Source: Eledone cirrhosa
Taxonomy: Eukaryota
Length of the DNA: 64,000 nt
Direction of reading: 5' to 3'
Assembly: GCA_964016885.1 (NCBI GenBank)
Contig: OZ024755.1
Coordinates: forward strand, 17,484,001 to 17,548,000
The notes beneath the pieces are model-generated. The model had not been told where the DNA came from. It worked only from the letters and a program-made list of their open reading frames with translations, and did not search any database. Position numbers and translations under genes: made by a program. Numbering within the stretch: the first letter of the stretch is position 1; each line of letters opens with the position of its first letter. This document shows positions 1 through 64,000 of this stretch, in pieces.

Positions 1-623
1 TACTCGAGAGAAGGCTACGTTGGTATGGACACGTGATGCGCATGAAAGTCGATAGCTGTATAACAAAGTGCAGGGCAATAAAGATAGACGGTAGTCACGG
101 AATAGGCAGACCTAGAAAAACCTGGGACGAGCTGATAAACTCCGACATCACACACTTACACCTCTCCAAGACAATGTCACTGGACCGAGACCTTTGGCGG
201 TACTCAGTAACAGAGAAGACCCGCCTTACCTAAATATATAGTAAAACCTACTCCAGCCAGTAGGCATCTCTAACAAATACACCCCGTCCCACCACCCCCA
301 CCCGATCCACACCACCCCGTTCTATGTAAAGTTATGTTGGTGCCGCGCCATCGAGGCCGAAACAAATGAGATCGTGTAGGTGTCACGACAAAAAAACACA
401 CAGTCCACGCTGTAATGTGGCCGTGTAGGCAACACGGTAAAAACCTCCCAGACCCACACTGTAAATGTGGTTGGTGTTAGGAAGGGCATCCAACTGTAGA
501 AAACCTGCCAGACAGTCCTATGCGAGCAAGACAATCACTCTTGCCTCAAGTGGGACTACCCCCGTCCAAACCCATGCAAGCGTGGAACACGGACGTTAAA
601 CGCTGATGATGATGATGATGATG
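1..623 (+). mobile_element. RTE LINE 3' end (ORF end 1-233) continuing into a SINE-like 3' segment with (GAT)n tail
   Basis: RRLRWYGHVMRM...GRPRKTWDELI...DRDLWR. Segment 322-623 recurs near-identically at about 7900-8197 and 52017-52320 in reverse orientation. Confidence 0.85.
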
Positions 624-647
624 ATATATATATATATATATATACAC

Positions 648-680
<33 letters not shown>

Positions 681-741
681 CATACACACACATTTATATA
701 TATAAATATAAATCTGTATGTGTATATATATATATATATAC

Positions 742-777
<36 letters not shown>

Positions 778-1673
778 TTATATATATATACACACACATT
801 TATATATATAAATATAAATCTGTATGTGTATATATATATATACATTTATATATATATATATATATACTTATATATATATACACACACATTTATATATATA
901 AATATAAATCTGTATGTGTATATATATATTACACACACACACACATATATATTTACACACACATGCACACATTTATTTATATATATTACCAATATTATTT
1001 ATATTTATTTATATTTATTTATAATATTATCTATAATATTATTTATAATATTATTTATAGTATTATTTATATTTATTACCAATATATAATAACTTGTGTG
1101 TTACACCTCTATTCTTTTAACTATATATATATATATATAAATATAAATGTGTGTGTATATATATATATATTTATATAAATGTGTGTAACTATATATATAT
1201 ATATATTCTGCGCTTAAGCACAACTTACATTGTAGATCTTACAGATAAACCAGATTTTGAGGAGTACAGTATATAGTATATTGAATTTGCAATCATCCCA
1301 TAATCGGCAAATTTCCAACTATGTTTATATGTCACTTGATATGATATTTATTTCCTCTAAATATATTCTCTGAAAATGGTAAGGAATTGACAGGCTTTAG
1401 AGTATTGGATTAATACTGGTTCAGTATTTGTTGTGGCTCAGTGCACTCACAGTTCAAATCCTGGCAAGCTCAACTTTGCCTTTCATCCTTTCAAGGTTAA
1501 ATACTGAAATTGATTTATTTTCTCTGTCTCTTTCTCTGGAAGGAAGAAATTGACTGTGTACTGATCTGATGATAGATGGGTTCTGCCAAGCTTAGAAGGC
1601 CCATAATATGGTGTGTGTCAGGATAGCGCCCCTACTACTCCAACAACAAGAGTTATGTGTTTTATATATATAT

Positions 1674-2028
1674 GGAGGCACGTGGCTTAGTGGTTAGAGC
1701 ATTGGCCTTGCAATCGAAAGGTTGTGAATTCAATTCTCAGACCGGGTGATGTGTTGTTTCCTTGAGCAAGACACTTTATTTCACATTGCTCCAGTTTACT
1801 CAGCTGTAGAAATGAGATGATAGGGACTGGGGTCCCTATCATTCCACTGCAAAGTGGACGTGGAGGTGCCACGGCAAAAAAGCACCCAGCACTCACTGTA
1901 AATGAGGTTGGTGTTAGGAAGGGCATCCAGCTGTAGAAATCAAGCCAGAATCAGTTCCCATCCCACCCTTGCAAGCAGGGAAAAAGCGGACGTAAAATGA
2001 AATGCTGATGATGAAATGATGATGATGA
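1674..2028 (+). mobile_element. tRNA-derived SINE with CORE-like middle and RTE-like tail
   Basis: A/B-box head (tggcttagtggttagagc...gaattcaattctc) and ccttgagcaagacacttt middle. The tail is shared with the LINE at 59380-59437. Near-identical copies at 43996-44339 (-), 55762-56107 (+) and partial 63919-64000 (-). Confidence 0.88.
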
Positions 2029-2207
2029 TATATATATACTGTATTTCCAGGCATCGAAGACAGTCCTTTTTTCCTAAAATGTCTCAAAAATCTACCATAC
2101 GTCCTGGAGGCCAAAAGTTGTTTGTTATTTTATTTCAAATTTTTGGTTGTCAAAATTAGGATGTGCCGTCAAGGACGAATCATCTTTGGCATCAGGAAAT
2201 ACGGTAG

Positions 2208-2254
<47 letters not shown>

Positions 2255-2795
2255 AAGGGCAAACAGAAATAACAAAGCAAACAACAGAATTCAATGAAGA
2301 AATATATTATTAGATTTACATGATAGTAGGAAAAGAGTCTTAATGTTTCAGATGCTAGTCCTTCATCAGAAAATAGAATGAGAAATAAAAGAAGAAATAG
2401 AAAGATAGAGGAGACTGGACAGTGGTAGAAATTTTTAAAAAATCTTCTTGAGAAAAACAGGTCTATTCACATTGCCATCTCTTGGAAAAGTGTTGATGCT
2501 GGCATTTTGTGTAAGATGATCCTGTTTTAAAAGGCAGTGATCGAATGTGTCTTGCTGAAAAGGGGAAGAAAAATAATTTTGTATATAGAGCGTGTATATG
2601 TGTGCTTATATATATATATAGAGAGAGAGAAAAAGAGTCAGGACCCCTTTATCTTTTTCTATTTCTCACCCTAAGTATCAAGTACTCTGGTGCATTATGG
2701 TCAACTTGGTTTCTTACCACACTTTCTTTGTGTTTTATAAATATATATATATATAGGAGGAGGTTATAGTTCACTTGAAGCATTGTGTAATGAGG

Positions 2796-3016
2796 TATAA
2801 ACGTTAGAATATGTGTAATAAGGCCAAGACAATGCAGATATGGACATAGAAAAAGAATGCAATAGTGAGAGATATTGATGAGGATTCGTCTTTCACCTTG
2901 AATTTATTTAAATAAATTCAAGGTGAAAGACGAATCCTCATCAATATCTCTCACTATTGCATTCTTTTTCTATGTCCATATCTGCATTGTCTTGGCCTTA
3001 TTACACATATTCTAAC

Positions 3017-3023
<7 letters not shown>
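2796..3023. repeat. Perfect 228-bp spacer-less palindrome
   Basis: Arms 2796-2909 and 2910-3023 are exact reverse complements as read by eye. Abuts (TA)n. Confidence 0.95.
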
Positions 3024-3066
<43 letters not shown>

Positions 3067-3783
3067 TGAAGAGTACCTCTCAAATCAGATGGAAGAGATA
3101 TTTCTAACAGAAATAATAGAAACCTGTCTCTGGAATAGTTTACATATATTAATTATAAAAGAGGTACACAACAATAAAAAAAAAAATTAAATTAGGGATT
3201 ATGATGGTTTTTAAGTGTTGTGGTGGTGGTGATTGCATTGGTAATACTGGTAGTGGCGGTGATTGTGGTTGGGATGATGGTAATGGCGCTGGTGGTGATG
3301 GTGGTGTTGTTGGTCATGATGGTGGTGTTGTTGGTCATGAAGGGTGATTGTGTTTGGAATAACGGTAGCGGTGGCAGAAGCAGCAGCAGTGGTGGTAGTG
3401 ATGTTGATTAAGTTGATGATGACCATTATTGTCACGATGCTGCTAATGGTGATGATGATGATTGTAGTGGTGAGAAGCAACAACAGTAGGAACCATGTTT
3501 TCAAAATATTCCTTTGTTATGTTTATCTAAAAATGGTTGTTAGAGGGAAAAAACGAATTATCTCAGCTTTTTTGTTTGATATTGTGTTTTAAAAAGAAGT
3601 TCAAAAATGGAGAAAAAAGTCTCTTTTTTTAATTTCCTTTTTAGAGAGTTCTTGATTTCCTATATAAAGCTACTAGTGATATATTCTAGGTTTTGACATC
3701 TGAAATTTCCTCTATAACTCCTTTCTAGTTCTTTATTCTATATTTTGGTATCTGGGATTTCTTATATATGTATGTGTGTATTC

Positions 3784-3819
<36 letters not shown>

Positions 3820-3925
3820 ATTAATATACATAAATATGCAAATATATGAATTTATATATATATATATTTATACATATATATATATATTTATACATATATA
3901 TATATATATATTTATACATATATTC

Positions 3926-3970
<45 letters not shown>

Positions 3971-4043
3971 CATCATCATCACCGTTTTATGTCCATTCTT
4001 CCACGCTAGCATGGGTTAGATAAATATATATATATAGATATAT

Positions 4044-4085
<42 letters not shown>

Positions 4086-4341
4086 CATCATCATTAAACA
4101 CATACATGTAAATACATACACATATATATATATATATATATAAATACATATATATACATATATACATATATATATAAAAACAAATACATATATATAAATA
4201 TATATATATATACACACATATATACATATATATATATATATATAAATACATATATACATATATATATAAATATATATATATATAAATATATATATATATA
4301 CACATATATACATATATATATATAAATAAATACATATACAC

Positions 4342-4399
<58 letters not shown>

Positions 4400-4453
4400 C
4401 AAGACTATAATTTTCTATGTATTTCTTTCTTTTTCCCTTCTTTTCTTTTACAC

Positions 4454-4488
<35 letters not shown>

Positions 4489-4519
4489 AACACACACATA
4501 TATACATATATATATAAAA

Positions 4520-4571
<52 letters not shown>

Positions 4572-4769
4572 CAAGACTATAATTTTATATGTATTTCTTT
4601 CTCTTTTTCCCTTCTTTTCTTTTTTTTTTCTTATTGTTTCTCCTAACCATTGTTAACGACCATTACCAGAGTTTCCAGGTAAACATTGCCACAATTTCTG
4701 GGAGATTATTGGAAGAAGTTAATCAAATAATATAGTGCCAGGCTGTTGATAATTTTTGAAATCATCCAT

Positions 4770-5915
4770 CTGAGAGTATATTGATATTTTCAGTAAACTA
4801 AGGGACTGCAAGGAATGGATAAGTTTTCAGTACAATATTGATATTTATAGTAAAACAAGGGAAAGCAAGGAATGGATAATTATTCAGTACAATTTATTGA
4901 TATTTTTAGTAAAACTAGGGACTACAAGTTACCCAGTACAATATATTGATATCATCATCATCATCATCTATAGTAAAACAAGAGGCTGCCAGGAAAGGAT
5001 GTTTTCAGTACAATTTATTGGTATATTTAGTAAAACTAGGGACTACAAGTTACCCAGTACAATATATTGATATCTATAGTAAAACAAGAGGCTGCCAGGA
5101 AAGGATGTTTTCAGTACAATTTATTGGTATATTTAGTAAAACAGGGGACTACAAGGTTTCTTGTACAATATCGTCATCCTCATCATCACCGTTTTACGTC
5201 CATTCTTCCACGCTAACATACGGGAACTGATTTTGCCTCGATTTCTACAGCTGGATGTCCTTCCTAACACCAACCTTATTTACAGTGAGTGATGGGTGCT
5301 TTTTTTTCCATGGCACCTGCACGACCACTTTACAGTGTGGGCTGGGTGCTTTTTTTGCCGTGGCACCTCCATGACCACTTTGCAGTGGGAGGGGGTGGGG
5401 CATATTGTCTATATGCTTCAGCTTCGGCTTGTACCCATGGGAAGTTGGGTCTTCTGTATTACTGCGTGACGCCAAAGGTCACGGTCCTGCATCATCGCCT
5501 TTGAGAGGTGCAATTGGGTAAGGTCGGCTTTTATCAATATATTGATATATTTAGTAAAACAGGGGACTACAAGTTTTCCTGTACAATATATTGATATATT
5601 TAGTAAAACAGGGGACTGCAAGGTACCCAGTACAATATATTGATATATTTAGTAAAACAGGGGATTGCAAGGTACCCAGTACAATATATTGATATATTTA
5701 GTAAAACAGGGGACTGCAAGGTACCCAGTACAATATATTGATATATTTAGTAAAACAGGGGACTGCAAGGTACCCAGTACAATATATTGATATATTTAGT
5801 AAAACAGGGGACTGCAAGGTACCCAGTACAATATATTGATATATTTAGTAAAACAGGGGATTGCAAGGTACCCAGTACAATATATTGATATATTTAGTAA
5901 AACAGGGGACTGCAA
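4770..5915 (+). repeat. 49-bp minisatellite, interrupted by a retroposon at about 5171-5532
   Basis: Unit ccagtacaatatattgatatatttagtaaaacaggggactgcaaggtac, homogeneous at 5533-5915 and diverged at 4770-5170. Confidence 0.9.
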
Positions 5916-6964
5916 GGGATAAGTGTCCAGTACAGTATAATCCGATGTTTCATCTCATAGCAATGCTCTGTAAATATGACTAAGCTGCTATGTTTTAAAT
6001 CTGATATTTTTCCAATCATTAATCCTTGATTGACTGAAGAAATGGGAGTATTTATTGCCATTACTGCTAATAGAGAATTTGTTTTGTTTGATCTGTGTGA
6101 ATCTCTCTCTCTTTGTTCTCTCTTTCTCTCTTTGCATTCTTATAGATAGATAGCCAGATAGATAAATAGTTAGGTAAATAGTTAGGTAGGTAGATAGATA
6201 TCTTTCTTTATTTGCCACAGGGGCGTACACAAATGGGACATTACAAGACGTGACGGTGGGGGTTTTACATAAAAATAACTTTAACATCAATAAATAACAA
6301 TAAACTATATATAATAAAATAACAATTGAAATCTGCAATAAGGGGGGGGGGGACGTTACTGCAGGGTTGTTTTACACCCCGTGGATATAGATAGATAGAT
6401 ATGTTTCTTTATTAGCCACAGGGGCACAAAAGAAGGGGACAAATACAAAGAGGGAAGTTTACATACAATAAAAACGTGTAAAATACTATCACAAATGCAA
6501 TTTAAAAATTAAGCGATTTTCCCCAATAGGGGGAGACATTATATATGGGTAGCACATACCCCCGAAAAAATGTGCAACCCTCCAGGAGTACAAAGAGTGA
6601 GCACCCCTTTCATCTCTTCCTATTTTTCCTCAACCTAGGTAGATAGATAGATAGATTGGTAGGTAGGTAGTTTGGTAGACAGATAGATAGAAATAGAAGC
6701 TGTTTAGGTGCTGATTATTTTTTATTAGATATAAAATATTTTACTCACACTTTGAAAATAAGATATTTTATATCTAATAATGAAAAAGATTGACACCTAT
6801 ACGGCTTCTATTCCTACTAATCTATTAATATATTCTGAAACAAGGTGCTTTAGAATAAACTTCTTTACATAGCATTTCAACATATATGCTTTTCACTATA
6901 CATACACTCTACTTTCGCAAGTATTGAATACTTAGCTGACTATGGTGTTACTAATCTAACTGGT

Positions 6965-7480
6965 AACTCCCCAGTCACCCTATAAGGTGGTAGTAGTGGT
7001 GCCACAATAATATGCACTCATTCCACACTGTAGAGTGGTAGTGCTGATGCCACAACAAAATGCACCCAGTCCACACTGTAAAGTGGTAGATCTAGTGCCA
7101 TGAAAAAACGCACACAGTCTACCCTATAAGGTGGTAGTAGTGGTGCCACAATAATATGCACCTACTCCACCCTGTAAGGTCATAGTGCTGATGCCACAAC
7201 AAAATGCACCCAGTCCACACTGTAGAGTGGGCATGTTTGTGCTACGACAAAAAGTACCCAATCCACCCTATAAGGTCATAGTGCTTGTGCCATACTAAAA
7301 AAACACCCAGTCCACCCTGTAAGGTCATAGTGCTTGTGCCATACTAAAAAACACCCAGTCCACCCTGTAAGGTCATAGTGCTTGTGCCATACTAAAAAAC
7401 ACCCAGTCCACCCTGCAAGGTAATAATACCAAAGACACAATAAAATGCACACAGTACACACTGTAAAGTGGTTGGCAGGG
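6965..7480 (+). repeat. About 48-bp minisatellite derived from SINE body
   Basis: Unit aaaaaacacccagtccaccctgtaaggtcatagtgcttgtgccatact, ending in cacactgtaaagtggttgg as in the SINE bodies. Confidence 0.8.
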
Positions 7481-7899
7481 GTCAGTAAAGTTATCCAATC
7501 TTAGAAGCCAAGCCAAAAGTGGAACATATGAGCTAGATGAAGTCACCTGACTGGTCTAGCCTCATTATTATCCCGCCGAGGTTGACTTTGCCTTTCATCC
7601 TTACGGGGTCGATAAAATAAAGTACCAGTAATGCACTGGGTAATTGCTGGCCTTGTGCCTAAAGTAGAAACAATTATTTGACAACCCATCAAACCTATAC
7701 AAGCATGGAAAATAGACCATAAAAGTGGTGATATATAGGACCCATCAAACCCATGCAAGCATGGAAAATAATATTAAAATATTGTTGGTGATGATGATGA
7801 TCTGCTATGCATTTGAGAGTGCTTATTATGTATATAGATAGCTAAATAGATAAGTATATGTGTATATATATATGTGTGTGTGTTGGCGTGTATATATAT

Positions 7900-8197
7900 C
7901 ATCATCATCATCATCATCAACGTTTAACGTCCGTGTTCCACGCTTGCATGGGTTTGGACGGGGGTAGTCCCACTTGAGGCAAGAGTGATTGTCTTGCTCG
8001 CATAGGACTGTCTGGCAGGTTTTCTACAGTTGGATGCCCTTCCTAACACCAACCACATTTACAGTGTGGGTCTGGGAGGTTTTTACCGTGTTGCCTACAC
8101 GGCCACATTACAGCGTGGACTGTGTGTTTTTTTGTCGTGACACCTACACGATCTCATTTGTTTCGGCCTGGATGGCGCGGCACCAACATAACTTTAC
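7900..8197 (-). mobile_element. RTE-tail retroposon fragment (family of 322-623)
   Basis: Near-identical to 322-623. Further copies at 52017-52345, 43718-43995 and 31976-32200. Confidence 0.8.
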
Positions 8198-8404
8198 ATA
8201 TATATATACATATATATATATACTTAAGGTAAATATTGATGCAATTCAATTCAAGCACTCAACGTACTTTTTCCACATAGGAGTGACGGAGTATATTTAG
8301 AATAAGAAAATGCGAGGTAGTTTCAGATGTTAAAGTCCTTTAATGATAATGCTGTGATACATATTTCAATGACAACAGTGAACACATGATTCCATGTACC
8401 CGTG

Positions 8405-8737
8405 TACCACCATCACCACCACCACCATCACCACAACCACTACAACCAACATCACCATCACCACTATCACCACTACCACCAACATCACCACCACCACCAC
8501 CATTACCACCACCACCACCACCATTACCACCACCACCACCACCATTACCATCACCACCACCATCACCACCACCACCACTATCACCACCACCATTGCCACC
8601 ACCACCACCACCATTACCACCACCGTTACCACCACCACTACCACCACCACCTCTACCACCACTACCACCACTACCACCACCACCTCTACCACCACCACCA
8701 CCACTATCACCACCACCACCACTACCACCACCACCAT
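8405..8737. repeat. (CCA)n-type microsatellite
   Basis: Poly-P/T/H/G/V ORFs in all frames. Confidence 0.95.
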
Positions 8738-9200
8738 CTACAGGTTGTTGGTTGTCTGCCAAAATTCTAAAGCTATATTTACTTTCTTAAAGTATTAGTA
8801 CATGTATGATTGTGTGTGTTTGTGTGTGTGTTTGTGTGTGTGTGTGTGTTTGTGTGTATGTGTGTTTGTGTGTGTGTGTGTGAGCCTGTCTTTGGTTGGG
8901 TATATATATATATATATTAATATATATATATATATATGCATGTGTGTGTTTATGTCTTTGTGTATGTGTCTCTCTGTATTTGTATGAATGTGTCTGTGTA
9001 TGTGCATGTATCTATCTATCTATCTATCTGTATGTGCTTATGAGTGTCTGCATATGTATGAGTGTGTATGTATATGTGTCTCTGTGTGTATTTGTGTGCT
9101 TCTCTCTGTCTCTCTCCCTCTCTGTATTGTACCATTTATATTGAAAACCTGAATTTTGGCACACAAGTTGTGTTGTGTGTGTATATGCTTAAGATGTGTA

Positions 9201-9253
<53 letters not shown>

Positions 9254-9481
9254 GGAACGATCGACTTTCGTCAAATCGGACCGAGGAAACAATGTTTCCA
9301 TTGGTCTTTCCAATTGCTAGTACTATCTATCGGTCGCAACTCCAGGTAGAAGGAGCAACGTGAAATAAAGTGTCTTGCTCAAGGACATAACACATCACCC
9401 GGTCCGGGAATCGAACTCACAACCTCACGATTGTGAATCCAATTCTCTAACCACTCAGTCACACACCTTCACATATGTATA

Positions 9482-9514
<33 letters not shown>

Positions 9515-9529
9515 CATATATATACATGC

Positions 9530-9570
<41 letters not shown>

Positions 9571-9805
9571 CATATACATATATATACATGGTGCCTGCCA
9601 ACTCGTTTTCGAGTACGGCCACTACTTTATATCCATGTAGGAGAACCCCTACCTATGCGCTGAACCAGTGTGACTTTTTAGTCCAGCCTGCGACTTGAAA
9701 ACTCTGGTACAAACACTACACTTGTGACAATTATTGACACATAGTGCTGAGCCCATGGTACCATGTGATGACAAGTGCAGAGAGAGATATACATATACAT
9801 TTGTG

Positions 9806-9852
<47 letters not shown>

Positions 9853-10100
9853 AAAGTTTGTCCTTCATCAGTGATCTTCCAACCATCATAGGCATTTCAT
9901 CACTTTAAGGACCATATACCTCCAGTTGGTGCGAGCAACGGCTAAAAAAAGTCGTTGGGACATGTAAATAAAGGGGACGCGAGGGTAAACAAACAAAATG
10001 GTGAAGCAACAGTAAGTGAGAAAGTATATATATATATATATATATACATATTGTCCCACCCTTGTGGACGTAAAATGATGATGATAATGATGATGATGAC

Positions 10101-10173
<73 letters not shown>

Positions 10174-10309
10174 CATATACACAAATGTATATGTATATCT
10201 TGAATTACGGTTTCTCTTGATTGTTATTATTTTTACTTAAATACATCTGAACACATTTACACAGATTCTAAGTCACACCTGTAACCACACCACGCACACA
10301 CCCACACAC

Positions 10310-10945
10310 ACATTGACACCCACACATACACACATACCAGTGTACACTCACACACAGACACATACCAACACACACATAGACACATACCCGTACACACATG
10401 CACACCCACACATACACACATACCAGTGTACACTCACACACAGACACATACCAACACACACATAGACACATACCCACACACATATTGACACCCACACATA
10501 CACACATACCAGTGTACACTCACACACAGACACATACCAACACACACATAGACACATACCCGTACACACATGCACACCCACACATACACACATACCAGTG
10601 TACACTCACACACAGACACATACCAACACACACTTGCACTCACACACAGACACATACCAACACACACATGCACACCCACACATACACACATACCAGTGTA
10701 CACTCACACACAGACACATACCAACACACACATGCACTCACACACACACACATACCAACACACACATGCACACCCACACATACACACATACCAGTGTACA
10801 CTCACACACAGACACATACCAACACACACATGCACTCACACACAGACACATACCAACACACACGTGTACACTCACACCCAGACACATACCAACACACACA
10901 TGCACACCCACACATACACACATACAAGTGTACACCCACATCAAC
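10310..10945. repeat. CA-rich higher-order tandem repeat
   Basis: Repeated cacatacacacataccagtgtacactcacacacagacacataccaac. Confidence 0.9.
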
Positions 10946-11203
10946 ACAGATCAGGTTTCTATTTATGTGTATGTTTATTACTATCACTTATGGGTCAAAC
11001 TGAAGGATAACTAAGAATATAATTAGTAAACCTGTTGTAGGTGTACTTATGTTCCCCTGTACCACCATAACCAGTGCTGGACTTACCTAGAAGCTAAATA
11101 AGCCATAGCTGAAGGTCACATACCCTCAGTGATAGGGCGTCATTTAAAAAAATGTATTTTTATTTTATCGTTAGTTCTTATTCTTGAAAGCTAAATCATC
11201 AAA

Positions 11204-11254
<51 letters not shown>

Positions 11255-11255
11255 T

Positions 11256-11305
<50 letters not shown>

Positions 11306-11307
<2 letters not shown>

Positions 11308-11462
11308 AAGGCGGGTAAAATTCCCGAGATCCATGGACGAGTTCTCTCCAGCGGTCTCTGTCCCTCATTATCGCTGCCATATCCTGCATCTCCAACAGAC
11401 CAGTGTCTGTCCTTAGGGCATCAACATATGTTAACCTTGGTCTTCCTCTTCTAGTGTGTCCA
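11306..11462 (-). mobile_element. RTE-clade LINE 3' fragment in (TA)n
   Basis: HGHTRRGRPRLTYVDALRTDTGL...MRDRDRWRELV...*. Confidence 0.8.
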
Positions 11463-11464
11463 TG

Positions 11465-11511
<47 letters not shown>

Positions 11512-12509
11512 AAATTACAGTAGGAGAAAATACAAGCAAATTCTTGAAAAAGTGTTTATTTGTTTACAATTGTTTCAAAGGACAAAATCACAATTTAATC
11601 TATAAGATTGAGCCCTATCAATATAATAATCAATAGGTCCACGTGTTATTAAGATTATTAGCAAAGATTGAAAGTTTAAGCAAATAATTTCTGAAACTAT
11701 ATATACATATATATATACATGTATATATATACTTCAGTATTAACATTAATATAAAAAATAATGATCATGTATAAATTACTTTAAAGTTTTTTACCAAAAG
11801 TTTTTTTAGAGAGGACCTCAAATTTTATATAGCTTAGGGCCCCTGCAGGTGAAAGTCCAGCCCTGACCATAATCTATGTTGATAGTTGTTTTATAAGCCA
11901 CACTAGTCAATCTTGCAGTTTCTTGCCTCCTCTTTAAATATGTAAACATGTAACTATGGAAACACTTGTTCAAGGTTGGATTACATAAATATTTAGAACT
12001 CTTTACTCTGTGTCGAACAAAGAGAACATCTACATGGTTGTTCAACCAGCTAGACATAGCAACCAGGTCTCACTTAAACCACACCCTAACACTCTTAAGA
12101 AGATAAATAAAAGGGAGAACATTTTGGATAATATACTTCTAGATACATTATGTCTTAAACAAAAAATAAAAGGGGAGAGAGAGAAATACAAAAGCATGGT
12201 CATGGCTAAAATGTTTTTGATCATATCTCTGCTCAGTCAGATCTGACCTGGGGTTAAACAGCATCAACAACAACTGCTACACAGATAGCAAGAACAACTC
12301 TCACAACCACCTGTTAAATATCAACAACAACAACAACAACAACAACAACACCACCACAGAAAACAAGAACAACAACTATCGCAACCATCTGTTGAATAAC
12401 AACAACAAGACCACCACCAACATGACAGAATTCCTTCAATCTTTTCAATACTTCTGGATATAATTACAATTATTATTTCTTGGAGTCTCAGTCATTGATG
12501 TTATTTAAT

Positions 12510-12700
12510 TGGAAAGTTTGTTCAAATGAACATCAAGCTGCAGCCTCAAATATTCAGGACGTATCGGAGGGTTCTTGCTGTTCCCAGCAAACCTACCCTT
12601 CGAAGTGTTCCAAAAAAAGGGAGCTGGACTAATGTTCTTTAACCTTCCTTGAAAACTCTTCGAGATAGTACCTAGTGTTCCTATAACAACAGGGACAACC
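12510..12700 (-). mobile_element. R4/Dong-like LINE 3' fragment next to (ATT)n
   Basis: Minus-strand reading VPVVIGTLGTISK...VGLLGTARTLRYVLNI* is typical of the R4-clade C-terminus. Confidence 0.65.
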
Positions 12701-12706
12701 TTTATT

Positions 12707-12766
<60 letters not shown>

Positions 12767-13114
12767 GTTATTGCTGTTATTATTATTTTCATTTTAAAAA
12801 ATCAAAGATGCAAGCCACAACATCCTCTCATACTTCTAAAAGAAACAGGGTGGGCGAACGAGAAAAGTCTGCAGATTGATGTCTGTTTAAGAAGACATTA
12901 TTACCATTGATAATGTTGTTGTTGCATTACCATAAACATTAGCATCGTCACTATGGAAACCACTATCTTGATTTTGTTAGTTTTTGTTGTTGTTGTTGTT
13001 GTTGTTATTTAGAGAGGGAAAAAAAATAACAGACAAAAAAAAAAAATGAACAAAATGCAAAAAAGCACAAAACTCTTGACTGTTGGCAAATATAAAAGTA
13101 CTTTCTATATTCAG

Positions 13115-13281
13115 GATTACGACAATGAAATCAGTTCAAAAGAAGCCGAGAAAGAGGAATTAGTTTTACGTAGCGAAGTTCTAAAACAGTCCAGCAGTGA
13201 GTTACGCAGTGCTGATATTGAACACAGAGTCCAACTTGCTGATCAGAAATGGCAACATTTACAAGCTATAATCAACAACAG
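13115..13281 (+). CDS. SYNE1: Nesprin-1/SYNE1-like spectrin-repeat protein, internal exon A (first seen in window)
   Basis: ttcAG acceptor, AG|GTAAG donor, ends in phase 2. Translates DYDNEISSKEAEKEELVLRSEVLKQSSSELRSADIEHRVQLADQKWQHLQAIINN, resembling recalled human nesprin-1 DYQEEI...SKASEIEYKLGKVNDRWQHLLDLI. Confidence 0.85.
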
Positions 13282-13317
13282 GTAAGCAGATAAAAACATT
13301 ATTTTCTATTATTATTG

Positions 13318-13855
13318 CAGCAAAGAGTTACGGCCCTTTATGGTCTAAGTTCAAATCCCGCCGAGGTTAACTTTGCCTTTCATCCTTACGGGGTTGATAA
13401 AATAAAGTACCAGTAATACACTGGGATAATTGCTGGCCTTGTTCTAAAAGTAGAAACAATTATTATTATTATTGTTTAAAGCATCAGACACCATGCTTTG
13501 CAGCATAGAGTTATGACCCTTTACGTTCTGACTTCAAATCCCGCCGGAGCTAGCTTTGTCTTTCATCCTTACGGGGTTGATAAAATAAAGTACCAGTAAT
13601 ACACTGAAATAATTGCTGGCCTTGTGCTAAAAGTAGAAACAATTATTATTGTTTAGAGCATCAGACACCATGCTTTGCAGCATAGAGTTATGGCCCTTTA
13701 CGTTCTAAGTTCAAATCTCGCCGAAGCTAGCTTTGCCTTTCATCCTTGCGGGGTCGATAAAATAAAGTACCAGTAATGCACTGGGGTTGATATAATCGAC
13801 TTACCCCCCCCCCCCAATTACTGGCCTTGTACCTTAATCTGAAACCATTATTATT
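13318..13855 (+). mobile_element. Three tandem Meta/MESC-domain-like SINE copies with (ATT)n tails
   Basis: Repeated gagttcaaatcccgccgaggttaactttgcctttcatccttacggggtcgataaaataaagtaccag. Many other copies, e.g. 7573-7680, 36698-36890, 39210-39410, 43580-43670, 44352-44790, 44901-45012, 50342-50710. Confidence 0.8.
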
Positions 13856-15342
13856 GTTGCTCTTGCTACTGATGATGATGATGTTGTTGTTGCTGCTTTT
13901 GTTGTTGTCGTTGTTGTTGCTATCGTTGTTGTTGTTGTTGTTGTTGTTGCTGCTGCTATTGCTACTGTTGTTGTTGTTGCTATTGTTGTTAATATTAAAG
14001 TGGGGGATGGTGGAATTGGTAAAGCCTATTTAATATTAAGCTGTGAAGAAGCCACTCTAGTTTACAGTCCGTTGAGATTTTTAATTGCTTCTTGTAACAA
14101 TTATCTTTGTAGCCAATCTAGATTTTTATTCAAATTTATACCCCCTAGTCATTTCGTCTATCATTTAAAAGTTTCAACTTCAGTTAACCCATTCACTTAC
14201 AGCAATTTTATTTGGTATTTTACTGCCCCAGACCTACATTATGTGTTAAGTTTTGTAATTTTCCAAAACATTGATAAAAAATGAATTAAGAGATATTTTG
14301 TCTGAGCCTCATCATCCTCATCATCATCATCATCAATTTTTTCCACACTCACATGGGTTGGACAGATCCTTCTCATCACAGCATCTCTTCATTTGGTGCA
14401 TTTCATCATCATCTCCTCTGTGAGTCTCAGTGATTTGAGGTCAACTCTGCTCAGATCTTTCACAAACCCAACTAAAATATAGCAATATATACAGACTGTC
14501 AGCACTTAATGGGAGCTACTAACCTCTCAGATAGGTTAGGGGCATATAAAGGACCCTGACACAAGCACTTGATTGTGCATACACTAAAAGGCTTAGGGTT
14601 GAACAAAACATACAGATTTTACAGGCAAAACTAACTGGCAGGAAAACCAGGGGTAGACCCCGAGCAAGATGGTTGGATAACATCCATGAGCTTAGCTGGT
14701 CTCATTTAGGGATTCAGCTGGATCAGTTGGAGACAGTTGCTTCTGACAGGACCCACTGGAGGGAGTGTCTGAGGACTCTGCCCCCACAACCCTCTCAAGA
14801 ATAAGTGGCAGAAAAAGAAGTTTATACAGAAACTTGCTCAAGATAACAACTACAAAGGGATGGGAGATTAGACATACAAGAAGCACAATGTAAAAGATGT
14901 ACCAGTAATATTTGGGGGCACTCAAGGGGTTAATGTCAGACAGGTTTTTCTAGGCTGAAGAAGCATATTGTAATAAGAATCATCATATTCATCATTTAAC
15001 GTATGTTTTCCCTACTAGCAAGTCATCACAGACTGTCAGCACTTAATGGGAGCTACTGACCTCTCAGATGAGTTAGGGGCAAGGTGTTCGTCTCATTTAC
15101 ACACACAGTCAAATATTCTACAGAGTGTAGTGGGTGCATTTTATCATGGCCCCAAAACTGGGGATATTTTCACATTCTTGACACAACTGAAGAGTCCTCT
15201 TCAGCCACCACCATCTTCATAATCATCACCACCACCATCTTCATAATCATCACCACCACCATCATCATCACCCACCACCACCACCATCACTGTCGTCAGC
15301 AGATTGTTAATTTTGTATTCCTTTTGTTTAATATTTTGTCAG

Positions 15343-15505
15343 GAAACACAAACTGCGAGAGACTATGTTAGCTGTGCAACAGTTAGACATCAATATGAAT
15401 GTACTACAGAAATGGTTGAAACACATGGAAGAAGAGTTGTTCTCTCCCCTTACTTTTACAGAGTGTAGTAATGAGGAGATAGAAGAAAAACTAGAATGCC
15501 ATCAG
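15343..15505 (+). CDS. SYNE1: Nesprin-1-like exon B
   Basis: gtcAG acceptor, CAG|GTAAG donor, phase 2 to 0, matching exon A. (R)KHKLRETMLAVQQLDINMNVLQKWLKHMEEELFSPLTFTECSNEEIEEKLECHQ is close to recalled human KKLKETLVAVQQLDKNMSSLRTWLAHIESEL...CNSEEIQRKLNEQQ. Confidence 0.92.
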
Positions 15506-15539
15506 GTAAGAAGAAAACCACTGACATTAGATGTGTGTA

Positions 15540-16130
15540 TGAAGGTGCATGGCTTAGTGGTTAGAGAGTTGGATTCGCAATTGTGAGGTTGCAAGTTCAA
15601 TTCTCGGATCAGGTGATACATTGTGTCCTTGAGCAAGACAATTTATTTTACTTTATCTGGCTTTCTATAGGTTTCTCGAACTGCCACTACATTAAATACT
15701 CTCAGCATTAATTTGTGTGATTTAGTGGTTAGAGAATTGGATTCACAATAGTGAGGTTGCGAGTTCAATTCTCAGACCGGGTGGTGATGCGTTGTGTCCT
15801 TGAGCAAGACACTTTATTTCATGTTGCTCTTTCTACCAGAAGTTTCAACTGGTAGATAGTATTAGCAATGGAAAGACCAACAGAAACATTATTTAATTGG
15901 TCCAGATTCTCAGATCAGGCAATGTATTATGTCCTTGAGCAAGACACTTTATTTCATGTTGCTCTTTCAATTCTCGGATCAGGTGATGCATTATGTCCTT
16001 GAGCAAGACACTTTATTTCATGATGCTCTTTCTGACAGGAGTTGCAACTGGGAGATAGTATCAGCGATGGAAAGACCAATGGAAACATTGTTTGCTTGGT
16101 CTCATTTGATGAGTTCCACCCCACTTGGCA
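15540..16130 (+). mobile_element. Cluster of tRNA-SINE heads/bodies (second subfamily)
   Basis: Repeated ttagtggttagag...ccttgagcaagacactttatttcatgttgctc, with body gcaatggaaagaccaatggaaacatt. Related copies at 9255-9472 (-), 32705-32922 (-) and 41970-42180. Confidence 0.75.
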
Positions 16131-16614
16131 AGCGAATGAGGTCTGGGATCTTGTCGATCGATCAGAGTAATGAAAGCATATAGTCATATATGATATATTT
16201 ATGTATAATAAATGTAATGAGATAGCTGTGACATGATCATAGCATATCAAAGACCCCCTTTGATAAGTTTCCCTTCAAGGCCCATGTCCAGGCAAGGTTG
16301 TTTGTGGAAGACCAGTAGTCACCCATGCATACCAACCTCTCCTCTCCATGCCACCGATGATGTCCAAGCGGAAGGCCATGGTCTATACAGCTTGGCACCA
16401 GTGACGTCGCAACTCATTTCTACAGCTGAGTGAAATATGAAATAAAGCAACATGAAATAAAGTGTCTTGCTCAAGCACACAATGCATCACCTGGTCCAAG
16501 AATCGAACTCACAACCTTTCGATTGCAAACCCAATGCTCTATATATGTATTACAAATGAAAGTTAATAGAGAAATTTGCCCAAGAGAACAACTCATCATC
16601 ATCATGTTCCCGAA

Positions 16615-17640
16615 ATTGGTGCAACCAGTCGTGGGGTGTCACTCTAGATGTGTCACTGGTGCAGCAGTCGTGGGATGTCACTCTAGATGTGCCACTGGTG
16701 CAGTCAGTCGTTGAGGTGTCACTCTAGATGTGTCACTGGTGCAGCCAGTTGTTGGGGTGTCACTCTAGATGTGCCACTGGTGCAGCCAGTCGTTGAGGTG
16801 CCACTCTAGATGTGCCACTGGTGCAGCCAGTTGTTGAGGTGTCACTCTAGATGTGCCACTGGTGCAGCCAGTTGTTGAGGTGTCACTCTAGATGTGCCAC
16901 TGGTGCAGCCAGTTGTTGGGGTGTCACTCTAGATGTGCCACTGGTGCAGCCAGTCGTTGAGGTGCCACTCTAGATGTGCCACTGGTGCAGCCAGTTGTTG
17001 AGGTGTCACTCTAGATGTGCCACTGGTGCAGCCAGTTGTTGAGGTGTCACTCTAGATGTGCCACTGGTGCAGCCAGTTGTTGGGGTGTCACTCTAGATGT
17101 GACACTGGTGCAGCCAGTTGTTGAGGTGCCACTCTAGATGTGCCACTGGTGCAGTCAGTCGTGGGGTGCCAGTCTAGATGTGCCACTTGTGCAGCCAGTC
17201 GTTGAGGTAGCACTCTAGATATGCCACTGGTGCAGCCAATCGTGGGGTGTCACTCTAGATGTGCCACTGGTGCAGCCAGTCGTTGGGGTCCCACACTAGA
17301 TATGCCACTGGTGCAGCCAGTCGTGGGGTCCCACACTAGATGTGCCACTGGTACAGCCAGTCGTTGGGGTCCCACACTAGATATGCCACTGGTGCAGCCA
17401 GTCGTGGGGTGCCACTCTAGATGTGCCACTGGTACAGCCAGTCGTTGAGGTGCCACTCTAGATGTGCCACTGGTGCAGCCAGTCATTGAGGTGCCACTCT
17501 CGATGTGCCACTGGTGCAGCCAGTCGTTGAGGTGCCACTCTAGATGTGCCACTGGTGCAGCCAGTCATTGAGGTGCCACTGTTGCAGCCAGTCTTTGGGG
17601 TTCCACTGGTACAGCCAGTCGTTGAGGTGTCACTCTAGTT
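16615..17640 (+). repeat. 41-bp GC-rich minisatellite (about 25 units)
   Basis: Unit tgtgccactggtgcagccagtcgttgaggtgtcactctaga, period 41 (16811 to 16852). Confidence 0.95.
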
Positions 17641-17830
17641 CCTTTTGCTGTCAGTTGTTGCCATGGGTCCCTATTCTCCATCATGCATAGAAGGGTCCCT
17701 GTATTGAGATCAGTTTAGTGTTTGATGTTGAGGGACCAGGATTTTCTTTGACTATCTTTCATTCACTCTCCCTCCCTCAATTGTGCCCTGAAGGGTGGTT
17801 TTGGGTCTTCCTGGCTAGGTTGTGGCGCCA
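17640..17830 (-). mobile_element. Degenerate RTE LINE 3' fragment
   Basis: Minus-strand KTTLQGTIEGG...RKSW..NIK...ENRDPWQQL. Confidence 0.6.
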
Positions 17831-20800
17831 GAATCCCTAATTTAGCATAGGAAATAGCCTTAAAATACTTGTAGATTGTATCTATAGCAATGTTTATTGA
17901 ACTGTTATACTGCAGAATCTACTGGCACAAACACACATGCATACATACTTACGCACATACATATATACATGGTGGCTGCCAACTCGTTTTCGAGTATGGC
18001 CACTACATTATATCCATGTAGGAGAACCCCTACCGATGCGCTGAACGAGTGTGACTTTTTAGTCCAGCCAGCGACTTGAAAACTCTGGTACAAACACTAC
18101 ACTTGTGACAATTATTGACACATAGTGCTGGGCCCTTGGTACCATGTGACGACAAGTGCAGAGAGATCTCCAGATATAAAGCAATGCCTGTGCTGTGAAG
18201 CTTTTATAGTGAGCAAAGGTACTGCACAAAGCCAGTCCCACTCTCTTAACCAAGATGATATTTACCAAAAAGAAGAACAAGTCAACATCATTGGATACCA
18301 TTAGGGTTGCAAGTGTTATATCAGAGTTTTCCTTCTCCTAGAATTCTCCCGGTGATTTTGGATGGCCATTGACTCTTAAGAGCTCCTTTGCCCTTTGACA
18401 GGTTTTGTTTTTAGTCCTGCAAGATGTCCAAAGTCACCCTGCTCACCAAGAAACTTTGGTGGGGTTGCCAGTTTAGTCGCCAACGACCCGACCATGAGAC
18501 AGATTGTACTGGGATACATGTTACCAGTAGCACCAACTGGTGACCTGACATAACATATATACATACACACATATATACATACATACAGACGCACACACAT
18601 GCACATTCATACATATGTACGTCCATCCATACATACATACATCATCATCATCACCGTTTAACATCCATTTTCCACATGCATACATACATATTCATAATAC
18701 ACACACACACACACACACATATGCACATATGTATGTATCTTGGTTGTATGTATGTATTTTGGTTATATGTGTGTATGTTGGTTGGTTGGTTGGTATGTAT
18801 TTATTTTGGTTGGTAGAATGTATATATATATGTTGGTTGGTGTGTATATATGTTGGTTGGTGGTATGTATATATATATGTTGGTTGGTATGTATGTATTT
18901 TGGTTGGTTGGTATGTATATATGTTGGTTGGTTGATGTGTATATATGTTGGTTGGTATGTATATATGTTGGCTGGTTGGTTGGTTGGTGTGTATATATGT
19001 TGGTTGGTGTGTATATATGTTGGTTGGTATGTATATATATGTTGGTTGGTGTGTGTATTATGTTGGTTGGTTGGTATGTATATATGTTGGTTGGTTAGTT
19101 GGTGTGTATATATGTTGGTTGGTTAGTTGGTGTGTATATATGTTGGTTGGTTGGTTGGTTGGTATGTATATATGTTGGTTGGTTAGTTGGTATGTATATA
19201 TGTTGGTTGTATTTTCCTGTTCAAAAGTACATAAATTTACATGTTGCCTACATAAATAATGGTTTTTGCTTTCAATGATATAAGATAAAACAATGTATTT
19301 TTATTTATATATTCTTGTTTATTGAGTATGCAAAGAAAAAGAAACACTTTACTAACCAAATTTTTGCATTGATTATATATATATTATTTTTACTAATTTT
19401 TTGTATATTTATTTTCTACTGTCTCTTGTCTAAGACTAATTATTTATTATTTATTAAGCAGTTTGTTATTTGTATACATTGGCTCTACTTCTGATTGATA
19501 AGTTTGTTGCTATTAGTATGATCTGCAACCTCATATATAATTTATAGCATATATGTGTATACATTTTAAGAGATATTCAATATCTATAGGTTTTATAGAG
19601 TAAATAATGTATTCTTGTCGTTTAGATATTAATTCATAAATTTAGAAGAAAAAAAATCTATAAATATTTGTCTAGAATGAACAATAAGAATTAATTAACC
19701 CTTTTTGTTGCCATAATGCTAATGAAAGATGGTGCCTATTATTTAAATATACAGGGTGTATCAAAGAGAATCATCCGATTTTATTTACATTTTTTACAAA
19801 TGCTCAGTATGTAAATAATTTTATAAAAATGTATAAAAGTTATAGAAAAAGAATAAAACTTAATATTCAGACATGTATTGTACAAGTTACCACATGATTA
19901 TATAGTCATTTGTTTAAAAATATAGCCTTTTGAAATATAGCCTTTTTGATACATCGAGTACAGTTAATAGAGCTTAGCCAAGAGGAAGGACATGGATTCT
20001 AAGACCGGTTAACTCTTTCATTACCATTTTTCTAATGACAGACACTGTCTGTGATTTTAAAATAATCTAGAATTTTGAGAGATTTAGGAATATAACTAAC
20101 ATTCTTTCTATTTATCTGGTTATTTGGAACAAAACTTAACAAATGCACCTACATAAAACCCTCTGCTAAGGTTAGCTTTGCCTTTCATCTTTATGGGGGG
20201 TCAATAAAATAAAGTACCAGTAAGCACTGAGATTGATTAAATCGACTTTCCCCTACCCTGAAATTGATGGCCTTGTGCCTAAACCAGAAACCATTATTAG
20301 CTCAGGTTTTTTTATCACCAATAAAAGACTAAGAAAGAAATTAAAAATATGATCATCCTAACATATTTAGAGTCAATACAAAATCAGTGTTGTAAAAACT
20401 AAAGCACAAGTATATTGAAACTAATTATTGGAGGGGCTTAAACCCCCAAAGCCCCTCAGTGGTGGAAGGCTTGAGGATGGTTTTAAATAAATGTAAACAC
20501 TTCTTAAATAATTTTTTTTTTCTGTAGAACCTGGAGAGGTTTCATGTAGTTTGGTATCAAGAGCATTAAATATGCGTTATAAACCGTTAGTAGATGATCA
20601 ACTAAAATAACATTTAACATTTTCATTACCATATTTCTAATGAATCTTGATATATTTTTTAAATAATCCAGAATTTGGGGGGGATTTAATGGTATAACTA
20701 ACTTCTTCAATTATTTATCTGGTATTTGGGATATAACTTAACAAGGTTCTTAAATAAAATTAAGCCTGGTCGGTGTTAGGAAGGGAATTCAGCTGTAAAA

Positions 20801-23296
20801 ACCCAGCCAAAATACAGTTCTGTTTGAGCAAAGTATTGTATGGCCAACTAACCAAACTTGTCTCATAACCTGGGTGACCCATCTAACCCTTGCAAGTGTG
20901 GAAAATAAGACATTTAACGGTGATGATGATGATGATGATGATAAACAATTTTAAAGTAAAGATGTTTTTTAATGTAAGAGCAGTTTCAGTTGGTTTGGTA
21001 TCAAAAAAGGGTTAAATATATGACACAAGATGTGTTACAGATGAACTGAAACATTATTTGATGAAAGAAAAAGATGTAAGAAAGATAGTTTGAGCTGATT
21101 TTCAGCAGATGCATGTGATACAAGAAATAAGAAAGGAACAGCTAGAGAGAAAGAGAGAGAGAAATGGAGAAGTCTTATACAAATCAGTTGTAAATATGGA
21201 AATGAAGAGGTTGATATAATTAGTATTAATGATAACAATTATAAAGAGGAAAAGGATAATTAACCTTTTGAGCAATTATTATTAACGAACAGTTAAATAG
21301 AAAATGAGATACAATTCACATACAGAGAGACAGGGGCAGACACACACATATATACACTGAGACACACACAGACATATACACATGCAAGCACAGACACACA
21401 GACACACACATATTTACACTGAGACACACACACACACAGACATATACACATGCAGGCACAGACACACAGAGACACACACATATACACTGACACTCACACC
21501 AACACACAGATACATGCACACACAGACACACAGTGACACATACATACACAGACACACACAGACAGAGGCACACGCAGAGACACAAGCACAGACATATACA
21601 CACACATATACACACAGACACACATATACACTGACACTCATACAGATACACACAGACAGACAAAGGCACACCTTCACACAGACATATACACACAGAAACA
21701 TACACACAGATATACATATATAAACTGACACCCACACAGACAAGGACAGAGGCACATACACACACACACACACACACAGATACATGTACAGAGATATACG
21801 TACACACACACACACACACTCACACAGAGACACAGTTACAGGCACAAGCATACACAGAGACATATAAACATATACAGACAAACACAGGTACCATGCTGCT
21901 GAATCTCCCTGAGAATTACATGAAATATATATTAAGTGTATGTATGTCTGTGGAATGCTCAGCTGCTTGTCCATTAATTTCACAACAAGCAGGTTATTCC
22001 ATTGGTTTAACAACTGGAACACTAATCATAGTATGCATGGCTTGCATGGTTCCATAACTCTTGAGGGAGTCCTAGGGACGCCATATTGACATACAGTGTT
22101 TCTAGGGCATTTTCAAACCTGGTGGACCCCATCTCCTCTCCAGGTCTAAATACAGCAGATTTCTTCCAGAGAAGGACATAGAGTGTGAGGGAATGGGAGT
22201 GAGAAAGAGATATAGAGGAAGAATCAACCCCAGTAGTGGGCTGGTATATATTTTTATCAACTTTCAATGACTGAAAAGCAAAGTAGACTTCAACAGAATT
22301 TGAACTCAGAGATTTGAAACACAGAACCAAAACAAATACCGCAAAGTTCTAACGGTTCTGCCAATTCGCCACCTATTGATCAATGAAACTGATAGAAATC
22401 CATTCCTTATTGATATCTCTTTATCTATTTTATTTTATCTATATTTTATATTTTCCTTCTCATCATTATCTATGCACAAGATAAAATTTTCCAAGTGAAG
22501 CAACTGACAGCCTCTGATTTTACTAGACAAAGATTTGATATATTGCGTTTGTGCGTTAGTATTCATATTGCAATAGACATTGGCTTTATGAGTTTGCATT
22601 GCATTGCTTGTCTTCCATTCTACTCTTCGCATTATGAACAATAAACTTGATTCTATTCTTCCCCAACCACGCTACTCTACCTGCACATCCCCCCTCCCCC
22701 ATATAATTCAGGTGGAAAATATGCAGTTTTGTGTATAAAATATCTATTATCTTGGTTCAGGTAATTCTTGCTGTTCTTTATAATTTTGACCAAAGCTTTA
22801 GCTTTATTCGTAAAATATTTCACCGGAATAATGATAATAATAATAATAATAATTCCAAAACTATTTTCTATTTGATATCTTCTTCTTATAAGCAAAAGAA
22901 TGAACCTATGTTGTCATTGCTACAGCATCATCACTACCTCTACCACCACCATCATCATCAGCATCCTCATCACTCATACACAGTGCTGGACTTACCTATA
23001 AGCAAAATAAGCTATAGCTTGGGGCCAGACACCATCAAGGGCCTCATTTTTTTTTATATATTTTTATTTTATCATTAGTTTTTATTCTATAACACTAAAA
23101 CATCGAAAACTATATATATTTTTTTTATCTAAAGACATTTTTTCCAATTCCAACCCGCCCGTCCCCTCAATCTATCTTATTTCTCATTCTTTCTTCTGAT
23201 GAAGGACTAGCATCCTCTTCCTGCTATATCAAGTGTTAACCTAATATATCCCTTCCATATACTGTACCGATTGTGTTGTTATTTCTGTTTACCTTT

Positions 23297-23382
<86 letters not shown>

Positions 23383-23556
23383 GAACACTGGAAGGTAATA
23401 TCCGTAGTGGTAGAACACTCAGTCCATGGGACGAGTTAGGTGGAAGTGGTTACACAATAGTTAGTTCACCATACTGAGAACAATTGTTTCACCTTATGCA
23501 GATCTTCAGCACGGACTAATTATTCTCGGTATGGTGAACTAACTGTTGTGTTACCA

Positions 23557-23604
<48 letters not shown>

Positions 23605-24090
23605 GAGGTTATATTTAATTTGTTGGGATACAACAAGCTAAAAATATTTTAATTTAAATATTCTGTTATTTAAACCTTTCCGACACCCATTTGCATACTA
23701 AATCATAACAATAAATCTAATATCTCCACTATCCAGGAAGCTCCAACCGTTAAGGTTGCATTTTTCAGGGTATGTCAATATTTATTTATAAAACTAATCT
23801 GTATTGTATTTTATCTGATGAAAGCGCACCATAATCTGCCTTGGTGACCCTTGAAATATGTATAATAAAATAAATATGGTTTTATAAATATAGTTTCCAT
23901 TTGTTAATATATTGTATATATATATATATATACTGAGATAAAAGTTAAGTAGAAATATCCAAGAGTAAGAGTACTCAGTCCATAGGACGAGTTTAATATA
24001 AATAATTACAACAGTGACATAAACAGGTATTCAAGTTTCCTTGGGTTCTGGGGCCCAATTTCTTCAGCCTTTTTCAGCATTTTTCTCATG

Positions 24091-24140
24091 ACAGACTGAA
24101 GAAATTGGGGCCCAGAACCCAACGAAACTTGAGTACCTGT
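24091..24140 (+). ncRNA. Hammerhead ribozyme motif (inverted twin at 24023-24072 on minus strand)
   Basis: ACAGa-CUGAAGA-aaUUGGG(gcccagaa)CCCAAc-GAAA-CUUGAG-UA-cCUGU. The consensus of the two copies gives a perfect stem I ACAGG/CCUGU. Confidence 0.65.
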
Positions 24141-24959
24141 TTATGTCACTGTAATTATTTGTATATATATATATTTAAGTAAACGAGGTATCGTTTAAGG
24201 CAATCCAAGTAGCCAATCTGTGTTTTCTTCACTCCTTTATTAAATATATATATCATCATCATCATCGTTTAACCTCTATCTTCCATGCTAGCATGGGTTA
24301 GACGATATATACATATATATACGTATTTAATGTCCAAGTGGCTGAGCATTTCACAGATGTGTATTCTTAATGTATATATCATCGTCATCATCATCATCAT
24401 CGTTTAACGTCTATCTTCCATGCTAGCATGGGTTTAGATGTCTATGAATATATCATCTAACCCACATATTCCTCCGTTTATATTTGAGTATATACTCGAA
24501 TATAAGCTGAGGAATATGTAACCAAAAAATCAATGGTAGAAAGTGGGGTGAGCTTATATTTGGGGTCAATAGTTTGACAATTTTCGCCAACTTTAAATTC
24601 TACATAAATAATGTTTGGACTTTGGCCCATTTCTCAGACATAAAATAGTGGGATAGGGCTTATAGTCAAGTATATATAGTAATTCTCATTGAGCCAAATA
24701 CCATGAAAACACTGGGGTCAACTTTGCCTTTCATTCATTCAAAGTCGATAAAAAATTTACTGGGATCGATTCTTACTTTATATCTCAGTCTCACTTCCAT
24801 CTTTTCACTTCCATTCTCTTCAAATCTGCTATATTCAGACCTGGGGATGATTGGGCTCTGCCAGGTTTTAAAATGGTCACACATTCTAATATTACAACAT
24901 GAAAGATTAAATAGTTTATAATGAAGAAAATGATATAATAATAATGAAAATATTGTGTA

Positions 24960-25225
24960 CAGTGCTCAGGTGCACTACAACTCATCAAAAAATGTATGTA
25001 TAGTACATAGGGCAATGTACAAATGTCAGGAAAATGAACAGGGCATGAGTCATACACATGTGTGCATGTGTATGGAAGGGGTACATCGGGTGTAGTTTTG
25101 GCAAATTTCGGGAAGCATGAGGGTTTTAAAGGATGCAGTGTCTCGGCAGCTAACAACTGATGCAGGCAATTTTGTTCCATGCTTGAGCAACTCTGAGCGT
25201 GAAAAAATGTTTCCGAAAAGGCTAA
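24960..25225 (-). mobile_element. CR1/L2-like LINE 3' fragment
   Basis: Minus-strand FRKHFFTLRVAQAWNK/LPASVVSCRDTASFK, the conserved CR1-group C-terminus, with a frameshift. Confidence 0.65.
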
Positions 25226-25389
25226 GACAAGGGGAAATGAATGGTAAAATGAAGGCAACATGGATGGTAAAATGAAGACAACAAAATATTTTGTGTTATC
25301 TCATATTTATTGTTTTTATATTCGTTTTAAATAGTTTGTTAATTTGCTAATTTGCTGATTGTCTTTAATTATTTGTTAATCCAATACAG

Positions 25390-25577
25390 GGCTTACAAAG
25401 AGAGATTGAACGTTACAGTTCTGGTATTACTTCAGTTCATAATCTTTGTGAGGTTCTTTTACACGATTCTGATGCCTGTCGGACTGAAGCTGAATATAAT
25501 GCACTTAATGAAGCCAGGAATACTCTTGACAAACGGTGGGAAAATATTTGTCGATTGTCACCTAAAAGATATGCTCG
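25390..25577 (+). CDS. SYNE1: Nesprin-1-like exon C
   Basis: tacAG acceptor, CG|GTGAG donor, phase 0 to 2. GLQREIERYSSGITSVHNLCEVLLHDSDACRTEAEYNALNEARNTLDKRWENICRLS contains the diagnostic nesprin motif NLCEVLLHDxDAC. This frame is not in the ORF track. Confidence 0.95.
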
Positions 25578-26479
25578 GTGAGTTCACATTTTTTTTTTTT
25601 TTTTTGTTCTTCTTCTGCACCCACTTATTCATATGAGGGTCATGGGGGCAGAGTCCTCAAATACTCCTTTCAGTGGGTCCTATCAGAAGCAACCATCTCC
25701 AATTGATCCGGCTGGATCTCCAAATGATGTCTGCTGAGCTTCTGAGATTATCCGACCATCTTGCTCAGGGTCTACCCCTGGGTCTTCTGCTGGCTGTTTT
25801 TGCCTGTAAAATCTGTCCAGTGATTCTTTCCTGGGACATTCTAACCCCATGCTTGTATTTCAATTAATTAATGAAGAATTTTGAGGGATTTACTAAAATT
25901 ATCAATTATTTCATTATTAAGATGTAAGGGTTTTATATAAAATTATGTTGGAAGATTTTAATTTAAATTGGAAACCTTTAAAATGGGTGATTTTATTTCA
26001 TAGAACCAGAGCCACTTTTGGCCAGGTTGGTAACTAAAGGGTTAATGCATATTGGTGAGGGAATGTTTGCCTATCAGTCAGATGGTTGCCTTCTTTTTTT
26101 TAACAGCATCTAGAGAGTATTGCATTAAGATTAAATAATATGCCTTATGTATTACAATAACACAGATTGTTGGGTGATAATTTAACTAGAACAGGATGTT
26201 AGTGATCCGTAGTTATAACTGATCATGAAGAAATTGGAAGAATGTGCTAATAAGATGAATTAGTACCAGAAAATCCCTCGTAAAAATTTGTTTGTTCACA
26301 AGCTCTATTAGAGTATAAGGTGCAGAAAGAAAAAGCTTTTCAAAAAGAATTATCTAAATCTTATCATTTGGTAAAAATGGCTTATGCTGCATTATTTTTT
26401 TTATTTTTTCATAAAATATATCTTTCACAAGTCAATCCTTACATTCTGACACCTTATCTTGTTGGTTATTTTATTTTAG

Positions 26480-26624
26480 CATTGAAGAAACCTGGTGTCT
26501 TTGGAAGATATTTCTCCGAGATTACAATAGTTTCACAAACTGGCTTGGAATCATTGAAAACATTCTTGTAAAATACAGTGATTCACAGATATCGGAGAAA
26601 GAACGTGTGTATGAAGAAATTGAG
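26480..26624 (+). CDS. SYNE1: Nesprin-1-like exon D
   Basis: tttAG acceptor, GAG|GTATG donor, phase 2 to 0. (R)IEETWCLWKIFLRDYNSFTNWL... compares with recalled human IEETWRLWQKFLDDYSRFEDWL. Confidence 0.92.
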
Positions 26625-26700
26625 GTATGTAAAAGATTACTTTTTTCGATTTCTTCCTAAGACCCACCATACCTTGTAGAATATATGTTAATCAGGATAA

Positions 26701-26921
26701 CCCTTTAGCATTTACATTACTCTATATATACTATTATATTTTCATGGTAAAGGCTTTACCTCACATAATTATCCCACACAATATTGAATGTATGAGATTT
26801 TGATATTATTTATTTTGAGAACAATACCTTAGCATAAGTATGAGAAGCCAGTTACAGCCGGTTTGAACAGAAAGAGGTGAGAGAACTCTGGTCGGATACG
26901 GCCAGTTTAAATGCTAAAGGG
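26701..26921. mobile_element. TTAA-type (piggyBac-like) MITE, about 220 bp
   Basis: TIR CCCTTTAGCATTT...AAATGCTAAAGGG with ATAA/TTAA flanks. Copies at 33276-33487, 50130-50329 and partial 37236-37454. Confidence 0.8.
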
Positions 26922-28088
26922 TTAAATGAAAGTCTGTTTATGTTTAGCTTTTCTTTTCTACCTTCTAGATATATTCCACAACAAACCAAATACTTTCTTT
27001 ACTGTTTCTAAACTCAGTTTGCTTTTCTTAACTCTTATCATATTTTTTGTTTAACAACTCGTATACATTTAATTTTCTAAATGCTTTTTTTTTATGATTG
27101 TAATATACTTATTTGTTTTGAGACTGCCTAAAATAACATTTACAATTCCTCTGCTGTTATTGATACAGTCTAAAAATAACATTTATGTCACCATCCCTAC
27201 TTCACTACCACCACAACATAATCTAAAAAACATACATTAAATATAGTGTACTTTTTAATGTGTTGATAATAGAAATCAATAGAAGACTCTTGATGAGATA
27301 AGTCAGACCCTTGTCTCCACTACATGAAATATCTCTTTTTAGTGTATTAATATAAAGATAAGCTAAATTAATTAGAACGTATCATAATTTTCAATATAAA
27401 GATAAACCAAATTGTAATTTATCACATTTTGGAATATTAGGATAAATCAAATTAATTATGACTTATCAAATTAGTTATATTTTTATGCATTAATATAAAT
27501 GTTATTCATATAAAATTAGAATAAAAATTGAAACATTTTTTCCAGTAGTTGCACGCTTTCCAAAGGCTGTTTCTTTGGAATTCCTTAATGTACCCAACAG
27601 ATGGGTTCATTTTTAAGGTGCATTAAATTATTAAAGTAAGGAATTCAATAACTTACACATCAAATTTTGAGGCCTGTCAAGGCTGTATCAGCTTTTAATC
27701 CTTTCATTAGCATATTTCTTGTGAAAAACATGATTTTCAAATCATTTTGAAAATAATAAAGAATTTAGAAGAATTTATTAATACAGTTTTTACATTATTG
27801 AACTTGTGTTTGAAACAGAAATTAAAATACAAGAGGGATGTATTGGAAAATACCCCTATTTAAAATTTGTCAGTTGCCAAGCAGTTTTTTTAATTTATCA
27901 ACTTGGCATTAAGAATATATAATATTTCGAGATAAACAGTACCTAACTAATGAGGGTTGACTGAAAAATTAATATGCTGACCAAGATACTCTCTTGGAAT
28001 TACCAAATAAGGTTTATTTTTCTAAATAGTCCCTGAAAAGAAACAATGCAGTTATTTTTCTTTCTCTTCTATTTTTTTTATTCTTTAG

Positions 28089-28403
28089 AATCTTCAACAA
28101 GAAATCAATGAAAAACATGATGATCTTGAAAGTATTAATAAACAATATAAATATCTTATAAAGGAAGGCTATGTTGACAGCAATGATGGAATAAAGAACA
28201 AAACAATGGAATGTAATGAGAGATGGGACAATCTGTCTAAAGATGTGATGTGTATTATGGGCAACATGAGAAAATCTGCTGTGACCTGGGATGAATATCA
28301 TTTCCTACATGAGGAACTTATGAATTGGCTGAAAGATGTCGATGGAAAATTGATCCAGATTGAAAAAGCTGAAGATATCTCTAATAATTTTGAGTGCCTT
28401 TCA
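28089..28403 (+). CDS. SYNE1: Nesprin-1-like exon E
   Basis: tttAG acceptor, TCA|GTAAG donor, 315 nt, phase 0 to 0. NLQQEINEKHDDLESINKQYKYL...CNERWDNLSKDV...LMNWLKDVDGKLIQIE shows spectrin-repeat Trp motifs. Confidence 0.9.
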
Positions 28404-29255
28404 GTAAGATATTTTAGCCTTATTTTATATATCTGTTTGTTGTGGAAGAATGGGTTTGTGTGTGTATGTAGGGGAGGGGGATTTTGGAGATTTCATTGGC
28501 AAACGTAATTACAATGAGAAAAGGATCCCCAATAATTATGAGTGCCTTTCAGGAAGATATTTTAGCCATATTTTATATATCAGTTTATTGTGGAAGAATG
28601 GATTTATTTCTCTCTCTCTCTCTCTCTCTGTCTAGGAGGAGGTGTGTACATTTTTGTAAAATTAATTGGCAAACGTATTCAAAATAAGGAAAGAAAGCAG
28701 GTAAGGGAAGATAGAAAGATTGAATTGACACTTTCAAGAGAGAAATGGACAAACTAGCATGTGATAAATTTATCAAGCCTTTTATTACTGGAATAAATTT
28801 CAGGGAAGTTCCTTTCAAATGAATGACATATCAGATAAATATTAGACTGAAGAGTAGTTTGAGTTAGTTTTAAGATCAATATTCTTTTTCTTTAAGAAAA
28901 TACTTCCCATAAAGCAATCATTTTTTCTCAGAACTTTGTATTAAATTGTTCTTGCAAATCCAATATTCTCTGAGTAGAAATCCCCCCCACCCCCCATGTC
29001 TTCTTATTTTTGAAAACGTTTTCAATTTTTAATTTCTCATAATTTCATTTTGATGCAATTCACAGACAAAACAATTCAGGAATATATTGAAAGAAGCAGA
29101 TGATGATGATAATAATATTATTAGTGTGTCTTTGTTAACAGGAGTGGAATGTGACTCTAAAAGAATATTTTGATAGTTTCAAATAAAATATTAATGACAT
29201 TCCAAATATTTCACATATAAATATTATATAATGTAGATAATTATATATATATATA

Positions 29256-30540
29256 CAGGGTGCGGACGATATTTGTTCGCAAGATTACTGTCTAGGAAAA
29301 AATAACACAGTAGTTTTATTTTTTAAGATATATTTATCAAACTTGTCAGTTTGTCTTCATGGCTTGTTCTTTCGATCTCACTCGATTAACCCGCAATTGG
29401 CTTTGATGACGGCCTCAAGGCGGCCTCGGAACCGGGTACAGGCCTTCGTCACTGTCCCCCGACTTAGGCTCCTAAAGGCACTTGTGATCCTAGCCTTCAG
29501 ATCGTCTTTCGTATTGCAGCTAGATCTGTTGGTGTCTCGTTCCACTGCGCCCCACACAAAGAAGTCGAGGGGGTTGCAGTCAGGCGAGCTGGGAGGCCAG
29601 ATGTCAGGTGAAGTGTGGTCGACGATATTCTCTGACAGCTGGTATGGCAGGGCACTGAGTCTTGCTGCCACACGTATGGCCTACCTGCAGCTACCTGGTC
29701 AATTCAGGGCTTTACTACCTCGCTCAGAACGCGGATGTAGCCATCGGTGTTCAGCTTGAGGCCTTCAGGGAAGAAGTGAAGTGGCATGACGTCACCTTGA
29801 CTGCTGATGACACCTAAGACCAATGTTGTCACTGGAAACTTTGTCTGCATGACTCTAGGCATGTCTTTGGATGAGACAGCGAGCCACCTGTTGTTCTGGG
29901 AGTTGATCAGCTGGTCTTGGCAAAAGTTTTTCTCGTCGGAGAAAAACCACAGCATGTCTGGCTCCAGTGGGTGTTTCAACTTGTTGATCAGCTTCTTTGC
30001 GTGCTTCAGTCGCTTTTCTTGCATCGCCTTTGACAGAAATTGTCCTTTCCTCATCTTGTATGAAACGTAGCGAAGGTCTTCATGTACCACCAGCCTAATG
30101 AGCTTTTCATCCACGCCTTTCTCCCTTGCAATGGCACGCATCGACTTGCTAGGTTCATTGTTGATGATATCCTGAACTTCAGTGATGAACTCGGGCGTTC
30201 TGGAGGCGTCAGATTGCCGATCATGTGTTTTCCTCTCTGATGTTCCTTCGTAGTCGAATCCTGAATCTTCCAATTCCTTTCTGACCTTTTCCACCATTCT
30301 CCTGCTGATGCTGAGAAAGTCTGAAATTTCCTTATTTGTCCTCCCGGCGCAGATTCCAAGAAGAACTCTGTGTCTCTTCCACAAATTTGGAGGTTCACAA
30401 TTATTCATAATCAATTATTCTGAAAATAAATAATGGAAATATAGTCACTGTTTTTATGAAGACAAGAGTGACAACTGAAGTAAAAAAATTTGCATAAAAT
30501 TAGCAGTTGAAAATTGCGAACAAATATCGTCCACACCCTG
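29256..30540 (-). mobile_element. Full-length Tc1/mariner-superfamily DNA transposon (maT/DD37D-like), 1285 bp
   Basis: 27-bp terminal inverted repeats CAGGGTG(C/T)GGACGATATTTGTTCGCAA with 1 mismatch, TA on both sides, and an internal transposase. Confidence 0.95.
29378..30414 (-). pseudogene. Disabled DDD transposase
   Basis: N-terminal HTH-like region and motifs FSDEKNF, YVWQQDSVPCH and WPPSSPDCNPLDFFVW. In-frame TGA at 29704-29706 and a frameshifting deletion between the 2nd and 3rd catalytic Asp. Confidence 0.9.
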
Positions 30541-30588
30541 TATAAATATATATATATATGTGTGTGTGTACATATATATATACATCAT

Positions 30589-30623
<35 letters not shown>

Positions 30624-30867
30624 CATACATATAGCAGGGATAGCAAACTTTAAATGATGATGATCATCATCATATGTATGTATGTGTACACTTCAATTTT
30701 ATACTTGCAATAATGGAAAATAAAAATTCAAATAATATTAATAGATAAACTATTAATTTCTAACATAGACATAGGGCCATAAATTTAAGGAGTTTGGTAG
30801 GGAAATAAAGTTGATTAAATCACTCTGAGTACTTGACTGGTACTTGTTTTGTCAACTTAGATTCTGT

Positions 30868-31225
30868 TCAATTCCCACAACTAAGTGAATCAAGATCCTG
30901 TATTGATCCCCACAACTATATGGGCTAAAGTCCTGTATTGATCCCCACAACTATATGGGCTAAAGTTCTGTATTGATTCCCACAACACACTGGACTAGAT
31001 ACTATATCAATTCCCACAACTATGTGAGCTAAGACCCTGTATCAATTCCCACAACTAAGTGGGCTAAAGTCCTATATCACATCTAAGGTCTGTATCCCAC
31101 ATCTAAGTGGACTGTGATCCCTCTATTAATTCCCACAACTAAATGGACTAAGATCTTGTATCAATTCCCACAACTATGTGGCCTAAAATCTCTATATCAG
31201 TACCCACAACTAAATAGACCAAGTC
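30868..31225 (+). repeat. 35-bp minisatellite
   Basis: Unit tattgatccccacaactatatgggctaaagtcctg, period 35 (30901 to 30936). Confidence 0.85.
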
Positions 31226-32329
31226 CCAAAGAGTAAAGTACTTCTGTTCTCCTATGAAATAAAACATAACCTCTACAGTTCATTTGAACTCACAACACTT
31301 TAGCTGGGAGCAAGCCTATCATTAGGTTTTGGAGCTTAGAGGGTTGGGGTGGGGTTTCAGACCATTCAGGAGTGGGTACTTTCATTCATAATAATTCTAA
31401 TGTAAAGTTTCAAAATAAACACATCACTGTCAATATTTCTTTTTCTAAATCTGAGGATGAACCATTAAAACGTAAAGGTGGAAATGGTGGCAGTTCCATC
31501 CAAGTCTTCCACTCCCCCCACTTCGTTGATGATGGAGAGTCCAATATATCATCTTCTCTATCATTTATGCCTCTACAAAATATAAAAATATATGAAATTT
31601 TATGAGATTAATTCATCAATAATCTGGACTTGGTTTTTTTTTTCTTTCTTCAAAGACTTTTATCTGAGAAGAGAAAAACTGTTACGTTACTTTTCCTTTC
31701 ACATCATATATTTTCTATCCACTTAAGTGTTTCATACTTATCTAGACATCTCAGCTTTTTAAGCTGGAGCATTCATAAGTCTACTATTCTATATTTTTGT
31801 TTTTACCCTAAAGAAGAAATCATATGTGGAAATATGGCTATGTGGTTAAGTGAGTTTACTTTGATACCACATGGTTTTAGGTTCAACCTCACTAAATGGC
31901 ATCTTGGGGAAAAGTCTTTCTGCCATAGCTTTGGGTTTGTAAAATGCTTTGTCAGTGAAATTTCATAGATGGAAATCATCATCATCATTTAACATCTATC
32001 TTCCACGCTAGCATGGGTTTAGATGGGAATTGTCCCACGTGAGGCAAGATTGGTTGTCTTGCTCGTATAGGACTATCTGGCAGGTTTTCTACGGCTGGAT
32101 GTCCTTCCTAACACCAACCACGTTTACAGTATGGACTGGGAGGATTTTACCATGTTACCTACACGGCCACAGTACAGCGTGGACTGTGTGTTTTTTTATA
32201 TTACTATTACACATCCAACAGAGCATGCAAGCTTTGTTCCTCTCCAGGCTGCGCAGATCCTCTGCACACAATGCCCATGTTTCACTGCCATGTAACATTG
32301 CTGTTCGTATGCAGGAAATATGTACATAT

Positions 32330-32527
32330 ATTTATAACATTAAATTAGAAGTCAAATGTTATATATATAAAATAAACATATCAAATATATATATAATAAA
32401 CATATCAAACAATTACAGGGTAATTTGTAAAGAGCGTAGACTCTTTACAAATTATCCCCTGTAATTGTTTGATGTGTTTATTTTATATAAATATGTCATT
32501 CGACTTTTAATTTAATGTTAATAAATG
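32330..32527. repeat. Imperfect palindrome, about 90-100-bp arms
   Basis: ...aattacagggtaatttgtaaagag cgtaga ctctttacaaattatcccctgtaatt... Confidence 0.85.
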
Positions 32528-32673
32528 CTCAGATTTATTACTTAGAATCTTTGAGCTTATTCCACAGGTGGTATGGCACATGCTTCTGATATTCTCAGAC
32601 ATGGCATCTTTAATCTACTTCTGGTACCCCAGCATCACCTCAGCCAGATGGCTGGAACAGGTAAAAGAGTAAA

Positions 32674-32707
<34 letters not shown>

Positions 32708-32959
32708 CCATTAGTTTTTCCATTGCTCATACTATTACTGGTTGTAACTCCTAGCAGAAAGAGCAACGTGAATTAAAGTGTCTTGCTCAAGAACATAATT
32801 TGGTAGGGAGCTTAGTAATGTAGAAAACAAAGAGTAGGACAGCTGTTTGCCATCAAGGATATAAAACATCATCAGGGAATCGAACTCACAACATCACAAT
32901 TATGAATTCAGTCCGCTAACCACTAGAATTTTAGTTCAAACTACTATTATTTAACCCTT

Positions 32960-33266
32960 GTGAATGGCCCGAGTGAATGGGCCGACTCTGAGTATATATC
33001 TGTAAACTAAAGGTGGAAAACTGGGAGAGGGCACTTGCCTTGGTGGTCAGGGTCATTGTGGCTTTTTACTGGGCTTTCTCCACAAATGTCCCTCCGAAGT
33101 CTCCCCCCTATTGGGGAATTTTTCATTGTTATTTTCATTGTTATTTTTGTTACATCCTCTGTTTTTGTTTTTTACACGCAGAAATGCCCATTTGTACCGT
33201 CCTGCATTGTCCTGCACTGTCCTTAATGTCTACTTTATGTAAACCCTTGTGGTTAATAAAGAAAAC
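32960..33266 (+). mobile_element. 5'-truncated LINE 3' end (Tx1/L1-like), 14-bp TSD
   Basis: Near-identical to 53624-53929. Flanked by direct repeat ATTATTTAACCCTT (32946-32959 and 33267-33280). AATAAA near the 3' end. Confidence 0.75.
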
Positions 33267-33275
33267 ATTATTTAA

Positions 33276-33487
33276 CCCTTTAGCATTTACATTATACTAT
33301 TGTATTTTCAGGATAATAACTTTATTTTACATACTTATCTCACATAATATTGAATCTATGAGATTTTGATATTATTTATTTTGAGAACAATACCTTAACA
33401 TAAGTATGTGCAGCCAGTTATGGCTGGTTTGAACAGAGAGGGGTGAGAGAATTCTGGCCGAATACAGCCAGTTTAAATGATAAAGGG
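33276..33487. mobile_element. TTAA-type MITE
   Basis: TTAA on both sides. The paralogous empty site is visible at about 33620-33640. Confidence 0.85.
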
Positions 33488-35413
33488 TTAACACATTAGT
33501 TTCATTTTCACAATATATTTTCTACCGCCCACAAAGCTATAAAGAAATTGTGTTATAGGGTCAGCATTCTTTTACTGCAGATCAAAAATTTCTTATAGCT
33601 CTAGAATTTTAGTTCAAACAACTATTATTTAACACATTAGTTTCATTTTCACAATATATTTTCTACCTCCTTCAAAGATATAAAAACTGATGTCATAAGG
33701 TCAGCATTCTTTTACTGTAGAACTAGTAATAGAATGTCTTATAGCTCTATAATTTTGAATACAAAACTAATTAAATAACCTTCCCCTACCTCCCTCATGT
33801 TTTGTCATTCAAAGCATCTGTTTTCTAATTGACAAGATTTTAGGTGATTAAACATATAACAGGTTTGTGAAAGTTCAAGTGCTTAATTCACAAAGAACTG
33901 TTGTTTTTCTGACAAAGCCCTGGCTTTTAAGAATGCATGTTTATGTGGCTGTGTATGTATATGCATGTGTGAGCATGTCTCCATACGATTGTGTGTAGTA
34001 CATGAGTGTCTATTTATGTGTGTGCATTCAGGGCATGTATATGTTTATAGAGCATATTTATGTCTGTGTGTGTTTATGTGCAAGGCATGTGTGTGTGTGT
34101 GTGTGCACGTGTGTGTGTATGTGTGTGTTACAGAACCTGTATATGTGTGTGTGCAGGATGTAGTGTGTGTATGTGTATGTTATAAAGTATCTATATATGT
34201 GTGTGCAGGACATGTGTGTCTATGTGTATATATGTGCAGGACGTGTGTGTGTGTGTGTGTCTATGTGCATGTTACAAAGCAATTATATGCATGTGTATGC
34301 ATATGTTACAGAGCATTTATATGTATGTGTATGTTAGAGTATTTATATGTATGTATGTGTATGTTAGAGTATTTATAAGTATGTGTATGTTAGAGTATTT
34401 ATATGTATGTATGTGTATGTTAGAGTATTTATAAGTATGTGTATGCATGTGCAGGATGTGCGTGCATATACCTATGTGTGTGTATGCATATGTTACAGAG
34501 CATTTATATGTATGTGTATGCTAGAGTATTTATATGTATGTATGTGTATGTTAAAGTATTTATAAGTATGTGTATGTTAGAGTATTTATATGTATGTATG
34601 TATATGTTAAAGTATTTATAAGTATGAGTATGTTAGAGTATTTATATGTATGTATGTATGTGTATGTTAAAGTATTTATAAGTGTGTGTATGTTAGAGTA
34701 TTTATAAGTATGTATGTGTATGTTAAAGTATTTATAAGTATGTGTATGTATGTGCAGGATGTGTGTGCATATATATATATGTGTGTGTATGCATATGTTA
34801 CAGAGTCTTTATAAGTATCTGTATGTACATGTGTAATATCTATGAATTCTGTGAATTAGATTTCCTGTATAGAACTGATGTTCCCTTGCCTCCATGATGG
34901 GTGCTGCTATCTTTAGTACAAATTGATTGTCACATTTAATTTATTACTCATGTGGCAGTTATCAAAAGTGACATGTAAAGTCAGTCTGCATATGTTTGTG
35001 TGTATCTGCAACTGCTAGCTAAACTACCTCTTAGCTGAAAATAGCTTTTTAATCAATTGAGTAATTTAGAAGCTAATGGATTCTTGCTAATATGATATTA
35101 AACTGATTTTCATCTCATTTATCTGCGCTTGCCTCAGGTGAATAAATCTGAGTCAGCAAATAATACTTCAAGAGAGCATAAGACATTTAATAGAAGTGAT
35201 AGAATTTAGTGTAACTATAAGACTAACGCTATTAGTATGGTGACTATTTTGTGTTAGTGGCATGGTTTTTTTTTGGGGGGGGGTTTGAGAGGGGGGGGGG
35301 GGTCATTTTGTTTTTTGTTTTATTTTGTTTTACTTTACTGCTTTTTAACATTTATTTCAATTACTAAGAACTTATTAGATACTTATCCAATAATATCATT
35401 ACTTTACTTTCAG

Positions 35414-35614
35414 CAACTAAAACATGAACACAGCATGAGAAAAGGTAAATTCCAGCGGTTTAGTGGTTTAACAGATCAGCTGCTAGAACTGGTTGAGGAG
35501 AATGCTAATAAAAGTCATTTACAGCTGGAAGTTGACAAGTTCCAGGATTATCATGACTTCGTTATTGGTCGTCTCCTCCAACTCCATGAAAAAACAAACA
35601 CTGATAAAGATACT
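35414..35614 (+). CDS. SYNE1: Nesprin-1-like exon F
   Basis: ttcAG acceptor, ACT|GTAAA donor, 201 nt, phase 0 to 0. QLKHEHSMRKGKFQRFSGLTDQLLELVEENANKSHLQLEVDKFQDYHDFVIGRLLQLHEK, helical and consistent with a repeat end. Confidence 0.82.
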
Positions 35615-35679
35615 GTAAATATATAATTTTTCAATTGAATCTATTACTCATATCTGGCGTTTATCAAAACTGGCATATG

Positions 35680-36363
35680 TTTCTTCTTCTTCTTCTTCTT
35701 CTTTTTCTTCTTCTTCTTCTTCTTCTTCTTCTTTTTCTTCTTTTTCTTTTTCTTTTTCTTTTTCTTCTTCTTCTCCTTCTCCTTCTCCTTCTTCTTTTTC
35801 TTCTTCTTCTTCTTCTTCTTCTTTTTCTTCTTCTTCTTCTTCTTTTTTTTCTTTTTCTTTTTCTTTTTCTTCTTCTTCTCCTTCTTCTTCTCCTTCTTCT
35901 TCTCCTTCTCCTTCTCCTTCTTCTTCTTCTTCTTTTTCTTCTTCTTCTTCTTCTTTTTCTTCTTTTTCTTTTTCTTTTTCTTCTTCTTCTTCTTCTTTTT
36001 CTTCTTCTTCTTCTTCTTTTTCTTCTTTTTCTTTTTCTTTTTCTTTTTCTTCTTCTTCTCCTTCTCCTTCTCCTTCTTCTTTTTCTTCTTCTTCTTCTTC
36101 TTCTTCTTCTTCTTCTTCTTTTTCTTCTTCTTCTTCTTCTTTTTTTTCTTCTTTTTCTTCTTCTTTTTCTTTTTCTTTTTCTTTTTCTTCTTCTTCTCCT
36201 TCTTCTTCTCCTTCTCCTTCTCCTTCTTCTTTTTCTTCTCCTTCTTCTTCTCCTTCTCCTTCTCCTTCTCCTTTTTCTTCTTCTTCTTCTTTTTCTTCTT
36301 CTTCTTCTTCTTCTTCTTCTCCTTCTCTTTCTTCTTCTTCTTCTTCTTCTCCTTCTTCTTCTT
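35680..36363. repeat. (TTC/TTTTTC/TCC)n polypyrimidine microsatellite
   Basis: About 680 bp of pure pyrimidine on the plus strand. Confidence 0.95.
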
Positions 36364-38357
36364 CACCCACTTATTCCTGAGAAGGTCGTGGAGACAGAGT
36401 CCTCAAAGATGCCTTCAAGCAGGTCCTGTCAAAAGCAACCATCTCCAAGTGAGACTATCCAAAATCATGGACGTCATCCAATCTTCTAGCTCAGGGTTTA
36501 CTCCCGGGTCTCCTGCCAGTTGCTTTTTTGGCCCATAAAATCTGCACTTCAACTACCAAATAAAAATATAGATTAAAGTTTCTGTCAGGTTGGGGCTCCA
36601 TTAATACATGCATAGGTTACATAGAATTTATTTTTGGTAATTGTCTCGAAAGAAACTTTGCTGCCAATACTCCAAGCTTGTTTCCAACCATTATTGCTGT
36701 GGTGGATTGGCAGTATCGGTAGAGGGTCGGACACCATGCTTTGACGCAAAGAGTTACGGCCCTTTATGTTTTGAGTTCAAATGCCGCCGAGGTTAACTTT
36801 GCCTTTCATCCTTACGGGGTCGATGAAATAAAGTACCAGTAATGCACTGGGATAATTGCTGGCCTTGTGCCAAAAGTAGAAATAATTATTGCTGGCTTGC
36901 ATGTTCATGAACCAAAACATTTTATACTTGGAAAAATTGTTCATAAACTGAAGTTTCACTGTATTTCATATATTTCCACCCAATTTCCTCCTTCTTTATT
37001 CCAAATTGAGGTGAAGCAACAATATAAATCAACTAAATATGTATTTTATTGACTCTGGAAATATAAAATGAAAAACCAACCATACCATGGTTTAATTTGA
37101 ATTCAAAACATATAGAGGTGTAATCAAATACTATTTGGCATTTAATTTTGGTATTATATTGAGTTTATCAGTCATTACTTTCATTTCCTTTGAAGTATTG
37201 GTTTCTACTATAGGCACAAAGCCAACAATTTTGGTAGCATTTACATTACTCTATATATAATATTGTATTTTTGTGGTAAAGGCTTTATCTTACATAATTA
37301 TCTCACATAATATTGAATCTATGTGATTTTGATGTTATTTATTTTGAAAACAATACTTTAACATCAGTATGTGTGGCCAGTTATGGCTGGTTTCAACAGA
37401 AAGAGGTGAGAGAATTCTAATTGATCGGATATGGACGGTTTAAATGCTAAAGGGTTAAATCAACCTCAGTACATTACTGGTACTTTATTTTATTGACCCC
37501 GTAAGGATGAAAGGCAAAGCTAACCATGTATGCCGGCCATAAATCATGTTGTCCGACACTCCACTGCCTCTACCGATATATTACTACAGAATGTGTTGGG
37601 CTTTTCCTTTTATATGATATCACTAATAAACAAAAAAAACCTACCAAATTTTACTTTATAGTTATAAAAGTCTGTAGACTCATAGACACAAATACAAAAA
37701 AAAACAGCAATAAATTAAAGTGAGTTTATTTGCCATACAAATATATAAAAACAATCATCCAGTATATTGGATAAATGTATTACTGTGGGGGGAAAAAATA
37801 AACCCCAAAAAAACATGAAGACCAACCAATTAAGTGTTTTGTCCAAAAAAGTTGATTTTTCACTCCTTGCAACAAGTCAAATAACTTTTTCGATTTTTAT
37901 TTACTAGGATATTTTTAAACACTCAGACGCATATGTGTATATATGTGTGTGTATGTGCATATGCACACACTCACAGACATACATTCACATAAACACACAC
38001 ATCCATTCACACATACACGCATACATTTACACAAATACATGCATACACATACATTCACACACAGAGTAATAAATGGAATGCCAGCCACTGTTTTGCTATA
38101 GTTTTTTCACCATCCCCTTCCTTCCTTTTACACACACATACATTCACACAGGCAGCAGATGTAAAGAGAGAGGAGTAGTATGAGGTAGTCAAACTACTCC
38201 TCTCTCTTTACGTGTTGTGACAGAATTGCAGAAATTTATATAGAGATTTTTTTTTTTTTCATCTCCAAACATTTATGAATCATTTTTCTGCTGATGTAAA
38301 GCACCACAAGTTTCACTGGGTTGTGTTTTGTACTTTATTTTATGTCTCTATTTCTAG

Positions 38358-38472
38358 GTTGATGCTTCTGGCGTCCCTACAACATCTGAACAAGAACTCC
38401 GATGTATGGAGCTTAAGAGACAAGTAGTAAAATTCAAGATAAATCGAAGATTACCTGAACAATATTCTGCTG
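38358..38472 (+). CDS. SYNE1: Nesprin-1-like exon G (linker region)
   Basis: tctAG acceptor, G|GTAAT donor, 115 nt, phase 0 to 1, exactly bridging exon F (phase 0) and exon H (phase 1). VDASGVPTTSEQELRCMELKRQVVKFKINRRLPEQYSA. Confidence 0.7.
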
Positions 38473-38505
38473 GTAATTATTCACAGAAATATTCTTCCTT
38501 TTTTT

Positions 38506-38539
<34 letters not shown>

Positions 38540-38541
<2 letters not shown>

Positions 38542-39070
38542 TAGTGGCCTCAGCCAAAATCGACTCGACAATTGATCTCCACGTGGGTCTGTCATTCATT
38601 GCTGTTGCCAAATCCTGGATTTCAATACCAGAATCTCTAGAGATGACATCGGGCTAGAAGAGCCTGCGCCCCCTGTCATTAGTGACTGCTTGTGGTTTCC
38701 AAAGCAATAATGAGGACACAGCCTCGTAGGTGGCACGATGGCAGTGGCCAGCAAATCTTACTCTCCTTTTACATACAACAACAGATATGCGTGGGTGGCT
38801 GGCATATATCTCTCTCAAAGTCAGATGTCGCCAGCTTAGGTTCTGAATGCGTTGAAGCAGGCGAGTGTAGGTGCCATCACGTCACTTTTGTTGTTTGGAT
38901 GAAAGCGTCCATGTTTCACTTCCATATAGCAAGATTGGTTGAATTGTTACTTGGAAGAGTTTGATCTTGGTGTTGTTGGAAAGATTTGAGCACCAAACTC
39001 GATCCATCTTGTTGCAAGCTGACCATGCTTGGGCCTTTCTGGTGGCAAAATCCTTCTCAGAATCCATGAT
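38540..39070 (-). mobile_element. Degenerate RTE LINE fragment
   Basis: KIKLFQVTIQPILLYGSETWTLS...FAGHC...DRPTWRSIV motifs. Confidence 0.8.
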
Positions 39071-39129
39071 CCATCATCATCATAATCACCACCACCACCA
39101 TCTTCACCATCATCATCATCATCATCATC

Positions 39130-39163
<34 letters not shown>

Positions 39164-39639
39164 TCACCATCAACATCATCAACCGCTGCCCTACACCAGA
39201 TTAATTTATTGTTTCTACTATTGGCGCAAGGCTAGCAATTTGAAGGGGATGGGAAAGTCAATTAAATTGACCTCAGTGCATCTCTGGTACTTTATTTGTA
39301 AGGATGAAAGGCAAAACTAACCTCAGCAGGATTTGAACTCAGAACGAAAAGGGCCATAACTCTATACTACAAAGTATGGCGTCCGACCCTCTACTGATAC
39401 TGCCAATCCAAAACAGTTAGTTATGATATTAGATCCCTTGAAATTCTTGATTATTTTTGAAAATTATTTGAGAACACAAATGTCTTTCATAAGAAATAGA
39501 GTAAGAGAAGAGTTAACGGTGATTCCATGGCTGCTGAGATTTAGAAATAAAATAAAATAATGCACTTGGTTTCCACTCAGTAATCTCTTCAACCTAGAAT
39601 TTTGTCTTGTGTTATCATCATCATCAGCAGCATCATGGC

Positions 39640-40385
39640 GGCGGTGGTAGGTAGTGGTGGAGATGATGATGACAATAATGATAATGGAAATGACAGTGAT
39701 GATGATGATGGTGATGATGATGATGATGATGATAATTGTGATGGAAAAGACGATGGTGATGATGATGATGACAAAGATGATGACGATGTAAAAAAATGAT
39801 GATGATAATGGAAACAGTGATGGTGATGGTGGTGGTGGTGGTGGTGATTGTGGGGGTGGGGGAGGGGCGTTGTGGTGGGGGCGGTTTTGAGTGGTGGGGA
39901 TCATGGTGGTGGTGGTGAGTGGTGGTGGTGAGTGGTGGTGTTGTTGGTGGTGGTAATCATATAAAAGATGATGATGGTGGTGGTGATGATTGTGGGGGTG
40001 GGGATGGTTTTGAGTGGTGGGGATCACGGTGGTGGTGGTGAGTGGTGGTGAGTGGTGGTGTTGGTGGTGGTAATCATATAAAAGATAATGATGAGGATGA
40101 TGATGATAATGGAAACGGTGATGATGATGATGGTGGTGGTGGTGGTGATTGTGGGGGTGGGGATGGTTTTGAGTGGTGGGGATCATGGTGGTGGTGGTGG
40201 TGGTGGTAATCATATAAACGATAATGATGAGGATGATGATGATAATGGAAACGGTGATGATGATGATGGTGGTGGTGGTGGTGGTGATTGTGGGGGTGGG
40301 GATGGTTTTGAGTGGTGGGGATCATGGTGGTGGTGGTGAGTGGTGGTGGTGGTGGTAATCATATAAAAGATGATGATGAGGATGG
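39640..40385. repeat. (GAT/GGT)n compound repeat with higher-order units
   Basis: Repeated gattgtgggggtggggatggttttgagtggtggggatcatggtgg. Confidence 0.9.
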
Positions 40386-40816
40386 AAACGGTGACGCCAC
40401 CAATGATAATGATGATGCTTTTAATAAGTGGCAAGTCAACTGGCAGAAGATATTTTAATGGTATGATGGCTGACAGCAGCCAGACTGTCATTTTGGTTCA
40501 ATTCTTTTGTTTACAATGTTTAGATTAGTTTCCATTTGAAATGTTTCTAAAAAAAAAAAGATAAAAAGGAAAGAAAGGAAAAGAAGAAGGAGAGGAAAAT
40601 ATGAAAGAAGCAATGATCACTAAACAAAACTAAAATATTAAAGACTTTAGCAAATATATCATAAATCAAATCTTTCATTCTTAATTTCTTTATGTATATA
40701 TTGATTGTTTATCTGTTGTTATATATATATATATATATATATATATGCATGTGTGTTGTGTGTGTATATAAATATACCTATATATATATACATACGTATA
40801 TATATTGGCGTACATT

Positions 40817-40853
<37 letters not shown>

Positions 40854-40899
40854 GTTTATATAAATATATACACACACACACACATATATATATATATTT

Positions 40900-41470
40900 A
40901 CACACTCACATGCACACATATTTACACTCACACACACACAGATATATATATTTACACACTCGCACACTCACACATCTACATATATTTACACACTCACACG
41001 CACACATATTTACACTCACACACACACACAGATATATATATTTACACACTCGCACACTCACACATCTACATATATTTACACACTCACACGCACACATATT
41101 TACACTCACACACACACACAGATATATATATTTACACACTCGCACACTCACATATCTACATATATTTACACACTCACACGCACACATATTTACACTCACA
41201 CACACACACAGATATATATATTTACACACTCGCACACTCACACATCTACATATATTTACACACTCACACGCACACATATTTACACTCACACACACACACA
41301 GATATATATATTTACACACTCGCACACTCACACATCTACATATATTTACACACTCACACGCACACATATTTACACTCACACACACACAGATATATATATT
41401 TACACACTCGCACACTCACATATCTATATATATTTACACACTCACACACACACACACTCACATATCTATA
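40900..41470. repeat. 90-bp CA/TA higher-order tandem repeat
   Basis: Repeated cacagatatatatatttacacactcgcacactcacacatctacatatatttacacactcacacgcacacatatttacactcacacacaca. Confidence 0.9.
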
Positions 41471-42537
41471 TATATTTACACATACAAGCACACACGCATA
41501 TCAATATATATTTACATACACACACATATATAGATATAATATATATAACATATTCCCTTGTCATCATCATCATCACCAACAGCTGCATCGTTATTGTCAT
41601 TATACATAGTTTAAATTGATGACGATGATGATTATTATACTGAAGTAATGTGATAAAATTCTACCTCAAAATAAGAATACAACAAAAATTCATTTAAAAT
41701 GCTATCAGCTTCTCTTTTATTCTCCTGTTTTGTTACCTAACGTTGTCTATATTATCTTTTCAATAAGCTTTGTTGGTGTCTCTGTGTCCCCCAATTAGTT
41801 GTTCTTGGATTAAATTAGATTAGAAATAATTTGCATGACTTTCATAAAAATCTATATTTTCATCATAGATTTCTTAGTAGATACTTTTTTTTTTTTACTT
41901 CTCCTCATTCTACTTTTCCCCTACATAAGAATGAGTAAGACTTTCCACTGATATAAGAATGAATAAAATGCGTGGCTTAGTGGTAAAAGAATTAGATTCA
42001 CAATCATGAGGTTGTGAGTTTGATTCCCTGGTTCGAGCGATGTATTATCTCATGCCCTTGAGCATAGCAATGTATTTCACGTTACTCTTTCAGCCAGGAG
42101 TTGCAACTGGTAGATAATATCAGCAATGGAAAGACCAAACCAATGGAAATATTATTTCCTTGGTCTGATTTGATGAGTTTTATTCCCGAACAAGGTAATA
42201 TGCAAAGGGGTGCTGTAGTTTGCTTGGAATCTGGAATGAACCTTTGACAATATGTGATCCAGTCATTCAATCAATGCAACAGCCTACATATGAAATGTGT
42301 ATTAAGCATTGGTTACTATTACTAAAATACATTATGAACTGTTTGAAATGGGTCCCACATTTTTACATCTGACCTTGTCTAATCAGCTTTTCCTAGCCCT
42401 ATACTAGAACTGGAACCTGTGATATAGAGATCCAAATTCTAATTATTTACTCCAATACTTTTACACTATTTATGCTATATAGCTCTTCCTAAAAAAAAAA
42501 AAATCTTTATGATATATCAACCTTCTCCATTTTCTAG

Positions 42538-42704
42538 AAATACTTAAGGAAATGCTGTTGAAACACGAGGATCCTGAAAGTGATGCCTGTTTTCCAGAAC
42601 TGAGCACTGCTCTGGAAGACTGTGCTCATAAGATGATCATTGCAGAAGAAGAATTGAGATGTCATACACCAGTTGGCCCAGACCTGGACAACAGGATTGA
42701 CTAT
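42538..42704 (+). CDS. SYNE1: Nesprin-1-like exon H
   Basis: tctAG acceptor, TAT|GTAAGT donor, phase 1 to 0. ...ELSTALEDCAHKMIIAEEELRCHTPVGPDLDNRIDY compares with recalled human LGKALDDSRFQIQQTENIIRSKTPTGPELD. Confidence 0.9.
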
Positions 42705-42885
42705 GTAAGTAACATTCAATTTCTCCAAGGTCTTTTAACTATATTCAATCCTTTTGATTATAAACAAAACAATTTTTTAAAAGATGTGGCTACAGACTCT
42801 AAAATGATATTGGTATGAAAGGATGACAACTGCAAAGAATGTGGTATAGATATTTGGACACTTTCTACACCATGTAAATACTGTC

Positions 42886-43120
42886 TTATGTTTGACAAAA
42901 GTACCATAACTTTTGTTTGACAAAAATACCATATCCTATGTTTGACAAAATAACATGTCCTATGTTTGACAAAATAACATGTCTTATGATTGACAAGAAT
43001 ATAATCTTATGTTTGACAAAATATCATGTCCTACGTTTGATGAAAAATACTTATGTTTGACAAGAATATAATATCCTATGTTTGACCAAATACCATGTCC
43101 TGATGACTAACACAAATACC
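42886..43120 (+). repeat. About 24-bp degenerate tandem repeat
   Basis: Repeated tatgtttgacaaaataacatgtcc. Confidence 0.8.
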
Positions 43121-43448
43121 ATACCTTATATATAAAAAATTGTATATATTTTGTACTGATTATTAACATATTTGATGAGTAGTTTGAAATAGAGCCTACA
43201 TTACACATCTAGTTCAGACTTCTTATCAATTGAGATGGTACCAACATTTCACATCTAGTGTGGATCCATTGTCAGATTTACACATGTCTACTTATAGTAA
43301 TATCATAACAATCACAGTTATAGCAATTCATAAATCTGTCATTCTTTTATCATTCTCTGCTATTTATTTTAAGACAGTAAGATTTATATATCTATATATA
43401 TGTGTGTGTGTGTATTGATATAATTTTTCTTCATTTGTTTTTCTTTAG

Positions 43449-43563
43449 TTGAAGATAATGTCTGACTGTCAAACTGGTGTGGACAATGTGTCAAAAATTT
43501 ATATCCAGATTAAGACTAGGTTTCGCCTCACACCCAATTCTGCAGTTGAACAGGAGGTTACCA
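43449..43563 (+). CDS. SYNE1: Nesprin-1-like exon I
   Basis: tttAG acceptor, A|GTAAGT donor, phase 0 to 1. LKIMSDCQTGVDNVSKIYIQIKTRFRLTPNSAVEQEVT compares with recalled human MKLLGECSSSIDSVKRL. Confidence 0.85.
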
Positions 43564-43995
43564 GTAAGTATAATTATTAACTTCAAATCCCGCCGAGGTT
43601 AGCTTTGCCTTTCAACCTTACGGGGTCGATAAAATAAAGTACCAGTAATGTACTGGAGTCGATTTAATCAATTGTAGGCCAAATGCTCTAACCGTGAGCC
43701 TTCACACACATATATATCATCATCATCATCATCATCATCGTTTAACGTCCATCTTCCACGCTTGCATGGGAGCTTTCCCACTTGAGGCAAAATTTGTTGT
43801 CCTGCTCGTATAGGACTGTCTGGTCGGTTTTCTACGGCTGGATGCCCTTCCTAACACCAACCACGTTGACAGTGTGGACTGGGAGGTTTTTACCGTGTTA
43901 CCTACACGGCCACATTACAGCGTGGACTGTGTGTTTTTTTTGTCGTGACACCTACACGACCTCATTCGTTTCGGGCTGAATGTTGTGGTACCAAC

Positions 43996-44339
43996 ATCAT
44001 CATCATTTCATTTCATTTTACGTCCGCTTTTTCCCTGCTTGCAAGGGTGGGACGGAAACTGATGCTGGCTTGATTTCTACAGCTGGATGCCCTTCCTAAC
44101 ACCAACCTCATTTACAGTGAGTGCTGGGTGCTTTTTTGCCGTGGCACCTCCACAACCACTTTGCAGTGGAATGATATGGACCTCAGTCCCTATCATCTCA
44201 TTTCTACAGCTGAGTAAACTGGAGCAATGTGAAATAAAGTGTCTTGCTCAAGGAAACAACACATCACCCAGTCTGAGAATTGAACTCACAACCTTTTGAT
44301 TGCAAGTCCAATGCTCTAACCACTAAGCCATGTGCCTCC
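43996..44339 (-). mobile_element. tRNA-derived SINE (same family as 1674-2028)
   Basis: Near-identical reverse-complement copy. Confidence 0.88.
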
Positions 44340-44351
44340 ATATATATAATA

Positions 44352-44785
44352 ATAATGGTTTCTTATATAGGCACAAGGCCAGTAATTTGGGGGGAGGGGA
44401 AAGTCGATTAAATCGACCCCAGTGCGTGACTGGTACTTTATTTTATCGACCCCATAAGGGTGAAAGGCAAAGTTAACCTCGGCGGGATTTGAACTCAGAC
44501 CATAAAGGGCCATAACTCTATGCTGTAAAGCATGGCATCCGACCCTCTACTGATACTGCCAATACACCGCCCTAATAATAATAATAATAATAATAATAAT
44601 TGTTTCTACTATTGGGACAAGGCCAGCAATTACCCATTACATTACTGGTACTTCATTTTATCGACCCCGTAAGGATGAAAAGCAAAGTTAACCTCGGCGG
44701 GATTGGAACTCAGAATGGCAAGGGCCGTAACTTTTATGCGTAAAAGCAAGGCGTCCGACCCTCTACCGATACTGCCAATTCACCA

Positions 44786-44790
<5 letters not shown>
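44352..44790 (-). mobile_element. Two tandem full-length Meta/MESC-like SINEs
   Basis: tRNA-like head (ggcggtg..ttggcagtatcggtagagggtcggac), Meta-like core and (ATT)n tails. Confidence 0.8.
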
Positions 44791-44824
<34 letters not shown>

Positions 44825-45180
44825 GAAAGACAGTCCTTTAGTCAATCCCAATTTATTTTATTATACAAATTGAGATGGTCTAAAGTAACTGTCTTTCGTT
44901 TCCCGCCGAGGTTAACTTTGCTTTTCATCCTTACGGGGTCGATAAAATAAAGTACCAGTAATGCACTGGGTATGTGCTTGCCTTGTGCCAAACGTAGAAA
45001 CAATTATTATTATAATAAAACTCCCGTTATACATATACCATTGAGTGTTTGACATATGTTACATAAAAGTCAGCTGATTGTAAATCTACTAACTCTTTTT
45101 CATTGAACAAATATTTATATATATATTCACACATATCATGAATTCTGTGAGATAAATTTTCTGTTTTCATTGCATTGCAG

Positions 45181-45386
45181 ATGTATCTGACCGCTGGAAT
45201 AGACTTAAAAGTCATATCATTGAAAAGAACCTGAAACTACAGGACAACCGCAAAGATTGGTCACAGTTCAAAATTGATTTGAACAACATACTCACTTGGC
45301 TGGAGAACTCTGAAACATGGCTTGACTCAGTCAATACAAAAGATGTTTGCATTAAAGACCATGGACAAATCTACAAAAGACTGAAG
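45181..45386 (+). CDS. SYNE1: Nesprin-1-like exon J
   Basis: tgcAG acceptor, AAG|GTAAG donor, phase 1 to 0. VSDRWNRLKSHIIEKNLKLQDNRKDWSQFKIDLNNILTWLENSE compares with recalled human VIDRWELL...QKWQQFNSDLNSIWAWLGDTE. Confidence 0.92.
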
Positions 45387-45534
45387 GTAAGATATATTTA
45401 ACTTGGGAGTAGTTGATTATAGAATGAAAGGTGAAAGAGCAACCATATATATGATTAATGAAAATTCAACTAGGAATCTGCTAAATTTATATATATCCAT
45501 GATCAATACTTAATCATAGAACAGATGAATTGCT

Positions 45535-45579
<45 letters not shown>

Positions 45580-45841
45580 ATAATGAAAAATGTGAAGACT
45601 AAAATCCAAAGAGGGTTTGATAAGGATTATATATATATATATATATATATATAAAAACCACAGAGCAAATTTTTATTAAAATTTAAGCAAAGAATCGCTG
45701 CTTAAACTTTAATCTGTTATTTTAATATATTTTAAGTGTGTGTGTGTGTATGCAAAAAGTAAAGGGAAATAACAAAGCAAACGACACAGTACAATGAAGA
45801 AATATATTATTAGTTTTACGGTTGATATAGTAGAAAAAGAG

Positions 45842-45877
45842 TTTTAACGTTTCGGACACTAGTCCTTCATCAGAAAA
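45842..45877 (-). ncRNA. Minimal type-I hammerhead ribozyme motif
   Basis: Minus strand UUUU-CUGAUGA-a-GGAC(UAGU)GUCC-GAAA-CG-UU-AAAA: stem I, stem II, palindromic AACGUU stem III, GUU cleavage triplet. Confidence 0.72.
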
Positions 45878-46427
45878 TAGAATGAGAAATTAAAAAAGAA
45901 ATAGAAAGATTACCACATTGTATCTCACTTTCTAATGACTCTGCCATGTTGCTGCCTCAATACGGTAATTATTGAATTGTAAACAAATTTTACTCCATTA
46001 AGTTATGTGAATATATAAATTTGTAGAGCCATTCAACCCAAGCTGTGAAATGATTTCAAGATAAACATTGAAATTGTATTCAAATTTAAATATTTAGTCG
46101 AATCAATGAAGTGTGATAAAAAACAATCTCTGTTGAATCCTTCCTAAAAACTAAACTTCTAGTAGTATTATTAATTAATTATTCTAGAACCTTCCTTCAT
46201 CTCGCCCTACTAACCTTGTAAACATTTTGCTCCTTCTCTCGTACCCCCCCCTCCTCATCCGCTCACAAGTATAAAATAAACTTGGCTGGGTTCCAAGAAC
46301 AGAATTTATCTATCTAATCTATCTTACCTGTAGTCCATTCAATGAGCAGTGTTTGAAACTTATATTTATGCCAGTCTAAAATTCAAATTCTCCGTTTTTC
46401 TCTTGGATTTTCAATTAATATAGATAC

Positions 46428-46462
<35 letters not shown>

Positions 46463-46525
46463 CATATATATTTATATAAATGAAAAGTATAGAAATTATT
46501 GTAGCAAGAAGCCAACAGTATTCCA

Positions 46526-46677
<152 letters not shown>

Positions 46678-46691
46678 AATATATATATATA

Positions 46692-46727
<36 letters not shown>

Positions 46728-46787
46728 TATATATATATATTTATATATATATTTATATATATTTATATATATATTTATATATATATT

Positions 46788-46820
<33 letters not shown>

Positions 46821-46876
46821 AAATATATATATATAATATGTACTATAATACGTGATATAAATTCTTTTTACTCCAG

Positions 46877-47206
46877 ACTCTCCGGACTGAATTAACAGCC
46901 AAACAAACCATTAGAGATTCTTTGAATTTGACAGGAAGTATTTATAGTGTTGGAACATTGGAAGGAAATAGGGAAGTCCAACACAATATTGATATTATGG
47001 ACAAGAGGTGGGAAAGTGTGAATAGCAAATGTGAAAACTTACAACTTCATTTGAATGGAGTTATATCTGATTCTGATAACTTTGTTGAAGAAGTGAAATC
47101 TCTTTCCACTTGGATACGCTATATTGAGAGTCAACTAGGACAATGTAGAACTCATACAATTGATATTGATCATGCAGGTATTCCAGAAAAGTATTCAAAA
47201 TTAAAG
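46877..47206 (+). CDS. SYNE1: Nesprin-1-like exon K
   Basis: tccAG acceptor, AAG|GTAAGT donor, 330 nt, phase 0 to 0. [18 protein letters not shown]...[20 protein letters not shown]...[12 protein letters not shown]...YSKLK, a spectrin repeat. Confidence 0.9.
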
Positions 47207-49398
47207 GTAAGTCTTAAGTCTTTATCATTCACAATGTGTGATGCATTTTAATACCAACCTGACTAAAACTTGCTCTGGTTCTATGAAACAAAATTACCAG
47301 ATTTAAAAGGTTCCTATTTAAATTAAAATCTTCCAACATAATTTTATATAAGAACCATATGTTAATTCCAATCCAATCTAGCACTTTCTCCCTCCTGTTG
47401 AAGGAAACCTTCCCTAGTTGACCTCCATTGCTTTCTGTTTGGTTTTGGTCATGTCAGGGGTGTAGCTGTACTCACCATACTTGGCCAAATGTCGGTTGGT
47501 AAGGATATTCAACCTATAGTTAGGGTGGATGGCTGTTGACTTTGAGGAGTTTATCTGCCCTTTTTACAACTCTTTTGTGCTGCTGAGGTTCCACTTACCC
47601 TCCTCGCCATACACTATACAATGGTCTGGTGGAGAAGCTGGTTTAGTTGCCAATCACTCGACCATGAAGCAAGTTGCACTGGGTTTCATGGTACAAGTAG
47701 CATGTAGTATCTTAGTAATGAAACAATATTTTTATTTTAGAAATTTGACCTGTAACTCCATAGGGGTGCCATATTGTGATACAATATTTTAAAAAAATGG
47801 AGCCCATTTCCTCTCCAGGTCTGAATACAATAGATTTCTTCCAGAGAAGTCTAGAGAGTCAGAGAATGAAAGTGAGAAAGAGATATAGAAGAAGAATCAC
47901 CACCAGTACTAGACTGATACTTTTTTTATCAACTTTGAATGGATGCAAAGCCAAGTTGACCTCAGAGAGATTTGAACTCAGAGAATAGAGAGTCGAAATT
48001 AATACCACAAAATACTCTATCTTACATTCTAATGACTCTGCCTATTCACCTCCTATAAATCTGTATAGAAACCAACTAATAAAACCTTGGTATTCCATGA
48101 CATTGTCCGCAACTGTTTAGAAGATATTATCCCTTTTGTGATCATATGTGTTTCGATTAATTTTGAAAATTATCACGAATTTGGAAGATTTAGTAAAATA
48201 GATAACTTTGTTCAAGATTAAATTGTTGTTTGGAACAGAATTAAACAAAAGATTCTTACATAAAATTTATGATGGACGGTTTTAATTTAAATATGAACAT
48301 TTTACAATGAGAGGACAAGAAGGTTTATGTTATTGAACTAAACACAGTCTGAGGTGGGGTGACACAAAAAGGGTTAATGATGATTAATTAATAGTTCAAT
48401 TCATACTTTGACAAATAATATTAATAATAATAGAAATAATACGTTCAGTAATGCAGTGATGACACGCAACAAAAATAAGATTAAATAACAATAATAATAG
48501 TAGTAGTAGTAGTAATAATAATAGTAATAATGATGATGATGATGATGATGATAATAATAATATGTTGATTGAGTGATGTGTTCTATCAGACTGTTGAAAA
48601 TAAATTAAAAGAAAAGAGGCCTATAAATATCTTTAGTGAAGATTTATGACAAATGGAATCGGTTAATGAAAAATAACAAGAACAAGATAAAAAAGAAAAA
48701 AAACTAAAGATATTTCTGCATGGTTTAAAAACTAAATATTATCTGCTTTTGAAATTTTGGCTGTTTTTTTTTATATATATTTATTTATTTGTTTATTTTA
48801 ATTTTTTGTTTTTTTAATTTCTTATTTATTTATTATTTACTTTTTAACTGGCATCATGTTACAATTCAACTTGTACATTTGAATGTAATGTAAATTACCT
48901 CCCAAGATCTGAAAATCTTTTTAAGAGATGTTATTTAACGCCAGTTCTAATGTTAAGCAAGCATTGCTTGCAGGTAATGGCATAGTGGTTAAGAACTTTG
49001 CATCACAACCAAACACTTCTAGATTCAATGATGCTACTGAGTAGTACCTTCAGCAAGTTTCTTTTAGTTATCGCTTTGGGTTAACTAATGTGAGTAATAT
49101 TTGGTGAGCAGAAACCGTTTGGAAGCCCATCATAAAACAGATGTCAAAAATAACAAGGATAATACATGGTGAGAGCAAACCTCAGATCGCTGAGGCTCAC
49201 GGAGGAGATGACAAGAGACCGTGACAAATGGAGAGACGCTGTTCTGAAAGGACCCGTCCCACCCTTGCAAGCTAGGAAAAGCAGACGTAAAAAGCAGACG
49301 TAAATGATTTCTGGAGTAAATATTCAATGATATTAAATAAATGGAAACTATATTTATAAAATATGGTTTTATAAATATAATTTCCATTTATTTAATAT

Positions 49399-49440
<42 letters not shown>

Positions 49441-49662
49441 TTATATCATCATCATCATTATCATTTTACATCCACTTTTCCTTGCTTGCAAGAGTGGGAC
49501 GGGTCCTTTTCAGAACAGAGTGGTGATGGATGGGGTCAAATCCTGTTCATCATCATCATTTTATACTTTATATATACGCAAGCAATAATGATGATGATAA
49601 TGGATGTGTTGGTGGTGGTGCTGTTGCTGAAAGTGGTGATGGTGGTGGTGATGGTGAATGGT

Positions 49663-49720
<58 letters not shown>

Positions 49721-50129
49721 ATCATGCTAGCATGGAAGATAGACGTTAATCAATGATGATGATATATAGATACACACACATACACACACAGTAAATTAAG
49801 TTTTTTTATTTTAATTTGTATTCATCTTTGGATCCTTGCTGGTAGGACTTCACATTTCATTGTGTAACATAAACCTTTGGGAATCCTATTTTGGTAACAG
49901 AGTTCAGGGCATAGTTCTCAAATTGAATTCTATCAAGATCAACTTTCCAATCATCAAAACTAATTATTGATGACATAGGGAAATAAACAGTTTCAATGCT
50001 ATAGATCACCCTTAACACCAGAAGGCTGAAAGTTTAACATTCTTAGAACCATATTTCTATTGAAACATGCTGTGTTTCAAATAATTTTTGAAAATAATTA
50101 AGAATTTAAAGAGATTTAGTAATAGTTAA

Positions 50130-50329
50130 CCCCTTAATGTTCAAACCGGCCAGAATTCTCTACCTCTTTCTGCTGAAACTGGCTGCTCATATTGATGTTA
50201 AGGTATTGTTCTCAAAATAAATACTTCCAAAATCTCATAGATTCGATATTATGTGAGATAATTATGTGAGGTAAAGCCTTTACCAGGAAAATATAATAGT
50301 ATATATAGAGTAATGTGAATGCTAAAGGG
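50130..50329. mobile_element. TTAA-type MITE (reverse copy)
   Basis: TTAA flanks and the same internal sequence as 26701-26921. Confidence 0.8.
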
Positions 50330-50863
50330 TTAAGAGTTAATAATTGTTTCTACTTTTGGCACAAGGCCAGCAATTACCCAGTACATTACTGGTACTTTAT
50401 TTTATCGACCCCGAAAGGATGAAAGGCAAAGTTAACCTCGGCGGGATTTGAACTCAGTCCGTAAAGGGACGTAACTATACTGGAAAGCATGGCGTCCGAC
50501 TCTCTACCGATACTGCCAATCCACTGCCCTAAGAGTTAATAATGAAAATGGTTTATTGTATATTACTAAATCTCTCCGAAGTTAGCTTTATTTTTCATCC
50601 TTACGGAATCAATAAAATAAAGTACCAGTAATGCACTGAGGCCAATTTATTCAACTTTCGCCTCCCACAAAATTGATGGCCTTGTGCCAAAAGTAGAACC
50701 AATTATTAACTCTTAACATTTTGCACCACAGTGGAAATTATCCTGAAACCATGTGGCTGCTTTGCAAATTTCTTAACCACACAACCATCCTTGCATTTAT
50801 ATTTCATATATCAAACATTTTGGACACAGTTGGGTTATAAATTTATACTTTCATTCCTTTCAG

Positions 50864-51076
50864 ATGCTAAAATCAGAAATTGAGAAAAAGCAACCTTATA
50901 TTAATTCATTGAAGGACATATCTATGCATACATCCTTTGATAATAAGGATCCTGTTAAATCTAAAGCAAAGGACGATATCCATATCACATCAGCCCTTGC
51001 TTATGCTCTATTGAACCAGATCTCTACAAGCATGTCTATACTTGAATCAAGGACCGACTTCAACAAGAAGATACTG
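50864..51076 (+). CDS. SYNE1: Nesprin-1-like exon L (end of last spectrin repeat)
   Basis: ttcAG acceptor, CTG|GTAAGT donor, 213 nt, phase 0 to 0. MLKSEIEKKQPYINSLKDIS...AKDDIHIT...LLNQISTSMSILE compares with recalled human IKHELLESQLRVASLQDMS...AKEKVHVI...LLKEVSRHIKELE. Confidence 0.87.
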
Positions 51077-52016
51077 GTAAGTAAGAGATATGTACTTGTA
51101 CATGGTAGATATTATCAAAAATGTTCAGTTTTAAAGCTTATGATGTATACATGTGACCATATCTATGTTACATCATGGGCCAGGACTGATTTTTGCCTCC
51201 TACTAGTTTGCTGCTGTTTTTTTGTTGGGGGGGGGGGGCTCTGTTTTGTTTTTATTGGGAGACGGTAGACCCTGGTTAGCTCTAACAGTGGTTATTTTAA
51301 CCTGCAGTTGACCCCTGCATGTGGTGTTGTGCTAAATCTAATTTTGTGCTGTAAGTTTACATTTAGTGTTGAATACTGCATAAGCCTACATGGTAAAAAT
51401 AGCCATTACAAATGTGAGGGAACAGAAGTGAGGAAGAGACACAGAGGAAGCATCAGCCCCAGTACATGACTGGTACTTTTTTATTGACCTAGAATGGATG
51501 AAAGGCAAATTTGACCTGAGCAAGATTTGGACTCAGTGAGCAGAGAGCTGAAATGAATGCCGCTAAACATTCTATGCGACATTCTAATAGTTCTGCCAAT
51601 TTGCCACCTTAAGTACTGTTGGAGGCCCTGAAAATCATCATGGCTACAACTTTTCCTCCTTTGTCTATATTCTGTAAAAAGAAAATTATTTTGAAATAAT
51701 GGACATTGCTGGTATATAAAAGAAATAATATATAAGTACTTTTATTTAGCCATCTTTATGTTTGGCTTGGTATTTTAACCTCTTCAGTGCCGTAGACGAG
51801 ATAACTCGTCCTAACATGTCTGCATTCAAGTGCCACAGATGAGATAATTCATCCTAGCATGTTAGAACTATTTTCTAGCAGTCCATAACTTCGAAGCTAG
51901 ATGGGGTTACTAGTTTATTGATGTGACATTTGTCAATCATTCAGATATGTGTTGTTAATACATATTTGTTTTAAAAAATAGTCATTTTACTGAAAATAAA
52001 CCCAGCACAGCAACTG

Positions 52017-52345
52017 TCATCATCATCATCATCATCAACGTTTAACGTCCGTGTTCCACGCTTGCATGGGTTTGGACGGGGGTAGTCCCACTTGAGGCAA
52101 GAGTGATTGTCTTGCTCGCATAGGACTGTCTGGCAGGTTTTCTACAGTTGGATGCCCTTCCTAACACCAACCACATTTACAGTGTGGGTCTGGGAGGTTT
52201 TTACCGTGTTGCCTACACGGCCACATTACAGCGTGGACTGTGTGTTTTTTTGTCGTGACACCTACACGATCTCGTTTGTTTCGGCCTGGATGGTGTGGCA
52301 CCAACATAACTTTACATAGAACGGGGTGGGGGTGGTGGGACGGGG
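52017..52345 (-). mobile_element. RTE-tail retroposon fragment (family of 322-623)
   Basis: Near-identical to 280-623 in reverse orientation. Confidence 0.8.
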
Positions 52346-52892
52346 GGGGGGGTAGCTGTGTAAAATATATATGGCAGTCAACAGGTTAACATCTGTTTGT
52401 GGGCTCCAGAAGGAGAATTGTGTACTTTAAAATAGACAAAAAGGCATTTAACAACAGTTACTACTACTACTTCTACTATTGCTACTACTACTACTACTTT
52501 TACTACTAGTACTACTACTACTTCTACCACTTCTACTACTACCACTACATTTTCCTTTGTACATGAAATTCTTCATATCTTGTGACATATTGTTTACAAG
52601 TTTATTCTAAAAATTCAATGTGTGTGTATATACGCATATATATTTATATATATATATGTGTGTGTGTGTGTTATATATATATATATATATGTGTATGTGT
52701 GTAATATATATATATATATGTGTGTGTGTAATATATATATATATATATATGTGTGTGTGTAATATATATATATATGTGTGTGTATAATATACATATATAT
52801 ATGTATGTGTGTGCAATATATATATGTGTGTGTGTGTGTGTAATATATATATATATATGTGTGTGTGTAATATATATATATGTGTGTGTGTG

Positions 52893-52946
<54 letters not shown>

Positions 52947-52947
52947 A

Positions 52948-52987
<40 letters not shown>

Positions 52988-52988
52988 A

Positions 52989-53024
<36 letters not shown>

Positions 53025-53304
53025 ATAATATACATATATATATATATGTGTGTGTGTGTGTATAATATACATATATATATAAGTGTGTGCAATATATATA
53101 TGTGTGTGTGTGCAATATTTTGAAATTTGAAATTCGTTTTTTTCTCCTTTCTATCTTCTCTTCGTGACAAAAGAAGAACCAAAGCAATAAGTACTTTCCA
53201 ATGACCACCTTAAATTTCACAAGTAGTTCATTGCTATTGAGATTTCTCTCATTTCTGAAACTATTCACTTCTCTACCTACTTGCTATTATATATTTCCTT
53301 TCAG

Positions 53305-53367
53305 TCACAGCAGTATAATGAAAGCCGAGAAAGAACTATTTTATCTCCATTTGGTAGAATCAGAAAG
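53305..53367 (+). CDS. Probable small exon M (post-spectrin linker)
   Basis: ttcctttcAG acceptor, AAG|GTTAG donor, 63 nt open in phase 0 (SQQYNESRERTILSPFGRIRK). Support is splice signals and phase only. Confidence 0.5.
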
Positions 53368-53483
53368 GTTAGCATAAGATGATAATTCTTAAATTATATT
53401 TGACTATTTTATTATCGATATTACTATTACTATTATTTCTGCTACCATTACTGTGACTATTTTTGTTGTTGTTATTATTATTA

Positions 53484-53546
<63 letters not shown>

Positions 53547-53583
53547 TGCTACCATTTTCATTGTTATTATTATTATTTTAAAC

Positions 53584-53929
53584 TCTTCCCAGCATTTTGT
53601 TGAAAGATGGGTGAGAGAAGCAAGAATGGCCCGAGTGAATGGGCCGACTCTGAGTATATATCTGTAAACTAAAGGTGGAAAACTGGGAGAGGGCACTTGC
53701 CTTGGTGGTCAGGGTCATTGTGGCTTTTTACTGGGCTTTCTCCACAAATGTCCCTCCGAAGTCTCCCCCCTATTGGGGAATTTTTCATTGTTATTTTCAT
53801 TGTTATTTTTGTTACATCCTCTGTTTTTGTTTTTTTACACGCAGAAATGCCCATTTGTACCGTCCTGCATTGTCCTGCACTGTCCTTAATGTCTACTTTA
53901 TGTAAACCCTTGTGGTTAATAAAGAAATC
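53584..53929 (+). mobile_element. 5'-truncated LINE 3' end (Tx1/L1-like), 18-bp TSD
   Basis: ORF end FVERWVREARMARVNGPTLSIYL*, then 3' UTR and AATAAA. TSD ATTATTATTATTTTAAAC at 53566-53583 and 53930-53947. Confidence 0.75.
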
Positions 53930-54371
53930 ATTATTATTATTTTAAACAATTTACTTTTTTTCTTTCTATATTTTTTTTTTATTTTTATTTTAATTTAATG
54001 TTATCAAATATAAATTCAGGCGGAGTTTTATGCAATGTTTCTTTATACACTGGGACCAAAATGTATTTAAAATGTATTCTTGAAATAGTACACTTAATAC
54101 AGCATACCAAAATGTAAAACATATCCTTCTATCAGGAGACATTAGCTATTGAAAAGTAGAAAGCAATTCAAATTTCTTGTAGAAAAAAATAAGAGAAAAT
54201 TTGAGCTAGTGCTACCAAATCCGGATTCAGGAAAAAAGTTTTCATGATTTCATTTTATACAAGTTGCTTGTATTTTTTTTGGTTTTTTCAAGGAGATAGA
54301 CTTATTGTATATGTAAGAAATATGTCTTTAACACACACATATGTATATATGTGTATATATATATATATATA

Positions 54372-54413
<42 letters not shown>

Positions 54414-54446
54414 ATATATGTATATATATATATATATGTGTGTGTA

Positions 54447-54485
<39 letters not shown>

Positions 54486-54639
54486 ATATATGTATATATA
54501 TATATATATATATGTGTGTGTATATATGTATATATATATATGTATATGTATGTGTGTGTATATATGTATATGTATATATGTATATATATATATATATGTA
54601 TATGTATATATATATATGTATGTATATATATATATGTAT

Positions 54640-54673
<34 letters not shown>

Positions 54674-54909
54674 GAATATGCATATATGTATATATATGTG
54701 TATATATATATATATATGTATATATGTATATATATATGTATATATGTATATATATATGTATATATGTATATATATATGTATATATGTATATATATATATA
54801 TATATATGTATATGTACATATGTATATATATGTATATGTATATATATATATGTTTCGTTTCTGAATTTGTTTAGCAAGATTCTTTATCTGAAAACGTGTG
54901 TTGAAACCG

Positions 54910-55085
54910 ATATTGTTATACTTTGGGAGGGTCATGTTGCCAATAAGAAACACACACACCAGTTGCTTTCACTCCAATTTATTATAAATTAAATTTATAA
55001 ATTTAATTTATAATAAATTGGAGTGAAAGCAACTGGTGCGTGTGTTTCTTATTGGCAACATGACCCTCCCAAAGCATAACAATAT
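54910..55085. repeat. Near-perfect 176-bp spacer-less palindrome
   Basis: Arms 54910-54997 and 54998-55085 with about 2 mismatches. Confidence 0.92.
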
Positions 55086-55122
55086 GTATATGTATATATG
55101 TGTATATGTATATATATATATG

Positions 55123-55170
<48 letters not shown>

Positions 55171-55220
55171 ATGTAAATAAATATACATGGGTGTGTATGA
55201 TTGTGTATAGAAGATTATAT

Positions 55221-55522
55221 TAATAAAAGGAATTCCAACTTTGTCTGATTAACTCGTTTTATTTACAATCCTCTAAAATTATAATGATATTATAATGGAA
55301 TAGTATGGTAGAATATTAAATGTTAATTGATCAGTGGTGACAGTCAAGTTTGCATTCAAACTTGACTGTCACCACTGAATATGAACCTGAAGATTGTGAA
55401 AGCATGAAAGTACTTGTTCAATTAACATTTAATATTCTACCATACTATTTCATTATAATATCATTATAATTTTAGAGGATTGTAAATAAAACGAGTTAAT
55501 CAGACAAAGTTGGAATTCCTTT

Positions 55523-55525
<3 letters not shown>
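55221..55525. repeat. Foldback element with about 110-bp arms enclosing a hairpin and a hammerhead motif
   Basis: Arms about 55221-55330 and 55418-55525. Inner hairpin 55331-55378. Confidence 0.9.
55382..55420 (+). ncRNA. Minimal type-I hammerhead ribozyme motif
   Basis: UGAAC-CUGAAGA-uUGU(GAAA)GCAu-GAAA-GUAC-UU-GUUCA: perfect 5-bp stem I, both core boxes, stem II with GAAA loop, palindromic stem III (AAGUACUU). Confidence 0.75.
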
Positions 55526-55585
<60 letters not shown>

Positions 55586-55713
55586 GTATATATATATGTA
55601 TATATATATATGTATATATATATATATGTATATATATATATGAATATGTATATATATGTATATATATATATGAATATATATATATATGTATATATATGTA
55701 TATATATATATGA

Positions 55714-55761
<48 letters not shown>

Positions 55762-56107
55762 GTAGGCACATGGCTTAGTGGTTAGAGCATTGGTCTTGCA
55801 ATCGACAGGTTGTGAGTTCAATTCTCAGACCGGGTGATGTGTTGTTTCCTTGAGCAAGACACTTTATTTCACATTGCTCCAGTTTACTCAGCTGTAGAAA
55901 TGAGATGATAGGCACTGGGGTCCATATCATTCCACTGCAAAGTGGTCGTGGAGGTGTCACGGCAAAAAAGCACCCAGCACTCACTGTAAATGAGGTTGGT
56001 GTTAGGAAGGGCATCCAGCTGTAGAAATCAAGCCAGAATCAGTTCCCGTCCCACCCTTGCAAGCAGGGAAAAAGCGACGTAAAATGAAATGATGATGATG
56101 ATGATGA
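55762..56107 (+). mobile_element. tRNA-derived SINE (same family as 1674-2028)
   Basis: Near-identical copy inserted in (TA)n. Confidence 0.88.
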
Positions 56108-58140
<2,033 letters not shown>

Positions 58141-58380
58141 CAGAGCTGATGGAAGTCCAACACACACCACATAAATAAATAGATAAATACATATATATAT
58201 ACATATATATATATGTATATATATGTAAATATATATATATATGTATATATATGTATATATATGTATTTATCTATTTATTTATTTATTTATGTGGTGTGTG
58301 TTGGACTTCCATCAGCTCTGACGATGAGTATTTCAGTTGTTGAAACAATGGATCAGGCAGCTCATCAAATTAACATATAT

Positions 58381-59437
58381 CAGGTGTACATCAGGGTTCA
58401 GTCCTCAGCCCGCTCTTGTTCATTCATTATAGTCCTCCAAGCCATAACAGAGGAGTTTAAGACTGGCTGCCCATGGGAACTTCTCTATGCTGATGATCTG
58501 GTTCTTATAGCAGAATCAGTAGAGGAGCTAGAGAATAAATTCTGGCTATGGGAACAGCAGTTGGAATCAAGAGGACTGAGAGTGAACATAGCTAAGACAA
58601 AAGTGTTGATATGTAGAAGAGAGGACAATACTCTGATTCCATCATGGAAATGGCCATGTTCGACATGTAGGAAAGGAACTGGCATAAATTCCATAAAATG
58701 TAAGCAATGCAGATCTTGGGTACACAAGAGATGTAGTGGGATAACAGGTAGGGAAAACTATGTATGCAGTAGATGTACAGGGAAAGTTGGCAGTAGTAAT
58801 CGCAGTGATAGATACATTTTTCCAATGCAGGCGGGTTATATAGAAGTCGTTGATAGCTTCCGGTACCTAGGTGATCAGATTAGCATGGGAGGGGGTGTTC
58901 CGAGGTCATAGTATCTAGAATAAGGATGGGTTGGAAGAAGTTTAGGGAGCTGCTTCCTCTGCTGACAAAGAAGGGTTTCTCCCTGCGTATGAAAGGACGG
59001 TTATATGATGCCTGTGTGAGGTGCGCGATGCTGCATGGTAGTGAGACATGGGCAGCAACTGCAGAAGATATGCTCCGTTGGATGTGCAATGTCAATGTGC
59101 ATGAACGACCAAGCATAGACGAGTTGAGAAAGAAACTGGGTATAAGAGGGATAAGTTGTGGTGTGCAGGAGAGAAGGATGAAATGTTATGGACATGTGAT
59201 GCGCATGGAGGATGACCGCTGGGTAAAGAAGTGCCAAGAAATCCCAGTAGAAGGAAGACGCGGTAGAGGTAGACTACGAAAAACATGGGCGGAGGTGGTG
59301 AGAGCAGACCTCAAATTGCTGAAACTCGCGGAGGAGATGACGAAGGACCGTGACAAGTGGAGAGATGCTGTGCTGAATAGGACCCGTCCCACCCTTGCAA
59401 GCAGGGAAAAGCGGACGTAAAATGATGATGATGATGA
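58381..59437 (+). mobile_element. 5'-truncated RTE-clade LINE (RT with frameshifts, Cys/His finger insert, (GAT)n tail)
   Basis: GVHQGSVLSP...LFIIVLQAITEEFKTGCPWELLYADDL, FRYLG, MLHGSETW, GHVMRMED, GRLRKTW, DRDKWR motifs. 3' end cccttgcaagcagggaaaagcggacgtaaaatgatgatgat. Confidence 0.92.
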
Positions 59438-62400
59438 TACACACACATATCTATATATGTACACACATATGTTTATATATATATATATGGTGTACCTAAT
59501 CTAAACCATATATATATATCTATATGGTTTAGATTAGGTACACCATATCCCTGTTTATTGTAAATAGCATCTAAACCCCCACTGACCAATGGGGTTCACA
59601 AACCATAGGTCCCCAACCACTAGACTGTAGCATTAGATCAAGACATACACTGCCACAAAGGGTTAAATAAAAAAGTACCAGTAATGCACTGGGTAATTGC
59701 TGGCCTTGTGCCAAACGTAGAAACAATTATTATTATAACATTTAATTAAGTATTTAGATTGGCAGAATTGGTAAAGCACCAATCAAAGGCTTTGCAGCAT
59801 TTGTTCTGCTTCTTTATGTTCTGATATAAAATCCATTCGAGGTCAATTTTTCCTTTCAAATATTAAGGTTGATATAATGTACTTTTCTCTTCCTCATTAT
59901 CCCCATTCACTCAATTACTGACATTGCACCTAAATTAAAAATAACATTATTACTAAAGAGTTTCAGAATAAGTGATGTATCACCTTTACCACTATCAAAG
60001 AGATGACTGTTGAAGTGAAATATAGCACAAACAAAAAGAAACTGTGATAACTTAAAAGTGTGTATCAATTTCTTTGAATGTTGATCGCAGTATAATATTT
60101 TAATACTATACATAGAAATTAAAGTCATCTAATTAATGTAATAAAAAACCTCAAAAACATTGGCTTAGTTTTACCTAAGATATATATTTTTCAAAACTGA
60201 ATGACTTCTACATATAAGTATCTATTCTATTTTTGTATAAAAGGGTATAATCTCTTATTAAAACCTATTATGTCAGATTACAAATATCTCAGAGTTATTC
60301 AGGAAAAAATTATTTTTGCTTTGATAATATTAGCTCTATGCCATAGATGCTGAGAAAAAGACATTTACTATTCTTCCTAAATCTATGTATTTTCAGTTCT
60401 AAGTCTTTCATGATATTTCACAAGTCCATTAACTCTTTTGTTGGCAAACTGGCTTGAAACTATTTCTAGCTCTGCAATACAAAGTTGGATATCTTAAAGT
60501 ATCATCATTGTCATCAGTTTTAACATCTTATTTTCCATACTTGCATGGGTTAGACGGGCGGGTTGTCCATGTTATGAGAGATGTATGGCCAGTTGGCTGC
60601 ATCATACTTTGCTCAAACAGAACTGTATTATGGCTGGGTATTTTTACAGCTGGATACCCTTCCTAATACCAACCACATTTACATGTATTATATTTATTAG
60701 GTGACATGACAAAAAGCACCCAGCCCTCATTGTAAAGTGGTCATGTAGGTGTCACAACAAAAAGCACCCTGTACATACTGTGAATACGGTTGACATTAGG
60801 AAAGAAATCTAGTCATAGAAAACAAACCAGAACCAGTTCTGTATGAGCAAGACATGGTCACCTGATCTGACTTGACTCACAATGAGACAATTCATCTAAC
60901 CCATGCTAGTGTGAAAAAGTGGACATAGAACGGTGATGATGAGGATGATCTAAAACCCTTCCATCATAATTTCATGTAAGAACCTTTTTTAAGTTATGTT
61001 CCAAACACCAGCTTAATATTTAAAAACTCAGTTATATTATTAAATTCTGCCAAATGAAAATAATGGGCAAGTCTTTAATAGAAATACTAGCAGAAAAACC
61101 ACCCTTCAGGTGGTTTTCTGCTTGCATGTGTAGTGTGTATATTCATATTATACCCAGGTATATACATAATATTGATATTATACGCAGGTATATATACATG
61201 TAGATATGATATATCAAATAAAATCGTAATTGACACTATATAATACATAGAAATTGAACGAAGACTGGGTTACACTGTCTTATTTAATCAGTAACATAAT
61301 CCATGATACATTAAAAAAGACAATATTATATATAAACTGCATTAGGAGAAAATTAGTATGTTTATTTAAGCAATGGCCAACCGGAAGTTGTTGACATTTC
61401 AGAAATTTTAAAGAAGTGAATCTTTAAATAAACAAAATATATTCAAGCCACAAAATTTAGTAGATAAATTATGTAATATTCATTCATTATTTATTCAAAG
61501 TAATCCAACTTATTTTACTAATGGGATAAAAAAAATTATAAACCGTACACAGTCCCGCGTTCCTCCCTTTATTACAGTTTAGATTGTAATGAAAAGGTAA
61601 AATTCTTTTTTTTTTTCTTGCACAAAAATTAGAAATTAGTTATTAATATAATTTATGTTAGTTGAACTAATTAATTCTCATGTAATTAGAATTTTGTTTA
61701 GTTATATATCTCAATATTACTAGTATTTTATTTTATCCACCCCATAAAGATGAAAGGCAAACCTAACGTTAGTGGTATTTGAACTCAGAACATAGAGGGT
61801 CATAACTATATATAATTAATAAGTTTACTTCACAACCATAAAGTTCCAGGTTCAATCCCATTGCATGAACGCTTGGGCAAGTTTTATTTACTAAAGCCTC
61901 AAGTCAACCCTAGCTCTGTGACTGAAGCCATTCGGAAGCTTGTCATCCTTGTCACATACTGTCTTATACTGTTTCTTCTTAAGAATTATGTCAAACAAGA
62001 CCTGTAAGTGAAATTGGGGAGACAGAAACCATTTCGAAGTTTGTCAGATGGATTCTACTCCTAATTCAAAGGGTCAGCCTTGTCACATACTATGTTATTC
62101 TGAATCCTCCTAAGAATAACGTTAAGGGTACACATGTCTGTGGAATGCTCAGACACTTGCATATTCATTTTATGAGCGGGCTGTTTCCATTACTTGTCAA
62201 CAAAACCTCTGAAGATTCATTCTATCTCACTAAAAATCTGAACGAAACTACAACAAAAATATATGAATATAAATACTCAGAACATGAAATAGTATTGGAA
62301 TGTTTAGAACTCGTTGAATGAAATAGTTATATTTGCCATGTAATTCTTAAGATTTTTCAAAAAGTTATTTTAAATCCAAATCTACTCACATCAGACAGAT

Positions 62401-62796
62401 CAAAGTTTCTTTCTGGTAAAGATTTTCAGTTACAGATTGCAGATATAGCTTTCTTAAGACAGCTGCCAATGACAGAATTTTTTTCAAAAGAGTAAAATAG
62501 ATTGCTGAACGAAATAAGAAGGATAATAGTTTAAAAATAAATAAATAGATAAATAAATAAATAAAATAATAAATAAATAAATAAATAGATAAAAAAATAA
62601 ATACATAAATAAAAAATGCAGTGGTGATGGCGGAAGACAGATGGGTGTAAAAAATTCTGCAACGGAACTAAGTGATATTTTCTCTTTCGTGATTAGTAAA
62701 AGATATTTCTTCAAAATTACATCTTTTCCCAAAATAAATTTCTAAGAATATGTTTCCTTGAATAACTGAATATTTCCCCATGTAGTTAATGAATTA

Positions 62797-62844
<48 letters not shown>

Positions 62845-62881
62845 CATATGAATGCATGAATCTTTGTGTGTGTATATACAG

Positions 62882-62931
<50 letters not shown>

Positions 62932-63322
62932 CATATATATATATGTGTGTGCATGTGTATATATATATATATGTGTGTGTATGTGTATATATATATATAT
63001 ATGTGTGTGTGTGTATATATATATATATATACATGCACACATACATATATGTGTTTCTAATAGAAAGTGTGGATCAAGAAAAAAGTATTTCATTATCTAC
63101 ATTCCATTTTACTCTTTGATGTTTTTTTTATTATATTTCAAATTGTAGTTTTTCTTCCAATATATATTGTTATCTGATATTCAAGCCATGTTTTATGTTT
63201 AAACTTCATGAACTGAGAACATTAGAAATAAGGATTTGAAATAAGTTAATATCTCTATATTTTTTCCAGTAAATTCTTGTGTTACTACTTTGAAAGAAAC
63301 AATATGTGTATATATGAATATA

Positions 63323-63411
<89 letters not shown>

Positions 63412-63451
63412 ATATATGAATATATATATGTATATGTGTGTGTGTGTGTAT

Positions 63452-63492
<41 letters not shown>

Positions 63493-63527
63493 TTCATATA
63501 TACACATATTGTTTCTTTCAAAGTAGT

Positions 63528-63575
<48 letters not shown>

Positions 63576-64000
63576 TGTATATATGAATATATATATATAT
63601 ATAGCATCATCATCATTTTAACATCCACTTTCCCTGCTAGCAAGTGTTGGACTATATATACATATGTATGTATATGTGTGTGCATATTTGAGTGTATATA
63701 CATACACAAACAAACATTGTGTATATTTAGCTTATCTTTGTGAACTTTTACGAAGTGCTGAGGGGATAAAGTTAATATACAGAGTGATGTGGTCAGGTGC
63801 AAAGATGCCATGAAATAGCTTATAATTAGGCTGAAGAGCCTTAAAGATTGAAAAAGTAATTGCCATCAAACCATATATCTCCCATATATATATGTATATG
63901 TACACATATATATATATATCATCATCATCGTTTTACGTCCGCTTTTCCCTGCTTGCAAGGGTGGGACAGGAACTGATTCTGGCTTGATTTCTACAGCTGG

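Follow-up and report, generated by a model that had tools for sequence, protein, structure and literature searches.

A hammerhead-bearing foldback in a nesprin gene of Eledone cirrhosa as an inverted pair of Penelope-like element ends

Introduction

Does a long foldback that carries a hammerhead ribozyme motif act on the gene in which it lies, or is it the trace of a mobile element? The question is raised by a 64,000-nucleotide stretch of Eledone cirrhosa DNA, referred to here as the window (GenBank assembly GCA_964016885.1, contig OZ024755.1, positions 17,484,001 to 17,548,000, forward strand; coordinates below are those of the window). An earlier note on this DNA, made from the sequence alone, described positions 55221 to 55525 as a nested architecture in which a foldback of about 110 bp encloses a 22-bp hairpin and an intact sense-strand hammerhead, and proposed that it could cleave read-through nesprin pre-mRNA or act as a conformational switch.

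Penelope-like elements (PLEs) are known to combine several of these features. The available passages of PMC8557442 describe PLE insertions with an inverted truncated copy, a one-sided tail and a bias toward microsatellites, and call the function of the hammerhead unclear; a one-sided tail on inverted pairs is a PLE signature in the portions of PMC8557442 and PMC11167929 drawn on here. According to excerpts of PMC4209133, minimal hammerheads are dispersed by the thousands, with opposite-strand pairs 100-700 bp apart and a highly conserved G10.1-C11.1 pair; a single schistosome hammerhead motif was inactive, such motifs needing a dimer. The excerpted parts of PMC11167929 report that the Anolis hammerhead needed the element's protein, that both target strands were extended in vitro and that no RNA reads were seen at the cut site. 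In cephalopods, recently active Penelope-like families occur in Octopus vulgaris (PMC13282606, whose passages at hand do not mention hammerheads). The passages of PMC8557442 and PMC11167929 settle neither the route by which PLEs come to form inverted repeats nor the occurrence of hammerhead cleavage in vivo.

Results

The foldback is a single inverted repeat with a deletion in one arm

The near-perfect foldback and its enclosed hairpin are present much as originally described. Outer arms at 55223-55330 and 55418-55525 pair over 108 bp with a single mismatch (55298/55450), and pairing in the window sequence extends to 55216/55532 with one additional mismatch; within them, 55331-55352 pairs with 55357-55378 to form a 22-bp hairpin with a 4-nt loop. 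The 305-nt stretch has a predicted folding energy of −196.5 kcal/mol (z-score −38 relative to 100 shuffles). The nesting is no special device. When the left arm was reverse-complemented and aligned with the right one, a single 39-nt gap remained, 55379-55417, which comprises the entire hammerhead, so both stems are two parts of the same left arm and the nesting is one inverted repeat with a private deletion in that arm.

The right arm (55357..55530, + strand) is a 5'-truncated pLTR copy that includes the hammerhead and lacks a tail. Among 52 listed matches in the genome, the best 43 are 95-98% identical to it, and it is colinear with the 3' end of copies bearing RT and GIY-YIG. The left arm, on the − strand, consists of two pieces of one inverted pLTR copy: a 3' part at 55218..55330 (113 nt, 98% identity to 55418-55530), which ends 2 nt downstream of the predicted hammerhead cut, and a 5' piece at 55331..55354, previously taken for the left strand of the hairpin and joined to the first across the deletion. 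Only the left arm carries a PLE tail, the first ~45 nt of element body past the pLTR end (55171..55217, − strand), so that the element reaches further left than had been noted, to about 55171; this boundary is approximate, as the tail merges into (TA)n. Microsatellites of the (TA)n type flank the pair at 55086..55170, the likely insertion target, and at 55531..55763.

Other foldbacks lie in the window. At 54910-55085, only 90 bp left of the element, another near-perfect palindrome represents the folded-back end of a distinct PLE-like family, which has 42 genomic matches and GIY-YIG-like and RT-like ORFs beside several copies. Further foldback palindromes adjoining (TA)n tracts, at 2796-3023 (228 bp, 100% perfect), 23996-24164, 23444-23559, 32382-32495, 58140-58321 and 59485-59548, are likely other PLE ends.

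The repeat belongs to an abundant Penelope-like family

A 30-nt hammerhead-core probe returned 5,909 exact matches in the genome (2,964 forward, 2,945 reverse) and its reversed control none. Searching the genome with the right arm gave 1,689 candidates, 40 of which were scored; these yielded 52 matches, with identities of 95-98% among the best. Exact probes counted 136 occurrences for the TATA region and 438 for the sequence immediately before the hammerhead, figures that cannot be read as copy ratios, since subfamilies differ there.

In long copies, RT and GIY-YIG domains lie upstream of the repeat and colinear with it. Copy L031 has a 531-aa ORF with a YLDD motif and an RVT_1 match (E 5.5e-06, 26.7 bits, below the Pfam curated cut-off of 29.6), copy L002 has a C-terminal GIY-YIG domain (PF01541, 26.8 bits against a cut-off of 22.6), and translations of copies L017 and L026 contain a CX4CX2C linker between RT and nuclease. 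The nearest named RT relatives are bivalve proteins, up to 63% identical, many of which contain both RVT_1 and GIY-YIG. L031 (G000:C12, 3235-7362) is a near-full-length family copy with a broken ORF, a GIY-YIG region, a 3' UTR, a TATA box and the hammerhead; a partial upstream pLTR repeat (a partial tandem) precedes its ORF. The ~45 nt that directly follow this repeat, at the pLTR-to-ORF junction, match the tail at 55171-55217.

An RT followed by GIY-YIG, with a CX4CX2C linker before the nuclease, is the arrangement of canonical C-terminal EN+ PLEs of the Neptune/Nematis type in the sections of PMC8557442 used here, and both features, the order of domains and the linker, are consistent with either clade, Neptune or Nematis, by the definitions in those sections. 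Also shared with EN+ PLEs as described there are the partial-tandem pLTR of L031, the 5' truncation, the inverted truncated copy, the tail at one end, the (TA)n flanks and the pLTR hammerhead, whereas the locus copy consists of only two pLTR ends and has no ORF. The locus copy is an ordinary one among thousands of PLE ends. Non-LTR retrozymes, as portrayed in parts of bioRxiv 10.64898/2026.07.22.740005 and PMC7229834, are likewise non-coding, hammerhead-bearing and PLE-related, but they are head-to-tail tandem repeats with at least two hammerheads; we rejected this assignment for a locus with head-to-head arms, one sense hammerhead and no other copy in 144 kb.

The hammerhead retains its core but has a weakened stem II

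The hammerhead (55382..55420, + strand) is the minimal type I motif of the family pLTR. It comprises stem I at 55382-86/55416-20, CUGAAGA at 55387-93, a stem II region at 55394-55405, GAAA at 55406-09, a palindromic stem III and CUU at 55413-15, with a predicted cut 3' of 55415, and thus has the core (CUGANGA, GAAA, NUH), stem I and palindromic stem III of minimal PLE hammerheads. A relaxed scan for such motifs covered both strands of 144 kb, made up of the window and the 80 kb that follow it; five matches were returned, among them this one, and 30 shuffles gave none. A strict scan, which demanded the first stem II pair, missed the motif because it has no G10.1-C11.1 pair, and an Rfam search of the locus at gathering and E-value thresholds gave no match to a hammerhead family.

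The earlier description of an intact minimal hammerhead is therefore accurate for the core and not for stem II. At the stem II base, a U lies opposite a U in place of G10.1-C11.1; this holds for the locus copy as well as for the most frequent form of the family, to which 59 of 100 arms are identical. Position 55397 is T here and C in 94 of 100 aligned family arms, which leaves a U-G instead of a C-G pair to close the GAAA loop; constrained folding gives −2.7 kcal/mol for the locus copy vs −5.0 kcal/mol for a family copy with C at 55397. Relative to the metazoan PLE minimal hammerheads in the cited portions of PMC4209133, the motif shares type I topology, a 5-bp stem I, intact core boxes and a palindromic stem III for dimer folding, and the family likewise has single motifs dispersed by the thousands, with pairs on opposite strands at a spacing of 100-700 bp; the absence of G10.1-C11.1, a stem II of 3 pairs against the published 6-8 bp, and the CUU triplet set it apart.

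Across the family, core and stem I are intact in 71 of 100 arms overall and in only 13 of the 33 arms sampled regardless of motif: inserted hammerheads decay. The 100 young family arms contained no compensatory stem changes. Subfamily differences amount to 8.0% upstream of the motif, 1.7% inside it and 3.2% downstream, a pattern that is partly a sampling effect. Related sequences from contig loose ends of two public runs of other samples keep the core, have a longer stem II and carry either U or A at position 17. Active master elements probably contain a functional motif.

The region contains other hammerheads. One at 45846-45873 (− strand) is more canonical (CUGAUGA, an extra A, G10.1-C11.1, a 4-bp stem II and a palindromic stem III); it is antisense within the same nesprin gene, 9 kb upstream of the foldback, and probably belongs to another PLE family. 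Three more from the relaxed scan, with long stem II, lie about 25.6, 25.9 and 54.3 kb past the window end (L037, L040), two of them as an opposite-strand pair ~270 bp apart.

Predicted folding argues against cleavage or switching in nesprin pre-mRNA

By tblastn, successive exons for a nesprin-like protein, P0001, were placed on the + strand between 13169 and 51079. The nearest upstream homology-supported exon is a spectrin-repeat exon at 50837..51079 (E 7e-12), part of a colinear series that runs to a KASH exon beyond the window (Pfam E 5.8e-26), 43 kb downstream of the foldback element. A protein search with the spectrin exon gave no match, and one with the KASH exon succeeded. The hammerhead is thus on the sense strand inside the nesprin gene, the orientation first proposed; the last homology-supported exon, however, ends near 51077, about 4.1 kb upstream and not the 2 kb previously given. 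Because the KASH exon is downstream, the element would sit in ordinary intronic pre-mRNA and not in the supposed read-through transcript, unless a KASH-less isoform ends here. This terminal KASH exon (L038, 4666-5331) has a splice phase that mismatches the donors read at 51077 and 51081, so a small exon may sit unrecognised between 51079 and the KASH exon, an interval in which our exon search recognised none.

The nesprin region holds further repeats: a tRNA-like SINE head at 44269-44332 (− strand), which Rfam scores as tRNA and which is similar by eye to about 55769-55832 (+ strand), and, labelled from reading their translations, an RT-like LINE fragment at 58183-59420 (+ strand) and a Tc1/mariner-like transposase fragment at 29707-30414 (− strand), both in nesprin introns.

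We then asked how the hammerhead would fold in this transcript. Predicted stem I pairing was 0.73-0.90 in an isolated 47-mer, 0.06-0.07 when only the right arm was folded and 0.04-0.12 for the entire foldback; during transcription it was 0.12-0.14 even before the right arm is made. These folding figures are equilibrium estimates from a framework in which a dimeric hammerhead cannot be modelled. Dimeric hammerhead variants of PLEs have reportedly been described by Lunse et al. The suggestion that the 3' strand of stem I overlaps the right arm and competes with arm pairing was borne out, since arm pairing occupies three of its five bases with a predicted pairing of 0.75-0.95. A conformational switch was not: in the model, stem I pairing is low whether or not the left arm is present, so that this arm does not act as one.

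It is improbable, in our estimation, that this PLE remnant still affects the gene by cutting nesprin pre-mRNA at 55415, whether as a dimer of two transcripts, aided by protein or gated by the left arm. Such activity would be in keeping with an intact core, stem I and palindromic stem III on the sense strand, with the well-paired stem I of the isolated 47-mer, with an 8-nt palindrome that can duplex at −6.6 kcal/mol, and with the related sequences in public runs, whose kept core, lengthened stem II and U/A at position 17 suggest a functional ribozyme in the family. Cleavage at this locus is nevertheless predicted to be unlikely because stem II is weakened, because no second family copy was found within the 144 kb examined to serve as a nearby dimer partner, and because predicted stem I pairing is low. 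The copy is moreover young, one of thousands, with a junction unique to its site, and published single motifs were inactive (passages of PMC4209133) or required the PLE protein (passages of PMC11167929). We therefore favor a PLE pair that is likely inert in its intron. If a 108-bp intronic duplex is transcribed, A-to-I editing is the likelier effect.

The left-arm deletion is private to this locus

The 21-mer across the left-arm deletion junction occurs once in the 3.0-Gb genome. In the sequence, 55376-79 can pair with 55417-20 as a 4-bp alternative stem, and the deletion breakpoints fall exactly across this pairing, which is what a polymerase jump over the stem-loop would produce. Both arms have in common a variant at 55475 and its partner at 55273 that was seen in none of 117 other occurrences in the fetched family loci, so the arms derive from one source or were homogenised later.

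Even less probable than residual cleavage, we consider, is that the gap reflects an assembly or consensus error in a perfect palindrome, the true structure being a simple inverted pair with both hammerheads. Assemblers struggle with long palindromes that lie between microsatellites, as the passages of PMC8557442 remark for PLE insertions, and the unique junction, like any piece spanning the locus, was not found in contigs of four sequencing runs, although these may come from other individuals or species. Many other pairs, however, were assembled with both hammerheads; the layout in which one arm lacks its hammerhead recurs at locus L102 and partially at L025, with different breakpoints; and the position of the breakpoints across the alternative stem is what a polymerase jump would give.

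Foldback centres cluster at two positions across the family

Two probes first returned 60 loci, which collapse to 49 insertion sites. Inverted head-to-head pairs make up 30 of these 49 sampled sites and the other 19 are single-armed, with varying arm lengths; both 3' ends are present in 21 pairs, of which 15 carry a tail on a single side, three on neither and three on both. The least credible alternative is that the locus is a MITE, a foldback DNA transposon or a miRNA-like hairpin gene that happens to contain a hammerhead-like string: it would account for near-perfect terminal inverted arms and for weak Rfam miRNA-precursor matches to the inner hairpin (best 26.3 bits vs a gathering score of 75), but every Rfam match is far below threshold, single-armed sites, variable arm lengths and one-sided tails do not suit it, and it is ruled out by arms that are the 3' end of an RT-encoding element, with RT and GIY-YIG colinear upstream in longer copies.

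We next examined where the arms of the PLE family end. Of 79 arm 5' ends, 45 lie in a 19-nt interval whose start is about 30 nt below a TATA box; CCAAT-like motifs precede that box. A dedicated probe found foldbacks centred below the pLTR TATA box at 1,131 genomic sites. The locus copy folds about 12 nt further in than this TATA-associated cluster. Whereas this family has TATA- and CCAAT-like motifs upstream of its end cluster, Drosophila Penelope has a TATA-less internal promoter in the sections of PMC2377424 cited here. In 13 of the 24 pairs with both arms whole, the arms differ more from each other than from some unrelated arm, and in two of the 24 they are mutual nearest neighbours; the median is 5.5 differences vs 8 for random pairs. 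This divergence fits two templates per insertion and accords with the extension of both target strands seen in vitro (passages of PMC11167929), and post-insertion mutation alone could be the source of part of the pattern.

A second probe found foldbacks centred near the hammerhead cut site at 26 sites, and all ten that were fetched are family members, two of them near-identical duplicates. At 15 of the 26, neither arm ends more than about 2 nt from the predicted scissile bond; the remaining 11 have one or both arms extending further upstream and are mostly centred on the stem III palindrome. Control probes placed 20 nt upstream gave three sites and those 20 nt downstream three and two; cut-site and control probe words are similarly prevalent, except for one control built on a minor subfamily variant, found in 15 of 100 arms, for which a further probe used the major variant. 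By BLAST, none of the 79 arm ends falls at the cut site, although a 7-nt subfamily insertion shortens those alignments; by eye, one arm of L092 stops 2 nt past the cut. Most family arms span the cut site, so most templates were uncut by the hammerhead. The cut-site cluster, a weak one, would be explained if cleaved RNA had served as template, and is a possible fossil of in vivo cleavage, with RT stalling at the ribozyme fold and palindrome-guided foldback as alternatives, and with control positions that are few (two). Neither the TATA-associated nor the cut-site clustering of foldback centres was found reported in our literature search, whose coverage of key and older PLE literature is incomplete.

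Discussion

The foldback is very probably a head-to-head inverted pair of 5'-truncated PLE ends inside a nesprin gene, with the left copy lacking its hammerhead, likely produced by one retrotransposition event into a (TA)n tract and likely inert. In the mechanism we propose, the element's RT-endonuclease would nick AT-rich DNA, and reverse transcription would begin near the tail and run out where the RNA starts, shortly below the TATA box of the pLTR, a transcription start that is placed solely by the TATA/CCAAT motifs and the clustering of arm ends. Two cDNAs, or one folding back, would then join at the RNA 5' end to yield a palindrome. The left arm may have skipped the hammerhead through a polymerase jump across the stem-loop, a jump from a cleaved template or a later deletion; since it did, the hammerhead loops out between the 22-bp and 108-bp stems. 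In nesprin pre-mRNA, the long duplexes would sequester stem I and cleavage is predicted to be negligible.

Several aspects of this scheme recall PAc (Poseidon of Anolis) in vitro, for which the excerpts of PMC11167929 describe AT-rich targets, a tail set by two RT start sites and extension of both target strands. Uncleaved RNA is the main PAc template in those excerpts, and most copies here span the cut site intact. PAc differs in belonging to another clade and in RNA reads that never began or ended at the cut, according to the same excerpts, whereas a minority of genomic foldbacks here centre on it.

A bolder reading, which we put forward tentatively and regard as doubtful, is that foldback centres record RNA 5' ends, mostly the pLTR start and in a minority the ribozyme cut, which would mean that the hammerhead cuts in vivo. 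The left arm of this locus would then be cDNA of a self-cleaved RNA followed by a jump to the 5' fragment, and each insertion would use two RNA templates, as in a dimeric twin-priming complex.

The foldback is not worth pursuing as a nesprin switch. For genome scans it offers a caution: where an animal genome is rich in microsatellites, its hammerheads and long foldbacks are commonly what PLEs have left behind. More useful than the locus itself is the family-wide junction map: with thousands of young junctions in this family, both the formation of inverted repeats and hammerhead cleavage in vivo become testable by counting.
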